Source: Octopus sinensis (taxonomy: Eukaryota). From it: 64,000 bases of DNA. The stretch is from contig NC_043015.1 of the NCBI RefSeq assembly GCF_006345805.1, positions 4,030,001 to 4,094,000 of the forward strand, in the 5' to 3' direction. The first letter of the stretch is position 1; each line of letters begins with the position of its first letter. Under the pieces are notes generated by a model. That model was not told where the DNA came from. It was given only the letters and a program-made list of their open reading frames with translations, and did no database searches. This document shows positions 1 through 64,000 of this stretch, piece after piece. Position numbers and translations under genes: made by a program.

Positions 1-41
1 ACACCCATATATGTATATATGTATACTTACATATATATATA

Positions 42-82
<41 letters not shown>

Positions 83-158
83 CATATATGTATACATGTA
101 TACTTACACACATATATATATATACATATATATACCCATATATGTATATATGTATACT

Positions 159-199
<41 letters not shown>

Positions 200-215
200 T
201 TATATGCACATGTAT
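1..215. repeat. (TA)n-rich microsatellite with three copies of a ~30-bp unit (cccatatatgtata[t/c]atgtatacttaca)
   Basis: Unit seen near 4, 81 and 135, separated by TA runs. Confidence 0.85.
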
Positions 216-1500
216 AAACACAGGCGCACATATATGCACATCCATAATTGTGTATGTGATTATACGTACAAATATGTTTGCGTTTGCATATGTATATGTA
301 GATTATACCTTTAAGTTATTTATTTATGTCGTATTGTGAATGGCTATCAAATGCATATCCTATTGAGAAAATGATAATTTGTTTAAAACTATTGCAAATA
401 AGTTTCTGTACATCTTAATGGAAAATGATGATAGAGGACAATAAATTGATATAGATTTTTTTTTTCGAGAGCTTGGAAAGTAGACATTTCTCTGCGATAT
501 GAAACCACTTCAATGACTAGAACTGTGTACGTGGGTTGTGTACTCAACAAGTTTCCGTGTCTGGTGTGAAAGAAACTTGCATGGTTCTAGGCTGTTATGT
601 TCTGCCTTGAAAGCAGCTCTGTGTACATAAAGAAATTCAAGAGGGAGTTTGAGAATCACATGTCCACTGGTGTTTTCCGATCTCGGCTGTCTCAATTCCA
701 TGACGACATTGGAGAATCCTTGTACCGCGGTACTTTCTCCTTTTCTAAGTCGGTTACACTCAATTGCTATTTCTTAATTATGTCACCCCCTTTACATTTT
801 CAAAATACAGGATTCATGTTAATGCTACGTTATATATATTTGCCTATGTAATTCTCTCTCTCCCTCTGTTTCTTCTCTTTCTCTCTCTGACTCTCTCTGT
901 TTCCTATCTCACTCACTGTCTTTCTCTTTCTCTCTACCCACACACACACACACTCTCTCTCCCTCTCTCTGCCACTGTGTATATTTATTATGTTAATTTT
1001 CTCAATCATATGTTAATTGTTTCAGTCATTCATGCTGCAGAACCGCTTTTAGTCAAGCTCTGAACTTATTCTTTGTAAGCCACAGTTTCCAAATCAGTTC
1101 TTTTTTGTTCTTTCTGGTGTTATACTCCACGTGCTACATGATGCCTACTATCCGTTGTATAGGATTTAACTGCCCTTTATAGCGTGTAAAGAATCCTGTC
1201 AAAGGTCTCTTTGTTGTGCCTAAAAAAATTGTCTACACTTCTATATATCCGAAAATATCTTATGTGTTCCCATTTTTATTTAAGCATGCTAATTCCTATT
1301 AATAAATTATTTTAATATATTACCCTCATATGTACGCGAGTTATATATATATATATACATGTTTACTTTATATACACGGACGTATATATACATATGTATA
1401 TACGTATGTATGTATAATTATATTTATATACATACATATATATTTATAAATACATATATTTATGAATATATATATATAATCATATAATCATTTATGATTA

Positions 1501-1626
1501 TAGTATTCTACGCTGAAGAGAAAAGAAGTTTCGGTAAGATAGAATTATTTATTATTTAATATTTAATATTTAGTTCTTATGCTTTCCTTAAAACTTGATT
1601 TCGAAACGTACGTCCGTGGATAACTA
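1501..1626 (+). ncRNA. Type I hammerhead ribozyme motif with long (~80 nt) stem II
   Basis: Stem I tagtattctacg/cgtggataacta; CTGAAGA 1513-1519; stem II gaaa..aagttt/aaactt..tttc; GAAAC 1603-1607; palindromic stem III ACGTACGT; GTC cleavage triplet 1612-1614. Confidence 0.75.
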
Positions 1627-2102
1627 AAAAAATGTATGATAGATTGCAGTCAATTCATTCTCTCTTACCTGTTTGTGTCTGCCTTCCAAATGCTGTTTTT
1701 ACTGAGATCTCCCTTTTTAGTAGAAGAAATAGCTATAACCCTTTGACTGCTATTCTAAATTCGGTATGTGGTAAGGCAACTCGTTGCTAACCCTTATTGC
1801 TAGTATACTTAAATTTTCCTCGAATGAGGCTTTTACATGCCGAAAAGATACTTGGTGTAATGATAAATTTTTCCAAATTAATTAATTTCACCCTTCATTA
1901 TTACGGATAACCATATTTTTATCAGTAGATGACCACAGCATCTTGTTTTGGCTACACGCGGGTGGGAAGGGGCTGTTGACACAATCGTTTCATTCACAAA
2001 TTGAATTCGGTGATACCAGTTGCGGATTCTAGCTCGCTCGATACTGAGTGGAGTTGGTGCCTTCTGGTATCTCAAAATTCAATATATAATCATTTATGAT
2101 TA

Positions 2103-2228
2103 TAGTATTCTACGCTGAAGAGAAAAGAAGTTTCGGTAAGATAGAATTATTTATTATTTAATATTAATATTTAGTTCTTATGCTTTCCTTAAAACTTGAT
2201 TTCCGAAACGTACGTCCGTGGATAACTA
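2103..2228 (+). ncRNA. Type I hammerhead ribozyme motif, second copy of type A
   Basis: CTGAAGA 2115-2121, GAAAC 2205-2209, GTC 2214-2216; one extra C before GAAA relative to copy 1. Confidence 0.68.
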
Positions 2229-2704
2229 AAAAAATGTATGATAGATTGCAGTCAATTCATTCTCTCTTACCTGTTTGTGTCTGCCTTCCAAATGTGTTTT
2301 TACTGAGATCTCCCTTTTTAGTAGAAGAAATAGCTATAACCCTTTGACTGCTATTTCTAAATTCGGTATGTGGTAAGGCAACTCGTTGCTAAACCCTTAT
2401 TGCTTAATAACTTATATATATATATATATATATATATATCACTTGGTGAAATTGATTAATTAATTAATTTTACCCTCAATTGTGAAATTATAATTCATCT
2501 CTCTCTATTTAATGCCTCGGATTTTACCGAAAAAGCATAGTGTTACTGATTTTAACCCACGCTGGTGGAAAGGGGAGAGCGGAAATTCTTCGCTGCATTT
2601 TTGAGTTGTTGGCACTGTTAGTTACGAGTGGATCTTCAGAAGCGATAGGAGGCCGAAGGGTATGCTCCCACTTTCAGTGTTTTCAAATCCAAACCAGGGA
2701 GTTC

Positions 2705-2757
2705 TGAGCTGATGATAGAAATGTCGAGTTTGACTAATCTTGAAACGTACGTTCTCA
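2705..2757 (+). ncRNA. Type I hammerhead motif, type B
   Basis: Stem I tgag/ctca; CTGATGA 2709-2715; stem II aga..gtc/gac..tct; GAAAC-GTAC-GTT 2742-2753. U-U at the base of stem II and a GUU triplet suggest weak activity. Confidence 0.65.
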
Positions 2758-3250
2758 AATAACCTTGCATCTGATTTTTTAATGTCTCTACCCCCCCATA
2801 CTTCCGTGAGTTGAATTGAGCAAACACTATATGAGAGAGGTTTTCTTTAAGTATTAGAAATAGTTTTATAAATGTTTTTTTAGCTGCTATTCTAATGAGT
2901 TCAGTATGCGGCAAAGTAATTTATTTTACTAAGCCCTTTTTATATATGTAATAATTTGAATTCGCCTTAAATGGTCCCTTTGCATACTGAACACTTGGTG
3001 AAATTGATTAATTAATTAATTTTACCCTCAATTGTTGAAATTATAATTCATCTCTCTCTATTTAAATGCCCGGATTTTACCGAAAAAGCATAGTGTTTAC
3101 TGATTTTAACCCAGCTGGTGGAAGGGAGAGCGGAAATTCTTCGCTTGCATTTTTGAGTGTTCACTGTTGTAGTTACGAGTGATCTTCAGAACGATAGGAG
3201 CCGAAGGGTATGCTCCCACTTTCATGTTTTCAAATCCAAACCAGGGGTTC

Positions 3251-3302
3251 TGAGCTGATGATAGAAATGTCGAGTTGACTAATCTTGAAACGTACGTTCT
3301 CA
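3251..3302 (+). ncRNA. Type I hammerhead motif, second copy of type B
   Basis: CTGATGA 3255-3261; GAAACGTACGTT 3287-3298; stem I tgag/ctca. Confidence 0.62.
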
Positions 3303-3576
3303 ATAACCTTTGCATCTGATTTTTTAATGTCTCTACCCCCCCATACTTCCGGAGTTGAATTGAGCAAACATATTGAGCGAGGTTTTCTTTAAGTATTAGA
3401 AATAGGTTTATAATGTTTTTTACTGCTATTTCTAATGAGTTCAGTATGCTGCAAAGTAATTTTTTACTAAGCCCTTTTATATAATGTACTAATGTGAATT
3501 CGCCTTAAATGGTCCCTTTGCATATGAACACTTGGTGAAATTGATTAATTAATAATTTTACCCTCAATTGTTGAAA

Positions 3577-3578
<2 letters not shown>

Positions 3579-3672
<94 letters not shown>

Positions 3673-3977
3673 GCAGAATGGTAGATATTAGATTAGCATT
3701 CAATACATGTCACATGGAAACAACATGTCTCTAGATGGTTATAAAATACTGAATGACTGAATATACCATAGTTCTTAATTCAAGAATTTACAAATATCCT
3801 AGATGTAAACAGTAATTTCTTTTCCATATTCATTGTGACATTTATCATCTACTTTGCAAGTTATGTCGCTATCCAAATTATCATCCATCACAATTTTATT
3901 CGAACTTATCAAAATATATTTTACGATGTTCAGTGTATTTATATGTTTTGTGAGCTGAAGGAAATATGATTCGACAA

Positions 3978-4026
<49 letters not shown>

Positions 4027-4031
4027 ATATA

Positions 4032-4122
<91 letters not shown>

Positions 4123-4136
4123 TATATATTATATAT

Positions 4137-4184
<48 letters not shown>

Positions 4185-4536
4185 TAGTATGTATATATAT
4201 ATATATAATATATATATATATATATGATGGTGAGGTCGTATGCATGCTGGGTTTTGTGAGAGTGCCGAATCTATGCATGCTTGTAACTACATATTGTGAT
4301 GGACTAATCCATTATGACTGGGGACTTAAGCAGTATGGAACATATTTCTGTGTCTGAATGATATTTCCGGCGTACAAATCAATATTGATTCGCGATTATA
4401 TGCTTGTAATTATGTTAAATTGGTAGCAAAGTAGAAATCGTTGCTTTGTTCAATATCAAGGGGCTGGCTGCTGTGTTAGGTCAATTGTACCAACACACAC
4501 ACACGTATATGTATATATATATATATATAATATATA

Positions 4537-4583
<47 letters not shown>

Positions 4584-4721
4584 ATATATATAATATATAT
4601 ATATATATGTATGTATTTTATGTATATATGTATATTATACATATATACATATGTTTATATATTTATGTACATATTTATCTATCTTTCTCCCTCCCCCTCT
4701 CTCTCTATCTATCTGTCTATT

Positions 4722-4770
<49 letters not shown>
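3579..4770. repeat. Cluster of long (TA)n microsatellites (3579-3670, 3985-4225, 4507-4770)
   Basis: Directly visible. Confidence 0.95.
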
Positions 4771-4773
<3 letters not shown>

Positions 4774-5269
4774 GCTTCATTTATGGAGTAAAACATTAAC
4801 ATCCTAAATTAAAATATATTTCAGTTACTTCGGAAATTTATTTCTACAACAAATATAGAAATGAAGAAATTGAAGCGAAAAAATGCTTTTATGGATCCAG
4901 TTCTGAGCATCCACATTTTATAATTCCGTTTTGTAAATTCACATAATCGTGACAAAAATAAAAACAGTTTTCCTTTTATTGTATTTTCATCTTTTGTCTC
5001 TTTACTTATGATTGTGGTAGGAACATTTTGATTTGTGGTAGTGATCTCTTGTTCGATCAAGTGGTAAGCAATACTGGTATTCAACTTTTTTCATTGGTAG
5101 TTGAAGTCCTATAGCTGTGGATGTTGTGGTGGAAGCAGTTGTTATTTAGTCTTTTATGTGACATAGAAGCAGCTGAAAATAAGTGAATTTTCATATGACA
5201 AACATAGAGATTGATATGTAAGTATGGTAAATAACTGCTGGTCCAATCTGTGAAACTCTCCGTCTAAGT

Positions 5270-5420
5270 ACCATAGGGCCCACAGCTTTTTAATATTCTC
5301 CCAGAGTCTGGGGAACTTGCACAAAGTAGATATAGCAGTTTTTAAATCAAAGCTGGACATCTTCCTGTCGAGAGTCCCAGATGAACCTACCTCACGGCAA
5401 GAGGTGCAAATGAGAGTAGG
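5270..5420 (+). mobile_element. CR1-like LINE 3' end fragment
   Basis: Translates to GPQLFNILPESLGNLHKVDIAVFKSKLDIFLSRVPDEP, matching the typical CR1-group ORF2 C-terminus (..LFN.LP..L....FK.KLD.FL..). Confidence 0.7.
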
Positions 5421-5919
5421 TATGTCAAACTTCATTTTTCACCAAGTGCCACATATTAGAGGAGGTTCTTCGTAATAACAGTGTAGCACAAAACGGTAGT
5501 GCATCAGCACTGAGCTGAATCAATAAAACAAAAATCAGTTCCTCAGATATGTTAAAAAAATGTTGTAAGTGTCGATTTACAGTTGCCAAATTTATTTCCA
5601 GTGACAGATATAAATAATAAAGCCGTTGAATATTTATACAAAGGCCTACGTGAATCAAACCCTCTAAATTCTGCTTAGATAACTAAGTTGCAGTAATACA
5701 TAAATGCATAGTGAACCACTTGATGATGTAACTATATTCCATTGTAGAAAATAACTGTTAGGTGTTTAGTGACAATATTTATGGACTGTGATGTAGTACG
5801 AACATAGGACGACACTTCCTTTGAAAATTTATTTATAGATTATTTAGAAATTATGTAGCACTAAAATTTGCAACAAAAATATGTGAGAACTTTCTTCGAA
5901 AATATATCGGACACATTTT

Positions 5920-6005
5920 AGTCCAGCTGGGGGAACACATACGCCATAGAAACTGGGAAACCGAGCCGATGAGCATGGCTACGCTTGAAAAGGGCGCATA
6001 AATAA
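5920..6005 (+). mobile_element. 3' fragment of the SINE family seen at 43070-43310
   Basis: gtccagctgg...acacata.gccat.gaaac.g.gaaacc...aagggcgcat is shared with 43240-43306. Confidence 0.55.
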
Positions 6006-7520
6006 TTAATATACTATTCTACTTTGCATAAATCGTTTGCTATATTGGTACTTTTAGTATTCTAGTATCTCCATATCTTGACACAACAATGGTACCTTTC
6101 TTAATTATAATGGTGTTTTGTAAATTAAAATCAATTTTCTGTGTTCAAAATTTATCCTTAGCTGCAATAGTTTTAGTAAAACATGTCTACTTCTGTAATT
6201 TAGTAGATATAGTAACTTGTCCTGAATGTTCCAAGGGTAGTAATTTGTTCTGTACATTTCCACGTTTTTATTCCTGAGAATGTTATTTCTCTTGCTCGCA
6301 GTTTCCCACGTAATCCCAGTTTTTTCCAGGCTATACTGTTACGTTAATTGATAATGTGTCAATTAATGATTTAAGATTTTACCTCATGGAAAATTACATC
6401 AATGATGTCGGTGGCATATATTAAAAGGCTCCTTGTAGAACTATAATCATTAAAAAGTATGGAACTTTATTATCACCCTCAGATTTGCGAAAAATCACTC
6501 AAATTAATTTTTTTTATTTTGAAACTTCTTTCTGGTCTCAAATACTACGGGAATGTTTTAAATGATATAATTGCATTAATTAATACAGACGACGTAATTA
6601 AACTAATTGCAAATTAACGGTGTCATTGATACTGTTTTCCTTACCTCAATGGTGCCGGTATTAAAAACCGCCTGAAAGTTCTATATTCATAAACAAGTAT
6701 AAACCTATTTTATCATCCTCATATTTTGATACCATAAAATTCCTCGAATTGAGCTCTACCATATAAGCTTAATTAAAGTGTAGTTTGTTTTTAAAATAAA
6801 TCAATTTAATTATACTTAAGTTCTGTTTGTGGTCTTATATTTTTCCATGATATTGTACCTCACAATTTTTTAATACAAGTTTTTGTTGCATGGAACTAAA
6901 ACTATGCATTTCCTCATGATTTCGTGTATCATTGAAACTAACATGATTATATTTTGCTTTTCAAAAAGAAATGATTTAGATCTAAACTTGATTGGAGGCG
7001 TTGCTTAGTCTCCTACAAATCTGCTGCAAATTTTGACCACATTTTTGTAACGTTAAACTGTAGCGAGGGATGAGTCCCCTTCAAAAATATTAACAGTTTT
7101 CTATCTGGTTTAGAACTAAATAAGCGACAAAGCTCTAAAAACGCTGAGATTTAGTAAATTGTGGACATAAAAATATTATTCACCTACTACCATAGATGAA
7201 TGATAACGTTGCAATAGCAATAGATCTAGAAAGGAAAAGACAAAAAGTAATGTTTATTATCATTTGTGACAGACAAAAATCACACCTCGGCCATTGTAGT
7301 AATGAAACTATTCTTAATGTTCTTAGTTATGCTACAGTAGGTACCAGACCTACAAATGTTGTTGTTTTTTCTATCAAGGAGATTCATATAGCTAACACTA
7401 CTATGAAAACTGTCATTGCTACTTCTACCGCCGGCACCATCCCTATCATACTTCCCCCCAAATTGCGTACCAGACCTTAAAGTTAGAATTGTCAGGAGGA
7501 AGAAACAATTCAGTATACCT

Positions 7521-7752
7521 ATTTCTCTACTACCCACAAGGGACAAAAACAAAGAAGGGACAAACAAGAACAAACAAACGGATTAAGTCGATTATATCGA
7601 CCATAATGCGTAACCGGTACTTATTTAATCGACCCCGAAAGGATGAAAGGCAAATTCGACCTCAGCGGCATTTGAACTCAGAAGGTAGCGACAGACGAAA
7701 TACAACTAAGCATTTCGCCCGGCGTGTTAACGCTTCTGCCAGCTCGCTGCCT
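7521..7752 (-). mobile_element. tRNA-derived SINE, family 1 (central cctttcatcctttcggggtcga block)
   Basis: Reverse complement has a gagttcaaat B-box and the conserved central block; homologous to 17365-17586. Confidence 0.85.
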
Positions 7753-10483
7753 TAATTCACTATACCTACTGCAATCCCCAGCATATATATGCATGTGTGT
7801 GAGTGGGTGCTTGTGTGGCTCTTTGTATGCGTCTGTGTGTCTGTGTGTATCCATTAAACATACACTCACACACACACAAACACACATATGCAGACACATG
7901 TATGTAATATGCACAAAGAGTGTATTACCGCATGCGGAATAAAATTAAGGCTTTTACCCTACATATTTTTCGCTCAAAGTGCTAGGCTAGCAGACGATAT
8001 TAAATATAGTTTATATAAGCCGGAGTTTCGTATCTCTGAATGGCTGTCAGCACATACATATTTATCTGTGTTTATGTGTAAGCTTTCTTTTCTCTTACGA
8101 ATATGCATATAGAAAAAGAAAAAGAAAGTTACTGTATATACAATTAGAAACTGTTCAATTTTTCCCTGTAGTTCATTAAATAATAGCTGATTCTTTGAGT
8201 AATAAATCATAATATTGCCCATTGTTGAATGCACCATTACGGAGCTCTTCTGAGACGACAGTCACTATTGTTACGTTTCAATAGGGACAGGTATATTTTG
8301 CCTGTTAGAGAGCATGAAATTAACAGAAAATTTGTCTTTTGCATAGTGATATTAGTCTATCACATAGGTTCTTCATTTGCCTAATTCATTTTAACAGCAT
8401 TGTTGTCGATTGGATGCCGTATTTCAGAACAAATGATACATTTAAATGAATATCTTGTAAACAATAGCATTTGTGTTGCATGCACATAGTTGTTATGCTG
8501 TACATCCAATCGAGATCCTTGGTGTCCGTACATAATAATGAGTTCATCACTGTTTAAGATTATTTATATGCAAGTACTGTGTTTGGCACTTCATAATTCA
8601 TGAGGATTAGCATATATAAGATGTAATATCGTAGTTAATTGTATCATTAGATAACCTATATTCCGTATCAGCTAATACGTTTTGAATTACAACTGAACAT
8701 CTTTAGATCCTTCATTGAATGAATTCCAATCATTCCTAGTTGAGATGCTGCGTAAATCAAAACTACATACTAGGATTTTATAATTTCTACATCTAATTGC
8801 CTATCCCAATAACTGTGAAAGTTGTGTTTATAGAACGAAACAATTCCATTCTCTATAGTAGGTAATGAGAGCAGGTGTAAACTGTCACGAAATATGCTTA
8901 AATGACAGCCAGAATTCCATTAATCTGTATCTCTATAAATTGAAACGTTACGGAAAATCTGTGGGCGATTATTAAAAGAAGGTTTTTATTTAATAACATC
9001 TTGTTCTTACAGAGTTTATCTGGGAAGAAATAGCACAGATAAAATTGCAACAGATTTCATTATATATTAACCCTCAGGTGACCGGAATATAATCACAATT
9101 TATTAGGATGTATATGAAAATTTGCTTTTGTCCCCACAAGATTCCATGTAGTCATTATGGAACTTCAGTGTAACAAACCCGTGTATTAATCCAACGATAT
9201 CATACTAAATATGCATACTGTATATATGAAAGCAATAGCATATACTCTATCTTAAGCTATTTTCTAATGGTCATTGTTTCAAATAACACTGGCACAACTC
9301 ATGCGTTAATCGAGTACATTCTAATGTCGTACATATTTTAATTCTGCAACATACCATTGCACTTCTTCTTACCGCTCCACATAGTATATTTGGACTAACA
9401 TTTACTTATAATTCCACGGAAAAGTTCGTTAATTAGCTTCACTACTTTTCATCTACCGAAGCAAGCGCATATATAGATGCAGACAGTCTGCAAAGGAATT
9501 GGAGTTATTTTCCCACTTTTTAGTTCAAAACATTATTATATGACATTTCTTTCCTCTCAGCCCAATTCTATGATCAAAGATGTTACTGCTGTATCCATCT
9601 CAAATTATATATATATATATATATATACATATATACTCCAGACATCGAGCGGCATTTGTGTGAGATTTTGCTCACTTTACGAGCCATCTCATAGACGGCT
9701 GATCCGTTTGATCATTCAAGGCATTTTATTACTATGCTTTACTGGAAGGCATAATGAGGGATTTAACGAGAGGACGAAGAGTGCATTGGTGAAAGATAAC
9801 ATCATTCGTTATGCTAGTTTGACATTGTCACATGAGTAATTGGCTGGCTCTCACCAATATATTGCCTACTTGACGTTTACAGTTTGTTATTATCTATATA
9901 CGATCGTTCCTAGCTGCAGTTTTCTTACAGGCTGAAAGAGATTAATGATATTGAAACAGTTAAAAAAAAGTATATCCATAGGAAATCGAAGTTATATTAC
10001 TCTCTATGGATAGCCCTGTTATATAACCCGGTTCTATACATTTCTCCTTGAAGCTATAATTTTCAGCGATATTGTATGAATTCGTCTGGAATGATATTGC
10101 GCTATATAAATAAGCCTACCGAGTAAGACTTAGTTAACCGAGTTTTCGAATAAGGACGAATTACATCGAGACCCCAGCAAATATATACGGGTTGATCAGG
10201 CCAAATTTGACCGTTTTAATAATTCTCATACAATTTTACTAAAGTTCGGAGGCTGAATTAGGGGGAAGGGGCTATCTTTTCGCAAAGGCAGATAACTGGC
10301 TTTTTCACTTTCTCTCTCGTTTCCCTTTTCTCGGTGTCATGACTTTATTTTCATGAACCAATCTCAATATTTAGTCCCAGTGCGAACCTGAGTGGATACC
10401 ATGGGAATGACGAATGTATTTGCAGTGAAATGAGTAGAATCTTTGTGGACGTCTGTCACATGCCAATTCTGTGTGCACACACA

Positions 10484-10519
<36 letters not shown>

Positions 10520-10640
10520 CACACTCACACACATACATACACACACACATATATATATATATATTATATATATATATTATATATATATATATAGGCATAC
10601 AGACACACACACACACCACACACACAACACATATATATAT

Positions 10641-10696
<56 letters not shown>

Positions 10697-10705
<9 letters not shown>

Positions 10706-10745
10706 GCGATGAATCCCGATGTTACCTGGGGTTAAGACCTACATC
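10697..10745 (-). mobile_element. Probable Helitron 3' terminus
   Basis: Minus strand reads cccaggtaacatcggg (imperfect hairpin) then attcatcg CTAG t, the same architecture as 35257-35284. Confidence 0.4.
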
Positions 10746-10899
10746 CACATTGTCTTATTTCCGTCTTTCTTATGGGTAGAATCGGTGCACTAGGAGAGTG
10801 AAGGAAACAACTCTTCTTTATTAAGAAGTTTTTCAGCCATTTTGCGGGAAAGAATTGTCGAGACAGAAAACAATGTAGTGTAGCAGCTTAGATTAGAGT

Positions 10900-11100
10900 G
10901 AAATCCTAACATTGCCCCCAAAATGAGCAAGACGTACGGATGTAAGGAATTAGATAACGACTGAGAATATGGGAGTATTCGTAGCGCAGAATTAAGCTAT
11001 ATGGAAGGAATACTGCTTCATTTTGAAAAGAACCATCTCTATAATATTTGGGCAGACTACACACTTCAACATATGTTAAGCGAATCCAACAATGCATCTG
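10900..11100 (-). pseudogene. Highly degraded Tc1/mariner-like transposase relic
   Basis: Weak echoes of WFQQDGA (GSFQNEA) and LTPxDFFLWG (LTS...FWG) in the expected order, frameshifted. Confidence 0.25.
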
Positions 11101-14100
11101 GGTAAACTATGTTTTGCGTCGTACGTCCAGTGTTGGTAACAGAAATATAGAAGTCATCTTCACTGCTAACTCGAAAGCATGCGACATATAATTGTCAATG
11201 AGAAAAGTAGGGTATTTTAAAATTGAGACTCACAATTTTTAATGTTTGGCCCTGATTTATGTTGATTCTCATAACGAAGCGCAATCGCACTGGTAACCGG
11301 AGGCGCTTGAATTGAAATGACACGTTTGAAAGGGACATGTGTGGAATCTATATTATCTCTTCCCGATGGCAGCTAACAATAATGGTTGATTCTAGAGCAT
11401 GATTTATCATTGTAGTGAGTCAATCAATCTTGTACCATTGCATATGATTTGATTTGCAATTTAGCGCACAGCAAGAATTAACATAATTTATACAGAACTT
11501 TAAATCCCTCTGTCTGTCTCTGTACGTGCGTGAGAGCGCGCGCGTGTGGTTGCCAATTGAATTTACATTTGCATGCAATTCTTAATTCCAATTAATTAGT
11601 GGAAGTTCTGAGTTGTTGAGAGGATAGATTCTCCGTACATTATAAGAAATTGAAACAGAAAGATAATGCCTAATTATACGCATTCGTTAAACATTGGACG
11701 AAAATGGAAGTGACCTGAAAACGACCTGAAAATTGTACGACACGACCTCGTTTCTGTGGATCTCAGAGTCCCCTTGCTCCCCACCTCCCTACTCTCTTTA
11801 TGCGGGCTTTCGTTCATCTTCACCTATAACGTATATGCAGTATCAAATTTGTGTTTTCTTTTTTTTTCACTTCCAATTGTAGAAACAAACATAGTTTATG
11901 AAACATCAATGCCTGTCTCTCACCCGCTATGTGTCTTTCATCTTCTATATAAACTTATTTTCTGTCTGTGTTTCTTTCTCTTGTCTCATCCTGAACTTTC
12001 CTCGGTCATTCCGTAAAAAAAAAATTATTTATGCTTTGAAGAGAGCATGAATTGAAAGACAAGAGAAAACGAAAAGGGGAGAAAGAACAGAAAGTGAAGG
12101 AGATGAGAAAGCGAAAGATGTATGCACGAGACAATAAAATCGATGTGTGTGTGCGAGAGAGAAAGAGGGGGAGAATGAGAAAGACAGAGATAGAGTGAGT
12201 GAGTGAAGGTGTGTGTTGTAATAATGGCTGTCTTTAAGATTCACACTCATATAGAAAGTGTGACGTCATCGACGTCCTTGTCATATATAATGTTCATGAC
12301 ATTTGACTGATGGACAATAATACAATTTTAAATTTTGATAATGCAAATATGTTTTACTTGGTAGCCGAAATAGTACTGAATCTTCTGATACCTCATACGT
12401 CAAAATCGACATCTCAGTTTTGGAATAAAAAGGGAACATACGTACACACACACTTACACAAAATCTTATATACATACATATGCGCGCGTGTGTATGTGTT
12501 GGCTTGTAACAAACTCATACTACTTATATAAGGTGTTGTAGAAGGATGTAATTTATAGTTTATTTATGTGACGTTATTTGTAATTAAATGAGTCCGTTTA
12601 TTGATAAATGATTCGTAAATTATATAAATCACACCTTATACGCAATATTGATTGCTTTGAATATCATTCCTTTTGTTTATTTTATCCAAATGCATACATC
12701 CGTACAACCGTTAAGTATATGCACGCACACATACATACCGTCATACACACATACATACCGTCATACACACATACATAACAGTGTGTGTACATTTCTACAT
12801 TTATCATGAAATCAATGAATACAAGACGAAAAGGTGAACTGAAGGGAGAAATTTAATTCACACATACGTATATAGAGATGATGATATGGAGGAGGAAATG
12901 GAGATTGATAATGACGATTGTAATAATGTGTAAATAGAATATGCATGTTTCTTCTTTTCTCTCGTCACATACAGGTCAGGAATAACAGAAAGAAGAAGAA
13001 TAAGAAATACTATGGAAGCTATATTTCTTTCGTCGTTTTGACGTGATGGCAAGAAAAGAAAGTAAGAGTCAGATTGTATTCTTCAGATAATCGTGCAATT
13101 TAAGTATACTAAATGGTAGTGAGTCACTTTCCAGCATCATAATAGTTATGGTTGTTAGAAATATTTATGTCTAACGAAAAGCTGTATACGTTGATGCAAT
13201 GAGAAGACAGCATTGTCAATCAAGGCAGAATATTGATAAACATTACGTAAACTCCTTTATACCCTTAAACATTTGTTTATTTCAGTCACTTAAATGAGAC
13301 CGTGCTAGGGCAACGGTAATATAGCTGGAGACATTAGCCAAATATTCCATGCAGTGGGAGTGAAGCTGAAAACAGTAGGGATCAGTTTTCCTATCATTAT
13401 ATATTAATTGAATGATATTTGTGTTGGGGTATTTTCTAATAATCTGAATAGCAGAAACTGTACGCTGAAGGATTTGTTATTATTTACTTCGCTCCCATAA
13501 ATTTTGCCTCGAATTTTCACCAACAAAGAAGAGCAGATTTCAATTGAAAATTCGTTACAAACATATTTAAGATCAATTCTGCGATTGCCAACTTTAAATA
13601 TATGAATGTTTCCCTCACGATAAACCTGAAATTAATGATGTTGTACGACAAAATTACACCATGATAGCAAAACTGAAGTCTGGGGAGGATTCGAACGCAG
13701 GGCATTTCGAACACAAAATCTATAAATAAAAGTATTTGTAATGTGAAGTAGATTAAATATTCATTATGATATATGTAAAAAAAATGTATAGAACTATATG
13801 TTAGCGTAATATGACCATAACAATACACTCTAATTTTTTAAAGTTTCATTTTACCCTACTTTGTCTTGAATTCTGCTACTCCTGAAGTGGAATGCATTTA
13901 AACCTGTAGTGTGAGTTAATAATTTTATGCCTTTCATTATATCCTACAATATCTATACCTCACCAATTCAAGATCATCTAATATTTACACCCGTAATTAA
14001 CTAGCTACGTATTAAGCATTTACTCGCGACTGGTCATTCCTTAAAACATATCCTTACAGTTCCCTTCTCAGTTAGTTCTAATATATTCATAACCCATCCT

Positions 14101-14110
14101 AGTATCAGGT

Positions 14111-14490
14111 GGAGGCACAATGGCGCAGTGGTTAGGGCAGCGGACTCGCGATCTTAGGATCGCGGTTTCGATTCCCAGACCGGGCATTGTGAGTGTTTAT
14201 TGAGCGAAAACACCTAAAGCTTCACGAGGCTCCTGCAGGGGGTGGTGGTGAACCCTGCTGAACTCTTTCACCACAACTTTCTCTCACTCTTTCTTCCTGT
14301 TTCTGTTGTACCTGTATTTCAAAGGGGCCAGCCTTGTCAAACTCTGTGTCACGCTGAATCTCCTCGAGAACTACGTTAAGGGTACACGTGTCTGTGGAGT
14401 GCTCAGCCACTTGCACGTTAATTCCACGAGCAAGCTGTTCCGTTGATCGCATCAGCTGGGGCACTCATCGTCGTAACCGACGGAGTGCTC
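14111..14490 (+). mobile_element. Full-length tRNA-derived SINE with 11-bp target-site duplication
   Basis: A-box tggcgcagtgg, B-box ggtttcgattcc; TAGTATCAGGT at 14100-14110 and 14494-14504. Confidence 0.92.
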
Positions 14491-14934
14491 CTATAGTATC
14501 AGGTATTTACCCTTTACTATTTCCACTCCTATTTTCTGCTGCTCACATTTTGTTCCATACCAGCGCTTCTAGGCCTATTTTGATTTTAATTTCCCCTCTA
14601 CCATTATCAGCTTCATGATCACTCAACACCTATTAAACTAGTTTTATGTCACAATTTCAATTCTTACTTTATTTTTGGCTTTAGATTTAAGTAGTTGACA
14701 CACACACCCATTAGCTATCTTATTAAAAATAATTTCCTTGCCATATCGGTTCTGCGGTTATCAGGAATAGTTAGTTTCACTACCACTCATCCCACATAAC
14801 ACACGTGTTTTATTACTTTATTCTCTTCTGCTTCCCATAACGCTCACAAATTAATTCTCACACGCTATCTTCATTTAGTCGACCTCATCATTAACGATGT
14901 TCGTCTTGCATCCATAATGGCAACCGCTAGCTTT

Positions 14935-14983
14935 ATCATTATTATTATTATTATTATTAATATTATTATTATTATTATTATTA

Positions 14984-15068
<85 letters not shown>
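14935..15068. repeat. (ATT)n microsatellite
   Basis: Directly visible. Confidence 0.95.
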
Positions 15069-15794
15069 GAAAACTGGTGGTTTGTTTTGGAGCGCTGTAA
15101 TTGTAAGTCTAATTCACTTGTTTAAAGGGTCCTAAAATGTATTTTCTTGTTTGAATTGTTTGTTAACGAAAGCCTCATTTTCGGGGTGATAGAAATCTTT
15201 GTTTTCAAACTACTTCGAAAATTTGCTTCGGTGAACGTAATCATTGAAGAGTCGAGACAAAGGAATTGACTATGCTACGCCATCGTAGCATTACGGAGGT
15301 TCTGTTGCTGGATGCCTGTATCCCTGGAGAGTGTGCGCCTTCTGGTATCGCGAGTAGATGAACTGCAGTAGACAGCAGGAAGAAAAGAAGGAGGAGGAGA
15401 AAGAAAAGGTAGAAGTGAAGAGTAAAAAATAGAAGATGAATAGCGGAAAAAAGGCGAGATGAAGTAAGGAGTAAAACAACATGGAAAGCAAATGCTGCTG
15501 CGAATAGTCTAACAATGCTAGAGTTAGCGGCGGGAAAGAAACCTTTACACATATCAAGGCAGCAAAGGGATTTTTGGCTACGTATAAATGATAATTCAGA
15601 CATTTTCAATTAACTCAGATATATCTTTCTACAATTTAATGCTTCTTGACTTGGCCGGAAAGAGTACCATCCGGAGTATTCAAGTGGTTCCAGGCAGTGC
15701 TGTTTTCTGCGAGTGATCCACCCTTATTGTAGCTCGTATTTGTTCCATGTACATTGGAAAGTGTGCGTGGGGATGATGTTTACTCATTGGATCT

Positions 15795-15976
15795 TTTATT
15801 CTTTTACTTGTTTTAGAAGTTTGACTGCGGTCATGCGGGAGCAACACTTTTAACCGAGAAAATCGACCCAGGACTTATTCTTTGTAAGTCTAGTACTTAT
15901 TCTCTCGTACTCTTTTAAGCGACGGTGACGTAAACACACCAGCATCGTTTGTCAAGCAATGTGAGGAGTACAAACA

Positions 15977-16007
<31 letters not shown>

Positions 16008-16208
16008 CACAAATATATATACACACACATATATAGATATATAAGACGGGTTTCTTGCAGTTTCCGTCTACCAAATCCACTGAGAAGGCATGGTCGACCT
16101 GAGGCGGCAGGCTACAGTAGAAGACCCTCGTCCAAGCTGTCACGCATTGGGAATGAACCCGGAACCATGTGGTTGGCAAGCAAGATACCACACACCCACT
16201 CTTGTGCC
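15795..16208 (-). mobile_element. tRNA-derived SINE, family 2 (internal CA/TA microsatellite)
   Basis: Collinear with 20050-20572; tRNA-like head at the right end (ggttccgggttcattccc on the minus strand). Confidence 0.85.
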
Positions 16209-17364
16209 TATATTTTCTGACGTGTAGATAAAATTTTAGAATATGCCTCACATATCATCTGCATTGGAATAGCATCAAGATCGTGCATAATCAGAAAGAA
16301 GATTTCTTTCAAAATATACCAACGCCATTCCAAATGAGGAATTTATAACATAGATGTTTGAGCAAATGAGACTCTTTTATTTATTTTTTTTTATGGTAAG
16401 AAAGACCATGGCCTGGCCGATTGGCACAATATTTCTATTGTCAGTAATATGTGAACAGAAAGCTTTTCATTAAAACAACTAGCTCCTTGAGAATGTTTAT
16501 AGATACATAATTTCAGGGAGGGAATTCTAGTGTAAACTCCCGACATGAGGATGTAAATTCTACGACCGAAAAATTTCCCAAAAGAAATGTGTAAGAAATG
16601 TAACGATGCAGTCTTCGTTGACGAAAATTATGCCAAATAATTTTCTTGTACTAACATTCTGTCTACAAATACGACGTACATTTAAAAGACGTTTTGTTAC
16701 AAGATTGCTTTGAATATAAAAGGCAACCGTTCGTGTTCGTGTAAGTTCAATTTTAGTCGACATTTTGCTGTTTAAGAAATAACACATATGCAAAGAACAA
16801 TTATAAAACGATAGATATTTCCGCTACAAAAATTGGTCATGAGTCCATAAAAAAGAAACTAATGCCACCAGACATTTAAACAAAGAAAATCATGAACGAT
16901 GATTTTCAATATTATCCTGACATTTCTTATATTTCCGTGTGACCTTTTTATCGTGAATATTTCCTTTTCAATCTTGTCAGTGAATTCGTATAAATACCAT
17001 CAATTATTAATTTTATTTTATTTGTTAAATTTTCTTTTGAAATTCGAATTCAGTACATGAAACTGTCTAACTGATATTAGTTGGTTATTGAAGTATTTAT
17101 ATACTTTTCTGGCGCCAATTTTATTTCTCATATATCAGCATATACAAATACGTGTGTACCTATATATGTATAGGTACACACGCTTGTGAAGAAAATTTGC
17201 TCTAAACAGCATTAGCAATACGTACATAAAACTCCCATGCATAAGCACTTAAGACATGCATATTAGCGTTTGTATAGAAGCATGTTTTCCCGAGCTGGGG
17301 TAAAAAATAAAAAAAAATAAAGCAATTGTCATTTTTTTAATTTCTGATTTCAGAAGCCAGTGTA

Positions 17365-17586
17365 CTTGCACAAACGTTAGCACGCCTAACGAAATGAGTA
17401 GCCGTACTTCGTCTGCCGTTACGTCCTGAGTTCAAATTCCACCGAGGTTGACTTTGCCTTTCATCCTTTCGGGGTCGATTAAATAAGTACCAGTTACGCA
17501 CTGGGGCCGATATAATTGACGTTATCCGTCTGTCTGTCCTTGTTTGTCCTCTCTGTGTTTAGCCCCTTGTGAGTAGTAAAGAAATA
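17365..17586 (+). mobile_element. SINE family 1
   Basis: gagttcaaattcc B-box, gactttgcctttcatcctttcggggtcga block, 3' tail matching the reverse complement of 7521-7600. Confidence 0.85.
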
Positions 17587-17589
17587 CGT

Positions 17590-17870
17590 GTGTCGTCTGC
17601 CTCTACGTTTTGGGTTCAAATTCCGCTGAGGTTGGTTTTACTTTACATATTTTGGGGTTCCATAAATAATACGGAATAAAACGTATAAAGTGTAACGTAT
17701 TATTACGTATTATTTATGGACCCCATAGATAATACGTAATAGAACGTATTATTTATGGGGTCCATAAATAATGCGTAATAATACATAACATTTCCGTACG
17801 GGTGTCGGTGTAATCGACTGAAACTCACACCCAAAATTACGGGCCTTGTGCCGAGAGTAGAAAACATTAT
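17590..17870 (+). mobile_element. Second, degenerate family-1 SINE containing an internal palindromic expansion
   Basis: gggttcaaattccgctgagg head; ggtgtaatcgact...ggccttgtgcc...gtagaaa tail; inverted repeats at 17654-17784. Confidence 0.7.
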
Positions 17871-18415
17871 TTCTGATTTCACACTCGTTCGAATACGAGT
17901 TGAATTTTAAAAGCAATGCAAATTAACGGTGTTTACTAAACAAACGAAAATCCATCCTCAGGTCGGAACACTGGAGATGTCACTTACAAAGTACTTGCTG
18001 ATTTTTGTGCGAATATTTGCTTTTGTGTGTTTGAGTGTTTGCGTGTGTGTGATGGTGTGTTTATGTGTTTCTCTCCGTGTGAGTGCGTGCGTGTTATTTG
18101 CATCTGTGAGTGAGCATTTATAGAGACGTACAATGTTCAGCATTTAATACAGTAACTTATATGAGGTCGTTATGCTCTGGAGACATCTGAGGAATTCCGG
18201 TTGGTTTTGACAGTTGCTTAGATTGGTTACATAAGGGGACGACAATGCGATCTTTCAATGATCGAGATATTAAATACCAGGATATGGATATAATAGTAAT
18301 CAATTATATGTACGTTCATTGTGAACGGATGATTCTCCGGATATTTATTTGTGTACAAAACAAGCAGGAATTCACCTCATCTCCATTCTTCATAAATTGC
18401 AATATATCAATTGCT

Positions 18416-18640
18416 CTATGGTATATATATATCCAATAAGGGTGATGTGAGTTCGCGAGAATAGAGAGAAAAGCAGTTGTCAACGCGGGATTTGCGGTTG
18501 CTTTCGGACAATTCATGAGACACCCATTTTCCAAGCTTAGGAACCTTTCCAAGTTGTTGAAGATAACGATGTACCGTTCTATGGTTTGAATTAGGACTGA
18601 AATCTCCATTTCTGAATTTTGCAAACCATTTCATTTTGTA
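18416..18640 (-). pseudogene. Mariner (Mos1/SETMAR-type) transposase fragment
   Basis: KWFAKFRNGDFS...TVHRYLQQLGKVPKLGKWVSHELSESNRKSRV contains the WVPHEL-like motif; internally deleted and truncated. Confidence 0.88.
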
Positions 18641-20049
18641 TATATATATGCAGTTGGACTAGATTTCTGTTGAATCTACTTCAGAAATTCTGCAGTTTTA
18701 GTTCAGATAATAATTGACTATGTAAGCAAGAGATGAAATTAGTGTGCCGCGATCATTTCGAGCCATTCTACGACTTTCCTTTATGGATGAGGTGCAGTGT
18801 ATCATACTATAATACTATAAATCTGGCATCAGGTGCATTCATACATAAATGTCACTTTAGGTATTAATGTACCTGATGTGACCCAGACACCATTAAATTT
18901 CTGTCGACAAGCTTACCCGCCAGTATGTAATCGATTAAATTATTTTCCTACCATATCATTTATTCCCTTTGTATTTTAGTGTATATTGCTATTATAATTT
19001 CAGCAACGAAAAACACGAATTTAAGAGGAAAATTAAAAAAGTATATTCATTACGAATGAATTCCATTATATTCTCTTATGCCAAAGGAAATCTGTTTATG
19101 AGAAAGTAATTTGACCTAGATATATTTTTCAGGTAAAGTATTTCAATTAATTTTAGGATGTGCGAATTTGCATTTCTTCTCCCTTAAGGCGAACTGAATT
19201 CTTCTTCACGTTTGCAACAGAGCAAACGCTGTATGATCAATATTCCAGACAGTCTCGAACGAACACTGTCACACACACCACTAAGTGTACAGCTAATGAT
19301 AAATCCATACATGTATATTTATGGATGTGAATATATGTTTACATATAAATATATATCCATATGCATATATTCACTGACGATATATATATATATGTGTGTG
19401 TGTGTACATGCATGTATATATATATATGAATGTGTGTGTGTGCTTTTGTGTATATATATATATATATATTTACCCTCATAGGAAAATAATTGTAGTCTGA
19501 AAATGAAATGCATTAGATAATATATTTTAATCGCTATATCTCTCGTAGCTATATTAATATTTTACTATCTAAAACCTATTGGTTTGCACACTTGGAGCTC
19601 TACAATAAAAATAAACAATTTATTACAAATTGATGACTTCATTTTTTTCCATAACTCCGAAACAAAACATTACGTGATTAACCTGGAACAATAAGTGTTC
19701 TTCGGTAGAATATGGAAATAGAATTTATATCACTGAGTATTACAACAAATATAAATATATCCCAATACCTTGAGGATCGAATCTTTTAATACTTTGATCA
19801 TTAGCGCTATCGTTTTTGTTAAACCTTGCAAACATCTGGAAAGAAATAACAGAAATCCAGACAAATTACCCTCTAATATTAATACAAGTTTATATATAAA
19901 TTTCTATGATATAAATAGTGATTTAAGGGATCTACGTCTTGGAAAGCTCATTCACGAAGACAACAAATTAAAATCATAATAAGGATCGGCATAACAACAA
20001 AAAATATACTCATGGGAAAATCCAGAACGATATTTACTCTCTGTTTACT

Positions 20050-20316
20050 CTTTTACTCTATTTACTTGTTTCAGTCGTGTGACTTTGGCCATGCTGGAGC
20101 ACCGCCTTTATATAGACCAAATCGAACCCAGGACTTATTCTTTGTCAGCCTAGTACATATTCTATCGGTCTTATTTGCCGAACCGCTAAGTTACGTGTAT
20201 GTAAACACACCAGCATCGGTTGTCAAGCGATGTTGAGAGGACAAAGATACACAAACTTATACACACGCACTAAAACACACACACACACACACACAGATTT
20301 ATATATATATATATAT

Positions 20317-20350
<34 letters not shown>

Positions 20351-20370
20351 ATATACATACATACATATAT

Positions 20371-20402
<32 letters not shown>

Positions 20403-20572
20403 GATACATACATATATATATACGACGGGCTTCTTTCAATTTTCGTCTACTAACCCACTCACAAGGATGTGGTCGGCCCGAGGCTATAGTAGAAGACATT
20501 CCCCCAAGGTGACTGAACCCAGAACCTTGTTGTTCATAAGCAAGCTACTTACCACACTTCCACTCCTACGCC
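20050..20572 (-). mobile_element. SINE family 2
   Basis: ggccatgctggagcaccgcc...ccaggacttattctttg...cgacgggcttctttc...ccaaggtgactgaaccc...accacac; homologous to 15795-16208. Confidence 0.87.
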
Positions 20573-21399
20573 TTATTCATTTCTGAATAAGCAAAAATAC
20601 TAGAAATGATTTTGGCCCATTTAAACGTTATAAGGTAGTCATATAATTTTTCAAAAGATACTTTGACTGAAATTTTCAGGTTATATTTACGTAAAATCCG
20701 AATGCATGATGTATGCTATCCGGCATGAAATTACGCAGCTGCATAAAAGGCTAATTAAAAGAAGAAGAAAATACAATGTGATACAAACGAGCAATTGTTA
20801 TTTTAAGAAAATTCAGAAATATAGGCGTGAGATGGCTAAAATTTTAGAGAATATTATATATGTCTTGGAAGATTTATAATTCATACATACACCCTCACAG
20901 GTTGTTCTTTGCCTGTATATCACTACATATTCTATTGCTAAATAAAGGCTCATAATAAGAAAGGCCTTTATCTATAAAGTCGAAAGCTCCATCACAATGA
21001 AAATAAAGCGACATGCTAAGAAATTCCGTGGCGTAATTTGAAAATATTTCCAGTTAATACCTGTGCATAAATAGCTAAAGTATAGGAAAAGAACGGAATT
21101 GTTTTCTTGTGCACTCTTATGCAGAAATATAAATGCTATAAATTCAAAAAAAAAAGAAAGAAATGAAAACGTAAACTACACATTCCACTTAATATCATTG
21201 ACGTAAAATTATTCTGTATTAAATGTTAAATTATAAGGATATGCATTTTATTCTTTCTGTATAAGGGATACAATTATTTGAACAGAGTTGAGCATTTTCA
21301 TTTTCATTTTGTTTTTATAACAAATTGTTATAAAAATCTGGCAAAAATAGAGAGAGAGGGGAGAGAGAGAGAGAAGGCCGCGTATGTGTGTGTACGTGT

Positions 21400-21530
21400 G
21401 AGTGTATATATATGTATGTAATATATGTGTGTTCGCGTAGGAGTCTTTATGTTTTTGCTTGTCACCGACCACACCCTGATGATCCGTGTTGGTGTGTTTA
21501 CGTCCGAACATCAACGGTTAGCGCCGTGAG
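21400..21530 (+). mobile_element. Partial family-2 SINE
   Basis: ccgtgttggtgtgtttacgtcc matches the reverse complement of gacgtaaacacaccagcatcgg. Confidence 0.5.
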
Positions 21531-21732
21531 AATGAGATCAAATGCCTGATGCTTCATTAGTACTGGATTTGATTCCTAGATTAAAGTATTTCACGTGGTT
21601 GCACAAGTATGGTTGCAAGGTAATGATTGAAACAGGTAAAAGATAAAATATATCCACATATACACTCGCATAAAAAATATTTATATATAAAGAGAGAGAT
21701 AGAGAGAGAGGTATTACATATACATACATACA

Positions 21733-21776
<44 letters not shown>

Positions 21777-22867
21777 TGTGTATTTAATATTGTTGATGTT
21801 TGTATGTCTCTATATCAATGAAAGCATTTACATAAACAATTATACAGACACACAGACACGCACTCGCATACACTCACACACATACACACACAGATATATA
21901 TATATGTAGGTAGCTCGATAGGTAGGTAGGTAGGTACGTACGTACGTATGTAGTAGTTGTTTGAGTAGATAGCTTAATAACGAGTATTTGAGGCAAGAAT
22001 ACAATACAAATATTGGAAGAAAACACACTTATTCAAATGTGAAATCGGCGTAAACATTGAAAACTCAACTTAGAGGGTTATTAATAACAGTCAAATTTGT
22101 CATTCCCATAAATCAACACCTACAGCAATATCGAAAATATATTTCAATATCATTAACACTTGCAACAAGCCATTTAAATATGTAGTCAGTATTTTTTCGT
22201 TTCGCATATACTCAAAGACGTATGTTTCCTTAGGCCGACAAGTTGTCAATAAAAGTCAGACAGCAATGGAAACGTAATTTCCGATTAAATGATTGTTCAT
22301 AGAATAGATAGTCTGCTGTATTAGACTGCATATACATTTATAATTATACCAAACCACACATTAATACTTCAATAACGTCTTACGTTCACAGATACTCACA
22401 GAGGCACACGTATGCCAACTCTCGTAGAATGACATGCTCATAGAAGTACATATGCTCTATACACTATGTGCATATGTATACCTGTAAGTATATATGGACT
22501 TGCATAAGATTGTGAGTTTATCAAATTGTCGCTGCTGAATATTTACAGCTTCCTTAGAGTTTACCGGCTTCACTAAACAGGCAACATGCCCCTTTATACT
22601 GATGTGAATTGATGGTAAACAAGTTATGATTCTCTGTAAATGACCGAAATACATTTGAACTCGACTATACTTGTGTTAAATGAATATAAGGCACAGAGCT
22701 AAAAGATATTTACAAAAATACCTAAAAAAGCTAATTATTCCGTTAGGTATTTGGAAAAACTCTGCATGTGACACAAATTGAAAATAGAAGCTTTTACAAA
22801 GCTTTTACAGCCCACATGCACACATACATATACGCACACCTCCTTCTCATATATATATATATATATA

Positions 22868-22953
<86 letters not shown>

Positions 22954-23599
22954 CTGGAGAAACACATCTGTCTATATACGTATGGATAGATGTGTAGCTG
23001 TAGTGTTTTGGTATTTAACTTAGGTTTTTTCATTAGCAAAACTCAGTCCTAACAGTTTCGCAGATACCTTTTGGTTAAAGAAAATGACTTTGCTGTTTCG
23101 GTTTTTTTTTCTACGTTAATAGTTTAACAATCTCTTATATGGATGCCCAGTGTGCATTTATATATGTACATGCTTTATTTTATATGACTAACCGTTTTCG
23201 GGAGCCCTTTCGGTAAGAAACCTAAAATGCTTCATTATATTTTTATGTACGCCCTATGCACTATATTTCAAGAATATTAATCAGCTAACATTCATTCTTT
23301 GAAAATTCTCTAGTATTATTTATTTCTATGCAGTTCTGCTGTTATGTAGCTGAGACAAGACTAACGATGACAATAATGGAAATTGGACATCTATATTCAG
23401 TATAAGAGATTTGTAGATTTCTTATTAGTTCTCCGGATATTAAAACATTTCTTCGAATTCCTCGGGAGGTCATCATAAGCCAGTCCACTGATCTCTACTA
23501 TAGCGTACGACTTTTAAACTCTTTCCGATGAAATATCTGGCGTGTTTGCTCATTGTGTTAACTGTATATTAGACGTTTACGTCAGTACACTCTTTTTTT

Positions 23600-23760
23600 T
23601 TTCCAGGAAAAGTAGTAGCACTGTTTTGCCTTCGGCATGGAAGCCAGAATATACTTTCTTCTGTATAACTTTACAAAAACATTTGGCGACAGTTCCATGG
23701 ATTAGTTGTTGAAAAGTTCCTGATGATACAGGGAGAGTCCTATGCAGGTATGGGTCAACG
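23600..23760 (-). pseudogene. Possible degraded LINE reverse-transcriptase fragment
   Basis: LPVSSGTFQQLIHGTV...YSGFHAEGKT loosely resembles the LPxxSKxFEKLI...QxGFRxGRST region of non-LTR RTs. Confidence 0.3.
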
Positions 23761-24129
23761 ACTTTTTCATTCACAACATGGAAACATAGGTTTCCTTAAC
23801 TTCTTCGTTGATCATATATTTAGTGCGTATATCTGGGCTTGGATAGGCTTCATGCTTAAATGTAGTGATTTTAGCAAAAGCCTTAAAGAGATTATCTATA
23901 TCTAAAGTAAAGTGTGTACTTGCAAGCTAGCGCAGTATGTAACCATTGTTAATTTTGCCGATTTCATGAATATATCTAATTCAAATATGTTAAGTAAGTT
24001 AGTCCACACGGAAGACCTGTATACAGCGATTGGATGTTTAAGTGTTCATCGAATAATCCCATGAATTCATTACCTCTGTGTGCGTGCATATGTCGTTGTA
24101 TAAATTTGGTTTCAAACGTTTGGCAACAG

Positions 24130-24258
24130 GAACATCAATTTTTTTTTATTGTCCACGAAAATATGAAAGACAAAATCGACCTAGGCGACTTTTGAACTCA
24201 GAACGAAATGTCGCGACGTATTTCGTCCAACGTGCTGATGATTCTATCAGCTCAACAG
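24130..24258 (-). mobile_element. Degenerate family-1 SINE
   Basis: gaaagacaaaatcgacctaggcgacttttgaactcagaacg is similar to 7645-7685. Confidence 0.65.
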
Positions 24259-25701
24259 CTTTTGATATTTAGAATTAAGGTTCCGATTTTCTAAAAATAA
24301 AATCCAGTTCATTTAAATGTTTAAAATATTCAGAAGTCATTCAAAAATGTTTTCCCAAATTTCATATTGGAAATACATCGTGTACATTTGGTATATCTCA
24401 TATTGTTCTATCTAATTATATTAATTTTGTACCATGTATCTATACTTTACTAAATTTCAAAATATCTGCTACTTGGTACTTATTTTACACATTTTAAAAC
24501 CACAAGTGTAACCTTGGATAGAAATCTAATTCAGTATGGCATGAACAATTTTCTTGTGAGATTACCAAATGTTTACTAAACACTTGCCTTTTTGCAATAC
24601 TCATATATATGTAACCTATTATGTGTAACGCTCACCCCTATCTTTCATCTCGATCGTTATAAGCACACTTAGTTACATTTCTCTAGACAACATGGACCGC
24701 GAGGAGCATTGCAAGTCGACAAAACTCTTATGACACACACTTATTGACAGGCACTCGTTCTGTTACACGTGACCTCACAGCGGCAAAGCATCATGTCGAG
24801 ACACACATACATTGGATGCGTGTCTGTTTCGTGTGTGTGTGTGTGTATTCGTGTGTGGGTGCGTGTACATGCTTGTATGAGCACCCGTGCCTGTATCATG
24901 GTGTGTAGGACAATGTCAGCTTTTATTAGCAAGCATGAAAATAACTCATAATATGTGACTGAAAATGATTTCGAAAATTAGTTCTATAAATCAATTCCTT
25001 TTGGCACATGTGAACTTTTATGAATTTCTGGATATATACCTCTCTAATATGACAAAATAACACGTTCTAAATATCAATTTCTCTATAGATAGTATTATTT
25101 GCTTGAATATACCAAAGTTGAAACCAATCATCTATAATAGGAAATCGACTCAGTAATATTAACTCAATAAATTCTGATTATTCATGTTCTTTGAATTCAC
25201 ATTTTTGGCATCACAGTTTGATTTTGCTATCAGGTATAAGATCTTTTATAACTTGTTTTGACATATTGGCAGATGGCCTAAATAACTATATTCTTTATTC
25301 GACTTTCCGATATTTTGTACGATTTTCTATATATTTACTTTGGAAAAAATAATAGACAGACAACGTTCTTTTCGATCAAAGAGTAATTTCAATTTTCCTT
25401 CTGTCAATCCAGTTTAAACATGAAGTGTAAAATATGTATGTATGTATATTTATATTGTCACACAGGCGTGTTTTATTCAAAATGAATGCGTATATGCATA
25501 CATGCATACGTACGTAAATTCATATATAAATGCATATAGTTATAAACGTCTATGTATATATATATATATATATATATTTATGTCTTTAAGTATATTTCAT
25601 ATGTATGACATTAATATATTTACAAACACAAATACGCACACATACACATGTATGTATATGCGTGTTATCATAATGTATATATACGAAAATATTCTATTCA
25701 T

Positions 25702-25738
<37 letters not shown>

Positions 25739-25764
25739 ATATATATATATATATGAGCCAGTTA

Positions 25765-25935
25765 GGCGGCAGTGATCGTTAGGGCGTGGGGCAAAAATGC
25801 ATAGCGACATTTTCGACCCTCTTTACATGTTTGAGTTCTAATTCCGCCGAAGACAAATTTGCGTTTTACTCTTCGATGTCGATAAATTCAGTTGTAATGA
25901 ATCCAATATTTCAGATCCTGTGCCTTCAGTAGAAA
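25765..25935 (+). mobile_element. Degenerate family-1 SINE
   Basis: gagttctaattccgccgaag...tttgcgttttactcttcgatgtcgataa...tgtgccttcagtagaa. Confidence 0.65.
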
Positions 25936-25983
25936 TTATTATTATTATTATTTTTATTATCATCATCATCATCATTATTATTA

Positions 25984-26036
<53 letters not shown>

Positions 26037-26038
<2 letters not shown>

Positions 26039-27231
26039 TAGTTTTATTTTTATAGCGTGCTTTCACTTCACTACCGAGCGCAGCTCTGTGTGCCTTGGGT
26101 ATGTGCTGTGATTTGTTGTGATGCTCTGATGGTTATTGTATGGAAAGTGTTCTGCGTAGGATGTGTGCAGTGCCTAATAGTGCAATTTTCTGTATGTTAT
26201 ATGTGTTTGTAAGTCCTGGTGTTTTTGTTATGTATTTGTCTGAATATTTTTTATCATGCCTAATGCTCCTACTATGATAGGAATTGTTTGTTTTCAGATT
26301 CCACATTCTAGTTACCTCTATTCCAGGTCTTTGTATTTTGAGAGTTTCTCCATTTCATTTAGAGACACGTTGTCATCTGCCGGTATTGATACATCAATTA
26401 GAAAGCATTTTTTTTCTTCATGATCTCTGACAACTATATCTGGTCTGTTGGCCTTAATTCTATCTGTGGTGTATCGGCATATCCCAGAGTATGGTTGCTT
26501 TCTCGTTTTCTGTGACCTTTTCTGTTGTGTGCCTATACCATCTTTTTTCTGTTGTTATTCCATAATGTTGGCATAGCTTCCAATGTATGTAGGTTCCAAC
26601 TCTGTCATGTCTGTGAATATATTCCTTCTTAGCCAGAACTGGGCAGCTAGAGATAATATGATTTATTGTTTCTTGTCCATCTCCACATATTCTGCAGTTA
26701 CTTGTAATATTTCTTTTCATTACATGTTTTTGGTAATTTCTGGTGGGGAGGCTTTGGTCTTGTGCTGCAATTAAAAATCCCTCTGTTTCTGCTTTGAGTC
26801 CTGAGCTTCTCAACCATTGCTGGGATTTGTCTTTGTCTATTTCTTTTGCGTTTAGTTTACTGCAGTATTTACCATGGAGGGGCTTTTCTTGCCATCGTTT
26901 TATCATGGTTCGTTGCTGTTCTATTTTTAGTTTGGATTTCATTTGTTTTATAGCTTTTGTTGTTTCTTCATCATCTTGTTCTTCTTCTTCGTGTTTATTA
27001 GGTGGCATGATTTCTTGTTTGTATTTGTCAGCTTCCTTAAATACTGAGAACAGTTTTTTGTTTTGCTCGTGTTTCACTGCTATCTGGATCAGTTTTCCTT
27101 CCTTCTGAAGTAGGTATTTTTGCAGTCCTATGGTGGTTATTTTATAGTAGTTTTCCAGCTGTATAAGGCCTCTACCACCTTCTATACGTTGTATATATAG
27201 TCTTTCTATGTCAGATTTCTATCTTTCTATC
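26037..27231 (-). mobile_element. 5'-truncated R4/Dong-type non-LTR retrotransposon (zinc knuckle plus restriction-like endonuclease), young copy
   Basis: RLYIQRIEGGRGL; WQEKPLHGKY; ETEGFLIAAQDQSL; CRIC...ETINHIISSC; RHD; NRPDIVV; IIVGALG; stop at 26133-26135; ~95-bp 3' UTR; (TAA)n on both sides; a few 1-bp frameshifts. Confidence 0.92.
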
Positions 27232-27254
27232 TTATTATTATTATTATTTCTATC

Positions 27255-27326
<72 letters not shown>

Positions 27327-27340
27327 TATTTAGTATTATT

Positions 27341-27375
<35 letters not shown>

Positions 27376-27402
27376 CATTATTATTATTATTATTATTATT
27401 AT
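27232..27402. repeat. (ATT/ATC)n microsatellite between the two LINE fragments (another at 25935-26036)
   Basis: Directly visible. Confidence 0.95.
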
Positions 27403-28640
27403 ACACTCAACAACTTTAACATCGGGATACATAAAGCAGCCTTAGATGCCAAGAACCCCCCTAAGTGTTCTAGCTGTCACTAATAACAATGTTTTCTGCA
27501 GCTGTACTAATCTGGGTTTTATGCCAATTTCGTTATCCATCTGTTCGGATATTTAGGGATAGTTCCAATTGCACCTATATCAACGGGAATACAATTTATC
27601 CGCACTTTCAATATTGTCTGCAATTCAATAGCTAGGTCCTGGTACTTTTTTCTATACTTCTTATATTAACTTTTACATCATGTGAGACTGTAAAGTCAAT
27701 ATCTCGCACTTTCTATTCTCTTTATCTACTACTATCAAATCAGGCATTTTATTTTCTCTTACTCTGTCAGTCTGAAAATTAAAATTACCGAACTTCTTGT
27801 ATATCTTACTTTCTAGTACTTTAATAGATTCAGAGCATTTATTAGTATGTTCAAATCCCAGCTAACTGCATTATTTCCAATGGATTGCTCTCCCCAGATT
27901 GTCATGTCTTTTCGTGTATTCTTTCTGTGCCGAGATGCTACATTCACTTACTATATGAGTAACGATTTCCTCTTTGGATATGCATAATCTACATTGGGGA
28001 TCTAATTTTTTCTCTATCTTGGCTTTTATCCAGTTAGTCATAAATGCTTGATCTCGTAAAGCCATTAACATACTCTCTATCACTGTCTTCATCTTTCCTT
28101 CCTGCAGTCATAACTATGACTCAGTAATACTATTCGCTGAAACCATCGTTTGGAATCTACCATGCAACGCCTTCTCCTGCCAGTCAGATCAATTCTGTTT
28201 GCTTTTCTGGATTTAAATCTGATTGGTGTTTTTTTTTTTTTCTCTATGACTTTCTGTGACACTAGCAGCTTTTAATATACTTTCTTCATTATTACCTACA
28301 CATTAGTCTATATCTATGCTAGCTAGGATCCACGCAGTATTCTACGGATTATAATCCTCTTCCACGTTCCATTCTATGGAAGGTCTAATCTTGCTACCCC
28401 TATTCTTGGGTGGAGCCTTCCAGTCATATTGAATTCCTTCCTAGGTCTTCTGTCTAGCTTCGCTAACTCAGTTTTTCTGTGGCTTACAAAACCTGCTGTG
28501 TCTAAGTAATGATATTCTCCAAGTGTTTACAGAGTTCACTAGATTCAGATCATTTAACTTTGACTTTATTAGGTTCCACACCCATCTGATGTACTCCTTC
28601 TCAATTCTCGTTATCGTTTCTGTAGTCAAATTCTAGTATT
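27403..28640 (-). mobile_element. Older, divergent R4/Dong-type LINE 3' fragment
   Basis: KSKLN; WQEKALHGRF; MALRDQAFMTNWIKAKIEK..CRLC..EIVTHIVSEC..AQKEYTKRHDNLGRAIHW; MPDLIVVDKE; many stops and frameshifts; 3' end runs into (TAA)n. Confidence 0.88.
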
Positions 28641-29864
28641 CCTAGATACTTATAACTCTCTCTTTCGGAAACATTTGGTTAGGAAGCAAGCTTTTTACCA
28701 CACTTCCACAACTGCGTCTATGTGTAAAATCATATGAAATAAAATTCAGTAATAGAAGATTAAATGAAAAATGATTGGATGAATACGAGGAAAAAATAAA
28801 AAGAATGACGTAGAAGTGCAAAAAAAGACCAGTACACATATACAATGATGATGCATATAGTGTTGAAGATTCTATCGGTCAAATTGTAAAACTACGAAAA
28901 CATTTCTATGAATGGTTACTAAGGGTGCAACGAATCAGTGAATCATATGGCAATTTTCATACGGAAATAAAATGAAAACAACGCACTGGTAATAGAAAGT
29001 AGGACAAAACATTGGCTTATAAACTCTAGAAAGAGTTGGTTCTATTTAAGGCTATGGAACGAAATACGGTGTCCTTAACAGCTATTAGTTTGAACGTACC
29101 ATTTGCCAGGAATGTGTCCAATATATAAATAGCTGTATCCAGTTATGTTACACCGCTACATTTTTTGCCTATTTAGACAATATATTTGTGGATAGTTAAT
29201 GGATTGCATGGGGTGCTGAAACTGGAGCATCACTCCTGGAATATTCATATGCAACATTCCTATCTTCGAATACATTGTGTACATCGACGTATTAGTATAC
29301 GAAACGTTATAACATGCAGTGTTGGTTTCTAAATTTCATAGGAAATTAGTAGAGATATGCTTATAAAATGAATACCCTATTTCATTCCGAATATACCATC
29401 TACGTGTTCTCTATATGTTCTTAGCAGCTCCTTCGGTTTCAATCTAATATGTTTATCACAACTACGTATTTTACGTATGTGTTTAGGCGTTTAATAAGAA
29501 TTTCGGATACATAAATTCTTAATCTGCGTAGGACAATATGAGGTAAAGCTATGATTTAGGCACCAGAAATATTATTACTGAGCCAGTCCTACCGTCCGTA
29601 TAAGTAATATAGTTCAAATTAGATACATTCAAAAGGAATGCTACGTGGCTGCATGGTTCCTGTATATATTTTGAAATATTCATTAACTTTCCTTCTTTTT
29701 ATAGAAAAGGATGAATAGCTAAATACACCGATATATATGTAAAGAAAAGAAATAAATAGAAACCCTCCGAATGAACTCACCTAATTTACTTTGTATCGCC
29801 AATATGTATGTTTTGTTGTCCCTTTTTTGTCCCACTTTGTATATCACACAGACAGGCACACCAC

Positions 29865-29910
<46 letters not shown>

Positions 29911-31359
29911 CCGCGTACGTACTCTTTGGTCTCTTATATGTAAGTATATATTTATCTAAATCTTGTATGACACTACTCCTTCTTTCTATCAGCCCTTTAA
30001 CGCATATTCATTCCTTCAACTCTTGCTTCTTTTTTTCCAAAACTTAAGCTTATTGGGATATGCTCCTTTTTTCCTTAATTTTTTTTACAAATATATACAT
30101 GCATAATTCACTAATGCAGTAAAGTGTAAACTGCATTTAAATTTTACTTGACGGTTACTCTTGTTTAATTCTAACATGAGGAAAGAAAAGAGCAACAATT
30201 GTCTTGGCTATTCCTTCAGAATTCTGATATACTTTTTACCCGATATATATATATTGAAAGGTCTGGTAACAGTTGTATGCATATGTTTTTCACTTGCATT
30301 ATACCTCATTTCGTATGGAGCTTTGAATCAGGGCGGTATTACATTGTACCTTCTTTTTTTTCCTTTCTTATTTAAAGTGATATTATTATATGATTTATAC
30401 GAATTCCTATCTATTTTCCATTTAATATGTCTGTTTTCTGTTTCTCTTTTTCCCTGAATATTTACCAATATCTTCCCTCTGGCAGTTACAACAGCATTAT
30501 CTAACCGCAACTGTCAATTATGAAAGACAATCTGGCTGCTAAGAGCTCACGTTTGAATTATTTAGCTTCGTCCTACGAACAATAAAATAATGCTCTTCTT
30601 GGCACAGTGATAAAAATCACAGAACAATACTATTAGCATAACATGCTGTAGCGTGGTATAATTTACAAACCTAATTTTCTGTCGAGAAAATAATATTATG
30701 GACGCATGTTAAGTAGGGTTGTCAATAATATATGCAGTGAATATACGGCAGCAGTCATTTTAGATATATTTCCTTTTCAACGTCTTGCACATTATATAAA
30801 CGTAGAAACTGTACAAGTAGCAATTTGTTTCACTTCTCTGTAACTTTTCTGTAACTTTTTTCTATATGTTTTATTGTAGAATCAATTGTGATTCATAGAT
30901 ATATATTTTCAATATATTAATCGTTTTACGGTTGTTTAAGCCGGGTAATTTGTTTCCAATCAGTACTTTATTTTACATATATTAAAATTAAAAAAATAAT
31001 ACAGAAACGTATTCAATTAATTGAAATGTAGTCAATAACATCCACACCAGATTTTTATAAGTAACAATTTACGAAACTTTAAAAAATACCCGAAAACACC
31101 AATAGGTGAAATATCGATACCCATTGTCTCAACATAACAATTTCTTCTCTACTAGTATAAACTATGGTCTCCATTACGTATATATACATTTTTGTCCGTA
31201 GTACATAATAAATGCATGAAGGTTTGTGTATTAATACGTGTGGCAAACTTATTGCATGTCTATTAATCTCTCTCTCTCTATATATATATATAGGTATTTC
31301 CCTATCAATCTATATTGCTGTTTGCCTCTCTACTTATCTATGTCAGTCTCGCTAGCTAT

Positions 31360-31398
31360 ATATCTATCTATCCATCTATCCATCCAGCCATCCAGCCC

Positions 31399-31441
<43 letters not shown>

Positions 31442-31603
31442 CTATATCTATCTATCTATCTATCTATCTACCTATCTACTTATATATCTATCTATCCATT
31501 CATCCATCCCTCTATCCTTTTATCTATCTGTTTATCTATCTATCTATCTATCTAACTAACCGTCTGTCATTTACTCTAAATACATACACACACACCACAC
31601 ACA

Positions 31604-31680
<77 letters not shown>
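31360..31680. repeat. (TCTA)n followed by (TA)n microsatellites
   Basis: Directly visible. Confidence 0.95.
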
Positions 31681-31682
<2 letters not shown>

Positions 31683-32117
31683 TTCCTCCATTTTCGGTGT
31701 ATTTATATATTCATTTATTCTATAAAATTATGAACTGTCTATGAATATCCGAAAAGTGTCTGTATGTAAATCCGACAGCGACGAAATATACAGATTTCAA
31801 AATAGTATTTAAATTGAACGGGAACAATATTACCTATAAGGATGTCAGATCTGACGCATAATAATATGTCTGATGCTTAAATCTTAGCACCCAATGTCCT
31901 ACGATGACTATTAAGAATTGATGTATTCCACATTTTCCATAAACATGTTAAGATGATTCATAATTTAGTAGAATTTAACCAAAATGATTGTTTGTGTCAT
32001 ATACACAAAACTTGGACAAAATGTTCTGGATAAAATCATAGGCAGAATGTGTAAACCCAGCCACTTAGAAAATGTTTTCTGGAAAATATTTTGTATAGTT
32101 CTCAACTTATCAAATTT

Positions 32118-32202
<85 letters not shown>

Positions 32203-32498
32203 ACTTCTACTACTACTCCTGTGCTACTGCTGCTGCTGCTACCGCTACTACTACTTGTGCTAATAATAGTTACAATTTATAATAATCTTTTGTATCATAG
32301 GTACAAAATATTAAATTTGTGGGAACTAATTGATTACCTTGACCTTAGTACTCAACTTTGTACTTTATTTAACGATCCCAAAAGGAAGAAAGGCAAACTA
32401 TGTCTGTGCAGAATTTGGACTGGGAGTGTGAAAACAGACGAAATAACGATAAGCATTTGGGCTGGCGTCCAAACAATGCTGTCAGTTCGCCACTTTGA

Positions 32499-32539
<41 letters not shown>

Positions 32540-32543
32540 ATAC

Positions 32544-32585
<42 letters not shown>

Positions 32586-32608
32586 TAATGATGATGATGA
32601 TGATAATA
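32118..32608. repeat. (CTA)n/(CTG)n/(AAT)n triplet tracts flanking a degenerate minus-strand family-1 SINE (~32295-32495)
   Basis: Triplet runs are visible; cccaaaaggaagaaaggcaaac...agaatttggactgggag...gacgaaata resembles 7630-7705. Confidence 0.75.
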
Positions 32609-33299
32609 GTCTTATGTTTGATCCCTCTTAATTTAGTATTGAAGAAGGCAAATGCAAACTATCAGAAATAGTAATGGAAAAATTAACAATTTGTTCTACC
32701 TGGATTATCTGAAGCTTTTTAGTAAGACTTAAAAAGCGATTCATGAATGTAAAGCTATGCATTGGCCATGTTCTTGTTTTCAAGCATTCCCTAAAGCATT
32801 AGCCTTTCTCCATCCCCCCAGATTTAATGGAATCATTTTCTTGAATGGATGTGACTATGATTTGGCTCGAGGTTTCGTTGCTTGTTGGTACTAAAACATC
32901 GTCTTCTCTGCTTTATACTGATGTTAAGACACTATTACTGGCGATGCAGTAAAGAAATCTATGTGAGAGATGGAATACTCTGGTTTGCAGCGAGGAATCT
33001 GACGCTGATACAGAAACCCTGCTGTTGTCCTTTTTGTTCACATACGTGACACGCATGCACTAACATTTTGTAGCTTAATTTTTGTGGGCGACTTCAAAAG
33101 ACATTTTAACATACACAAAGATAAGAACTTAACTGCTGCTCTTGGTGGTCCAAATCAGATAGGAAATTTGCGTGGGTGTCTTTTCAATACGTTGTATGTT
33201 TTAAAAAGCCATATTCTGACGCCATGATGAATCTACGATGTAGGTAAAAACGGTGTTCCGACTGTGTATAAGGAGTAAACAAGCACCATATATGATTAA

Positions 33300-33301
33300 T
33301 A

Positions 33302-33351
<50 letters not shown>

Positions 33352-33357
33352 ATATAT

Positions 33358-33405
<48 letters not shown>

Positions 33406-33423
33406 ATATATATATATATGTTT

Positions 33424-33479
<56 letters not shown>

Positions 33480-33501
33480 TAATATATATATATAATATAT
33501 T

Positions 33502-33552
<51 letters not shown>

Positions 33553-33603
33553 TATAATATAATAATATATATATATAATATATATATATATATATTATAA
33601 TAT

Positions 33604-33663
<60 letters not shown>
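33300..33663. repeat. Long (TA)n microsatellite
   Basis: Directly visible. Confidence 0.95.
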
Positions 33664-33664
<1 letters not shown>

Positions 33665-34325
33665 GTGACAGAGACTGAAAGAGAGAGAAAAGGGGAGGAA
33701 GGGTGATGGAGAAAGGGAAAGAGGAGGAGAGAATGAGTGATTGAAAAGGAGATAGGTACATAGATAGATAGATAGATATCCATATATATTCACAAACCTA
33801 AATTACTGTTTCACCAGCTCAAATTCATCTTTACTAATTTGTATCAAGTAAATATATATTGCTATCAGAAGAGATAAATGTCGATGTGTTAGTGAAAACC
33901 GTATAATGAAAGCATTATGTGGAAATTGACACGAAATAAAACCAAATATTGGTATCAAAAGGTTAATCGTTGTTTTGGAAATCTAATAGTTTGCTCTCGT
34001 TCAAAATGCTTCAAACACCATTCACTTAGTAATATTCTTTTTACTTACAACATCACAGCTGCAGACATCCCCTCCAATTTTTACGAGAGATATTCATTCT
34101 GTAGTGTTTCCTCAATACCGTTTCTACAAGTCCAACTTCATCTTCAAAACAGCTTGTGTCTTTTATGATAATTTTTTGTAAGTAGACACGACCGAAAATG
34201 TATGCGTATAGCAATAACTATGGAAAATCTGTCACATTTCATCTCATGCTGCTTCAGAATAAATTCCCAAGTACCAAAAAATAAAAGCAGTGAAAATAAT
34301 TATGCTATTGTCATTATAATTTTTC

Positions 34326-34327
<2 letters not shown>

Positions 34328-34362
<35 letters not shown>

Positions 34363-34388
34363 CATTATTATTATTATCATTATTATTA

Positions 34389-34440
<52 letters not shown>

Positions 34441-34619
34441 CATTACTATTATTGTTATTGCTGTCGTCATTGTTTTCCCGTTTTCTTTCTTTCTTCTTTT
34501 TCTTGCACTTGTTATTGTTGTTGTTGTTTTTTTCTTCTTCTTCTTCTTCTTCTTCTTAATACCTTAATATTATTATCATCATCATCATTATTATTATTAT
34601 TATTATTATATCATTATTA

Positions 34620-34700
<81 letters not shown>
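34328..34700. repeat. (ATT)n/(GTT)n/(CTT)n compound microsatellite
   Basis: Directly visible. Confidence 0.95.
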
Positions 34701-34703
<3 letters not shown>

Positions 34704-34899
34704 AGCATTATGGAGAATAACAACGTTTAACATAACTTTGGTGACAAACGCCAGCTACATACTGGATGAACGTTAGGTTTTCTGATGCCTCAATGAATTT
34801 CTTTCATTTAGATCTACAGTTTTGCATACGGGCATTTCACTATGGATAGTGTAGTTTATGAAGGAATATCACAATTCCAATAAACGTCGTTAACATATA

Positions 34900-35284
34900 T
34901 CTTTATATATAAAAGTCAAGTTGTGTGTCTGTCTCCTACGATTTAGATTCCTAACTACTCTCACATTTTGCGGTGCAGTTTAACCAAAACCGGGTATCTT
35001 ATAGTTGTGATTCATATCAAGCTCTTCTGGGTATTAGCGCGCGTCTATACTTTAAAAGAAAAATTACCACCATTTTTTTCCATTTTAATGCATTTTTTCG
35101 CTATTATATAAGGGAAGTAACTCTCTAAAAATGTCTACGATGGGTCAACGATTTAAAAAGAAAAATACCATCATTTTTTTCCATTTTTAATGCATTTTTT
35201 GCTATTTTTGGGCTATAACTCTCTAAAAATGCTTATATAGTTATTTCCGTTACAAACCCGGGCAACGCCGGGCGATACTGCTAG
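34900..35284 (+). mobile_element. Complete non-autonomous Helitron
   Basis: 5' TC (tctttatatataaa), subterminal hairpin CCCGG-gcaacg-CCGGG at 35257-35272, 3' CTAG, inserted between A and T with no TSD; internal ~100-bp tandem duplication (35051-35135 vs 35151-35231). Confidence 0.85.
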
Positions 35285-35692
35285 TGTTCAATAATTGTTG
35301 ATTTGGACATAAGTAACAAGAAACGTCTAAACTGAAAATTATGTGAGACAACGCTTGCGCTAATTTCCAGATTTGCATAAACCATATTATGTAATCCCGT
35401 GTAGCACTCTCTTTGATTTATCCAGCAGCTAAATGTCGATCCGTTAAGTAAAGACTGAGCCCAATTGTTGAATATTACATGTATTCTAGGAGGGATATAA
35501 GGAAGTTACGTAGATGCACACTCTATTTAACCGCGTTCCTGTCCATCCACTGCACATTTTTGTCCCTCTAATTTTCGAAGCCTCATTTATTGCCTTATAT
35601 CTAGAATGAATCATGATAATGCCTGTATTTTATCATCATACAGTTATATATATATATATATATATATATAAATATATACATATATATATATA

Positions 35693-35767
<75 letters not shown>

Positions 35768-37502
35768 TATGACCAGGAATGCTATCAGTTGTACTTCATT
35801 GACCTTCAACTACAATTACACAGTGAGTGACTTTATAACAAAAGTCATAAAAACATATCAAAAAATATAGTGACGGAATCGTTTTCAATAAAGTAAATCA
35901 AATATTTTATTCCTCACATACATCCAAAGACCATATGCGATTTATATAGGAACATACAAATATATAGTATCACTTTGTAAATTTCGAATACCTTTCCAAG
36001 TTTTAATGCTATTGCTTCACTACCAGATATTGTAGCTCATACTCCTATTATATGAATTGAAAGCTGTACACTCAAATACCTAACCGATATCGCGAATTTC
36101 TAATTCATGTAAAGCAATATAAATGTTTCCTTTTAGTATTTAACTGTTGTGGGAAGAAAATCATCACAAGTGTGTTTACTTTAATACAGAAATACACACT
36201 ATGTCTAGAATGTTATCTTTCAAGTTTATTCTGTCTAGAGACAGACGTACTGATCGCCTCGATATATTTCTAAAAATATTCCTAGCGGTTTTAACTAGTG
36301 GCTTTAGAGATAAATCTCGATTGTAACATCAACTTAATCATGTTTTCCTTAAGAGACGAGGATATAATATGACGATTATTTAGTTACTGCTTATAGACGT
36401 GTTTATAACAATATTAGTCGTATATCATTCATTCATACCGTCTATGATGGCGAATTCGGTTTGTAGCGTAAACTGTAGGTTTCAGCTTTGTCATTCGCAA
36501 GTTTCATTTTATATATTTTTAGAGAAAAGAACGACATGGGTATTCTATTGTGTTCTGATTCGAAATCTACATCAACTTCGAAAGCAAATTAAAACCACAG
36601 ACATACGAAACTGACTAGATTTGAATTAATTTTAAACCATGCCCATTAAGTTCCACTACAAACCTATATCGAAGATTTCGCCGCCTTTCATAATATTTCA
36701 AAGGTATAGGAAAAACAATTATATTGTATACTCACACACTAGTAAATATAATTTAATGCTCCTCCATATACAAGCTACAATGAAAACATTCTACAAAAGT
36801 CATCTGAATTGCCGTACATGTTGGCAGACGTCTCCTGATTGGCATTTTCTCCCTCTCGCAATACATACCCAGCTTTGCTTTTGAAACAATTCGCGAGAGG
36901 ATCTATTTTATGAAGCAATTATACATTAAACTAGGGCATTAATTGATTTACTTGCCTTAATTTTGCTTTGTATAAGGTTTTCGAATCTTAATACTTTTTG
37001 GACTCCTGATTTACATTATTATACTACGTAAAATACAAATCATTTAGTTAGTGACACATCAAACGGCCAAAAGTACAAAGTAGGTCATCTGAGTATTTGC
37101 TTGCCTAATTGGGTAATGATTCACAAAGCAGGTTGAGTTGCACTGGAAATGAGTTTGGTTGCCTCATACGTTTTTTCTGAAGACTGCTCATTAGAAATTG
37201 AAATGATTTGTAACTAGATACCATATCACTTTCTCAATAGCCCGGTGGCATAGACTGAATGACAAAGAGGGAGAGAGAGCACGTGAGTGTGTGCTTACAT
37301 CCTTAGGTATTAGACAATGAGACTTATAAACTTCAAGTTTCCTTATTTTATAGATACTTAAACTGTGTCGCGTATAACACAATTATTGAAATATTAATGG
37401 TAATGCTATTATATCCAGACGGAAGGGCTTCCCAGTAAAAGCAGCATATATATCAAGTATAAGCCATGCCGTTCATAACTTTAAATGGTAGTTGCTAGAT
37501 GT

Positions 37503-37830
37503 TTTCTTCTTCTTCTTCTTCTTCTTCTTCTTCTTCTTCTTCTTCTTCTTCTACTTCTTCTTTTCTTCTTCATCATCCATCTTCTTCTTCTTCCATCTTC
37601 TACTTCTTCATCCATCTTCTACTTCTTCTTCTTCATCAATACTCTTCTACTTCTTCATTATCCATCTTCTTCTACCTCTTCTTCTATTCTTCTTCTTCTT
37701 CATCATACATCTTCTACTTCTTCACCATCCATCCTCTTCTACTTCTTCTTCTTCTTCTCCTCCTCTTCCCCTCCTTCTCGTCATCGCTCTCCTCCTCCTC
37801 CTCCTCCAATTAAACATCATCGTCATCATC
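37503..37830. repeat. (CTT)n/(CAT)n/(CCT)n degenerate triplet tract
   Basis: Directly visible. Confidence 0.95.
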
Positions 37831-39042
37831 ATTCGCTTTACTATGCGTTATGGCTTTTCGCAGTCTTGCGATGCGATTCTTGATATTCAGCTCATTTATT
37901 ACAAAAGTTATACTCTTTTTTATATACATTCCTCTCATCAGTTTATAAAATAAAGATAAAATTGTTGTATATCTAAGTATAACTTCCGTTTTCTAAACTT
38001 GCAGCCAGATATGCTAATATCTCCTGGCTTTTCAATTTTTACTCTCTTATTAAATGAATAAAATTTGCCTTAAGATGAAACTCTTCATGAATAATTTTGT
38101 ATTACTCGTCTTACTGTTTGATGTTTCCATGCCATCTTTTGTCCTGTTTACTATTCCAGCTATTTAACTTAGGTTAGGAAGAGATTCCCATCATGTCAAT
38201 ACATTCATGAAACTTAACTTAGTATGTCAATTCAATAGTTAATCATCTAACTATTCCGTTTTAAATTTGCCTGAATTTTGCTATGCAGTTTGGTTCAGAT
38301 ACAAATATGCATTGAAATTGCATGCGAAAAATATTACATTCCGATAACATTATTACTCTAACATAAGTATTTCTGCCAGTTCACGTTTAACGGAGAGCAT
38401 TGTAATCCTCCAAACTCTATACATCTTTATTATCTTAAGTTGCGAATATATACATATGTACATGTATACATATACATATAATTTTACATAGGTGCGACAT
38501 TGTTAATTTTCAAGAGAAGACAAACAAATGATTTGAGTCTAATTAGAGATAAAATTAAATGATTCCAAGCAAGTCTTAGAAAATTAATCAGGACTCCTAA
38601 AGACAGAAACATAGACTATACTATCAATTAATAATTAATTTGTACTACAAAAAATACAGGCCTGGAAATAATAAATGTGTGTTACGTTTCGGAGAATTTT
38701 TACCAATTTTTTACATCTATATGTAATGTAAAAATTCTGGAAAGGAACAAGCTTTGAGATGCTTGCACATATGAAAATTTACATTTGCCCAGGATAAATA
38801 TTTGATAAATATTTAAACGACAGATCGTTTTGAAATAATGGACTATAAGTGATTATCCAATAAAGAATTGAAATGGAGACGAATCACCTCTAAAGTAACG
38901 AATAACTCAGGGTAGATAGACCAACAATTTAAACAGTTAAATGAAAGTTTATTATGTAAAGGCGCTTAAGAAAATGCACCGGGTAGCAACTGCAACGGTT
39001 AATAATCGGTGCAGTTACAAAGTACATTTGTGTATGTAGAGC

Positions 39043-39076
<34 letters not shown>

Positions 39077-40611
39077 CATGTGTATATTGTTCGATGTTCC
39101 GCTATTTCAAACCCCCAAAATTACCGTCATTAATGTTAGTAAGCTTAACTTAATTACGTCACGAATGTGAAGACTTGAATCATTCTATAATATAAATTCG
39201 AGTATTCTTTCATTAATAAAATATATGCAAATCTGCACTTCGACTACGTACCCCATAATATTTCCTAAAATAATAGTATTTTTTAATGAGTATTTAAGTA
39301 GAATCATCAATATTACTAAGTGTTTAATTGAATTTGATTTAAAATGATGTATTATATATGAACAACAATCTCATTACATATGTTTTAAATCTCGGATCAC
39401 GTATAGTATTTAAGCCTTCAAATCTGGTTATGCCTTTACTTGTCGTACAGTATTTTAATATGTCATATATATATATCGGTAGGTGTCTCTATAACATGCA
39501 TAGTTCCGGCTTAACAGTTTCTTTATTCCTTGTTTCAAAATTTTCTATTATATATCAACAACACTGTCATTGTATATATTTTATACAAGCTTATTTTAGA
39601 ATGATGTGAACAAATTACAAACCATTATCATACAATTCAAATATGCTATATAAATAAATTTTGCTTATGTATAAAAGCAGAAATAGAAATGTTAAAACGC
39701 GAGTTTGTGGTGTATCGCAAACTAAACTCTGATACTCTGATCTCAGGAATTACACATATGTTGTACCAAAATATGGCATTAGAGGTACGTTTCGATATGG
39801 AAGATCATGTAGCTTCCTCAGCGTATCATATTGTATTCTGTTTTTGTATTTTATTATTTTTAATGATATGCTTTTAGTTCATGGCCAAATCCGTTATCAT
39901 ATATAATCCTCCTTTGAATGGTATTGTTTTCTCTCTTCCTGTTTATGGATGATTACGGAAGGATTAAAAGAATGAATAAAATGTATTTTTAGCTTTTTTT
40001 TTAATGTTGTTTTTTTTAATAAGGACAATGCTGTTTTATAATCCTCTTGTTAATATTGATGGGTTGTGAGATCTGAGGTAACGTTAATTGACTGCCGAAG
40101 AGATTCTACAGATAAATCTATGAATATTTTAGAGTAATAAAGAAATTGTTCACTTTTTCTGCTTTATTTTTTATATGTTGCCTGCATTTTATATGATTTT
40201 CAAAGGAATGTATAATGCTTGGGTGATTTGTCATTTTGTGAATGTCTGTCAAATACAGATGAAAAATACAGACGATGCAACTCCATGTTATTGATAGCCT
40301 ATGCCATTTAGAAAATGATACATGGAAATCTCAATGCAAAACCCACGTAAAGAAAATCAAATAGATATGTCAATAGGCATTTACATATATTTTCATGCAA
40401 ACCACTGACCCGTGTTTGCACATTTTAAAGCAAAGAAGTTCCAAATGCATTGTTAAATCTACAGGACATAAGAGTACTATTGGCTTCGGCTCCCTAAATA
40501 ATACTGCAGAAACGATTTATTCATGAATATTTAAACTTACTCGATATTACAATATTAAATTTGCATTCGCACACGCACAAACAGAGTTAGGTAAATGCGT
40601 ATGTAAGTTAG

Positions 40612-40651
<40 letters not shown>

Positions 40652-41805
40652 TGATAAATATGTACAGTTGTCATTTCATTGCGGACATTTCAAGCGGCTG
40701 CATTTAATTCATTAATGAGACCATTATATCAATTCTAAAGAAACCGTTCTTTTCAGATGACCGCATAGGCATCAAACATAAAGGAAAGATAAACAATTAT
40801 CATAAATAAATTTACCTCACTAATAGAAACCAGGATAGATGCTTTGTTCCCTGATATTATATCTGTGGCAGAAGCTGTTTAGAAATTAATGCATACCTTC
40901 TTTACTATGTTATAGAGAATAGAAGAAGCGGTGAGTGTCGTGATAATATACATAGAAGATTTTTACGAAGCATGTAGTATTCAACCATTTAGAATTAAAT
41001 CCCTAGTGAACTGTCAACTGTATTCAAGTTGATGTGGATAAATCTATTCAAGTCAGACAATCTACTAGACTCTCGATTTACTGTCACTATATATCTAAGT
41101 TGAGACATATATAAAATAGTATATAGAAGTTTTGCTGGTAAGACAATGACTGTTGGTGAAGTGGTGATCACTGGATGAAGGAAAGGTAGGTGTGGCCAAT
41201 ATTTATTTAGATTGCAGTATAAATGAGAATATAATGAGAAAACAAACGGGATAAGTAATATAAACCTTAGCGGGGGAAATTGGAATTGAAAGATGGAAGA
41301 AGTAGTAATTTAAAACTTTAAAATTTATTTTATTAAATTGAGAATATTTAAATCAATATATCGAATAAGAAGAAGAATTAAAACCTAATAATAGGATACG
41401 ATATATAAAAATAAATAATATCTTTTTTCTTAAGCAAATTATTAAAAAATATCATGAAAGAACATTCCATAATGAAAGTATAACTGAATTAAATTTTCAT
41501 ATGAGTAGAAGTAGACAGTAAATATCAAGGCAATTACAAGAATTATTTACTTCATTACAGAAGGATAAGTATAAAATATAGTAGAATATGGTGTCGCATG
41601 TAAGCACCTAATTACATTGAATCTTAATTATATATATACTCCTTTCAACATATATATACACATATATAGGGATATAAGAGTGGTAATGCCCGTAAATATA
41701 AAGCATACACATCACACTCTCTCAGTGTCTCTCTCACTTTATATATATACACATGCATACATACATACATAAAAACACACACACAAATTTATATATATAT
41801 ATAAT

Positions 41806-42009
41806 GGGAAGCTTTATGAAAATAAACAAAAGACGAAGGCTGGTGGAATGCAAACAAACAATTGTATTAGTATGGCGCTCAGGAATATAAATAAAACAAG
41901 TCTTTCACGTTTCGAGCCTACGCTCTTCAACAGAAAGATACACAGAAAAGAAACACGGAGAGAAAAAAGGAGAGACAAAAAATGCGTGCAGAAGCTAGCG
42001 AATCAACAT
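41806..42009 (-). mobile_element. ~200-bp (TA)n-embedded repeat carrying a minimal hammerhead-like motif (41901-41938)
   Basis: Minus strand: tcttt-CTGTTGAA-GAGC-gtag-GCTC-GAAAC-GTG-aaaga; near-identical inverted copy at 45300-45529. Confidence 0.75.
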
Positions 42010-43003
42010 ATATATATATTGCTGAAAATATGTAGAAAACAAATATAAAATGGGGAAGACAAATGCCTTCGTTTCATATAGTATAATATCTTTTTTAGAA
42101 ATATATACCTGTCGAGAAATCCAACCGGTTTTCGCTATTTAACTTAGCTTTTCGAGGGACATTTTCAGTAATCAAAGCCCGTGACAAAGAGGTCTCGTCA
42201 TTTTGGTTGCTTGAATAATAACAATGAATCAAGAGTGGCAACAGAGCACAGGGAGTACAACTGGCTCCTCAGTATAAATTTTAAATTGGTCATATTTGTA
42301 TATTGAGGTTTGGTCTGTAATTTTGTACGAACCGGTTTTCCTTCTGTAGGCGTTCTTGTATTGAGATTGAGTATATTTTTATATTTCTATATATATATGT
42401 ATATATAGATATATGCATATACACACAAACACACACACGCACATGCATACATACATACATATATATATGTATATATATATATTCGTATAAATTTGTATGC
42501 ATATCAGTGCATATATGAAAACATATACGTGCACCAAATCATGTACAATTATATATTGGCTACACACATACGTACACACACAGCATGTATATATCGATTT
42601 TCAAGCTGCCAGATTATTTTTTTCTACGTAGTGCACTTGCTCCATGGCAACCGTGTGGGTGCCGATATCCACGACAAATCTTGCTGGATAACAAACTTTT
42701 ATGTAACTGATGTCGCAAATATGAAAGAGGCTTTGTAAAAAAAATGAACATTAGCGACGGAATTAATATTAATAAAGAATGACACTATAAGCTACTTAAC
42801 TTGGATGCATTATTAAAACCTCGAATCCTGCGGTATTAATGACAGCTCCTTTCAGTTATCATTCTCTTGTGTAGTTATCATGCACTATAAGGTATCTTTT
42901 GATGCACAATAAATATTTTGTTTGATACATCTATCAGAAGATGTGGAGAAGGTTTATCATTTCCACCATGGTTTATTTGTATACATATACATACATGTAC
43001 GTG

Positions 43004-43036
<33 letters not shown>

Positions 43037-43069
43037 ATGTGTCTGTGTGTGTGTGTATATGTGTGTGTG

Positions 43070-43304
43070 TGGCGTTACATGGCTTAGTTGTTAGGGTGTC
43101 AGCATCATGATCGACCGATTGTGGTTTCGATTTTTGGATAAGGTGACGCGTTGTGTTATTGAGCAATACACTACATTTCACAATGCTCCACTCCATTTAG
43201 CTGGCAAAAATGAGTAACACTGCGATGGACTGGCGTCCCGCCCAGCTGCAGGGTACACATAGGCCATTGAAACCGAGAAACCTGTCTAGGCTTTCAAAGG
43301 GCGC

Positions 43305-43308
<4 letters not shown>
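43070..43308 (+). mobile_element. tRNA-derived SINE, family 3
   Basis: A-box tggcttagttg, B-box ggtttcgatt, ttgagcaatacact, and ctgcgatggactggcgtcccg block. Confidence 0.8.
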
Positions 43309-43343
<35 letters not shown>

Positions 43344-43345
43344 TA

Positions 43346-43397
<52 letters not shown>

Positions 43398-43653
43398 TAT
43401 GAATTTTTGTTTTAATATTCATATGTGTCGATATATATTAATTTATATTAAATTTGTTGGATATTAAACTTTGTTGGACTTTTGGATTTTACTCATAGGA
43501 TATTGGAATATTACAGATATATAACAATTATGCCTATAAACGGATTTACAAATTCTATACCCCTGCATATCTTACATGTACTTCCTTTCCTCCAAAACAC
43601 TCGCTGTTTTGTATCACATCGTAACAACTATGACTTAATTTTTCCTCTTACAC

Positions 43654-43705
43654 GTCTCCGATGAAGAGACGTTATTAATTAAAATCTTGGAAACAGCTGT
43701 AAGAC
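43654..43705 (+). ncRNA. Type I hammerhead motif, U4C variant core
   Basis: Stem I gtct/agac; CCGATGA 43658-43664; stem II gaga/tctt; GAAAC-AGCT-GTA 43690-43701 with palindrome ACAGCTGT. Confidence 0.6.
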
Positions 43706-43807
43706 CTTCTATTCATAAGTGCTCTAATATCTATACAGCCTTGGGTTTTATATCATTACGCACAATTTTCTTTATATATATGTATGTATATGTATATATA
43801 TATATAT

Positions 43808-43875
<68 letters not shown>

Positions 43876-44146
43876 ATGTATATATATATTATGAATTTTT
43901 GTTTTTAATATTCATATGTGTCGATATATATTAATTTATATTAAATTTGTTGGATATTAAACTTTGTTGGACTTTTGGATTTTACTCATAGGATATTGGA
44001 ATATTACAGATATATAACAATTATGCCTATAAACGGATTTACAAATTCTATACCCCTGCATATCTTACATGTACTTCCTTTCCTCCAAAACACTCGCTGT
44101 TTTGTATCACATCGTAACAACTATGACTTAATTTTTCCTCTTACAC

Positions 44147-44198
44147 GTCTCCGATGAAGAGACGTTATTAATTAAAATCTTGGAAACAGCTGTAAGAC
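44147..44198 (+). ncRNA. Type I hammerhead motif, copy 2
   Basis: Identical to 43654-43705. Confidence 0.6.
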
Positions 44199-44279
44199 CT
44201 TCTATTCATAAGTGCTCTAATATCTATACAGCCTTGGGTTTTATATCATTACGCACAATTTTCTTTATATATATGTATG

Positions 44280-44324
<45 letters not shown>

Positions 44325-44642
44325 TATAATATATATATATATGTGTGTGTGTGTGGGTGTGTGTGTGTATGTATATATATATTATGAATTTTTGTTTTTA
44401 ATATTCATATGTGTCGATATATATATTAATTTATATTAAATTTGTTGGATATTAAACTTTGTTGGACTTTTGGATTTTACTCATAGGATATTGGAATATT
44501 ACAGATATATAAAATTATGCCTATTAAACGGATTTACAAATTCTATACCCCTACATATCTTACATGTACTTCCTTTCCTCCAAAACACTCGCTGTTTTGT
44601 ATCACATCGTAACAACCTATGACTTAATTTTTCCTCTTACAC

Positions 44643-44694
44643 GTCTCCGATGAAGAGACGTTATTAATTAAAATCTTGGAAACAGCTGTAAGAC
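44643..44694 (+). ncRNA. Type I hammerhead motif, copy 3
   Basis: Identical to 43654-43705. Confidence 0.6.
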
Positions 44695-44803
44695 CTTCTA
44701 TTCATAAGTGCTCTAATATCTATACAGCCTTGGTGTTTTATATCATTACGCACAATTTTCTTTATATATATGTATGTATATGTATATATATATATAATAT
44801 ATA

Positions 44804-44873
<70 letters not shown>

Positions 44874-45054
44874 TTATATGCATGTATGTGTACGTATTCC
44901 TATATTAGTATATTTGTATAAGTAATGATTTGGAATACTTACGTATTTCAACACCTAAGTTTACTACGTCGCTTGCTGCTTATGTTGTGATTAATTTCGT
45001 CACTCTAATACGCGTCTCTTGCTCATATTCATCTCACCCCAATTTTTCACAGAT

Positions 45055-45235
45055 ATAGGCTCGGGCGTGGCAGTAAAGCAAGAAGGATCCTTCTCAACTA
45101 AACGGTCTAGGTTTCTGTTCCACAGTATGGATAGTTTGGTTAGATATCTTCTACTCTTACCTGTCACTCACCAATGGCTGCTTAGTGGATTTGATAGACG
45201 TAACTTGAAAGTAGAGCGTCGTATGTGTGTGTGTG

Positions 45236-45295
<60 letters not shown>

Positions 45296-45528
45296 CGCCA
45301 TGTTGATTCGCTAGCCTCTGCACGCATTTTTTTCTCTTTTTTATTCTCTCCTTTTTTTCTCTCCTTGTTTCTCTCTGTGTTTCATTTCTGTGTATCTTTC
45401 TGTTGAAGAGCGTAGGCTCGAAACGTAAAATACTTGTTTTATTTATATTCTTGAGCGCCATACTAATACAATTGTTTGTTTGTATTCCACCTGCCTTCGT
45501 CTTTTGTTTATTTTCATAAAGCTTCCCG

Positions 45529-45566
<38 letters not shown>

Positions 45567-45830
45567 GTGTGTGTATGTATGTATGCATGTATGTATATGT
45601 GTGCGTGTATGGCGGGGCGCCCCTGATATATATTTTTTCGTGCTTTGTGTCTCTGTGTTGAAATGTTTACATCACCGTTACTTAAGAATTCGGCAAAAGA
45701 GATTAACAGACTAAATACCAGGCTTAACAGAAGCAAATATATACAGGTGGTGATTCATTCGACTAACAGTTCATCATGGTGGGTCTCCAGCATTGTTGCA
45801 GATTAATGACAGGAACGGCGAAGTTATGAA
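45055..45830 (+). mobile_element. Degenerate family-2 SINE split by an insertion in its internal microsatellite
   Basis: 5' half (..gtggatttgatagacgtaac..cgtcgtat) at 45055-45225; 3' half (tgtttacatc..ttcggcaaaagaga..ctccagcat) at 45660-45830. Confidence 0.65.
45300..45529 (+). mobile_element. (TA)n-embedded repeat with minimal hammerhead-like motif (45392-45433)
   Basis: ttt-CTGTTGAA-GAGC-gtag-GCTC-GAAAC-GTA-aaa; inverted copy of 41806-42009. Confidence 0.75.
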
Positions 45831-47513
45831 ATATTTGTCTATTACATGTATTGAAACTACCTGTAGCTTTTACATTTACTTATTTATAGAATATATATTC
45901 AAATATGTAATATATCATTGCTGTCAGATATATAAGTATCAGTGATATTTTATTACCGAAATGGGTATAATTGCGTAGGTACATCGGATTTTATAGATTG
46001 ATATTCACACTGCGATCATTCATAAAATTTTATTTCCAGCCTGTGTAATAAAGTCTTCAAAAAATATATAGATTAAAGGATTTTAATAGACAGCTCTAAT
46101 TTCGTTTATCATTTATTTAGATTTAAGCACCATAAATAACATCCTGCTTTTATAGCTTTTCTAGACTTTACGGTGGAAACGTGTATTTTGTTGCTGGTAT
46201 TGTTAATGTATAAATAATAAAGCTGTAGAATGTATAGTATAAAGTATGGAATAATTTATATTAGGTTACGTTGAATCTATATGCACTACTCTAGTATGAG
46301 GTCTGTTAAAAGCAAAAGGGTGCAATAAAAATTAGATAACAAAATCGAAGAAATAACTCAAATATTGAGGTGTGAGATTCATTCACACCGTTTAAATTCA
46401 GTAATCTGGAAAATTCGAAGTCATAGAAAATCTTTGACCTGAAACCAACGTCATATTACAGACTTGTTCAACCCATATGATCAATAAATCTTGAACTTAA
46501 TTTAAAAATAACGGAAATTTTTGCCCCTACGCACGTACATACTCGTCACTTGAACAATGTAACTACACACGTACAGTTGGCGATTGCTTTTCCTTCTTAG
46601 GACATTTCCTTTCCTCTTTTCTGATGATGAACTATGGTTTTTAACGTGAAACTCTTTTTACCGATCGTCAAGCTGAAACATTCGTTGTAGAGGTCCTCTT
46701 GTTTTCCGTTAATTTAATTCAAATAAATATTATCATTCGTTTATTTCAATTGACTATATACATATTTATATACCTAAATGTCGAACGATGAAAATGAGAG
46801 CTCAGCACAGCATATAATATGTTTAGTTTTGAACTGTGACTACTATCGTTTGCATGTTAAGAAAAGTAGGAAGATTCCGAGTGGCTTAGCAATTTTTGAA
46901 CTCTATGAAAAGGAGAAAGGTGTTCGCCTCCATTTTGAAAAGAAAGCTCTGTTATTTGTTTCAAGAAGATTCTCGTGATTTTAACTTAATAAAATAAAGA
47001 ATCGACGGACGTTACTTTTGAGTGGAAAGTTTTGGATATTTGTCATCTTGGATTTATCTTCTGGGCAAAGTGATGTTTGGTCAATTTGTCTCCATTATTT
47101 TGGTTTTGTTTGGGGCATGGCGTTGTTATATTTCTGTGCTGAGGTAGTTCCACATTGGAGCTCAATTCTTCTGTGCTTGAAGCTTGCTTACTAGGTGTCT
47201 TCAGATTTCACGTTTAGGGAAGTGGTGGAATATATATATATATATATATATATACCGGAGTAAACACATAAATGTGAAACAAGGTGGAAAAAAAACGTAA
47301 AAAACTTCCCGATGAACGGCAACGGGAAACTCAGAGTAACAGGTTTTGTTGAATTTTCTGCTGCTTTAAATAAAGTATATTATATATATACATACATACA
47401 TATGCATATATATAAATCTCTCTATATATATAGATATACATATATATACATATATATATATACACATATATATGTAGATATATACATATACATATTATAT
47501 ATCTGTATGTATA

Positions 47514-47569
<56 letters not shown>

Positions 47570-48149
47570 TGTATATGTAGAATGTATGGAGGTTGAGCTC
47601 TCTCAAACGTATCTCTTATATTTCTTCTATCTACCTCGTCACTTTACGAGATAAATATTAATTATTTTATCTATCTTTAATTTAGTTTGAAGCGTTATCC
47701 CGATGTATCCTCTCATATTGAACTCATTGAAATGGTTCCACTATTCTTGACTACCTACACACCCATAAACACATTGCTAAGAATAACTCTGCATCTACCG
47801 ACCTTAGCCAGGAGCGACATAAGCATTTACTACTATATTTCCTCACCAAACCCTTTAGGCTATAAGAATATAACTGACATCTACTGTTCTCTTTAAATTC
47901 CTTTCATTTTGATATGTCTTGTATACTTTTTTACATTATCTTCCTATACCCCCGGCTCCTCTCTCCTACCTTTTTTACCTACTCTTTCTCTGTCTTATCT
48001 TCTCAGCTAGTTTCGTACAATATATTCTTAGACACTAGAAGCCTATATACCTTACTTTATGCTAAACCTAATCCTTAACTTTCCCCCTCAATCTATCTAC
48101 ATCTCTTTCTATTAAATTACTTTTCTTTCCTCTTACCACTTAATAGCCA

Positions 48150-48525
48150 CCTCTGCCACCATTCTCTTATTGAACATTGATATATTCGCTTTCGTTTTGG
48201 GATGTTTATAATATCAGGACATTAATCCACATGGATCTACGCAGGATTGCACCGAATGACTTATGGACGTTTTTCTACAACATCGGAACTTTGAACTCTG
48301 AACATTTAAGCATCTTTTTTCTTCTCTCTCTTCATCTCCTTATTCTTGGACTCCTGTCATCTTTGTCGCCATTTCATTAATCTATATTTTCATTTTCCTT
48401 ATTTTTCTCTGTTGACGGAATATCCTAGAAACAGTTGTACGGCTTCCAGTTTTTTCCAATGATAATAATGTGTATGATGTGAGATGTTTGCCTTGCCTTA
48501 AAGTTTGTTGTCATCTTTATCAATT
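48150..48525 (+). mobile_element. Diverged relative of the 43.4-kb unit with a decayed hammerhead-like motif
   Basis: CTGTTGA 48409-48415, gg/cc stem, GAAAC-AGTT-GTA 48428-48439, followed by cttcc..ataatgtg..gccttg in the same order as the 43.4-kb unit. Confidence 0.4.
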
Positions 48526-48574
<49 letters not shown>

Positions 48575-48604
48575 TATATATATATATATATATATACTTA
48601 GAAT

Positions 48605-48940
48605 GAAGGCCTCTGGCTTAGTGGTTAGAGCGTCGCTCTCACAGTCATGAGGTAGTGAGTTTCATTATGGAGAGGGCTCTATGTTGTATTCTTGAGCAAG
48701 ACACTTCATTTCATGTTGCTCCAGTTCAATGAGCTGTAGAAATGAATCGCGATTTTTCTGGGTCAACATCTATCGACCTTTGCCCTTCCTTTGTATTACT
48801 TTGTTGTGGAGATCGAAGGCTGTTATACATGGGCGAGAAGCTGTATTCCGTAAACGAATTTGCCAGGACTTCTTATTTGAAGAGGAACATTATAGATGCA
48901 TCCAATGGACATTCATGACCCAAAGGGGGTCTTTACTCTT
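48605..48940 (+). mobile_element. tRNA-derived SINE (family-3-like head)
   Basis: A-box tggcttagtgg; cttgagcaagacacttcatttcatgttgctccagttca is homologous to 43158-43195. Confidence 0.75.
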
Positions 48941-49141
48941 TATATATATATCCTTATATATTTGCATATCTGTCCTCTAACATGAGATAAGTGTGCGTTT
49001 GACGTATACAAATCTATGAATAAATAGACGTGTGTACACGAGCGTGTGGGTCTGAACGGGCGCGTGAAAACTACGTTGCTGTTTGTATCTGTATAGCTAT
49101 TGAAGACTCTTGAAACCTTAGAAATTTCCTATATCTACTTC

Positions 49142-49189
<48 letters not shown>

Positions 49190-49846
49190 TTAGTTTTAAG
49201 TTAAGCATTACAAATAGCTTTATTGTTTCTCTGAAATACTAGTAATATGGAATTAACGTGTTTCGACTTAGTGAAATATTTTAAACGGCAAATATGGAGA
49301 TAAGTATGAAATAAATCAAATGAAACGAAATTGTTCAATGAGAGATGGGAAACTGTATTAGACCCGTAATTTGTCAAGAAATTTATTTAATGTGCACTAA
49401 AATGGATTGCAAAATACAATAAAAATACATTACATAATATCATAATAGGTGCATTGACAAATACCGCAAACTTTGTTTTAACATTTTGATCAAAGTTTCT
49501 GAATGTTAACTATAATATTTGTTATTTCTTAAAATAAAATGTATTTCAAATTTTAAGATAAGCTTCTGTCTCTATTTGTTTACCTTACACCTGTGTTGGT
49601 TACACTCTTAGACAAATGCATATTTTATAAATTGAATACACTTGGTAAAATGCTAGGATAAGCACGTTAAATATTTATCATAATATAAATCTTTAAACAA
49701 TCTTCTCATAGTGTTCTTACATTGATATATCGTTCTCTATATAAATCTACAAGTCAGCCTCAGCATTCTAACCTCTACCTCTATGAAACTTCTTTCTTTC
49801 TTAGTCTCTCTTTCATTCTCTCTCTCTCTCTCCCTCTCACTCTCTT

Positions 49847-49917
<71 letters not shown>

Positions 49918-50266
49918 TAGTGTATATATATACATACACACACATACACACACATACACACTCACACACACATATATATGTTTATTTATGTGGGTGGATA
50001 CATTTGTGTATGTGTGTGTATGTGAGAGAGAGAGAGAGAGATTACTGATACTTCGTTTTATACACCTTATAGCACAAACTGCCGTAAGCTAAATTTCATA
50101 AGACAGCTGTTTCTTTTGTCATCACAAATTTTTATCACCACCCTGTATTAACAGACACTTTTTACTGAAAAAATGTTCATTGAGTTCTAACACCCGGTCA
50201 TTAGCATCGCAACGATTGCATATGCGCATACATATACATCATATATCTATCTATCTATCTGTCTCC

Positions 50267-50341
<75 letters not shown>

Positions 50342-50567
50342 TCAAATAGGTGAATGAATTATTCTATGTTTATCGTCAGCATGGAAAATTCGTTTAACCG
50401 AAACCTGGGTAGCAAATTCACGTCAGAAAACACGGTTGAAGCGACCTTTCAAGGGTAGAAACTACGGGTTCATGTGTAGAAATTTGTGTGTTGTATATGA
50501 ATAAATGAAAGAATGGAGTCGAACGAAGATGTTAACAAAATTCCTTTTCCATTCTTTCATTTATATA

Positions 50568-50617
<50 letters not shown>

Positions 50618-50679
50618 CATGTATGTATATATATATGTATATAGATATATATATATATATATAATATATATATATATAT

Positions 50680-50712
<33 letters not shown>

Positions 50713-53700
50713 AGATAGAAAGAGGGACAGGGGAGAGAAATACAGACAGACGAATGACAAATATAAGAGTCTATGATTTCCGTTAAAATGTTTGGAAATA
50801 TCAGCAAAAAGTTTGAAACATTTTGTTGATATAATTTGTCCGTTAACAGATTCGGAAGTGGTGAAATGAGGATACGTAGAATGGTAAAAATATTCAGTTA
50901 AGTGACAATGTACATAACACTTAATTTATTTCAAAAGAACATACGAACAACGTTTAGAAATCAATTTCCGAATTTTCAAATTCTCTTGTCAATTACCGGT
51001 AAAAAGTATCTTATGAGGCAGTCAATATTAAATTGTATCTGAAATTAATACATTACTTTAAAGTTTTAATTGACGTTCATTTAGATATCTGCATATCATC
51101 AGAAACCATGCAGAAACAGATATAAATCAAAATATTAAGCTTAATTGTTTACAAAACACAAAATAATTTATGTAGCTAGATAAATTGTTACCTTTAAAAT
51201 CATTCAAGTGTAGTGAATGTACCTAATCATATCATTCTTTTTATAGTAGATGAAATCTGAAGCCACACATCTCACATAATTCTTTTTAAAGAATAAAGGA
51301 AATGAAATTGAGTTACCTAAGATTTGATGCCTTCAATAACCATTTTTAAGACTATAATAGACTATTTTAATTGACGTGTTACCTTCACCATTGCCATACA
51401 CTCACATATGCACATGCATGCACAAGTACGCACAGACACACATATATTTGTGAATATATATATATACACAAACGCACATTATATGCATACATATATATAT
51501 TGACATACTCACACACATACGTATAAACGTATATACGCATATCTATACGTATATGTGCACATATACGAGATATATATATATATTCCTGAACTACTAAAAG
51601 ATGCTAGTTCTACGATGTGTTCATGAATTTAGATGGCCTACATATTTCTTTTTATCTTTTGGATTAAGGCAATACACAATGTTTTTAATAATAGCTAAAT
51701 ATGTATTCAACGTACGCTTTCTATTTTGTCATCTCAATGTGAATTAATATCATGTCAGGAGATATAATTCATCAGGCATAAGTTGTTTTGAACAAACAGC
51801 GTAGAATCGAATAACACTCAGTGGTTTTACATATCGAAAATCGGGGTCAGATGTATAATATAATGGTAATCTTCCTCAAAATGGATCGATAATGAGGCCC
51901 TTAAATGAATTCTACATACCATTTTAAGCAAAATGCTTCGAAAATTATACGTTTCCTCAAGGGGGCGAACTGGAAGAGTCGTTACCACGTCGGACAAAAT
52001 GTTTGCAGTATTCTGTCCATCTTTGCATCCTGAATTCAAATACCAATGATATCGAATCCGACCTTCATTTTTGATGAGAGATGTGCCAGTTCACTACTGG
52101 GATCGATGTAATAGATTAGCATCCTTACCCCAACAAGATCGCCCTGTGGCAAAATTTAAAATCAGTATATGCTTATTCTACAGCTAATTTGCTCTGGGGA
52201 TTTTGGTGCTTCCTTTCTGCATTGCAATTTAAAGCTTTGAAATGGAAAGGAAACAATTACTGCAAATTTGAATAGTATATTTTTTTTAACGTGGTCAGAA
52301 TGGTTTTGTTACCAACTGAGAAAATCCAGAGAAAAAGTAAACAATATGTGCCGTATTAAAATATAAAATGAAAGATAACTAACATTCGGCGTACGCGAGC
52401 GAAACGGCATTAGAGTAACACATAATCTGCTTTACAGTCAATATATACAGCCCTGTGAAAAGTATGAAAGTACGAGATGTAAGCCCATCTTAGACTTGAT
52501 GTGATTAGAAACATTATATTTCAAAATAGAGGCAAACAGTATTGTTTCATGGGTTCTGGAGGGTGACATTGCATAGATGAATCTTTCATAGTAATCAGAT
52601 ATTTGTGCTACACTGGAAGTTTATATATGAGGATGGTCTGGTGCATGTCGGATGTCCAACTGAACACAATGAAATGGACACAACGCACTACTCCGTCCAG
52701 GCTCGGAACCATAAGTGCAGCACTGTTAATACGGGTGCACACGCCTTATATGTAAATATTTACTATATACGAGCGGTTACAAATCATGATGGCATTCAAT
52801 GGTATGAGTTATAATATTTTCACTGTTTTCCCTTAAAAACATGCGTTGCAGATAGATTGGTAAACATCATCACTGCTGTGTTTCCTGAAAAAAACAGGAG
52901 CGTCTCTTGTGAATTCTTACACGATTCAATACGTTTTATCTAAGAAAATTCAACACTATGCTTACTTAAGGTATTAATACATTTATTTTGACACAGATGG
53001 CAATTATATGTAATATTTGATTCACTACCTCCGTATGTTCTCTAATAAGTTCAGATTTAATAAAATGGATGTCTAGTAGTATATATTATTTATTGATTAA
53101 GTATTTGCACATTCTATGGTACATTGAAAGTCCGTAGTATTTTTGTATTAGTTGTACTTGCCGCTGAAGTATCAAGAGTATTTAGCAAGGAATAAAAGTG
53201 TAAATAACACAGTATCTAATCCGTACTTAATCCAGTGGGTATTATAGATCTAATTAAAATGAATTATGGTGAGGAAGAATCATATAAACCAATGTCAAAT
53301 ATCGTGTTATTATGTGATGTACATGTGTCAACAAAGGCATTCAACACTATTTCCATTTAGCATGAACCAGGTACAAAACATTCATCTATAAATAAAATGT
53401 AATATATTACTTTTCATGATGTCATTATATTTAATAATTTCCTTTAACATTTGAACACCAGGTTCTCAATTTCCACGTACATGATAATGATTAACGGTAG
53501 TAGTAGATTATCGAATTGAATAATATTGAGTGTTTAGTTACATTCATTTACGTTTATGTTCTGAGTCATTTTTGCCACTATGGTCGATAAGATAAATATT
53601 CGATATTATCGACACTAATTCTCTCCTACAATATTTCAGTGTTGCGCCAACAAAATAAATCAATATCTAACTGTCCTCAACGAGGTCATCTGGAATGTTC

Positions 53701-54599
53701 GATATGTAGGAAACATTAAACGAATTATTATGAATTTTGTTAAATTGTCTGAATGATGTGGCTAACAGCCTGACATCTATTCGAGCTTTTGACAGAATGG
53801 CAATAAATAATATATGTCTATACTTTTATTAAACTTTATTGTATTCTAAATGTGTTTCAACAAAAGCTACGTAGCCAATGACTGATTAGACTTCTGTTTG
53901 TAAGGTCTTAGAATTGACGGTTTTAATATTTACATGGCTTATATATTTACGTATGATATATCGATAAATGTGTGCTTGTGACAGTTAAAGTTTCTATGTG
54001 TGCAATTATTTTGCATGCACGATATACTCACCGAAATGTTCTGTTTTACGCAGGATCTTATTCATTATGGAAATCTTATAATTTTAATTTAATTTTGTGT
54101 TCAATATTTCATCAATATCATGTATGTAATACATATATGATATTCAATAAAATACCAGTTACAATATGTAAGGAAATTCTTTAAATGTTATATCCTTCCA
54201 TAGAACAGAATCGTACAGTAGTATAATTTCAATTACACTACAGTAATTGTAATATAGGCAAGTCTTTAAGTTATTTCATAACTATTTTTGTTTAGAACAA
54301 TTACTATATTCCGAAGCGAGACATGTAGTGTTGGTTTCTCTGTGAATAAATTAAGTGACTGAAAATTTCAAGCATTTTGCAGTTTGTACGACAGCAATAA
54401 ACATATGTAAAAAAGGAAATATAGTAGAGAGAAGTGAATATCATGAAATATTACACATAATAGAAAAAAAAAGCAATTTAAGCGTAAGGAACACAATATT
54501 CAAATTCGTTTCAGAGAGGGTATTTTTAACTTCCCAGACAAAAGCGAAAATTCACCGAACATTGTAAGGATCCGCGGACGAGTTCGGGATATCTCTTTA

Positions 54600-54720
54600 A
54601 TGACTTTCTTGAATGACTCCTAGTTATTCATTCCTTGCCGAATAAGGCATCACACGGGGAGATATCTGGAGTAAGGGTGGAATGGGCAAAACTAGCAGTT
54701 TCGTGCTTTTTACGCACTCT
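54600..54720 (-). pseudogene. Mariner transposase C-terminal relic
   Basis: Minus strand ttgcccattccacccttactccagatatctccccgtgtgat reads as a frameshifted LP.PP(YS)PDISPCD (YSPDL motif). Confidence 0.5.
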
Positions 54721-54750
54721 TATCAAAGACATGATATCGCATATGTATAT

Positions 54751-54945
54751 ACAGTCGGGGGAAATAGATATTTGTGCATGTCAAAATTCTTTATTTATCT
54801 AATTTCTAATGAACATAAATGGGATATACCAATACCATATTTGCATACTGATGCATAAACTAAGAATATGCAAAAGAAACTAATAAATAAGGAATTTATG
54901 TTCAATTATAAATATTTAGGGGTAGAAAAAGTATTCGTACAGAAT
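54751..54945 (+). mobile_element. Tc1-like IR/DR terminal repeat (left end only)
   Basis: TA-CAGTCGGGGGAAATAGATATTTG, with a second similar direct repeat ggggtagaaaaagtattcg about 165 bp inside. Confidence 0.45.
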
Positions 54946-55577
54946 AAATTTATGACTTATTTAATTAGGTAGGAATATATATGTATGTATGCATGCATGT
55001 ATGCATGCATGTATGCATGCATGTTTCAATGTGCTCTCCTCACTAGCGCTTCTTTCGTAAATGCTCCCATATAAATCCGTCAAGATAATTGGGAACTACA
55101 TATAAAATACATGATCTGGAAGTGTATTTGTATATTCAATATTAGTAATGACTACTGTCAGCAATCTACATCCTTTTTATAAATCATCTGACTCATTCAG
55201 TTGAACAAGATCGAATTATCTTCTCAATGCCCGACGATCACCATGGATATTTCGTAGGTCTCATTTTTTTTATTGCAGTATTTTAGTGTGTAGTCATAAA
55301 CAAACTATGTGTATATGCATGTATGTATAAATGTATTAATATATGTATTTAATGAGCTTTAATCTCAAAAGAAAATGGCTTCTCAACACAGTACCCGTCT
55401 TCGGTATGAGGTGAGTAACTCTCCTATCAGTAGAAAGATGGGCGAAATGTTTGTTGGTACTAGGGACATTGATTCTTATATCTAGGAATGTAGGTACTAC
55501 AAAGCACCACCCGAGACACTGTTAGTGACAACTGAATACTTTCCTGTCTTTACATTGGTTCAAGCCACGTCCTCCAT

Positions 55578-55626
<49 letters not shown>

Positions 55627-56989
55627 GTATAAGGTATATATAATATACATGGCCATAACTGGAAGATGACAGAGGTTTCCGTCCCCCTTTATTCTTCCTT
55701 TGTCCCGGGTTTTATCTAGTCAATTCGGAAGAAACAAGGATGTCTGATAATTTTCGATAAGTATGATTACAACAGTTTGTCACTTTCTGACAAGCTATAT
55801 AACATTACTCGATAATTCCAATGATTCAATTACAAATATGCTCTGAACACAAGGAATAATACATTGATGAATTCTCAACATACACTGTGTCCACATACAT
55901 CGTCAAAAACTCGCTATTGTGCACTTTGAAAATGGGCTGTCCCACATTTAACAAAAGAGCAAATGCAGACACCTATAAAATTGAGTGGATTCAATGTGCA
56001 ATTATTAAAGAATAACACCTTTGAAAAATTGTTTTTATAATGGTTTTATATAAGGCTAGCAACAACGTATGGGAAATTCTAATAGTTAATTTTAAAGCAT
56101 AATAAAGAATGCTTGGTTTATAGATTTTAAACTTAAGGTCATTCTAGACATCTAACCTGTATGCATGCAAAAAAGTAGTTCTTTTATGTCTCACTATGAA
56201 AGATGTAGAAAACAGCGTTGTATGATAAGCTTCGAAAATGCTCAGATTAAATCCCCCGATATCGCGCTGAAAGGTGCTGCTACATTATATATGTATATAT
56301 GTATATGATGAATGTTGATTAACTGAATGCTGAAGTAAGTGTATTTTTTCCGAATATATAACCCCTGTTTCTAAGGGAATGTTTAAACTTATTAATATGT
56401 GTGTTATATTTCAATTTCTACGAACAAATAATTTCACGAAATGCATTTCAATGAGTTCGAACGAGAAATTGTTTTATAGCAGTGTGTTGTCGTGTATGTA
56501 GCCACCATTTACTCACACACCCACTCACATTTCCTCACACAGTAGAGATGTGGATATAAATAGCGCTCAATGTGTGCATGTGAGCGCATGTGTGAAAGAG
56601 AGTATTTCTATGGGTGTGTGTAGAGGACAAGTTTTCTTAGCAATTGCGCTTAGTAAAGTAGGCTAAATAGAGACATATCCTGCATATATACTGTAAAGCC
56701 AATCACTAGAGACTCAACACAGGGGATGAGGCCACTTAATAAAGGTCAAAATAGGCATAAGATTGAAATTTGTGATTTAGCAAAAATATCTCTAAAATAT
56801 CACATAATTCAATCTGAAATATATGGAGAAAAGCAGGAAAAAATACCACTATGAATAGTGCAAAATGAGGGGAAAAATTAATACAGAGACAAAATAAAAA
56901 AGATAGCGTTGGTCAAAAGACTATGTCTATTCGATTAAGTCTGAAATGTTCTATAGAAAAATAGCAATAAAAGTTACTAGAAACTCCAC

Positions 56990-57004
56990 TATATATATAT
57001 ATCT

Positions 57005-57047
<43 letters not shown>

Positions 57048-57053
57048 TAATAA

Positions 57054-57088
<35 letters not shown>

Positions 57089-57168
57089 TATATATATATA
57101 TATATAAAATATATAAATAAATTTATATATATATATATATATAATATATATATATATGTATATATATA

Positions 57169-57201
<33 letters not shown>

Positions 57202-57250
57202 ATATATATATATAATATTATATATATATATATATATATATTAAACATAC

Positions 57251-57285
<35 letters not shown>

Positions 57286-57291
57286 TTAAAC

Positions 57292-57349
<58 letters not shown>

Positions 57350-57537
57350 GTATGTGTGTATATATATATGTATATGTATATATGTATATGTATATATATA
57401 TGTATATGTATATATATATATATGTATATATATATGTATATGTATATGTATAATGTATATGTATAATATATATATATAATATATGTATGTATATATATAT
57501 ATATGTATATATATACATACATATATATATATATATA

Positions 57538-57599
<62 letters not shown>

Positions 57600-57602
57600 C
57601 AT
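56990..57602. repeat. ~600-bp (TA)n/(TATG)n microsatellite
   Basis: Directly visible. Confidence 0.95.
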
Positions 57603-58729
57603 GCATATTCAGATATTATGTTGATATAAAACGAATTCAAATAGATTTCCAAGAAGCAATATTTGTAAATTGTGAGATAATAAACTATGCTACTTTACAA
57701 TTCTTGAATTTTGATATCAAGCGTATCATTTTGGGTATGTTATTATTGCGGCTATGGTACGTGCAGTATATATTAGTTTCCGAATATATTCTCACAGGGT
57801 ATGCTGTTGACTTGCATAGCCTTGCAGTAATATATAATAATTAATCGATATTCCCCTGCACAAATTCAGCATAACTCTGTCTCCCAAAATCTGGAGAGAG
57901 CAAATATAAAAAGTAAAAAAAAAAGTATATAATGATATTCAATTTAATATACGAAGCTCATTATACAATCTATTACACACACACACACACACATATCTTT
58001 ATATTTATATGTATAGGAATGGATAGGTATATATTTACATTTCATTCTCCATCATACTGTAGTTTCTAGTAAGCCTCTGAATGCGCCAGGAATCTGTGTT
58101 TGGTTATAAACCATATCTCGTCTCTTTTTATTTTCTGATATTTGCGAGCGAAGAAGTAAGCAATTATATGTACGTCTAAATATACGTGATAAAATATTTT
58201 GTCAAAATAAGTGTATATTTATTTCTATTCGTTAACATTGCATTTAATAATGTTGTTAATTGGTAATAATTTCCCTGCTCATAAAATATATAATGATATC
58301 ATAGGAATAGTTACTAGAAATGTATGAATACAGATTTTCGACTGCGTAGACAGACGATATTGTGAAGCACAGCACGAGATTGTATTCCAATTTATCGACA
58401 TCTTGAACTGGTAAATTTACATTGGTTTATATGGGAATTCAGTATACAAGGATCTGCAAAAAATTAAGCAAAACATCCTTTACACTCCAACAGTTAAACG
58501 AATTTACATTCCTAATTAATGCAGTTCTGAATAAATATATGGGATTCGTAATTATGGACGGCGGAGGAATTTGCCTGCTAATTACACAAACCCACTGACG
58601 AAATATAAGTTATTTCAGTAAATTCGAATTGTTAAAATGTGAATTCGGCCTTGACTTCACAAAAATGTTAATTTGAAAGTTTTATAGATATTGATCCCAA
58701 ATATTGACAGAGGGTCAATAGAATTTTTT

Positions 58730-58908
58730 AATGGAAGGTGGGGTGATTGTATTCAACCCAATTATTGAATGCTGCTTATCTAATCAACCGCGAAATGTTG
58801 AACGTTAATATCGACCTCTGGAGAATTTGACTTCAGGAGGTAAACAAACATGGACGAAATGCCAGCGTGCATTTCGTCCAGTGATCTAACGATTCAGCGA
58901 CTTCGCCC
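58730..58908 (-). mobile_element. Degenerate family-1 SINE
   Basis: tcgacctctggagaatttgacttcagga...gacgaaatgcc..gcatttcgtcc. Confidence 0.6.
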
Positions 58909-59249
58909 CATCAGGAACGACAGTGATAAAAGGAAACTTCCTCGTGATTACCTACCACACAACAAAGAATTTTTTTTAGAATTATATAGCAGTGTATGTC
59001 ACAATTACAACATGCGATTTGTGAAATATCTACTGCAAGCTTAAAAATCATCAATTACGCAATAACGGTACGGGAATCTAGGTGACAGGATGAATTTTAG
59101 GCAAACAAAAACGCATGCAGATAAAAAAAAATGCACGTGTCACTTCTACATATCTGCAACGAGTGCAATTGCAAAACCGTGAAAACACGTGTGACAACGG
59201 AAAGAGTAAATTTTGCTGTCTACACTCGAACACTGACGGGAGTGGAAAA

Positions 59250-59724
59250 TACTCCAGTGTGGTAGTAATAGTCTGCTCGAGTTCCTCTAGGTATGCAGGA
59301 AGACAGGGGCATAGACCAGACACCTCACATAGCCACACGTTTGCGATTTCCCTTGTCAACTGACGTTATGGCCGGAACGAGCTGCAAATTGTAGTGTTTC
59401 ATTAGTAAGCGTTTCCTCACGACGCGCCAAATTGTCGCTGGAGGAATATGGGTTTTGAGACCTCTTCTTACGGACTTCTTGTGATTCGCAGGAGTTTTTG
59501 GCGAACCCGCTCGACTGTCTCTTTCGATCATAGTGGTCGTCCACATCCTTTTGCCCTGCACAGACAGCCTTCCTCTTTGTATTGTTTGTGCCATGACGAA
59601 ATCTGCATTAGCGTTGGTAATTTTTAGAGAACTCTCTCACAAATGCACGCTGCACACATTTGTTCGGCCGCGTTCGACCATACTCCAGCACACACAACGC
59701 CTTCTCTTTTCTACTGAATGCCAT
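59250..59724 (-). pseudogene. Tc1/mariner-superfamily transposase (DUF4817-type N-terminal HTH), internally deleted
   Basis: ATG at 59724: MAFSRKEKALCVLEY...VQRAFVREF / WHKQYKEEGCLCRAKGCGRP..SKETVERVR / KKSVRR...TIWRVVRKRLLMKHYNLQLV, joined directly to the C-terminal GYVR.LVYAP..LPAYLEELEQTI; catalytic core missing; cctttcag acceptor just 5' of the ATG. Confidence 0.88.
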
Positions 59725-60273
59725 TTGTATACCTGAAAGGACAAACATATCAAACATTAAACATAAGACTTTGACCCATTTCTAGACGTACTGTTAAAAT
59801 TTGAAGTAATTTTAAAATGAACTGGCAAAGTTATCAGACTGCGAAATTATATCAAATAAAAAGAATATCGAGAGAGACGCCTGTGGCATCACTTTGAATT
59901 CAGAAAAAGCTTAAGAAGCAATAGTCTGGAGGAGACTAAGAATATGACTGAGAATCTGACAAGAGTCCTGGCTAACTTTACTTTTATAAAGCATTCACAG
60001 ACTGGCTATGACATTACAACCGTTTCATTAATATCGAAGAATCATATTTTGCTAATTAGTATTTTGTACTTCCGTGACAATAATAACTACTTACGCTGAT
60101 AAAGTCACAAATATTCTACAACCCCGCTTGTGCAAATTATTTAATGCTTTAGAGGCATAGTAAATCAGATTTGAAGTGAAGGGTATGAAAGTTTAGAAAG
60201 TATGTGTGAAAGGCAGTGTCCAAACTTTCTTTCAGGATAAGACCCAAGACACATGCATGTAAATGAGAGTCTA

Positions 60274-60307
<34 letters not shown>

Positions 60308-60629
60308 ATGTGTGTGTATGTGTATGCGTGAGAGTGTGTATGTGTATTTGTGTGTGAATGTGCTAGAAGATGTCTGTCGATATCGAGCGAAGTCTCAGCC
60401 CAAAACAATACCGTTGACTTGTGAATACGTCAAGCATATAACTTGTGAATATGTCTATGTCATGCTGGTAGCCAGACACTCATACGTGTAAACCTATGAA
60501 CCCAATATTTACATGCAGTTATTTATAGCTTTATATATCCCTAAAAAAAATAATTAATTTCACAAATTAAATATTTCCCGTCCAATCTAAACCTCCTAAA
60601 TTCTTGTTATGCATACATGTATAAGTTAT

Positions 60630-60669
<40 letters not shown>

Positions 60670-61947
60670 CGGAGATGTACTTGCATAGCAAGTAAACTGA
60701 TCTGAGATCGTGTGCTTGAACGAAAACAATTGCAGTGTGTCAGGTGTTTATATGACATTTAAGAAGCACAAAAACCGTTAGATTCACTTCAACATTTAAA
60801 TATTATTTGGCAAATATTTTCATCGCTTTGAGACCGCGACCTGTTTACTGACAAAATTCCGTGCTGCAGCGCATATGTGTATATATACATAAACATATAC
60901 ACCTATATACATGAATACCTACACACATGAATATATTTGATTCGCGAAATATATAAAATACACTATAACATATAAACATATGGAAATGTAGTATTATGCA
61001 ATAAGTCGACACATATTCTATTGCGCATTGCTCGATACATGATAAGAATGCAACAGTTAAATTATGAGATTTCTGCTGCCTTACAATCTAAGAAACGGAG
61101 ACATGACTTAATACGGTCTGTTTTTGAGAGTCATGTGTTAGCTCAGAAAAAAAATATTCTCAGTACTATAAATAGTTTACTTGAAAGTTGTAGAAAATAT
61201 TTTGCAGAGTTAATATTTCTTTTTGTTAGTTTCAAATTTTAACTCAAGATTATGTTTTTTTTTCTTCCGCTGCTTCTTCTTATTTAAATGTAATTTTTAT
61301 CTCCGAGCAATTTTTGCAAAGTTACATCAAAAGTTCAACAGAAGTAAACTTTAGAAATTACTTTCATAATGTTTCATCCACATACCACCATAACGATTGT
61401 CACTACACGTTTCCCCAAGGCTAAATTCGTCTCTTAAGCACACGCACACTCAGACACATAACTAAACACAACCATACGCACAAACACGCATACTGACTCA
61501 CACACATGCACACACCTATACACACGAACACATACACATTTATAAATATATATATATATATATATATATCATATATATATACCCACACATAATATATATA
61601 GAAAGAGAGTGAAAAGGATATATATATATATATATATATATAGATAGATAGATAGATAGATAGATACATGCATATATTTTGTTGATCTTTTCCTCCTTCC
61701 GCAAAGGTGAATTTTATTTCTCCACTTACCACCAATTATCTATACATCTGATTATCTACTGCTATACTCTTTTCCTCTTCATCTTTCCATGTTTTGCTTC
61801 TTCTTATGTTTTACAGAATCTTCAATATTTGTAACTTTTGATTTTTATCTTTCGTATATGCATATATGCATAGACGCAACCGCAGAGTCTCGCGTACACA
61901 TGCATAGATGTACGATATATACATACATATAAGTATGCTTACATATA

Positions 61948-61954
<7 letters not shown>

Positions 61955-61981
<27 letters not shown>

Positions 61982-62120
61982 TTTATATATATTTGTATGT
62001 ATGCATATATAAGTGTATATATATATATGTATATATATATATATGTATATATAGATATAGATATATTTATATATATTTGTATGTATGCATATATAAGTGT
62101 ATATATATATATGTATATAT
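61955..62120. repeat. Two tandem copies of a ~75-85-bp TA-rich unit
   Basis: tatagatatagatatatttatatatatttgtatgtatgcatatataagtgtatata occurs twice. Confidence 0.8.
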
Positions 62121-63284
62121 GAAAAAAAAATATATATATATCTAGAGGAAATATTTTAAAGAATTCTAGAAATGCATAATATTAAATCCATGTTTTGAAC
62201 AAATTTCCCATATTCAAATTATGAATATACGCCGTAATCGAAATTTTAGGATGTTCATATGTTGAATGCATTGCATATAAACAAGAGATGTCTTACTTCC
62301 ATTTTAATAACGCAGGGAAATCTATTTACCGTTATACACTTTGTTTCCTTACACGATGAATACTTATAAATGACTCGGATAAACTTCGTTTCGGATTTTT
62401 TAAGGAAGTTTAACTGAGTTTGTTGCAATCTAAACTAAAGCAACATTTTATCCTCTATATTTTGAAGTATATGGATTCCTGTTGCATTCAAATTAAATTA
62501 CATCACCGTAAACAAATAATATTTCATTATATGACATTAGCTACAAAATTAAATACATGCTTATTGGTAGAAGGCAAGTACTTTGAAAAACGGCAATTAA
62601 AGAAACACTATGGATTCCTAGGAGGAATAGGGGGAGTCTTTGAAACAAATTTATAGAGAAAAACCTGAAATGAGCAAAGTAAACCCATTTTCTATTAGTA
62701 TTCTCAGCTCATCATACAAAACCAAATGAACCGAAAATGTCTGAATCCTTACTGAGTTACTTGGAACATAGAAAATACATAACATAGGTTAAACATTATG
62801 GAATAGAAATGCGAAACACTAGTTAAAAGAGAAATACAAATAACTTATAACGAAAGGCGCTCTGACGGTATGGCTTGCGCTGGTAGAACTATCATTCCAC
62901 GGAATATGCACTTAATAATCTGATACTGCAAATAGACATGTTTGCAATAGATAACATAATAAATGACAGAGTATTTGATGAAACCTTTGAATCAATTTAT
63001 AGTTAGCATGTCAGACCAGTTTTTATATATGACTCCAAACAAAGCGTATTAAATATTGTTGATATGCTTGATATAATGATATCGCAATTAAAACTAAAGA
63101 ATTCCTGAATCCGTGAGGTTTTAACACACCTACGATTTGGATGTATATATATTTTAAACTACAATACATTCATGGTATTCCAACAGACATTCGATTTAAA
63201 ATGCTAGAATGTATAATTCGGAGTAACATTTTGCTACATGTGATTAATAATTGTTGAACTATTGTAACTATATTTCTGAATATA

Positions 63285-63472
63285 GGGAACGTTTACGAAA
63301 ATAAACAAAACACGAATGCAGGTGGTTTACAAACAAACAGATGTATTAGTATAGCTCTCATGAATAGAAAAAGTATTTTATGTTTCGAGCCTATGCTCTG
63401 CTACAGAACGATACACAGATACACACAAGGAGAGAAAAAGAATTGTGTAGTAGCTAACGATCTATCATGGCG
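63285..63472 (-). mobile_element. Diverged third copy of the 41806/45300 repeat
   Basis: gggaa..tttacgaaaataaacaaaa..tgtattagta..tttcgagcctatgctct..acaga; stem GAGC/GCTC and GAAAC are retained, core decayed. Confidence 0.75.
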
Positions 63473-64000
63473 TCTGAATAGTTACCGACGAGGAACAAAA
63501 CGAAACGTTTATTCAGAAATGCACGCAGAGCATCGTCTACATATCTTGCATGGAAATGATACTGCTGCACTAAATTTATGCTGCTTTACAACATAAAAGC
63601 TAGAAGAATATTCAGTAGCCCTGTATATCCAGAGATCATTAATAGGTGTTTCCCTTTACTAACGTGGAGCTATTTTCGTTGTACTAAACGTATATACAGC
63701 TATCCCTCTTTATTTGCATACATGCATGCACACTTATATGTTAAGATTAATATATATTTATAAATATAGATACATACATATATACTATATTAATATATAT
63801 ATATAGAGATATTTATATATTAATATTTATATATTTATGTGTGTGTGTGTGTGCAAGTGTTTGATGTGTCTGTGCATATGTATGTATGAATGCATATAAG
63901 AACATGTGTGTGTGTGTATGTGTGTATGTGTGTGGGTGTACTTGAGTAGGTGTGTGCATGTCTGCGTGTGCGTATGTTAATGCAAAGATAAAAGATGCAG

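Follow-up and report, generated by a model that had tools for sequence, protein, structure and literature searches.

Two insertions with retrozyme sequence features in one (TA)n tract of Octopus sinensis and their probable mobilisation by a Penelope-type enzyme

Organisation of the locus

The window analysed here is a 64-kb stretch (64,000 nucleotides) of the Octopus sinensis genome. A pattern scan of the window revealed that CTGANGA starts at positions 1513, 2115, 2709 and 3255 of the + strand and GAAAC-GTAC-GT at 1603, 2205, 2742 and 3287, the latter being its sole four occurrences on that strand, while the - strand gave no hammerhead motif match. These are the four same-strand motifs described in an earlier note on this DNA, re-found with the same spacings (602, 537 and 545 bp) and predicted cuts (after 1614, 2216, 2753 and 3298). 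They had been read as one array of four units; self-comparison and TRF showed instead two insertions, assigned here to families A and B, with a (TA)13 tract at 2413-2439 between them. The features of the locus are the following:

1342..1481, no strand: TA-rich microsatellite, 5' flank of insertion A (TRF and flank check)
1482..2412, + strand: retrozyme insertion of family A, truncated at its 5' end at +475 of the unit, with one full unit of about 607 nt and its 3' terminus at site E1 (about +195 to +204, counted from the cut)
1507..1620, + strand: hammerhead A1, with a 6-bp stem I, CUGAAGA, a long domain II closed by G-C and a palindromic helix III; GUC cut predicted after 1614
1747..1902, + strand: conserved 3' structural module of A, which comprises a multibranch stem and a terminal hairpin and holds E1 and E2 (model match 129 bits)
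2109..2222, + strand: hammerhead A2, with a predicted cut after 2216 and an additional C preceding GAAA, unique to A2
2413..2439, no strand: (TA)13 tract between insertions A and B (TRF)
2440..3578, + strand: retrozyme insertion of family B, truncated at its 5' end at +241 of the unit, with about two units of about 560 nt and its 3' terminus at site E2 (about +290)
2705..2757, + strand: hammerhead B1, with a 4-bp stem I, CUGAUGA, U.U at 10.1-11.1 and a palindromic helix III; GUU cut predicted after 2753
2884..3036, + strand: conserved structured 3' module of B, copy 1 (model match 119 bits)
3251..3302, + strand: hammerhead B2, cut predicted after 3298
3423..3572, + strand: conserved structured 3' module of B, copy 2, ending at E2 (model match 100 bits)
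3580..3670, no strand: (TA)46 tract adjoining the 3' end of B (TRF)

The 537-nt spacing is the junction between A and B, and the only true monomers at the locus are one of A (1615-2216) and one of B (2754-3298). Of the earlier expectation that a read-through transcript would be cut into monomers of about 540-600 nt, only these two could apply; the 537-nt piece that such a transcript could also release is by its sequence an A/(TA)n/B chimera whose ends bear incompatible stem I strands. Relative to better copies, the A unit of the window (602 vs 607 nt) showed 1 substitution, 9 deleted and 4 inserted bases, and the B unit (545 vs 560 nt) showed 8 substitutions, 19 deleted and 4 inserted bases. 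Since the window copies are indel-rich compared to other copies, the true monomers are put at about 607 nt (A) and 560 nt (B); the extra C of hammerhead A2 is a probable sequence error. Both window insertions consist of a single arm, A ending at E1 and B at E2, and the locus is an ordinary pair of 5'-truncated daughter copies among thousands, carrying no mark of a source locus. No tRNA gene was found in the window, and no Pol III B-box matched in the A or B unit. A single A-box-like match was seen in the A unit.

Hammerhead motifs and their genomic families

All four motifs contain the CUGANGA, GAAA and NUH core of type I hammerheads, set on three helices of which helix I is open, with a palindromic helix III and, in line with the earlier reading, stem I pairs in both types in spite of the different sequences, the A stem having 6 bp (TCTACG/CGTGGA) and the B stem 4 bp (TGAG/CTCA). 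The description of these hammerheads as minimal was not upheld, as domain II of A measures 83 nt and that of B 25-26 nt. The G10.1-C11.1 pair that closes helix II, highly conserved in the hammerheads of Penelope-like elements (PLEs) according to PMC4209133, is present in A, while B has U.U and the sister families A.A at this position. The Rfam search returned no hammerhead at gathering score in the window, nor at E<=10 within 1400-3700, a miss that the long domain II and the 2-bp helix III may explain. A match to the Rfam model is not a defining feature of a hammerhead ribozyme. When folded in isolation, the A motif formed stem I and the long domain II but left helix III open (z -1.6 and -1.9), and the minimum free energy structure of the B motif was without the hammerhead fold (z +0.57 and +0.25).

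Covariation of the stems among genomic copies, which had been proposed as a check, was found in 7 of the 11 hammerhead pairs, where both sides change. For 12 sequences picked by hand from A, B and sister families, the hammerhead stems were paired in 98.4% of the cells; the cell measures were reached in 0 of 500 shuffles and the pair count in 60 of 500, which is support rather than proof, the structure having been hand-placed and the sequences being related. In family C, the helix III loop is changed from GUAC to GCGC with the palindrome retained, as expected if this loop pairs between two motifs. The stem I strands of a double hammerhead are contributed by different units, and thus A and B should not activate each other. 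Cleavage as dimers has been described for motifs with a palindromic helix III (PMC4209133, PMC6765202). Published tests include 8 of 9 Xenopus retrozyme dimers that failed to cleave (bioRxiv 10.64898/2026.07.22.740005) and an anole PLE that did not need its ribozyme in vitro and mainly used uncut RNA as template (PMC11167929).

The search for exact matches to CTGANGA-N(2-90)-GAAACGTACGTH in the 2.72-Gb genome gave 6,528 hits compared to 10 for the reversed control, and thus the abundance of the motif is not due to chance. For spacers of 2-29, 30-60 and 61-90 nt the matches were, respectively, 3,430, 644 and 2,454, with 3, 3 and 4 in the reversed control. The genome-wide copy count, also proposed earlier, accordingly ran to thousands, with both families dispersed: 1,534 (A) and 1,435 (B) candidates were obtained, of which 38 and 39 were scored. 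The core was intact in 126 of 139 A motifs and 84 of 95 B motifs scored. An A6G core variant was present in 23 copies, compared to the 3,430 intact short-spacer cores, and one B array (L105) carried this change in 4 of its 5 units; a propagating dead-core subfamily was rejected, as A6G is present in only 23 copies.

Families A and B are homologous, with 67% identity over 504 aligned columns and an alignment score of 285 compared to 178 +/- 11 for shuffles. Their longest ATG open reading frames are 47 amino acids in A and 73 amino acids in B, and the GC content of the units is 0.35 and 0.36. Neither protein coding nor LTR organisation was found and GC is below 50%, PBS and PPT lying outside this check. 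A and B each contain two cores, that is, two or more successive units bearing a complete type I hammerhead, and tandems of at least two units also occur elsewhere in the genome, with up to 15 units per arm. By these sequence criteria A and B are metazoan non-LTR retrozymes; the ORF-less tandem hammerhead units in dispersed multi-copy families agree with the retrozyme identity first suggested for the locus.

Insertion ends, haplotypes and RNA folds

The ends of the insertions were analysed in two samples, both selected for intact or multi-unit copies. The first comprised 20 A and 20 B stretches taken from the best hits, which together with the window gave 76 arms, and the replication sample comprised 40 stretches from the pattern lists of contig C1, mostly multi-motif clusters. 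In the first sample, all 76 arm 3' ends were at E1 or E2, counted from the cut, with E1 at 191-204 in A and 194-206 in B, and E2 at 292-310 in A and 290-296 in B; all 76 abutted (TA)4. Where two arms were joined head to head, one arm ended at E1 and the other at E2 in 32 of 32 insertions, a result with a chance of about 1.4e-5 per family. The replication sample contained 28 two-armed insertions, two of which ran off the fetched stretch; the E1 plus E2 combination was seen in 22 of the 26 others, and the four exceptions were one E1+E1, one E2+E2 and two with one off-site end. The two-armed insertions of the first sample (32 of 32) and of the replication sample (22 of 26) show partial tandems, an inverted arm truncated at its 5' side and a tail at a single end, and the 76 ends abutting (TA)4 agree with an AT-rich or (TA)n target. 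The two fixed ends, inverted arms and (TA)n targets have the form of a PLE footprint, and this pattern fits the repeated copying of one RNA monomer.

Units within an insertion were more alike than units of different insertions. In the first sample, substitutions per kb within the same arm, between opposite arms and between different insertions were, respectively, 3.3, 3.2 and 8.3 for A and 7.3, 8.3 and 19.9 for B; the corresponding values in the replication sample were 2.9, 4.1 and 22.6 for A and 5.5, 6.9 and 30.6 for B. No diagnostic site differed between the two arms in 13 of 16 A insertions and in 9 of 16 B insertions; among cross pairs the same was true of 33 of 240 (A) and 24 of 240 (B). 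A variant carried by all units of both arms would imply a bottleneck of one unit followed by re-amplification, which a circle would provide. Two exceptions to the single haplotype were observed, an alternating variant in array L078 and the A6G change of L105 (4 of 5 units), and one unchanging circular template does not explain the latter. A-to-I editing was considered as a source of variants because of an initial excess of A>G changes (14 vs 4 T>C, p 0.0045), and rejected when the counts became 26 vs 17 with more loci and 22 vs 21 after outgroup polarisation.

Arms reached 12 units in the first sample and about 15 in the replication sample (L275). Their 5' ends were uniform over the unit (KS p 0.87 and 0.62), and the 5' positions of the two arms of an insertion were unrelated, lying within 10 nt of each other in 2 of 32 cases. 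This distribution speaks against both fold-back priming and a linear monomer that stops at the cut; for the latter template, 3 of 76 5' ends fell within 4 nt of the cut where about 1.2 were expected by estimate, and it is not supported.

Circular folds of the units were more stable than those of 25 shuffles (z -5.9 and -7.3), a result that does not speak for circularity itself, given that linear folding energies are similar. Transitions shared across a whole insertion broke predicted sense-strand pairs in 5 of 77 cases compared to 37 of 130 singletons (p 1.3e-4; 84 insertions), while for the antisense fold no effect was seen (24 of 77 vs 33 of 130, p 0.42). Selection on the sense fold and its absence on the antisense fold point to the hammerhead strand as the functional RNA. 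The stretch that holds E1 and E2 has a conserved fold of 30 pairs, 94.8% paired among 16 family representatives and with two-sided changes in 5 pairs; shuffles reached the cell measures in 0 of 500 and the pair count in 88 of 500. E1 and E2 are both preceded, at a distance of about 10-29 nt, by a hairpin with a closing base of the GGU/ACC type, which suggests that the two hairpins could serve as two binding modules for an enzyme dimer; the anole PLE protein is predicted to be a dimer (PMC11167929). In addition, a distant ORF-less hammerhead family of 3,963 candidates (family D) fits the 3' module model weakly, and its ends fall at two places equivalent to E1 and E2.

Copying mechanism and relation to known elements

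We consider it probable, on the genomic sequence, that A and B are independent insertions in one (TA)n tract, each pasted in trans by a PLE enzyme from a single, probably circular, monomer RNA. A tandem donor would be transcribed, neighbouring hammerheads of the same family would pair via the palindrome of helix III and excise a monomer, and a host ligase would close it. The PLE enzyme, probably as a dimer, would then bind the two-hairpin 3' module and nick both strands of the (TA)n target, priming once at E1 and once at E2, and the template would be copied round a variable number of times. The two cDNAs would be joined at their truncated ends, or one arm alone would survive, as may be the case for both window insertions. 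More tentatively, and with a good measure of doubt, we propose that a dimeric Penelope-type enzyme grips the ribozyme-made circle at the two hairpin modules, about 100 nt apart, and that its subunits prime on opposite strands of the cut (TA)n target and roll round the circle independently.

The same footprint might arise, though we regard this as rather unlikely, if the template of the same PLE enzyme were a read-through RNA from a homogeneous donor array, linear, long and left uncut, with a slow or dispensable hammerhead and no circle being formed. With homogeneous donors, the end sites and inversions as well as the haplotype shared by the units and the uniformity of the 5' ends would be explained equally well, and uncut RNA is indeed the dominant substrate for the anole PLE (PMC11167929). 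The B ribozyme looks weak, and a multimeric template suits the alternating variant of L078 and the A6G array L105. However, on such a template a new variant still needs a one-unit bottleneck and re-amplification to become fixed in all 10-15 units, and linear copying with 5' truncation only shortens arrays. The core and the palindrome are, moreover, kept across divergent families, and A6G stays rare.

It is improbable that monomers or PLE terminal repeats were inserted singly and that the arrays then grew and were homogenised in DNA by unequal crossover or conversion. The oppositely oriented arms are both multi-unit with one haplotype, and the same two end sites occur at any array length in arrays that are many, short and young, although DNA-level growth has been proposed for vertebrate retrozymes as a satellite-birth route (bioRxiv 10.64898/2026.07.22.740005) and could explain partial within-array variants such as that of L105. 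Very little probability is given to an inverted arm that primed itself by folding back, perhaps with an antisense template, as has been suggested for rotifer Penelope elements (PMC3846280): it would agree with the sequence overlap at 21 of 32 arm junctions (BLAST pieces), but it predicts near-equal 5' unit positions of the arms, and an antisense template does not agree with selection on the sense fold only. Fold-back priming is largely contradicted by the unrelated 5' positions of the arms. That the four-unit arrangement is an assembly artefact is hardly credible, since in spite of the indel-rich local sequence each insertion ends 3' in (TA)n as is typical of its family, and insertions of this anatomy, with locus-specific haplotypes, were seen again at 80 other stretches.

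Regarding the enzyme of the preferred reading, copying by a PLE in trans, the genome contains 5,029 GIY-YIG candidates, of which 150 were scored, and ORFs of 775-1,044 amino acids with RT and GIY-YIG domains, among them ORFs of 775-781 amino acids. One PLE ORF of this genome is 98% identical to a protein labelled Octopus vulgaris. A further family, N1 (7,636 candidates), has ORFs of more than 1,000 amino acids and also TA at its end; it is called Neptune-like here on the basis of its cysteine linker motif, following the description in bioRxiv 10.1101/2021.04.23.441226. At locus L091 the 5' end of an A insertion is fused to an N1 terminal repeat via a 5-nt microhomology, which may reflect a template switch or a target deletion. 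No RT/GIY-YIG ORF was found in the A or B units, and five PLE proteins gave no tblastn match in the window. The search for an autonomous element with A/B ends, which covered a small share of more than 5,000 candidates, found none around 30 GIY-YIG and 20 extended PLE loci, at 30 and 12 N1 loci, at 30 loci of a second Neptune-like family, at 30 hammerhead-pattern loci or at 30 loci of sister family C. In 92 PLE loci, a covariance model of the 3' module matched repeats of the A/B clade strongly and a few others weakly (22-41 bits), none of the latter shown to be a pLTR. One weak match beside a 781-amino-acid PLE was set aside, being family D. Mobilisation in trans with a Penelope link, as the earlier note had supposed, is therefore favoured by the insertion anatomy, but no examined PLE locus shares the A/B ends.

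In their ORF-less tandems, type I hammerhead in each unit, GC of 35-36% and thousands of dispersed copies, A and B resemble metazoan non-LTR retrozymes (coral, mussel and axolotl; PMC7229834). The short palindromic helix III is as in the dimer-dependent motifs of amphibians, and the unit length is within the 51-972 bp range of a vertebrate survey (bioRxiv 10.64898/2026.07.22.740005). The A/B units, known from genome sequence, are longer than the 170-400-nt retrozyme RNAs reported to circularise, and unlike known metazoan retrozymes their domain II is long (A) or mismatch-closed (B). The two fixed ends, inverted arms, TA target and single haplotype are not described in the available text of the retrozyme papers PMC7229834 and bioRxiv 10.64898/2026.07.22.740005.

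Partial tandems, an inverted 5'-truncated arm, a one-ended tail and AT-rich or (TA)n targets are features of EN+ PLEs (bioRxiv 10.1101/2021.04.23.441226; PMC3846280), as is, according to their published descriptions, a hammerhead upstream of the start sites. Poseidon of Anolis likewise has two internal RT start sites, with cleavage and extension of both strands, although these are 30-40 nt apart compared to about 100 nt between the A/B end sites (PMC11167929). Unlike PLEs, A and B have no RT/GIY-YIG ORF and up to 15 units per arm, and no matching autonomous pLTR was found at the loci searched. The minimal PLE hammerheads of PMC4209133 are similarly type I, with a 2-bp helix III, a palindromic loop and predicted dimer cleavage; those of A and B differ from them in having a helix III and a domain II of 25-83 nt, and B is without G10.1-C11.1.

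Mobilisation by PLEs and more-than-unit copying of retrozyme circles have already been proposed (PMC7229834, PMC4209133), and in these papers and in bioRxiv 10.64898/2026.07.22.740005 the mobilisation and rolling-circle proposals rest on co-occurrence and homology. The Xenopus retrozymes are homologous to pLTRs and their authors suggest local array growth (bioRxiv 10.64898/2026.07.22.740005), while the origin of the tandem and inverted structures of PLEs was named an open task (bioRxiv 10.1101/2021.04.23.441226). A literature search, made mostly outside subscription journals and supplements, where cephalopod motifs may be present, returned no octopus retrozymes and no rule of one site per arm or of one haplotype.

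The young A and B families offer direct genomic footprints of such a cycle: one site per arm, one haplotype and a structured module at both start sites. If the reading of a dimer on a circle is true, it would explain three unexplained signatures of PLEs, namely the tandems, the inverted arm and the one-sided tail, and it would give the birth of a retrozyme array in a single event, with the divergence of stem I keeping families from cross-activating. The A and B units are a ready substrate of 560-607 nt for in vitro tests, and their family-wide footprints make the retrozyme/PLE cycle testable.

A further hammerhead-like repeat in the window

Besides families A and B, which are related ORF-less hammerhead retrozymes, the window holds a further repeat:

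43307-44874, tandem repeat, unit 493 bp, 3.2 copies, detected by TRF

A hammerhead-like motif occurs once per unit (43658, 44151 and 44647), with the core CCGAUGA (U4 to C), a stem I of 4 bp and a helix III palindrome that differs from that of A/B. Judged from its sequence, this repeat is a third retrozyme-like family, unrelated to A/B and with a variant core. The motif CTGATGA...GAAAC was also found singly at 23720-23790 and 46621-46690, where stem I pairs poorly in both cases; these are possibly decayed motifs or chance matches.

Core variant A6G and family D

In a family B array at G000:C9:47866600-47870700 (L105), the core change A6G was present in the four upstream units and absent from the 3'-most unit; a second array (C16:39.075-39.081 Mb) carried it in scattered units. 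Another family occurs elsewhere in the genome:

L116:5901-6300, family D, hammerhead, ORF-less, 3,963 candidates

Its 3' module and two ends are similar to those of A/B.

Penelope-like elements (PLEs) and the A/N1 junction

An abundant PLE family (L116:674-4374 and L119:3739-7439) encodes RT and GIY-YIG in a 781-aa ORF, overlapped by an upstream ORF of 479 aa without clear Pfam family, an unusual addition compared with the single-ORF EN+ PLEs. The terminal repeat of N1, a Neptune-like PLE family, contains a hammerhead-like motif with CUGAUGC where CUGAUGA is expected, and has two 3' end sites of its own (L142:2603-2989). At L091:640-1155, a family A array is fused at its 5' end directly to this terminal repeat, with 5-nt microhomology at the junction. 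The fusion may represent a template switch, hinting at the partner enzyme, a putative PLE RT-endonuclease mobilising A/B in trans.

Follow-up and report, generated by a model that had tools for sequence, protein, structure and literature searches.

The window, a 64,000-nt stretch of Octopus sinensis DNA (contig NC_043015.1, positions 4,030,001 to 4,094,000, forward strand), carries a tandem array at 43307-44874, to which Tandem Repeats Finder assigns a period of 493 nt, 3.2 copies and 96% matches. Alignment of the three units leaves 472 of 525 columns invariant. The repeat has a low GC content (26%), and no ORF part of the parent element described below is present in the array. In window coordinates, it is laid out as follows.

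43307..43397, unstranded: 5' (TA)n tract, the left array boundary; flank and likely target of the original insertion
43398..43460, + strand: private leader of unit 1, outside the family match; the leader matches the window only
43461..43772, + strand: element part of unit 1, the 3'-terminal 312 nt of a Penelope-like element truncated at its 5' side
43652..43672, + strand: private 7-bp hairpin, shared by the three units, which by prediction occupies the 5' strand of helix I and holds the core in its loop
43654..43705, + strand: hammerhead motif 1, core CCGATGA (C3 at 43658, C4 at 43659), predicted cut after 43701
43773..43889, unstranded: linker 1, (TA)n, (TG)n and a short TA run, in which a 3' flank copy is joined to the 5' flank
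43890..44265, + strand: unit 2, leader and element 3' end; hammerhead at 44147-44198, cut predicted after 44194
44266..44382, unstranded: linker 2, (TA)n(TG)n
44383..44762, + strand: unit 3, leader and element 3' end; hammerhead at 44643-44694, cut predicted after 44690
44763..44874, unstranded: 3' (TA)n(TG)n(TA)n tract, the right array boundary

The three hammerhead-shaped motifs are spaced 493 and 496 nt apart. All read GTCT-CCGATGA-A-stem II-G-GAAAC-AGCT-GTA-AGAC, with GTCT and AGAC as helix I and the palindrome ACAGCTGT as helix III, and the (TA)n(TG)n tracts that link the units differ slightly in length. An earlier sequence-only reading had described a non-coding repeat of three ~493-nt units joined by variable (TA)n(TG)n linkers, each with a hammerhead motif and a palindromic helix III; period, linkers and motifs are all borne out in the assembly, and the motifs have the shape of type I hammerheads. 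Rfam scans of 38000-50000 and 43560-43770 returned no hammerhead family, just microsatellite-driven miRNA matches and noise. In unit 1, the first ~20 nt of the leader look like the 3' terminus of the element in inverted orientation. At its other end the leader nearly repeats the 16-17 nt with which the element fragment begins (17-nt repeat, 43445-43478), likely a 5' insertion scar.

Two further repeats surround the array. Directly upstream, positions 43072-43300 hold a very high-copy short repeat, with contig depth in the hundreds of thousands. An inverted pair (41741-41981 and 45352-45592, 89%) brackets the trimer; it ends in (TA)n and represents a short element with a minimal hammerhead-shaped motif, whose core is CTGTTGA (A6U).

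When a single 375-nt unit was searched against the whole 2.7-Gb genome, at least 2,564 candidate places were returned, of which the best 40 were scored. These 40 other places show 84-87% blastn identity, and their alignments begin at position 52-66 of the query; the first 63 nt of the unit are private and lie outside the family match. The anatomy of the family was examined in the first 30 of 210 copies picked by hammerhead pattern. In this sample the distance from the 5' end to the hammerhead downstream ranges from 3 nt to 1,500 nt or more, the 3' ends coincide, and ten copies have an inverted segment at the 5' end. In 24 of the 30, TA repeats set in 106-120 nt past C3; not every such run marks a target, the genome being TA-rich and 10 of the 30 copies running into the element's own tail. 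In those ten, a 140-nt tail continues the element. This tail sits upstream of the ORF and in the same orientation at two loci (L035 and L044), and is therefore likely to be the element's 5' end. The head-to-tail junction of the family accordingly consists of a short TA run followed by the likely 5' end rather than an expanded TA/TG tract, and none of the 30 copies repeats the unit head-to-tail through a microsatellite. The monomer including the microsatellite that had been proposed for this array is thus not supported: its private sequence exists in the window only, and the family junction lacks the expanded tract.

Variable 5' truncation, a fixed 3' end, 5' inversions and partial tandems are all seen in the family, including at L021, L027 and L028. 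The hammerhead motif, by strict pattern, is present in 24 of 27 non-window loci, and the other three carry core mutations. One locus, L033, holds on a single strand (TA)n, the inverted tail, a reverse transcriptase (RT), an endonuclease, the 3' UTR, the subfamily hammerhead and (TA)n again; its RT has the motifs LKDHK and YRDD and its endonuclease the VIY..YIG motif. Each unit of the array is almost certainly a stub of a Penelope-like element. The retrozyme-like repeat suggested earlier is not supported; the family is instead a dispersed Penelope-like element, truncated on the 5' side, with a (TA)n end and a link to an RT and an endonuclease.

The parent element can be placed more closely. The portions of Craig et al. 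2021 (PMC8557442) that deal with the Hydra clade list as its marks RWK, DKT, LKDHK, YRDD, a CxCx5C linker, CxxC/CxH, (TA)n targeting and the absence of CCHH, and give a length generally below 3 kb as a tendency rather than a strict criterion. At the RT N-terminus of the octopus copies, RWK is found in L045 and DKT in L035, L036 and L045, three copies that are 64-78% identical to the L033 RT piece. The CxCx5C linker is present in L037 and L046, and the CxxC and CxH endonuclease motifs in L031, L032 and L033. As regards CCHH, inspection by eye showed no cysteine pair inside the VIY..YIG core. The parent RT also resembles published Hydra proteins when compared by eye, and on these motif comparisons the parent is likely to be a Penelope-like element of the Hydra clade. 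Its length is estimated at ~3.9 kb from L033, where RT to 3' end spans 3.2 kb, together with L035. Pfam searches of the parent ORFs gave no RT match and GIY-YIG at E=0.2 only, and a PDB sequence search of the same ORFs gave no RT match. A protein search with the parent ORF returned ten relatives; the closest named one is an Octopus bimaculoides protein (81% over 39% of the query) with an uninformative name. Many related RT copies, at the least, lie in long open frames of up to ~1,100 codons from stop to stop and are 45-54% identical to L033, which suggests younger Hydra-type families in the genome.

How one stub came to be present three times is addressed by the divergence of the units from each other and from their family. 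Units 1 and 2 show no substitution over 312 nt and unit 3 is ~1% away; compared with unit 1 it differs mostly in single-base indels, with one or three substitutions depending on the alignment. The distance to the family majority is 10-11% for all three units and 1.9-4.6% for 26 other copies, which were selected as the best matches to the window unit. Thirty substitutions relative to the family majority are common to all three units, 16 of them found in none of the 26 copies. Searched genome-wide with one mismatch allowed, the private stem II variant matches just the three window sites, and the private leader, with two mismatches allowed, matches units 1 and 2 only, unit 3 having an extra AT. 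Units that are 99-100% alike, 10% from the majority and unique in leader and stem II are therefore best understood as one old insertion that was either tripled locally or repeated by the assembly. The array begins and ends within TA tracts, and its inner junctions join the (TG)n of the 3' flank to the last bases of the 5' flank. Given these boundaries and junctions, and with none of the 30 family copies repeating through a microsatellite, the microsatellite is most likely captured flank.

We regard a real DNA-level triplication of the stub in place as the probable explanation. Repeat-mediated unequal crossover is an established natural route to TA-bounded duplication. A parallel case at another family copy (L025/L026, C15:61930334-61934609), which lacks the catalytic G12, supports a DNA-level cause: there a 961-bp, 99% identical, TA-bounded tandem duplication takes in ~500 bp of flanking sequence unrelated to the family. 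Less probable is an artefact of assembly or consensus, in which the same decayed stub is present only once or twice in the animal and the long TA tracts on both sides gave rise to the trimer; we judge it unlikely while giving it real weight. The near-identity of the units, whose differences are mostly single-base indels and tract length, would be expected of such an artefact, as would the long low-complexity tracts that bound the array and the further near-identical TA-bounded duplications in the same assembly. Against it, the linkers differ in internal structure, unit 3 carries its few substitutions, and TA-bounded duplication is also expected naturally; the indel-rich differences of unit 3 fit real triplication and long-read error alike. 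Among contigs of four sequencing runs, X23 matches the 5' flank at 42520-42970 with no differences at a depth of 48, and X24 with one difference. At 98% identity or above, contigs of these runs cover neither 43552-43680, nor most of the leader, nor any junction; these gaps weigh neither for nor against the trimer.

Two RNA-level accounts fit the divergence and the family anatomy far less well. If the trimer had been made at insertion by repeated template jumping of a Penelope RT, copies of the same age should diverge from each other as much as from the family, whereas 0-1% was found against 10%. That origin is attractive in that Penelope elements often insert as tandems or partial tandems, as the relevant parts of PMC8557442 describe, and the family copies themselves show such structures. 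It would nonetheless need an unseen young source with the private changes, when the genome search of the stem II variant found none, and the trimer junction lacks the family's 140-nt 5'-end segment. The divergence pattern largely refutes template jumping at insertion, and we consider it very unlikely. Least probable of all is an active retrozyme, a 493-nt monomer that includes the microsatellite, is cut by dimeric hammerheads, circularised and re-inserted as multimers. The array does offer three tandem type I hammerhead motifs at retrozyme-like spacing in low-GC sequence (26%) and a self-complementary helix III (duplex -11.1 kcal/mol). A purely operational definition, tandem repeat plus a hammerhead per unit, as used in the part of bioRxiv 10.64898/2026.07.22.740005 consulted here, would flag it, and the genome does carry hammerhead partial tandems of similar size (L057 and L038). 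The private unit, however, is found at a single locus only, and none of the 30 examined copies repeats through a microsatellite. The active fold lies 11.1 kcal/mol above the best fold, a gap that averages 3.0 in 15 family copies, and helix I has a predicted probability of 0.00 in both unit and two-unit transcript. A circle would, moreover, require two ribozymes at the outset, so that the first duplication would have to have arisen in another way.

Local triplication of one old insertion suggests the following history. Members of the family have a fixed 3' end ~115 nt after the hammerhead with TA repeats next to it, variable 5' truncation and frequent 5' inversions. At this locus, enzymes of the parent would have primed reverse transcription at a nicked TA tract and stopped ~190 nt upstream of the hammerhead. 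The copy then diverged and now stands 10% from the family majority, with private stem II changes for which folding models predict a misfolded ribozyme. At a much later time the 5' and 3' TA tracts would have mispaired, and slippage or unequal crossover between them would have given three near-identical units; this mechanism is deduced from the array boundaries only. In the parent, by analogy with published Penelope hammerheads, tandem transcripts may be cleaved by U4C hammerheads that pair as dimers via the ACAGCUGU palindrome.

Folding models place the window copy apart from its relatives. Its stem II has a stability of -1.5 kcal/mol, compared with about -9.5 kcal/mol in typical family copies and a mean of -9.1 kcal/mol in the 15 of 30 family copies that match the full motif. 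In those 15, the hammerhead fold costs on average 3.0 kcal/mol over the best fold (range 1.3-10.3), set against the 11.1 kcal/mol of the window copy. Within the whole unit and a two-unit transcript, monomer folding models give the private 7-bp hairpin a pair probability of 0.88-0.98 and helix I 0.00. The window copy is thus predicted to misfold, and to be a poor ribozyme, through its private changes. The palindromic helix III can, by computation, form an 8-bp duplex of -11.1 kcal/mol, as would be expected for dimeric cleavage. The private stem II changes jointly complete a perfect 7-bp inverted repeat (43652-43672 and its copies), as might result from a template-switch mutation at a quasi-palindrome.

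A conserved A·G pair at the base of stem II was considered and rejected. The two nucleotides are unpaired and both vary freely in the genome: the listed motifs have A, C or T on the 5' side and any of the four bases on the 3' side. The extra pair of the sequence-only reading is therefore replaced by two variable, unpaired positions, a feature already published for hammerheads of Penelope and Hydra: the relevant part of Cervera and de la Pena 2014 (PMC4209133) describes such additional bases next to stem II, and by our own count 19 of the 26 Hydra rows in File S2 of PMC8557442 have an extra nucleotide on both sides of the stem.

The core itself proved to be a property of the subfamily. As given in the pertinent section of Perreault et al. 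2011 (PMC3088659), the canonical core is C3 U4 G5 A6 N7 G8 A9 / G12 A13 A14 A15.1 / U16.1 H17, and the array motif matches it at all positions except U4C. Genome-wide, CCGATGA-N8-36-GAAACAGCTGT is matched 2,203 times and a reversed control once, so that the pattern cannot be put down to chance; its CTG form has 2,090 matches and one control match. At positions 4-5, the first 100 of 210 copies of the closest subfamily read CG in 81, TG in 8, CA in 9 and TA in 2. A sister subfamily, which is ~73% alike in the region of the ribozyme, reads TG in 92, TA in 5, CG in 2 and TC in 1 of the first 100 of its 240 copies. A separate family of 474-nt partial tandems, to which L057 belongs, has CCG in 24 of 25 copies.

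Two simpler readings of these counts were discarded. C4 is not the mutation of a dead copy, given the CG majority of its own subfamily, and the CTG copies are not all products of CpG decay, given the TG majority of the sister subfamily. A CG majority accompanied by similar numbers of TG and CA implies that C4 was already in the source and that copies decay by CpG loss on both strands equally. The counts show no sign of selection following insertion. On these counts C4 is the fixed state in at least two families. The concern that the family consensus might be CTGATGA, leaving the window copy as a dead one, is hereby removed, and CCGATGA is seen to be the subfamily's own core.

In the literature on hammerhead U4C or CCGAUGA, the sole relevant find was Perreault et al. 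2011 (PMC3088659), and in that on hammerheads in octopus it was Craig et al. (PMC8557442). The passages of PMC6466107 and PMC6765202 concerned contain nothing on U4C, and we found no report of it in Penelope-like elements, although studies cataloguing Penelope hammerhead variants, supplements included, may list it. The earlier suggestion that the variant core may be poorly described may hold for U4C and fails for the extra bases of stem II, which were already published. We propose tentatively, at somewhat short of even odds, that hammerheads with a U4C core are functional and that this core became fixed on more than one occasion among Penelope-like elements of the octopus (in Hydra-type subfamilies, whose sister subfamily is fixed for U4, and in the partial-tandem family). 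U4C itself is a real but modest variant of a known hammerhead type.

The trimer itself is of minor importance, being a repeated fossil. Its wider relevance lies partly in annotation, as pipelines that rely on a tandem repeat plus a hammerhead will call TA-bounded duplications retrozymes. The U4C core is of modest consequence. U4 is among the conserved core positions of the hammerhead, and published searches require it. Fixation of C4 in successful lineages means either that the core tolerates C4 in a dimeric context, or that these lineages spread with little or no cleavage. The U4 and C4 sister subfamilies make the choice between tolerance and dispensable cleavage testable, and bear on the still unsettled function of Penelope hammerheads. 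If C4 hammerheads do cleave as dimers, thousands of active ribozymes would be invisible to CUGANGA descriptors, and the sister pair would constitute a natural experiment on the level of cleavage that these elements need.

Among known systems, metazoan non-LTR retrozymes are the first point of comparison. The portions of PMC7229834 and bioRxiv 10.64898/2026.07.22.740005 that define them describe families whose tandem arrays occupy many loci and are expressed as circles. Like these, the window array consists of non-coding tandem units of low GC content, each bearing a type I hammerhead. It differs in that tandem copies of its unit occur at just one locus, in that this unit is a piece of an autonomous element, and in its predicted misfolding; tandem units with a hammerhead are present, and a mobile multi-locus family of them is not. 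Other hammerhead tandems were noted in the same genome. Elsewhere in the window, at 1478-2414, a partial tandem with a period of 603 nt (97%) ends in (TA)n. Its copies carry a CTGAAGA...GAAACGTA hammerhead-shaped motif whose stem II and loop span ~84 nt, and it looks like a true non-autonomous Penelope-type partial tandem. A 474-nt-period partial tandem at positions 345-1248 of L057 (orientation as stored) has a (TA)n end and a long-stem-II hammerhead with a CCGATGA core. A related one at positions 1-745 of L038, with a period of 459 nt, likewise has a (TA)n end and a long-stem-II hammerhead, with the core CTGACGA. The latter two are better retrozyme candidates than the window trimer.

Comparison with the Hydra clade, as presented in the parts of PMC8557442 that cover it, shows both kinship and divergence. 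The parent shares the RT and endonuclease motifs, the preference for insertion at (TA)n and the 3' type I hammerhead, and at an estimated ~3.9 kb it seems longer than the usual <3 kb; the window, by contrast with such elements, holds just a decayed 312-nt stub, three times. An acag/ctgt helix III occurs in 4 of the 26 Hydra rows of File S2. The hammerhead of Hydra-1_Obim differs from that of the window subfamily, which therefore represents another family. All 26 published rows, found with canonical descriptors, start with CTG (U4), where the window subfamily has CCG. The minimal hammerheads in pseudo-LTRs of metazoan Penelope-like elements (PMC4209133) include a different core variant, U3-A8, and U4C is unmentioned in the main-text portions of that source. 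The closest precedent comes from a viroid: a natural U4C variant (Ambros and Flores 1998), described in the relevant portion of Perreault et al. 2011 (PMC3088659), had considerably lower activity in vitro and yet permitted infectivity. The core change is the same, but in the viroid it is a rare variant, while in the octopus it is fixed in retroelement subfamilies of hundreds to thousands of copies.
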